From a bacterium (GTDB taxonomy: Bacteria > Hydrothermota > 32-111): a stretch of 15,960 nt of DNA. The notes under the pieces are model-generated. The model saw only the letters and a list, made by a program, of their open reading frames with translations, was not told where the DNA came from and searched no databases. Positions 1 to 15,960 of the stretch are shown piece after piece (within the stretch, counting starts at the first letter, position 1; every line of letters begins with the position of its first letter). The translations under genes were made by a program, and so were the position numbers. The stretch lies in contig JBFXGO010000048.1 in NCBI GenBank assembly GCA_050239825.1, positions 1-15,960 of the forward strand. Direction: 5' to 3'.

Positions 1-1
1 T

Positions 2-160
2 GATTTTACAAAGCATGCGGGAAAGAGAATTAGAGGAGAACTATTGGTATTTTTAAGAGATGTTGGTTGTTTAACATATAAAGAAATATCGGGGATGGAA
101 TTTTTTACAAATCTTCAAATGTCATCCTTGGGGCGAATATATAAGAACAGCAAAAAATGA
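2..160 (+). CDS. 3' end of a gene truncated by the window edge; possibly the C-terminal HTH-like tail of a Y1 (REP-associated/IS200-like) tyrosine transposase
   Basis: Frame 2 is open from base 2 to TGA at 158-160: DFTKHAGKRIRGELLVFLRDVGCLTYKEISGMEFFTNLQMSSLGRIYKNSKK*. 'LRDVGCLTYKEIS' looks HTH-like and is followed by GCACCGTCCCC (180-190). The catalytic part is not in the window, so the product is inferred. Confidence 0.5.
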   Translation, partial: DFTKHAGKRIRGELLVFLRDVGCLTYKEISGMEFFTNLQMSSLGRIYKNSKK

Positions 161-218
161 AAAATTTACAAATTTACAAGCACCGTCCCCAGGATACCCT
201 AAATGAAATAAAAGCGAA

Positions 219-656
219 TTACATTACTATTAATCCATACGCTATGATTACTGACACGGGAATTAAAAGAGACACAATTCTGTTGAAATAAACGAAGGAT
301 TTATAGTGTTTCTCATAGGTTATTCTATCTTTATCTGACAGAATTAAAGATGATTCGTGCTTGGACGGAGTTCTAAATAGAAGCCACGGCGATGTAAGAA
401 TGATAAACGAACCTGCAACTATAGCATACACACCATAATCATTTACAGCTTGCAGGCGTTCTGCAATATAAAAGGAAGGAAAAACCAGAAGAATAAAACT
501 GGCTACATATAAGGACGTTAACAATAAAATATCACTGTCGGAATTTGCTTTCTGAAAAGCATTATTTTCTATTTCATTTGAATTGAAAAGACAAAGGGAT
601 TCCACAGAGGCAAAAATGGATAAAATTAGAAAAAATGAAATTACTTTCTTGATCAA
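219..656 (-). CDS. Hypothetical membrane protein (signal-like N-terminus, about 3 further hydrophobic helices)
   Basis: 145-aa ORF; its TTG start overlaps the stop of the upstream ORF (653-656); MIKKVISFFLILSIFA leader and hydrophobic segments. Confidence 0.7.
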   Translation of the reverse strand: MIKKVISFFLILSIFASVESLCLFNSNEIENNAFQKANSDSDILLLTSLYVASFILLVFPSFYIAERLQAVNDYGVYAIVAGSFIILTSPWLLFRTPSKHESSLILSDKDRITYEKHYKSFVYFNRIVSLLIPVSVIIAYGLIVM

Positions 657-1756
657 TTTTTTTCCATTGTTTTGGTTTTCATTAAAGTCCTTATCATTCT
701 ATAAATCGGCAATCTTTCTTTCTCTATACTGAGTGAAGATGCTTCAATTATTTGTTCTCTGAATCTTCTGATATCTTCTTCTCCTCTCTGTCTTTTTGAT
801 TTAAAAATGAAATCAATCAATTTGTTGAAAAAATGCTGAACGGAAAAACTTGCCAAAAGAGTCACAACCTCAGTCACCAAGAGAATGGGAAGAATGAAAA
901 ATCCTACTACAGGGTCTTCTGAATTATAATTATAAATTAAAAATCCGACATTGAAACCCACAAAAAAAATGCCGAGGGGAACAACAATGCAGGAAGTGAA
1001 TTTATTTTTATAATTCTTTAACTGACAATATTTGTCGTATTCCATCATGAGAGAATAGAATTCTCCCTCCCTCCTATAGTAAGAATATAGATCTTCCTCT
1101 CTTAATAATTTTCCGCCGAACATGCTCCTTAAAAGAGCAGAGTCATCTCTATTTGAAATTGAATCTATCATTAAACTGTAGGATAAATTGTTTATGTTTT
1201 CTCCGAAAATGATGTCTGAAAAAGAAGGGGAATAATCATAATCGCTGTAGAACTTTACATTGTTTATGTACGAATTTTTAAAATACAAAGAGAAAGAATA
1301 TTTTCCGTAGTCTGGTTCTGATTTAACAAAAAACATTTCCCGGGAGATGACTATTCCTGCAACAGATAAATTCTGATGCAATATAGAGAATGCGGAATCC
1401 TCATGTATTTTGTATGCAATGCTATCAGAGCAGAGATAATACTCTTTGAAACCGATTAAACATAAATCGATTTTTAAAGACTCATTTGGCATCTCAACAA
1501 AAATAAAATGGCTTAAATCAAAACAAAGAGCGGTGTCATTAAAGAAAAAAGAAGAATCCTTTGTAAAACCATTATACATGGTGAAATATACTTGGATTGA
1601 ATCCTTGTTTTCAGATAAGATGAAGGTCAGTGAATTCTTTGCGGATTCCACTGAAGAAATATTCACTGGCTGAGACGGTGAAAACGAAAGAGAATCAGCA
1701 GAAAGAAAAAAGTTGCAAATAATTAAAAACAGTAAAAAAAATAATTTTTTTGACAT
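653..1756 (-). CDS. Hypothetical exported/membrane-anchored protein (signal peptide, two C-terminal TM helices)
   Basis: Start moved to ATG 1756 (MSKKLFFLLFLIICNFFLSA, signal-peptide-like); the track's longer start at 1855 overlaps the neighbouring gene. Two hydrophobic helices near the C-terminus. Confidence 0.75.
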   Translation of the reverse strand: MSKKLFFLLFLIICNFFLSADSLSFSPSQPVNISSVESAKNSLTFILSENKDSIQVYFTMYNGFTKDSSFFFNDTALCFDLSHFIFVEMPNESLKIDLCLIGFKEYYLCSDSIAYKIHEDSAFSILHQNLSVAGIVISREMFFVKSEPDYGKYSFSLYFKNSYINNVKFYSDYDYSPSFSDIIFGENINNLSYSLMIDSISNRDDSALLRSMFGGKLLREEDLYSYYRREGEFYSLMMEYDKYCQLKNYKNKFTSCIVVPLGIFFVGFNVGFLIYNYNSEDPVVGFFILPILLVTEVVTLLASFSVQHFFNKLIDFIFKSKRQRGEEDIRRFREQIIEASSLSIEKERLPIYRMIRTLMKTKTMEKN

Positions 1757-1805
1757 GCTCTCATTCTCATTTGTTAAAGATAAAATTCGTATTCCGGCAA
1801 AACAA

Positions 1806-3482
1806 TTAAATATTATTTGACAGATTGTCCCAAAGGTCGTCATCAACACCGTCATCTACTTTATTTTTCTCCTTAAGCTTTTTCAGATAATTCGGATCCT
1901 TTGCGAGAATCTCATTGTATTCCTTCTCTCTTAGTTTCTTTAAGAAATTATTTGCCACATTGGGAAAGAGTTCTATCAAAAGCTCCTCTTTCTCATTCAT
2001 TGCGAGCTTCACTCCTCCGAATTCTTCAAGAATCGGATTCTCCTGCTTTTCATACTTTGACACATCATAAGGAGTCTCATTTGAAACCCCCGATATTTTC
2101 TGTCTGAAATCAGGGTCAACCCTATACGGAGTATGTCCGTATGAACCCTTCACAAGATTAACGAATTGCGCTGATTTTGATGTGTACCAGGGTTTCCCGT
2201 TCTTCTCATCGATTATGCAATTGACTGCCTGCACTCCGACTATCTGGCTTGTGGGAGTCACCAAAGGCGGAAGCCCCGAGTCAAGACGCACCTGAGGGAC
2301 AGCTTTAAGAACTCTCTCCATCTGGTCGAACATGTTCGCCTGTTCAAGCTGTGTCTTCATGTTTGTGTACATTCCGCCCGGAATCTGCGCCGTCTTCACA
2401 ATATCGTCTGGAGCAGGGAAATTAAAATGCTTGTCTATCTTATGAGTCTCATCCAAAAGTTTGTCAACTTTGTCATTCAAAGCATACTCTATGCAATTAT
2501 CAAACATCTTTTCAACTTCAATAGGCAGTTTGTCTTTGGTTATATCAAAACTGCGGGGATGCACATAGGATTTGTTGAATGGCTGAAGCTCTTTGCAAAT
2601 ATCATAAAGCTCATTGTTTATTTTTACCACTGCGTCAAGATTGACTCCAGTGTCAAGGTCAAGCTTGTTTGCGAATATCTGAATAAGCTCAAAAGCGGGA
2701 GCCGCCGGACCGCCTGCAAAATTCATTATAACAGTATCAACTATGTCAGCGCCGTTTACCATTGCCATTAAAACCGAAGCGAGACCGTAACCGGGAGTGC
2801 AGTGGGTATGAAGGTCTACAGGAATCTTTACCTCTTTTTTTAATCCTTTAATAAGATTTCTAGAAGTTTCCGGGTCAATGAGTCCCGCCATATCTTTAAT
2901 TGTTACCATGTCAACACCGAGAGATTCAAGCTCCTTTGCTTTATTTATAAAATAGTCTATTGTGAAAATCTTCGGCGGAAGTTTTTTTGATGAGAACATG
3001 GATTTCCACCTCTCAGAATTTGAGAAAATCGGATCGGTTGTAAAGCATACTGCTCCGTCAACCATTCCGCCTGCCTCTTTTACAAAACGCACAGTTGCTT
3101 TGTAATTGTCAATGTCATTTAAAGCGTCGAAGACTCTCATAATGTCAATACCCGACTTTACTGCATTCTTGCAGAACCCGCCTATTACGCTGTCAGGATA
3201 CGGATTGTATCCGAAAAGATTTCTTCCTCTTGAAAGAGCTGTCAGTTTTGACGATGTTCCAATGATTGATTTTATCATCTCGAGTCTGTCCCACGGATTC
3301 TCATTGAGATACCTCATTATAGAATCGGGAACTGCTCCTCCCCACACCTCCATTGCGTAGAAATGAGCGTCTTTGAAGAGGTGAATAACCTTGTTTACCT
3401 GCTTCTGGCTCATCCTTGTTGCGAACTGGGACTGCTGTCCGTCTCTTAAAGTCAAATCCCTTATCAATATTTTTTTAGACAT
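1806..3482 (-). CDS. Carboxyltransferase of the oxaloacetate decarboxylase alpha / pyruvate carboxylase B / transcarboxylase 5S family (HMGL-like + PYC_OADA), lacking a biotin-carrier domain
   Basis: Motifs RDGQQS, EVWGGA, RGRNLFGY, IKDMAG, HTH metal ligands, QIPGGMYTN, PPLVTPTSQIVG. ATG at 3482 preceded by AGGAGG (3487-3492, - strand). No AMKM biotinylation motif. Confidence 0.92.
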   Translation of the reverse strand: MSKKILIRDLTLRDGQQSQFATRMSQKQVNKVIHLFKDAHFYAMEVWGGAVPDSIMRYLNENPWDRLEMIKSIIGTSSKLTALSRGRNLFGYNPYPDSVIGGFCKNAVKSGIDIMRVFDALNDIDNYKATVRFVKEAGGMVDGAVCFTTDPIFSNSERWKSMFSSKKLPPKIFTIDYFINKAKELESLGVDMVTIKDMAGLIDPETSRNLIKGLKKEVKIPVDLHTHCTPGYGLASVLMAMVNGADIVDTVIMNFAGGPAAPAFELIQIFANKLDLDTGVNLDAVVKINNELYDICKELQPFNKSYVHPRSFDITKDKLPIEVEKMFDNCIEYALNDKVDKLLDETHKIDKHFNFPAPDDIVKTAQIPGGMYTNMKTQLEQANMFDQMERVLKAVPQVRLDSGLPPLVTPTSQIVGVQAVNCIIDEKNGKPWYTSKSAQFVNLVKGSYGHTPYRVDPDFRQKISGVSNETPYDVSKYEKQENPILEEFGGVKLAMNEKEELLIELFPNVANNFLKKLREKEYNEILAKDPNYLKKLKEKNKVDDGVDDDLWDNLSNNI

Positions 3483-3508
3483 CAAACCTCCTAAAATTAT
3501 ATTAATCA

Positions 3509-3536
3509 ATAATAAGTATAAAACCAAAGTTGTCAA
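3509..3536 (-). promoter_or_regulatory. Sigma70-type promoter for the carboxyltransferase gene
   Basis: TTGACA (3536-3531), 16 bp, TATTAT (3514-3509), upstream of the AGGAGG RBS. Confidence 0.6.
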
Positions 3537-3562
3537 TAGAATGACAGATACTATTATTTCGT

Positions 3563-3607
3563 TGTGCGAGCCGACGCTATTCGATTCAGCAGCCCCCATC
3601 AATTTTC
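3563..3607. repeat. Partial, diverged copy of the intergenic GC-rich repeat
   Basis: TGTGCGAGCCGACGCTAT-N10-AGCCCC...AATTTTC matches the 3' part of the copies at 3868-3919 and 3969-4020. Confidence 0.8.
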
Positions 3608-3691
3608 AATAATCAATTAACAATAAAATGATAGACCCTTCACGATAGTCATAATCATAGAGGCGTTCAGGGTGACACTTTTGATTAAGTT

Positions 3692-3764
3692 CTTGTCTTT
3701 ACAGTTCCGAGGAAAAATTCCAGTGCATCTCCGCACTGCTATTCAATGTTTTTCCGAGGACAAG
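3692..3764. other. Nested inverted repeat / long hairpin
   Basis: CTTGTCTT(3692-3699)/AGGACAAG(3757-3764), GGAAAAA(3711-3717)/TTTTTCC(3749-3755), CAGTGC(3721-3726)/GCACTG(3733-3738), 6-nt loop. Confidence 0.6.
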
Positions 3765-3861
3765 CAAGTCAATTCTTATTGAAAGTGAAAGCTACAAGTC
3801 GGCGAGGACGCTCCGCGCAGACGCCCATCAAGTGGTTCTCCCCTTGCTCCGCTAACCCATC

Positions 3862-4030
3862 TTGATAAAGCGGCGAAGCGGAGTGTGTGAGCCGACGCTA
3901 TGCCCGCCAACAGCCCCAATTTTCTTGACTCGTGACCAGTGATATTTGACTATGGATATCTTTTGATTAAGCGGCGAAGCGGAGTGTGCGAGCCGACGCT
4001 ATGCCCGCCAACAGCGCCAAAAGTTCTTGA
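3862..4030. repeat. Direct repeat pair: 52-bp GC-rich core, 101-bp period (REP/MITE-like)
   Basis: AAGCGGCGAAGCGGAGTGTG(T/C)GAGCCGACGCTATGCCCGCCAACAGC(C/G)CCAA at 3868-3919 and 3969-4020 (2 mismatches), both flanked by TTGAT... and ...TTCTTGA. Confidence 0.92.
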
Positions 4031-4112
4031 TTATTAATTCATAAATTTGATGTTTTAAAAATTCAGCTTATTCACCCACCGTTCAAGCGTAATGGTTCAG
4101 CAGATTATTGTC

Positions 4113-4140
4113 TTGACTTATAGTTATCTATAAATATTAT
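4113..4140 (+). promoter_or_regulatory. Sigma70-type promoter, probably leaderless, for the ybbR-tsaD operon
   Basis: TTGACT (4113-4118), 16 bp, TATTAT (4135-4140), 6 nt, ATG 4147; no SD. Confidence 0.55.
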
Positions 4141-4146
4141 AGAATA

Positions 4147-5079
4147 ATGAACTTTAATGAAATTATGAGAAAAAACTCCGCGATGAAGATAGTCTCGGTT
4201 TTATTGGCTATTATTCTTTGGTTCTATGTCGCAAGCGGACAAAGGGTTGAGATCAGACTGAAAACGAAGATACAGCTGGAGAATCTTGGCGACTCGCTCG
4301 CAGTAGCTTCGTGGAATACCGATACGGCTGAGATTCTCTTTTACGGCAAATCAAGGGATTTTCTTTTGATGAAAATACTCGGCAGGGAACCGGTTTATAT
4401 TATTAACCTTTCAACTCTTCAGGTTGGAAAACACTCTTTCACTATGAACAAGGACTCTGTCAAGTTGGAATATCTAAAGAAGATAACTCCAATAACGGTT
4501 CTGCAACCGAAAACTTTTGAGATTGAAATAGATTCCATCAGCAAAAAAGAAGTAATAATCTCTCCTGTTATAACGGGTCCTCCGGCCGATGGGTTTACCC
4601 TTTCCGGAGATATACTGGTTCATCCGGAAAGAATTGTGATTTTCGGAGCGAAAAGCATTCTGCAAAAAATAAGTTCAGTTGAAACAGATGAAATAAGCAT
4701 CAGAAGATCAAAAAAGAGTTTTTCAAAGAATACGGAAGTCAACATTGACAGCAGGTTTGTAAAATCCGATTTAAAGAAGGTCAGCGTGACAATATCTGTG
4801 GATGAAATTGATGTGAGAGACTTCAGGAGTGTGCCTGTTATATTTATAAACAAGCAGGAGTCTATTCGTCTCATACCCGATTCCCTCTCGGTCGATATTC
4901 AGCTTTCAGGTCCGAAAAAAATGCTCACTGAAATGCTTGCAGGAGAAGTCTCTCCGGTGATTGACATTTCACATATAACATCAAGGGGAAATTATCTTCT
5001 TGAAATTTCCATTCCCAAAAGGAAGTATATTGAAATTATCTCTGTTACACCCGCCTCAGTAAAGGTGTCCGCAGAATGA
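4147..5079 (+). CDS. cdaR: YbbR-like domain protein (CdaR family)
   Basis: N-terminal TM 'KIVSVLLAIILWFYV' typical of YbbR/CdaR; repeated beta-rich domains with G-x-P-A-D-G-F and P-x-x-V/I-x-I-x-G patterns. Confidence 0.8.
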   Translation: MNFNEIMRKNSAMKIVSVLLAIILWFYVASGQRVEIRLKTKIQLENLGDSLAVASWNTDTAEILFYGKSRDFLLMKILGREPVYIINLSTLQVGKHSFTMNKDSVKLEYLKKITPITVLQPKTFEIEIDSISKKEVIISPVITGPPADGFTLSGDILVHPERIVIFGAKSILQKISSVETDEISIRRSKKSFSKNTEVNIDSRFVKSDLKKVSVTISVDEIDVRDFRSVPVIFINKQESIRLIPDSLSVDIQLSGPKKMLTEMLAGEVSPVIDISHITSRGNYLLEISIPKRKYIEIISVTPASVKVSAE

Positions 5080-6065
5080 CTCTTATCCTTGGGATTGAAA
5101 CATCATGCGATGAGACATCGGCGGCTGTGGTTGAAGATGGAAAGAGAGTCTTGTCCAATGTAGTGAAAACTCAGATGTCCCATAAAGATTTTGGAGGCGT
5201 TGTTCCAGACCTCTCTTCAAGAGAGCATGTGGAATATATTTATCAGATCATCGAGGAGTCTCTCTTAACGGCAGGCGTCGGCATAAACTCGATTGATGCT
5301 GTTTCTGCTGTGAACGGACCCGGGCTTGTGGGTTCCCTTATGGTTGGGCTTCTCGCGGCAAAAGGCATAGCCGCAAGGTACAGCAAAAAGTTCATAGCCA
5401 CAGACCATGTAAGGGGTCATATTTACGGAAATGCTCTTTCCTTTGAGAAACTCTCATTTCCTTCATTGGCCCTTGTTGTCTCGGGCGGTCACTCATCCCT
5501 CTTTATCGTAGACCGGGAATTCAATGTGAGGGAGATAGGCAGAACCTTGGATGATGCGGCAGGAGAGGCCTTTGACAAGTGCGCGAAAATGCTGGGGCTC
5601 GGCTATCCCGGAGGTCCCGCTCTTGAATCATCCGCCGAGGGTGGAGACCCGAGGTATAAAAAATTTCCGGTGGCAAGGCTGAATAATCTGGATTTTTCAT
5701 TCAGCGGATTAAAGACATCCGTGATGTATTTTTTGAAGGACTCTTCTCAGGAAGAGATTCTTCGGAGTAAAAGCAACATCTCCGCCTCTGTGCAGGATGC
5801 GATAGTCTCTCAGCTGATATCGACGACGAAGAGAGCCCATGAAATTTACAGAACCAGAGCCGTTATGATTGCCGGAGGGGTCTCAGCCAATAAACTTTTA
5901 AGAAAGAGATTCAGAGAAACTTTTGAAAATAGAGGGGTCGATGTCTTCATACCTGAAATGAAGTACTGTACGGATAATGCGGCTTTGACGGCCGGATTGG
6001 CGTACATGGATTACAGCAAAAACATCTTTTCTCCGATTGACATCGGAGTATATTCAAGGAATTAA
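5076..6065 (+). CDS. tsaD: tRNA N6-adenosine threonylcarbamoyltransferase TsaD
   Basis: ILGIETSCDETSAAVV, GGVVP, GPGL, HxxGH, LVVSGGHS, DDAAGEAFDK, LGYPGGP, FSFSGLKT, AGGVSAN, CTDNAA; ATGA overlap with the upstream gene. Confidence 0.97.
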   Translation: MTLILGIETSCDETSAAVVEDGKRVLSNVVKTQMSHKDFGGVVPDLSSREHVEYIYQIIEESLLTAGVGINSIDAVSAVNGPGLVGSLMVGLLAAKGIAARYSKKFIATDHVRGHIYGNALSFEKLSFPSLALVVSGGHSSLFIVDREFNVREIGRTLDDAAGEAFDKCAKMLGLGYPGGPALESSAEGGDPRYKKFPVARLNNLDFSFSGLKTSVMYFLKDSSQEEILRSKSNISASVQDAIVSQLISTTKRAHEIYRTRAVMIAGGVSANKLLRKRFRETFENRGVDVFIPEMKYCTDNAALTAGLAYMDYSKNIFSPIDIGVYSRN

Positions 6066-6066
6066 A

Positions 6067-7263
6067 ATGACAAATAAAATTGCCACTCATTATCTGAAAA
6101 AAATGGTCGGTGAAATGGAATTGAGAATGCCTTTCGAAAAGGAAATTTACAGAGATGCGTTTTTATCCGTAAACAGACATGAGTTTGTAAATGAAATATT
6201 CGGATATGATGAGCATCTTCTTGACTTCAAAATAATAGACAGCGCATCCGGAAATGACAACGAAGGCAGTTTTATGCGGCGCGCTTATGCGGATTCCTCA
6301 ATTCTTTACTACAAGGATTCTGAAGGTTTTCTTTCATCTGTGTCAATGCCGTCTGTAATACTTGCGATGATAAATCTTTCGAAAATGCAGTCGGGAGATA
6401 AGGTCCTTGAAATAGGCACCGGTTCGGGATATTCCACGGCCATATTCTCACGCATTGTCGGAGAGTCGGGATTCGTGTGCGGAACAGAGATTTCAAAAGA
6501 GATTTTTGAAATAACTCAGAAAAATCTGAAAAAACTCTCTCTGCAGAATGTTCATATCGAACTCGCGGACGGAGGATTTGGAATAGAGGATTTTGCCCCA
6601 TTTGACAGAATGATTGTCTCATGCACAACAGCGGATGTGACTGTCCACTGGGTGAATCAATTGAAGCTCGGCGGTATTCTTGTCGCCCCCCTCGTTACGA
6701 GGGGATATCAGGTTATGGTCGCGTTGAAGAAGACGGACAAGGATGTGCTTGACGGAAGGGTTTATTGGCCCGTAAGATTTTTCCCTCTCTCCGGCGACTT
6801 TTCGATAATCTCCCATTATTCATTCTCATCAAGAGAATTGAAATCGATGAAAAAGATAATTGAGTCGACATCAAATACGGATGAGGATTTATCGGAGGAG
6901 ATAAGGCTTCTCTCAACCGACTCGCTGAAATCATTCCTCTTCTTTTTATCAATCAAGAATCCAAATGCAATATGCTACTATCCGCGCGAAGATGTTAGCG
7001 AAGGCATGGGATACGGAATATTCCTGCGCACAGGGAATATGTCGGGATTTTCACTTTTATTCGGAAGCAAATCTGTTTACTGGGGAAATCCGGAGGCTCA
7101 TGCAATGCTCAGGGCTGAATTCACAGCCTATAAAGCTCTCGGAATGCCCAATCTCCATTCAAGCAGAATAAGGGTGTTTAGCAACAGGGATGATTATCCG
7201 GTGGGAGAGAATGAGTATATGATAAAAAGAAAGGATTCCCTCACTCTCTTTTCATTTGATTGA
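6067..7263 (+). CDS. Protein-L-isoaspartate O-methyltransferase-like enzyme with a long C-terminal extension (RiPP-associated PIMT/FxLD-type architecture)
   Basis: V-x-RHEFV, SSVSMP, VLEIGTGSGYSTA (SAM motif I), DGGFG, APFDRMIV, QLKLGGILVAP; about 150 extra C-terminal residues. Start moved to ATG 6067 (AAGGA at 6056-6060, 1 nt after the tsaD stop). Confidence 0.85.
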   Translation: MTNKIATHYLKKMVGEMELRMPFEKEIYRDAFLSVNRHEFVNEIFGYDEHLLDFKIIDSASGNDNEGSFMRRAYADSSILYYKDSEGFLSSVSMPSVILAMINLSKMQSGDKVLEIGTGSGYSTAIFSRIVGESGFVCGTEISKEIFEITQKNLKKLSLQNVHIELADGGFGIEDFAPFDRMIVSCTTADVTVHWVNQLKLGGILVAPLVTRGYQVMVALKKTDKDVLDGRVYWPVRFFPLSGDFSIISHYSFSSRELKSMKKIIESTSNTDEDLSEEIRLLSTDSLKSFLFFLSIKNPNAICYYPREDVSEGMGYGIFLRTGNMSGFSLLFGSKSVYWGNPEAHAMLRAEFTAYKALGMPNLHSSRIRVFSNRDDYPVGENEYMIKRKDSLTLFSFD

Positions 7264-8169
7264 ACGGGAGAGAGTCTTTCTCTTGCCGACCGGTTCAAGC
7301 CTCTTAACTTCCCGAAGCTCATTCATGCACTGCTTGACCGACATAAAGGAGCCGGTAAATCCCAGTATCATTCCGAAGAAAACCAAAAAGAAGATAAGAG
7401 ATGAATTTAAGAAAATCACATTTGGAATTTTCGTTGAAATGAAAGAAAAGAGTGAATATAAAATTGCGGTGGAAATCACGGAACCCAACAAGCCGTGGAC
7501 AACCCCTTCTATTATGTATGGAAGTTCGATGTATGTCTCCGTTGCCCCAACAAGGTCCATTATGTCAATCTGTTCGCGTCTAGCGTAAACAGTGAGTCTT
7601 ATTGTGTTGAATACAACGAATACTGATGAGAGTGTTATTATAATACCGAGAATAATGTCTATGAAAAAGAGAACCTTGATGATCCTGTCGAGGTCATCAA
7701 TCCATTCAGAGCCATAGTCAATATCCTCCACTCCCGAGAATAGCTTTATCTTTTCAGAAATATCCTTCAGATACTCCGGCGTCTTGTATGCCATGCTTAC
7801 CGTCACTTTAATAGAGGCGGGAAGAGGATTCGATTCAAAAGCCGAAAGAAGAGGAGAATTCTCCGACATCTCTCTCTTGAAATCCTCAAGGGCCTGATCT
7901 TTTGAGACGAACTCGGTTTGCTGGACTCCGAGAATGGTTGATATCTGCTCATTGAGAAGCTTGATATCCGCCTCTTTCAGATTATCGTTGAGATAAACAA
8001 TCATCTCTATCCTGTCTTCTGCCATTTTTATGACATTCAGCATGTTTGCAGTGCCTGCTATGAAGAGCCCGAATATGAATATTGAGATGGTTATAATGCC
8101 GATTGTTATGAAACTCATGGATTTATTTTTAAAAAATCCCTTGACAGCCTCCTGCAGAATGTAAATCAT
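7252..8169 (-). CDS. ftsX: Cell division ABC permease-like protein FtsX
   Basis: TM1, periplasmic loop with VSKDQAL and NPLPAS, NTIRLTVYARREQIDIMDLVGAT, PYIIEG; directly downstream of ftsE with an ATGA overlap. Confidence 0.95.
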   Translation of the reverse strand: MIYILQEAVKGFFKNKSMSFITIGIITISIFIFGLFIAGTANMLNVIKMAEDRIEMIVYLNDNLKEADIKLLNEQISTILGVQQTEFVSKDQALEDFKREMSENSPLLSAFESNPLPASIKVTVSMAYKTPEYLKDISEKIKLFSGVEDIDYGSEWIDDLDRIIKVLFFIDIILGIIITLSSVFVVFNTIRLTVYARREQIDIMDLVGATETYIELPYIIEGVVHGLLGSVISTAILYSLFSFISTKIPNVIFLNSSLIFFLVFFGMILGFTGSFMSVKQCMNELREVKRLEPVGKRKTLSRSIK

Positions 8170-8858
8170 GATTGGCCTCCGAATTCCATCTTGAATATAT
8201 CTTCCGGGTTGACAATCTTCCCGTCACGGAGACCCACAACCTTTCCGACGGATTTTTTTATGAGCGAATAATCGTGCGTGGCCATAAGAATTGCAGTGCC
8301 TCTCGTGTTTATCTCAAACAAAAGATCAAGAATGTCTTTGGTGCCCTCCGGGTCTACATTTCCCGTAGGTTCGTCCGCAAGAAGTATGAATGGTTCTTTT
8401 ATGATGGCGCGCGCTATGGCGACCTTCTGCTGTTCTCCTCCGGAGAGTTGATATGGAAATGAATTTCTCTTGTGAGACATCTTCACTGCGGCAAGAGCCT
8501 CAAGGGTCTTCTTTCTTATGTTGGAATATTTCTCCCCGGTAACCTGCAGGGCAAATGCCACATTATCATAAACATTTCTGTCTTTCAACAGTTTGAAATC
8601 CTGGAATATTACTCCGATTTTTCTTCTTAAAAGAGGAATTTCATTCTGCTTTATGCTCTTCGTGCTGAAACCCGCAACTTCGATCTCTCCCTCAGTCGGA
8701 AAGAGCTCCATGTAAATCATCTTCATCAGTGTCGATTTGCCTGCTCCGCTTCTTCCTATAAGATAGTTGAATTGCCCCTTCTCTATCGAGAGATTGATAT
8801 TATTGAGGGCGACCCAGTCCTTCTTGTAATATTTGTAAACATTTTTAAAATTTATCAT
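8166..8858 (-). CDS. ftsE: Cell division ATP-binding protein FtsE
   Basis: Walker A GRSGAGKST, RRKIGVIFQDFKLL, LSGGEQQ, LLADEPTGN, MATHD. Start moved to ATG 8858 (MINFKNVYK) with a purine-rich SD upstream. Confidence 0.95.
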   Translation of the reverse strand: MINFKNVYKYYKKDWVALNNINLSIEKGQFNYLIGRSGAGKSTLMKMIYMELFPTEGEIEVAGFSTKSIKQNEIPLLRRKIGVIFQDFKLLKDRNVYDNVAFALQVTGEKYSNIRKKTLEALAAVKMSHKRNSFPYQLSGGEQQKVAIARAIIKEPFILLADEPTGNVDPEGTKDILDLLFEINTRGTAILMATHDYSLIKKSVGKVVGLRDGKIVNPEDIFKMEFGGQS

Positions 8859-9783
8859 ACAGCATCTTCCCCTTTTTAAGAATTGCCTCTTCGGTGAGAT
8901 TATATTTTTCAAAGAGACTCTCGGGAGTTCCCGATTCGCCGAAGGTGTCTTCAATTCCGACAAACTCCATTAGAACTGGTCTGTTGAGAGCGGCAAACTC
9001 GGCTACTGCGGATGAGAGTCCTCCGATTACAGAATGCTCCTCAGCAACAAGAATCGCTTTTGATGTATTCAAAGCATCCAGCAAGGCTTGTTTATCCAGA
9101 GGTTTTATGGAGTACATATCCAAAAGCCCCGCATCTATGCCCATTGACTGAAAACGAAGGAGAGTGTTTTTTGCAATCGACACCATGGCTCCGCATGCGA
9201 TTATTGTTATGTCCGCCCCCTTTTTTATTGTTGCGGATTTTCCTATATCGAAAGAATCATTCTCTTTGTATAAAATCTCAAGCTCGTTTCTTGGAAGCCG
9301 CATGTAAGCATAAGATTGATAATCATACAGTTTTTTAGTGAGATCCGCTGTCATGTAGGCATCGGAAGGGCACAGAATGGCCATTCCCGGAACAGCCCTC
9401 ATCAATGCCAAGTCCTCAATGCACTGATGACTTGCACCGTCCTCTCCCACAGAGATTCCGGCATGTGTTGAAACTAATTTTACATTCCAGTGAGGATATG
9501 CTATTGAATTTCTTATCTGGTCAAAAACTCTTCCGGTTAAAAACATTGCGAATGAAGAGCAGAACGGCTTGAATCCTGCGGATGCGAATCCGGTGGCAGT
9601 TCCTATCATATCAGCTTCGGATATTCCCATATCAAAAAAGCGGGAAGGAAATTCTTTTTTGAAAAGTTCTGTCTTTGTTGATTTTGCAAGGTCTGCATCA
9701 AGCACTACAATGTCATCATGGATTCTGCCGAGCTCTACAAGAGTCTTTCCGTATGAATCCCTGAGAGATTTTTTTTCACCCAT
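8845..9783 (-). CDS. tkt: Transketolase, C-terminal subunit (pyrimidine-binding + C-terminal domains)
   Basis: VVLDADLAKST, DMGISEADM, GEDGASHQ, IKPLD, EEHSVIGGL, DTFGESG. Confidence 0.93.
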   Translation of the reverse strand: MGEKKSLRDSYGKTLVELGRIHDDIVVLDADLAKSTKTELFKKEFPSRFFDMGISEADMIGTATGFASAGFKPFCSSFAMFLTGRVFDQIRNSIAYPHWNVKLVSTHAGISVGEDGASHQCIEDLALMRAVPGMAILCPSDAYMTADLTKKLYDYQSYAYMRLPRNELEILYKENDSFDIGKSATIKKGADITIIACGAMVSIAKNTLLRFQSMGIDAGLLDMYSIKPLDKQALLDALNTSKAILVAEEHSVIGGLSSAVAEFAALNRPVLMEFVGIEDTFGESGTPESLFEKYNLTEEAILKKGKMLYDKF

Positions 9784-10591
9784 TCAAAAGCTCCTTCATG
9801 GCTTTTTCATATTCGTTTTTCTTGGGAGGGGAGCCGTGGAAGTTGACATTGTTCTCCATGAAAGATACGCCTTTGCCTTTTATCGTGTGCGCAATTATGA
9901 AGACCGGTTTTCCCATCACTTTGTCTGCTTCATTGAATGCTCTGTCGATTGCTTCAAAGTCATGCCCGTTTATTTCAATAACATGAAAACCGAATGATTC
10001 AAATCTCTCTCTTGAGGGAGATGGATTTTTTATCTCTTCGATGTATCCATCTATCTGAAGATGGTTGTAATCAAGGATGACGCGGAGATTATCAAGAGAG
10101 TATCTCGATGAAGTCATGCACGCTTCCCAGAACTGACCCTCGTTTATCTCTCCGTCTCCGACCATGCAGTAAACTTTTGCATTGATGCCCTTCATCTTAA
10201 GAGCGATTGCGCATCCGTTTGAAAACGACAATCCCTGTCCGAGAGAACCTGTGGATGTTTCTACTCCCGGAGTGGTCTTCCTTGAAGGATGCCCCTGAAG
10301 CATTGAATTTATTTTTCTGAAATGCGATAACTCTTCAATGGGAAAAATATTTTTATAAGCAAGACAAGAATATAAAGCGGCCGAAGCATGTCCTTTAGAG
10401 AGCACAAATCTGTCCCTTTCATTGTTTGCGTAGTTCTCTTTTGAAAAATTCATTTTGTGAAAGTAAAGATAAACCATTATGTCAATCGCTGAAAATGATC
10501 CGCCTATGTGTCCTGAAGAGGCATTGAAGACCATCTTGAGAATCTCCACTCTGCATTCGTTTGCTCTTTTGATTAAAAAATTCTTTTCCAT
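9776..10591 (-). CDS. tkt: Transketolase, N-terminal (ThDP-binding) subunit
   Basis: SGHIGGS, RDRFVLSKGH, LQGHP, TGSLGQG, GDGE-x-x-EG...N ThDP motif, TIKGKG...FHG. Confidence 0.94.
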   Translation of the reverse strand: MEKNFLIKRANECRVEILKMVFNASSGHIGGSFSAIDIMVYLYFHKMNFSKENYANNERDRFVLSKGHASAALYSCLAYKNIFPIEELSHFRKINSMLQGHPSRKTTPGVETSTGSLGQGLSFSNGCAIALKMKGINAKVYCMVGDGEINEGQFWEACMTSSRYSLDNLRVILDYNHLQIDGYIEEIKNPSPSRERFESFGFHVIEINGHDFEAIDRAFNEADKVMGKPVFIIAHTIKGKGVSFMENNVNFHGSPPKKNEYEKAMKELLNG

Positions 10592-10600
10592 AGAATATGA

Positions 10601-10629
10601 ATATTAAACAAAATCATAATAAATGTCAA
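10601..10629 (-). promoter_or_regulatory. Sigma70-type promoter for tktN-tktC-ftsE-ftsX (near-leaderless)
   Basis: TTGACA (10629-10624), 17 bp, TAATAT (10606-10601), 9 nt, ATG 10591; no SD. Confidence 0.6.
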
Positions 10630-10640
10630 TGATTTATCTT

Positions 10641-10713
10641 AAAAATAAAAATAATAAATAATTAAAAAAATAAAAATAATACTTGATATTTTTTTAATTA
10701 TATGTTATATATT
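10641..10713 (+). promoter_or_regulatory. Probable promoter with A/T-rich UP-like element for the micro-protein gene
   Basis: Pure A/T tract (about 10641-10681), TTGATA (10683-10688), then TG-n-TATATATT (10703-10713); exact -10 register ambiguous. Confidence 0.5.
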
Positions 10714-10745
10714 TATTAGTAAAACTTTTAACCGTAGGAGGGACA

Positions 10746-10823
10746 ATGCCTACAGCAAAAAAAGCTGCGAAGAAACCTGCTAAGAAAACAGCAAAGAAGC
10801 CAGCAAAGAAAGCAAAGAAGTAA
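10746..10823 (+). CDS. 25-aa Lys/Ala/Pro-rich histone H1-like micro-protein, MPTAKKAAKKPAKKTAKKPAKKAKK (not in the ORF track)
   Basis: AGGAGG at 10736-10741, ATG 10746, TAA 10821-10823. xAKK repeats use varied synonymous codons (GCA/GCT/GCG, AAA/AAG, CCT/CCA); a terminator follows. Confidence 0.85.
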   Translation: MPTAKKAAKKPAKKTAKKPAKKAKK

Positions 10824-10842
10824 GAAAGCAGCGAGAAAGAGT

Positions 10843-10874
10843 AAAGCCGGCCGCAATGCCGGCTTTTTTATTTT
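10843..10874 (+). terminator. Intrinsic (Rho-independent) terminator
   Basis: AAAGCCGGC (10843-10851), CGCAAT loop, GCCGGCTTT (10858-10866), then TTTATTTT. Confidence 0.88.
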
Positions 10875-10883
10875 GGGGGAAAG

Positions 10884-11912
10884 ATGAAAGAAATATCGGT
10901 GCTATACAATTCAACAAGAATCAAAAAGAAATATTCAAGCAGTTTCATAACCAAGATGCAGGACTCTCTTGTAGCGTCTCAAAACATTTTTCAATTCATA
11001 GAGACAAAAGACGCAAATAAAAACAAAGTGAAAAATTTTATTCTGAACGAATGCTCGGATTCAATAGTTCTGATAATCGGCGGCGATTCTCTCTTTCCTT
11101 TTGAAAGAGTGAAATCGCATGTTGATGACGGAGACAATGATATCTGCACCGATAACTGGTGGGTCTCTTCGAACAAAGACTGTATTCTTCCTGAAATTGA
11201 AATATCAAGAATACCTGATTTTGAGGGAGAGTCGGAAGAATCATTCCTGAAGACAATAGAAGTAGTGTTTAAAACAAATTATGTTTCCGCATACGAAAAG
11301 TTCGGAATCACCGCTCAAATATGGAAGAAAGCGGCAGAGGATGTTTTCAGGCATCTTAAATCGCAGGGAGAGATTCTCTCATCACCTCCCCACACCGCTA
11401 AGAAGAAGCTTGAATTTTCAAAATTTAAAGGAGGTCTCTATTTCAATCTTCACGGCGCAGAGGATGAAGCCGGATGGTATGGACAGAGAGACAAATTTTC
11501 ATCGTATGAGGAGGAGTATCCTCTTGCAATAATGCCGAAAGATATTTCAAAGGGGATAGAGAGGGGATTCCTCGCAAGCGAGGCATGTTATGGAGCGCAC
11601 ATAAACAAGAAAAATGCCGATGAAGCAATTATGCTAAAAGCTCTTCGAAGCGGAACGCTCTTTTGTATAGGCTCTACATCAACCGCTTACGGCACATTCG
11701 CACCGCCTCTCTCGGAGGCTGATATGCTTGTTTCAATTTTTTTTGATGAGTTTCTTAAGAAAAAAAATGCTTCTCTGGCATTTCTTAATGCAAAGAGAAT
11801 CTTTGCGCAGAGAAATATTGAGAAGAACGGATTTCTTGATGATGACGATAAAAAGACTCTTGTTGAATTTGTGATGTATGGAAATCCTCTGACGGAGGTT
11901 GATAATGAATAA
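10884..11912 (+). CDS. Peptidase C25 (gingipain)-like cysteine peptidase, caspase-hemoglobinase fold, no signal peptide
   Basis: LIIGGDSLFPF, TDNWW, PEIEISRIP, YFNLHG (His190), SEACYGA (Cys235), IGST, and FVMYGNP resembling the C25 LxGDP end motif. Confidence 0.75.
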   Translation: MKEISVLYNSTRIKKKYSSSFITKMQDSLVASQNIFQFIETKDANKNKVKNFILNECSDSIVLIIGGDSLFPFERVKSHVDDGDNDICTDNWWVSSNKDCILPEIEISRIPDFEGESEESFLKTIEVVFKTNYVSAYEKFGITAQIWKKAAEDVFRHLKSQGEILSSPPHTAKKKLEFSKFKGGLYFNLHGAEDEAGWYGQRDKFSSYEEEYPLAIMPKDISKGIERGFLASEACYGAHINKKNADEAIMLKALRSGTLFCIGSTSTAYGTFAPPLSEADMLVSIFFDEFLKKKNASLAFLNAKRIFAQRNIEKNGFLDDDDKKTLVEFVMYGNPLTEVDNE

Positions 11913-12165
11913 AAAAGAATTGAACGGCATCGTTGAAAATTATATTAAAGAGAATGCTGAAGAGTTTCTTAATGTGAAACCCGCAGTAAAAGAGGTCTCA
12001 ACGGATATCACGGAATATAAGAAACAGCTGAAGATCAAGGCAAAACAGAGAGAAGAAAGAATTTTCTCCTATACTTTTGTTTTAAATGAGGGAATGTTCA
12101 AAAAAATCTTCAGAATTTCAATTTCAGAGAACGGAGAGATTGTCAAGGTTTCCAAAAGCAAATAG
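11905..12165 (+). CDS. Small basic hypothetical protein (86 aa) coupled to the peptidase
   Basis: GGAGG at 11894-11898, ATG 11905, 8-bp overlap with the peptidase end; predicted helix followed by beta strands (YTFVL...IFRISISENGEIVKVSKSK). Confidence 0.8.
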   Translation: MNKKELNGIVENYIKENAEEFLNVKPAVKEVSTDITEYKKQLKIKAKQREERIFSYTFVLNEGMFKKIFRISISENGEIVKVSKSK

Positions 12166-12168
12166 GAA

Positions 12169-12196
12169 TTGCTTTATTCTGTATTTTCAATAAAAT
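12169..12196 (+). promoter_or_regulatory. Possible leaderless promoter for the TauE/SafE gene
   Basis: TTGCTT (12169-12174), 16 bp, TAAAAT (12191-12196), 6 nt, ATG 12203. Confidence 0.45.
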
Positions 12197-12202
12197 ATGT
12201 CC

Positions 12203-12964
12203 ATGGATTATTTGAGAATTTTTTCAATAGTGCTTCCATCCGTATTCCTTGCGGGTCTTGTTGATTCCATTGCGGGCGGCGGAGGACTCATCTCTGTTCC
12301 GGCATACCTTGCATCCGGTCTTCCTCCTCATTTTGCTCTTGGCAACAACAAGTTTTCATCATCAATAGGCACATTGTTCGCAACTCTAATGTACAGAAAG
12401 AGCCGGATGATAGACATGAAGGTTGCTCTCTTTAGCGCTCTCTTTGCTCTGGGAGGTTCATTTTTGGGAACAAGAACAGTGCTTTTGATGAATCCTGATT
12501 TTTTAAGGTATGTTCTTGTGATTTTGATACCGATTATAGCCGCATATACTCTTATTAATAAAAAATTTGGAGAAAAAGACAAATCGCATGAGATTCCGAT
12601 GAAAAGAAAAATAGGTTTATCTGTCATTGCGGGATTTGTAATAGGTTTCTACGACGGATTCTTCGGACCCGGAACAGGGTCTTTCCTGATTCTCTTCAAT
12701 ACTCTGTTTCTCAAGTATGACCTTGCCACTGCAAACGGAAACACGAAGGTAGTGAATCTTGCTTCAAACATTGCCGCCGTTGTTACATTCATCGCAAGCG
12801 GAAAGGTGATATTCATAATAGGAATGCCTGCCGCAATAGCCGGAGTTCTCGGAAATGTGCTTGGAGCTAAAATAGCGATAACGAAGGGAGCGAAAATAAT
12901 AAGGCCTGTTTTCATATTTGCTCTTGCGCTTCTGATGATAAAAATTCTCTCCGACATTATATAA
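12203..12964 (+). CDS. TauE/SafE (TSUP, YfcA-like) family membrane transporter
   Basis: AGLVDSIAGGGGLISVP, ALGNNK, IGFYDGFFGPGTGSF, KVVNLASN; highly hydrophobic. Start is 12203 or 12197. Confidence 0.92.
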   Translation: MDYLRIFSIVLPSVFLAGLVDSIAGGGGLISVPAYLASGLPPHFALGNNKFSSSIGTLFATLMYRKSRMIDMKVALFSALFALGGSFLGTRTVLLMNPDFLRYVLVILIPIIAAYTLINKKFGEKDKSHEIPMKRKIGLSVIAGFVIGFYDGFFGPGTGSFLILFNTLFLKYDLATANGNTKVVNLASNIAAVVTFIASGKVIFIIGMPAAIAGVLGNVLGAKIAITKGAKIIRPVFIFALALLMIKILSDII

Positions 12965-13041
12965 TGAATATATATTATAATAAAAGAACTCTCATAGTGA
13001 CTGAATCCTTTTTGTGATTTAAAAAAGAGACAGGAGGTATT

Positions 13042-14037
13042 ATGGCTGAAGACAAAAGATTGATAGAACCGATAATGATGGAGAAAATGGCGTATCTTCT
13101 TGAAAAGGTTCTTGGAAAGCAGGTTGATTTATCATTTGAAGGAGACCCGATTGAAATTTCAGAGGAAGAGATAAAAAACTATCAACCTAAAAACAATATT
13201 GAACGCGCTCAACTCATTGTTTATGCCGGCTATGAAAAGGATACCCGTGAACAGATGAGAGAAGCGGCTATGAATGCCCTGAAGCTTGATAACCTCTGTT
13301 GTGATGCATACACTCTTTTGGGTTTTGCCGAGGTTGATGATGCAAATAAGGCGCTGGAATATTTCAAAATGGGAGAGACCCTTTTCCGACAGAGGTATTC
13401 TGATGAATTCTTCAGAAAAAATGAAGGTGAATTCATGAACATATCGGAGACGAGGCCGTACATGAGGAACCTTTATTACACGATTCTGACGCAGGAGATG
13501 CTTCATCTATATGATGATGGTATAGAGACCGGAAAGCAGATGCTGAAACTGAACAAGGAAGACAGCATGAGGATAAAGAACCGGCTTGCCATGCTCTATA
13601 TTATAAAAGACGACATTGAAAACCTCATGCCTCTTCTTGAAAGCATTGAACCGGAGAATTTTAATGAACCGGAAATTCTGTTCGGCGCAAGTTTCGGTAG
13701 CTTATTTTATTATCAGGATAAACATGCGGCGCTTAAATATGCGAATACTCTTTTTGAATGCAATGAGTTTATAGGAGACTTTTTTGCGGGAAGGTACATT
13801 CCGGAAAGAGATTTGCCGGGACGATTTCCTTCAGAGGAAGAAGAAAAGGCGAAAGAGTTCATTTCAATGTTCTCCAAAGTTTTTAATGAGAACATGAAAA
13901 AGACAAGGGAGTGGATGGCTTTTTTGAGGGAATCATCCGGTGCTGAGACTGAAAAAAGGCATACTGAGGACAAACAAAAAAAGAAAAACAAAAGAAAAAT
14001 GGCAAAAGCAAGCAGACGAAAGAATAAGAAGAAATAG
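13042..14037 (+). CDS. Hypothetical TPR-like helical protein with RPYMR motif and basic C-terminal tail
   Basis: AGGAGG at 13032-13037; ALKLD...DAYTLLG TPR-like helices; ETRPYMR...LKLNKEDSMRI; tail KKKNKRKMAKASRRKNKKK. Confidence 0.8.
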   Translation: MAEDKRLIEPIMMEKMAYLLEKVLGKQVDLSFEGDPIEISEEEIKNYQPKNNIERAQLIVYAGYEKDTREQMREAAMNALKLDNLCCDAYTLLGFAEVDDANKALEYFKMGETLFRQRYSDEFFRKNEGEFMNISETRPYMRNLYYTILTQEMLHLYDDGIETGKQMLKLNKEDSMRIKNRLAMLYIIKDDIENLMPLLESIEPENFNEPEILFGASFGSLFYYQDKHAALKYANTLFECNEFIGDFFAGRYIPERDLPGRFPSEEEEKAKEFISMFSKVFNENMKKTREWMAFLRESSGAETEKRHTEDKQKKKNKRKMAKASRRKNKKK

Positions 14038-14106
14038 ATAAATCTCTCATAAAGCATTTAGATGTTAAACTTACAATCTTAAGCCCGTTTTCATACATAT
14101 TTTAAA

Positions 14107-14130
14107 TTTCGCGGTTCTCGAATCGCAAAA
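14107..14130. promoter_or_regulatory. Imperfect 24-bp palindrome, candidate operator
   Basis: TTTCGCGGTTC-TC-GAATCGCAAAA (9 of 11 arm positions complementary), ending 6 bp upstream of the -35 box. Confidence 0.5.
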
Positions 14131-14136
14131 ATACTA

Positions 14137-14165
14137 TTGACATCAATTCTCTTGTTTGTTATAAT
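14137..14165 (+). promoter_or_regulatory. Consensus sigma70 promoter with extended -10, leaderless
   Basis: TTGACA (14137-14142), 17 bp, TATAAT (14160-14165), TG at 14157-14158, ATG 6 nt downstream. Confidence 0.85.
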
Positions 14166-14171
14166 GTGTTT

Positions 14172-14684
14172 ATGAAATCTCAGGATATTGTAATTATTAT
14201 GAAAATTATTTCAATGAAACAGCTGGATTGGAGGCTGATTGATATTGCCTATCAGACGCGGATAAGTTTATCGGAGGTCAGTGAAGGTATGAAGCGTCTG
14301 CGGGAATCTTCGCTCCTCTTCGGAGAAAATAAAGTCAATACCGAGAATCTTCGCGAATTTCTCTTCCATGGTTTAAAATACTGCTTTCCGGCAAAGGTCG
14401 AAAGGACATGCAGGGGAATACTGACTGCGCATTCAAGCAGATTCATGAAAAATTTTGTTGAATCAGAGTCCATCTCGGATTATGTCTGGCCATACGAGCA
14501 CGGCGAATCTTACGGCCTAAGCGTCAGACCGTTATACAAGACAGTTCCGGGTTTTGTCGAAAAAGATGACTCCATGTATGAAGCACTCTCTTACATTGAT
14601 GTTCTTCGATTGGGACGCGTCAGGGAAATTGCCCTTGCGAAAGAAAAACTCACCGAAATAATAAAAAAGTACGATGCTGTCTGA
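14172..14684 (+). CDS. N-terminal HTH protein, putative antitoxin/regulator of an AbiE-like (type IV TA) pair
   Basis: HTH-like 'LIDIAYQTRISLSEVSEGMKRL', then EFLFHGLKYCFP, RGILTAHS, VWP, PLYKTVP, IDVLRLGRVRE. Start moved to ATG 14172 on promoter geometry (GTG 14166 abuts the -10 box). Confidence 0.7.
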   Translation: MKSQDIVIIMKIISMKQLDWRLIDIAYQTRISLSEVSEGMKRLRESSLLFGENKVNTENLREFLFHGLKYCFPAKVERTCRGILTAHSSRFMKNFVESESISDYVWPYEHGESYGLSVRPLYKTVPGFVEKDDSMYEALSYIDVLRLGRVREIALAKEKLTEIIKKYDAV

Positions 14685-15372
14685 AAATATTAAAGATGTT
14701 GTTGAAATTGCAGAGGCGTTAAAGGAAACGAAGAGAAAGGTCTGTCTTGTGGGCGGAGCAATATCCTCCTTCTATCTTGAAGATGATGTGAGTTCGAAGA
14801 TTAGACCCACAAAGGATGTTGACTGCGTCATCGAAGTTCTTGATTATTTGTCTTTCATGGATCTCGAGAAAAGTCTGAAGAAACTGGGATTTGTTCACGA
14901 CTTGGATTCGGGAATCATCTGCAGATGGAAATACGGTCAGATAACTGTCGATATAATTCCGTCGGAGTCAAAAAAAATACTCGGTTTTACAAATATATGG
15001 TATAAAGAAGGAATGAAAAATTCTATCTCAAAAGAAATCAGCGGTGTAAAAGTACATTATTTTCCGCTATGTTATTACATAGCATCAAAAATTGAAGCTT
15101 TTAAAAGCAGAGGAAAAAACGATTATTACGACAGTAATGATTTTGAGGACATTGTACTGATTCTCGAAGGCAGACGCAACCTAAATGAGTTCTATGGGTT
15201 TCCGCAGAATGTAATTGCTTACCTAAAACGAGAATTCGGCCTTATGCTTCAGGATACAAGATTTGAATCAGCAGTTTATGGTCATTTAGAGCAGACGCCT
15301 GTGATTCAGAGAAGATTTGAAAGGATAATTGGATTTCTGAAGGAGTTTGTGAAAAAAGAAAGACAGGGATGA
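14674..15372 (+). CDS. Pol-beta superfamily nucleotidyltransferase, AbiEii/AbiGii-like putative toxin
   Basis: LVGGA ... RPTKDVD (GG + DxD), VDIIP, KIEAFKSRG, DFEDI; 11-bp overlap with the upstream HTH gene. Confidence 0.75.
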   Translation: MLSENIKDVVEIAEALKETKRKVCLVGGAISSFYLEDDVSSKIRPTKDVDCVIEVLDYLSFMDLEKSLKKLGFVHDLDSGIICRWKYGQITVDIIPSESKKILGFTNIWYKEGMKNSISKEISGVKVHYFPLCYYIASKIEAFKSRGKNDYYDSNDFEDIVLILEGRRNLNEFYGFPQNVIAYLKREFGLMLQDTRFESAVYGHLEQTPVIQRRFERIIGFLKEFVKKERQG

Positions 15373-15923
15373 AAAATTTTTACAGAGTAAAGACAAAGCA
15401 TCTTGTTTTAAGAAAGGTGAAACCCAAAAGATGTGACGCTGAATTCATTTCGGAGCTTTGGAAAAATAAGAGCGTGATGAAGTTTGTCGGATTTCCTAAA
15501 GGAATCAAAGAGACGCCTGAAAAAATAGTGCAGATTACGAGGGAGAGAATCAAAAACAGAAGAGAGCACCATCTCATAATTGAAAAAAGCGGATGCTCCA
15601 TAGGCGAAGCTCTGATAAGATATGATGAAAAGAGTGAATTTGCCGAGACGGATGTCAAGCTTATGCCAAAGTTTCAGGGAAATGGTTACGGAGGCGAGGT
15701 GAAGATGACTCTTTTAGAGTGGATTTTTAAAAATACCGATGCGGAGGGAGTGAAAGCGACACCCAATGTTAAGAATATTGCTTCAATCAAGATGCAGGAG
15801 AGGGTCGGAGGAAAGAGAATAAAGAAAATTCACTATGAATTCCCGAAAAGCATGTCATCCTACACCACCCCTGTCGATTCTTACCTCTACATCGTCTATC
15901 GGAAGGACTGGATTTCGAAGTAA
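15369..15923 (+). CDS. GNAT family N-acetyltransferase (RimJ/RimL-like)
   Basis: TKHLVLR N-terminus, acetyl-CoA motif FQGNGYG, N-x-ASIKMQERVG; ATGA overlap with the NTase gene. Confidence 0.88.
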   Translation: MKNFYRVKTKHLVLRKVKPKRCDAEFISELWKNKSVMKFVGFPKGIKETPEKIVQITRERIKNRREHHLIIEKSGCSIGEALIRYDEKSEFAETDVKLMPKFQGNGYGGEVKMTLLEWIFKNTDAEGVKATPNVKNIASIKMQERVGGKRIKKIHYEFPKSMSSYTTPVDSYLYIVYRKDWISK

Positions 15924-15960
15924 TATTTTAACTTATTAATTCCTCTTTCGATCTTTGTAT

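Follow-up and report, generated by a model that had tools for sequence, protein, structure and literature searches.

An xAKK-repeat microprotein of 25 residues in a Hydrothermota genome, a candidate nucleic-acid polycation

The microgene and its surroundings

The window, i.e. the whole stretch of 15,960 nucleotides analysed here, contains a small ORF between a transketolase gene and a peptidase-C25-like gene (Table 1). The product of this ORF, MPTAKKAAKKPAKKTAKKPAKKAKK, is rich in lysine (12 of its 25 residues), contains no arginine, aspartate, glutamate or aromatic residue, and displays six KK pairs with a tetramer spacing, with a predicted pI of 11.0 and a predicted net charge of about +11.5. 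Neither a signal peptide nor a hydrophobic face was found in the peptide. The start codon is placed 4 nt 3' of AGGAGG, and both this motif and the 25-residue ORF with 12 lysines, as described in the initial annotation of this DNA, are borne out by the sequence.

Table 1 Features of the microgene locus, with positions in the window.
Feature	Position	Strand	Basis or remark
Transketolase N-terminal subunit gene, divergent	9776..10591	-	Pfam; neighbour within the genus only
AT-rich A-tract intergenic DNA, common to the divergent transketolase operon	10592..10682	.	89% AT over 10592-10736
Promoter-like motif TTGATA-17-TATATA, extended -10 TG (predicted)	10683..10711	+	Sequence; TTGA..TGnTATA retained in both genera
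Shine-Dalgarno AGGAGG	10736..10741	+	Sequence; GGAGG retained at 8/8 orthologous loci
25-aa xAKK-repeat microprotein ORF (Lys/Ala/Pro/Thr)	10746..10823	+	Sequence, relatives, codon changes, shuffles
Purine-rich 3' spacer, stop codon to hairpin	10824..10842	+	Near-identical motif in two genera
Intrinsic-terminator-like hairpin and U tract	10843..10874	+	Prediction; stem retained in relatives, loops and stem variants differ
Divergent peptidase-C25-like gene, 342 aa	10884..11912	+	Profile; downstream context, outside the microprotein

The A-tract DNA upstream of the microgene is a possible UP element, and a sigma-70 site on the minus strand (10629-10601) is directed at tkt. The AT-rich promoter of the initial annotation finds support in the base composition and in a motif that is retained in relatives, but a strict sigma-70 scan gave no plus-strand promoter at the microgene, because the -10 of the candidate is without its last T. 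Genome-wide, TTGA..TGnTATA occurs 111 times, compared with 35-57 times in 5 shuffles. Given the AT-rich promoter and the consensus RBS, expression of the microgene would be strong. At the other end, the hairpin proper (10843-10866) has a 9-bp stem followed by TTTATTTT, and its GC pairs have a pairing probability of 0.89-1.0 in the predicted microgene transcript, in agreement with the intrinsic terminator annotated initially.

The 342-aa protein encoded downstream has no Pfam match, but scores 36 bits against a profile built from the genome's own C25 domains; the C25 assignment made earlier is thus sound, for a divergent C25-like protein below Pfam detection. This stand-alone gene is conserved across the family f1, with 41-44% identity in three other genera, and canonical C25 domains are found 8 more times in the genome, in proteins of more than 1000 aa. 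Its ATG starts 17 nt 3' of the hairpin. In three other f1 genera, the microgene is absent at the locus (4/4 genomes) and a promoter is found directly 5' of the C25-like gene. The short gap and the direct promoter in genera without the microgene suggest that the microgene unit probably feeds the C25-like gene by read-through. The microgene had been described as its own transcription unit, which agrees with the promoter-like motif and the hairpin but is probably too strict, read-through past the hairpin being the likely supply of the next gene. The same would apply in family f5, where the gene downstream of the microgene is mfd (by Pfam in G021; other f5 loci look alike). The f5 hairpin directly precedes the start of mfd, so that a separate promoter or RBS would hardly fit, and read-through control of mfd is possible. 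Elsewhere in the window (14166-15372), a pair of genes for proteins of 172 and 232 aa, preceded by a canonical promoter motif at ~14137, presumably resembles an HTH and nucleotidyltransferase (AbiE-type) module.

Conservation, selection and other forms in the phylum

A DNA search of 30 relatives covered most of the locus in 7 genomes from two genera. The peptide of the two genomes from the same genus (G001 and G002) is identical to MPTAKKAAKKPAKKTAKKPAKKAKK, and the five genomes of genus g5 carry versions of 21, 21, 21, 22 and 52 aa. All 7 loci have the promoter motif, GGAGG, the hairpin, and the same downstream gene. Loss of the frame, the RBS, and the xAKK pattern in relatives had been named initially as grounds for abandoning the proposal; the 7 relatives retain the ORF, with in-frame changes in repeat number, and GGAGG is present at 8/8 orthologous loci. 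The synteny expected by the initial annotation holds on one side: the C25-like gene follows at 8/8 orthologous loci, but tkt lies upstream in 3 same-genus genomes only. G010 yielded no match to the microgene or to the C25-like gene, so the locus may be unassembled there. Across the phylum, a profile search gave microgene matches in 22 of 251 genomes.

Several observations bear on whether the ORF is a gene. RBS-led ORFs of 15-60 aa that start with ATG and contain at least 3 xAKK/xVKK units number 2 in the genome and 0 in each of 20 block shuffles, and none of 100,000 base shuffles of the ORF reached 5 xAKK units. Among the genome's 409 short RBS-led ORFs, this one ranks as the most basic. The five xAKK units exhibit 15 third-codon-position differences across pairwise comparisons, a count that is partly by construction as the units were picked as AKK; the repeat is nonetheless exact in protein and degenerate in DNA, as noted before. 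Where close relatives encode identical peptides, their DNA differs at 11 sites, every one a synonymous third position (g1, 3; g5, 4; g54, 1; g26, 3), and the ratios of synonymous to non-synonymous codons in more distant ungapped pairs are 11:4 and 12:5. Within the genus, the DNA identity of the ORF is 0.97, compared with 0.68-0.79 far upstream, and the length at the orthologous locus changes by whole codons (21, 22, 25, and 52 aa). As the repeat number changes in frame and the variable sites of close relatives are all synonymous, the ORF is very probably a real, conserved protein-coding gene. Judged from its codons, it is under purifying selection, and the selection on the peptide postulated earlier is substantiated by the synonymous-only sites and in-frame length changes.

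Of the alternatives considered in this work, the least credible is that the ORF arose by chance or that the unit acts as a non-coding RNA. Conservation extends to the 3' spacer and the promoter, which speaks in favour of this alternative, but an Rfam scan gave matches at chance level only (best 19 bits for a threshold of 50), the changes are synonymous with indels in frame, and the RBS and start are retained across wide GC ranges. Stop-codon read-through of the microgene was rejected as well, given that the frames 3' of the stop differ between genera.

The microgene also takes other forms. Family f5, another family of the phylum, provides 15 profile matches, 14 of which are stand-alone ORFs of 21-31 aa with TTGAC, AGGAGG, and a hairpin, the remaining one being the N-terminus of a 423-residue frame; the f5 forms have one cysteine near the start. 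In G233 (C327), two tandem microgene cassettes encode 31 and 25 aa, and a TTGACA motif, an RBS, and a hairpin are present in each. A second mini-gene of the genome studied here (G000:C50:76253-76369) encodes 38 aa, in which AKK/VKK repeats come after a CxCGC N-terminus. This mini-gene has a TTGATT-17-TATAAT motif, a hairpin, and a long leader, and the congeners G001 and G002 carry similar copies; the cysteines might serve in metal binding or dimerisation. At other loci in family f1, two sister genera without the microgene at the locus encode all-repeat Lys/Ala/Val/Thr proteins of 148 aa (G003) and 93 aa (G004), which by composition would tie the microprotein to Hc2-type proteins. As a lead only, PF07382 (HC2) is carried by 17% of the members of a cluster that neighbours the 52-aa form in the Atlas. 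A looser pattern was found in 97 of the 251 phylum genomes, a number that includes chance matches, as a reversed control shows, and that we do not use as a prevalence figure; among 30 of its loci, only G063, G144, and G190 are clear stand-alone mini-ORFs outside f1.

Annotation status and look-alike mini-ORFs

The 25-, 23-, 38-, and 52-aa forms have no match at threshold in Pfam or NCBIfam, and the 148-aa relative scores 10.9 bits against PF07382 (cut-off 40) and 6.5 bits against NF038053 (cut-off 80), in tests that composition-bias filters weaken for such Lys-repeat sequences. In an exact look-up in a collection of 15 billion proteins, 13/13 correctly framed sequences were absent; since forms of 93 to 148 aa should be callable and the 148-aa one is missing nonetheless, absence can also mean that a genome is not included. 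The initial statement that the microprotein is unannotated holds for this collection and for both family databases. The ESM Atlas does contain the 52-aa form, and a protein homology search with this low-complexity orthologue as the query gave 1 unnamed match (E 0.21) among 7613 candidates, a result that says nothing for sequence of such low complexity. In the literature, we found no paper on stand-alone xAKK microproteins, most subscription papers being outside the coverage of the search.

In order to find similar ORFs elsewhere, we scanned GTDB genomes with a pattern composed of GGAG, KKxAKKxAKK, and K-stop, which gave at least 120 matches. Among the matches listed, 102 of 120 are ORFs with an RBS, a length of 14-32 aa, and a lysine content of 40% or more, and 78 of these 102 have an in-frame stop close upstream, making them clear stand-alone mini-ORFs. 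The 78 come from at least 16 named lineages, two of them archaeal, as grouped from record titles (1 unassigned and 25 untitled). Among the matches listed, Acidobacteriota account for 18, Alphaproteobacteria for 7, Planctomycetota for 5, and Nitrospirota, Verrucomicrobiota, and Chloroflexota/Dormibacterota for 4 each, with one each from Leptospira, Myxococcota, Methylomirabilota, Elusimicrobiota, WOR-3, Ignavibacteria, Gemmatimonadota, Bdellovibrionota, Micrarchaeota, and Woesearchaeota. The composition of the 102 listed mini-ORFs (56% K, 30% A, and 0.1% R) is partly set by the pattern, and their loci span ~27-72% GC. As the sample was selected by pattern among the matches listed, no prevalence is derived from it, and homology and convergence are indistinguishable for such low-complexity mini-ORFs. 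With a looser filter, small ORFs were also found in 18 of 46 matches on viral contigs. A tblastn search against phage records, with the low-complexity filter on, gave no match. Judged by these sequences, the microprotein belongs to a very widespread class and is not a one-off.

In the well-studied Leptospira interrogans (L060, 714-788), a 25-aa Lys/Ala mini-ORF is accompanied by GGAGG and a hairpin, and such mini-ORFs are not mentioned in the main text of a Leptospira sORF preprint. A locus of Micrarchaeaceae (L086) contains two such ORFs ~140 nt apart. The neighbour genes of the mini-ORFs differ between lineages. We scanned 68 upstream and 65 downstream frames from 80 titled loci; most are without a Pfam match, in part since GC-rich DNA often has a shadow frame as its longest frame, and 11 of the 24 Pfam-named downstream neighbours (65 loci tested) are convergent.

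Possible function and comparison with known systems

We hypothesize, with somewhat better than even confidence, that the microprotein is a non-specific nucleic-acid polycation that screens and coats DNA like a free tail of H1, HupB, or Hc2. The peptide would be disordered, with a net charge of about +11.5, and its lysine pairs would touch backbone phosphates every 4 residues. It would thereby screen the charge of chromosomal DNA, probably also that of RNA, and help packing, acting by mass in a polyamine-like manner rather than by long-range bridging; for a 25-mer, charge screening at high copy number seems more likely than DNA bridging. Selection retains the composition and the charge spacing, not the length or context, which fits a disordered polycation on a regular polyanion, without sequence specificity; the neighbour genes vary and some genomes have two copies. 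On the other side, presence is patchy (22 of 251 phylum genomes, with absence at the locus in three f1 genera), and no family threshold is reached. The strongest evidence against the DNA-coating reading is the effect of tail length in MDP1: its PAKK tail by itself is reported to bind and compact DNA, but in vitro compaction nearly vanished in mutants whose tails had at most 38 residues, and at least 38 tail residues and the HU domain are required in cells (PMC10810275). A chain of 25 aa alone may therefore compact DNA poorly, and the word 'condensing' used in the initial annotation may be an overstatement.

The main rival, which we consider rather unlikely, is a factor on the RNA side, either a protein loosely associated with ribosomes or a modulator of translation that binds mRNA. 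Tiny ribosomal proteins, i.e. bTHX, bS22, and eL41, match the microprotein in size, and its expression signals look strong and constitutive. A fixed ribosomal pocket is difficult to reconcile, however, with a length variation of 21-52 aa at one locus, paralogues, and patchy presence. The microprotein is without arginine and aromatic residues, whereas R/(K+R) is 0.23-0.59 in the three short ribosomal proteins of the genome used for comparison, which we take to be bL34-, bL36-, and uS14-like. Searches with the peptide and with its profile gave no PDB match, a weak test for a low-complexity sequence as well as for carriers whose ribosomes may be unsolved, and no ribosomal-protein gene was found among the Pfam-named neighbours, which do include three occurrences of an RNA methyltransferase and two of rsfS, the latter next to loci that the strict set does not contain. 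Support for RNA binding comes from PhaF and Hc2: the KPAA region of PhaF alone is described as binding specific transcripts and stimulating translation (PMC12818456), and Hc2 as binding RNA, with an affinity above that of Hc1, and repressing translation (PMC2848022). Given the RNA binding by PhaF repeats and the higher RNA affinity of Hc2 relative to Hc1, DNA is not the sole likely partner.

A different polycationic role (binding to membranes or anionic polymers, an antimicrobial action, or a lysine/nitrogen or pH buffer) is improbable in our judgement; the extreme charge and the mini-ORFs of viral contigs (18/46) would suit it, but not the lack of a signal peptide, a hydrophobic face, and consistent transporter or immunity neighbours. 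It is very improbable that the ORF is a lysine-sensing leader peptide, irrelevant in itself, that governs terminator read-through into the next gene. The arrangement is suggestive, with an ORF and a hairpin between the promoter and a gene that starts 17 nt further on and, in f5, a hairpin abutting the mfd start. The best antiterminator duplex for the 5' arm is nevertheless poor (-8.0 kcal/mol, compared with -14.6 kcal/mol for the hairpin), a -13.5 duplex existing for the 3' arm only; the downstream genes are not lysine-biosynthetic, 11 of the 24 named ones in the scan are convergent, and G233 has two cassettes in tandem. We give slightly less credence still to an organiser of polyphosphate granules, as modelled on the KPAA tail of AlgP, which is reported to localise to such granules and to space them (PMC9239181). 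Neither PPK1 (PF02503) nor PPK2 (PF03976) was matched in the 99%-complete genome, and they were found in only 2 and 1, respectively, of the 28 f1/f5 genomes searched, which are mostly microgene carriers, the control genomes being matched as expected; this absence and rarity make a role with polyphosphate unlikely in this lineage.

A wider proposal can be made tentatively: undescribed 'minimal linker-histone' peptides of 14-35 aa may be encoded in many bacterial phyla, as well as by certain archaea and phages, as abundant chromatin components. These peptides would be ribosomally made polyamine- or protamine-like polycations, with Hc2, BpH1, and the HupB, AlgP, and H1 tails at the long or fused end of a continuum. 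They would have escaped notice because gene callers skip them and because trypsin or LysC leaves pieces of 1-5 residues, as computed for the tryptic digestion of MPTAKKAAKKPAKKTAKKPAKKAKK. The nucleoid proteome of two lineages that contain carriers was obtained by LysC/trypsin digestion, according to its authors (PMC10627809). The significance of the class lies in its breadth and in its being overlooked by standard annotation and by tryptic proteomics: if the peptides are made, they are systematically missed in the current inventories of proteins that bind RNA or belong to the nucleoid. Since look-alikes are found in cultivable lineages (Acidobacteriota, Nitrospira, Planctomycetota, and Alphaproteobacteria), a role for free H1-like tails in prokaryotes is directly testable.

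Compared with known systems, the microprotein shares with bTHX, bS22, and eL41 a size of ~25 aa, a very basic character, and the ease with which gene callers overlook it. Those proteins contain arginine, are non-repetitive, and have a fixed length, whereas the microprotein is Lys-only, repetitive, and variable in length.

The comparison with H1-like tails made at the outset is apt, as the KK pairs are evenly spaced and acidic residues are lacking. Chlamydia Hc2 (HctB, PF07382), Bordetella BpH1, and the Burkholderia Hc2-like proteins (NF038053) are, like the microprotein, stand-alone chains with evenly spaced lysine pairs between A/V/T/P, and their repeat number varies as well; Hc2 is reported to condense DNA (PMC2848022). 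These known proteins, however, have 149-237 aa built from pentamer units, and Hc2 possesses a conserved C-terminal region, whereas the microprotein (25 aa; orthologues 21-52) consists of nothing but the tetramer xAKK repeat, without arginine, and has no match to either profile. The tails of HupB/MDP1 and H1 are similar Lys/Ala/Pro-rich disordered chains with PAKK/AAKK repeats (PMC10810275), but they are ~100 aa long and fused to an HU or a globular H1 domain. The microprotein has no folded domain, its ORF containing neither an HU (PF00216) nor a globular winged-helix domain (no Pfam match); the genome's two HU/IHF-family (PF00216) matches are on other contigs, with domains of ~90 residues, and the one HU-like protein examined has no xAKK tail. 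The KPAA regions of Pseudomonas AlgP and PhaF are also made of Lys/Ala/Pro tetramers and are reported to bind DNA, polyphosphate, and RNA (PMC9239181, PMC12818456), and DNA binding in vitro by KPAA peptides is cited in one of these papers (PMC9239181). AlgP and PhaF differ in having one lysine per unit instead of two, in their length, and in the fusion to targeting domains. By the tests that define the families of Hc2, HupB, and H1, the microprotein therefore falls outside them and, from its sequence, is apparently an undescribed minimal variant of H1-like Lys/Ala repeat proteins.
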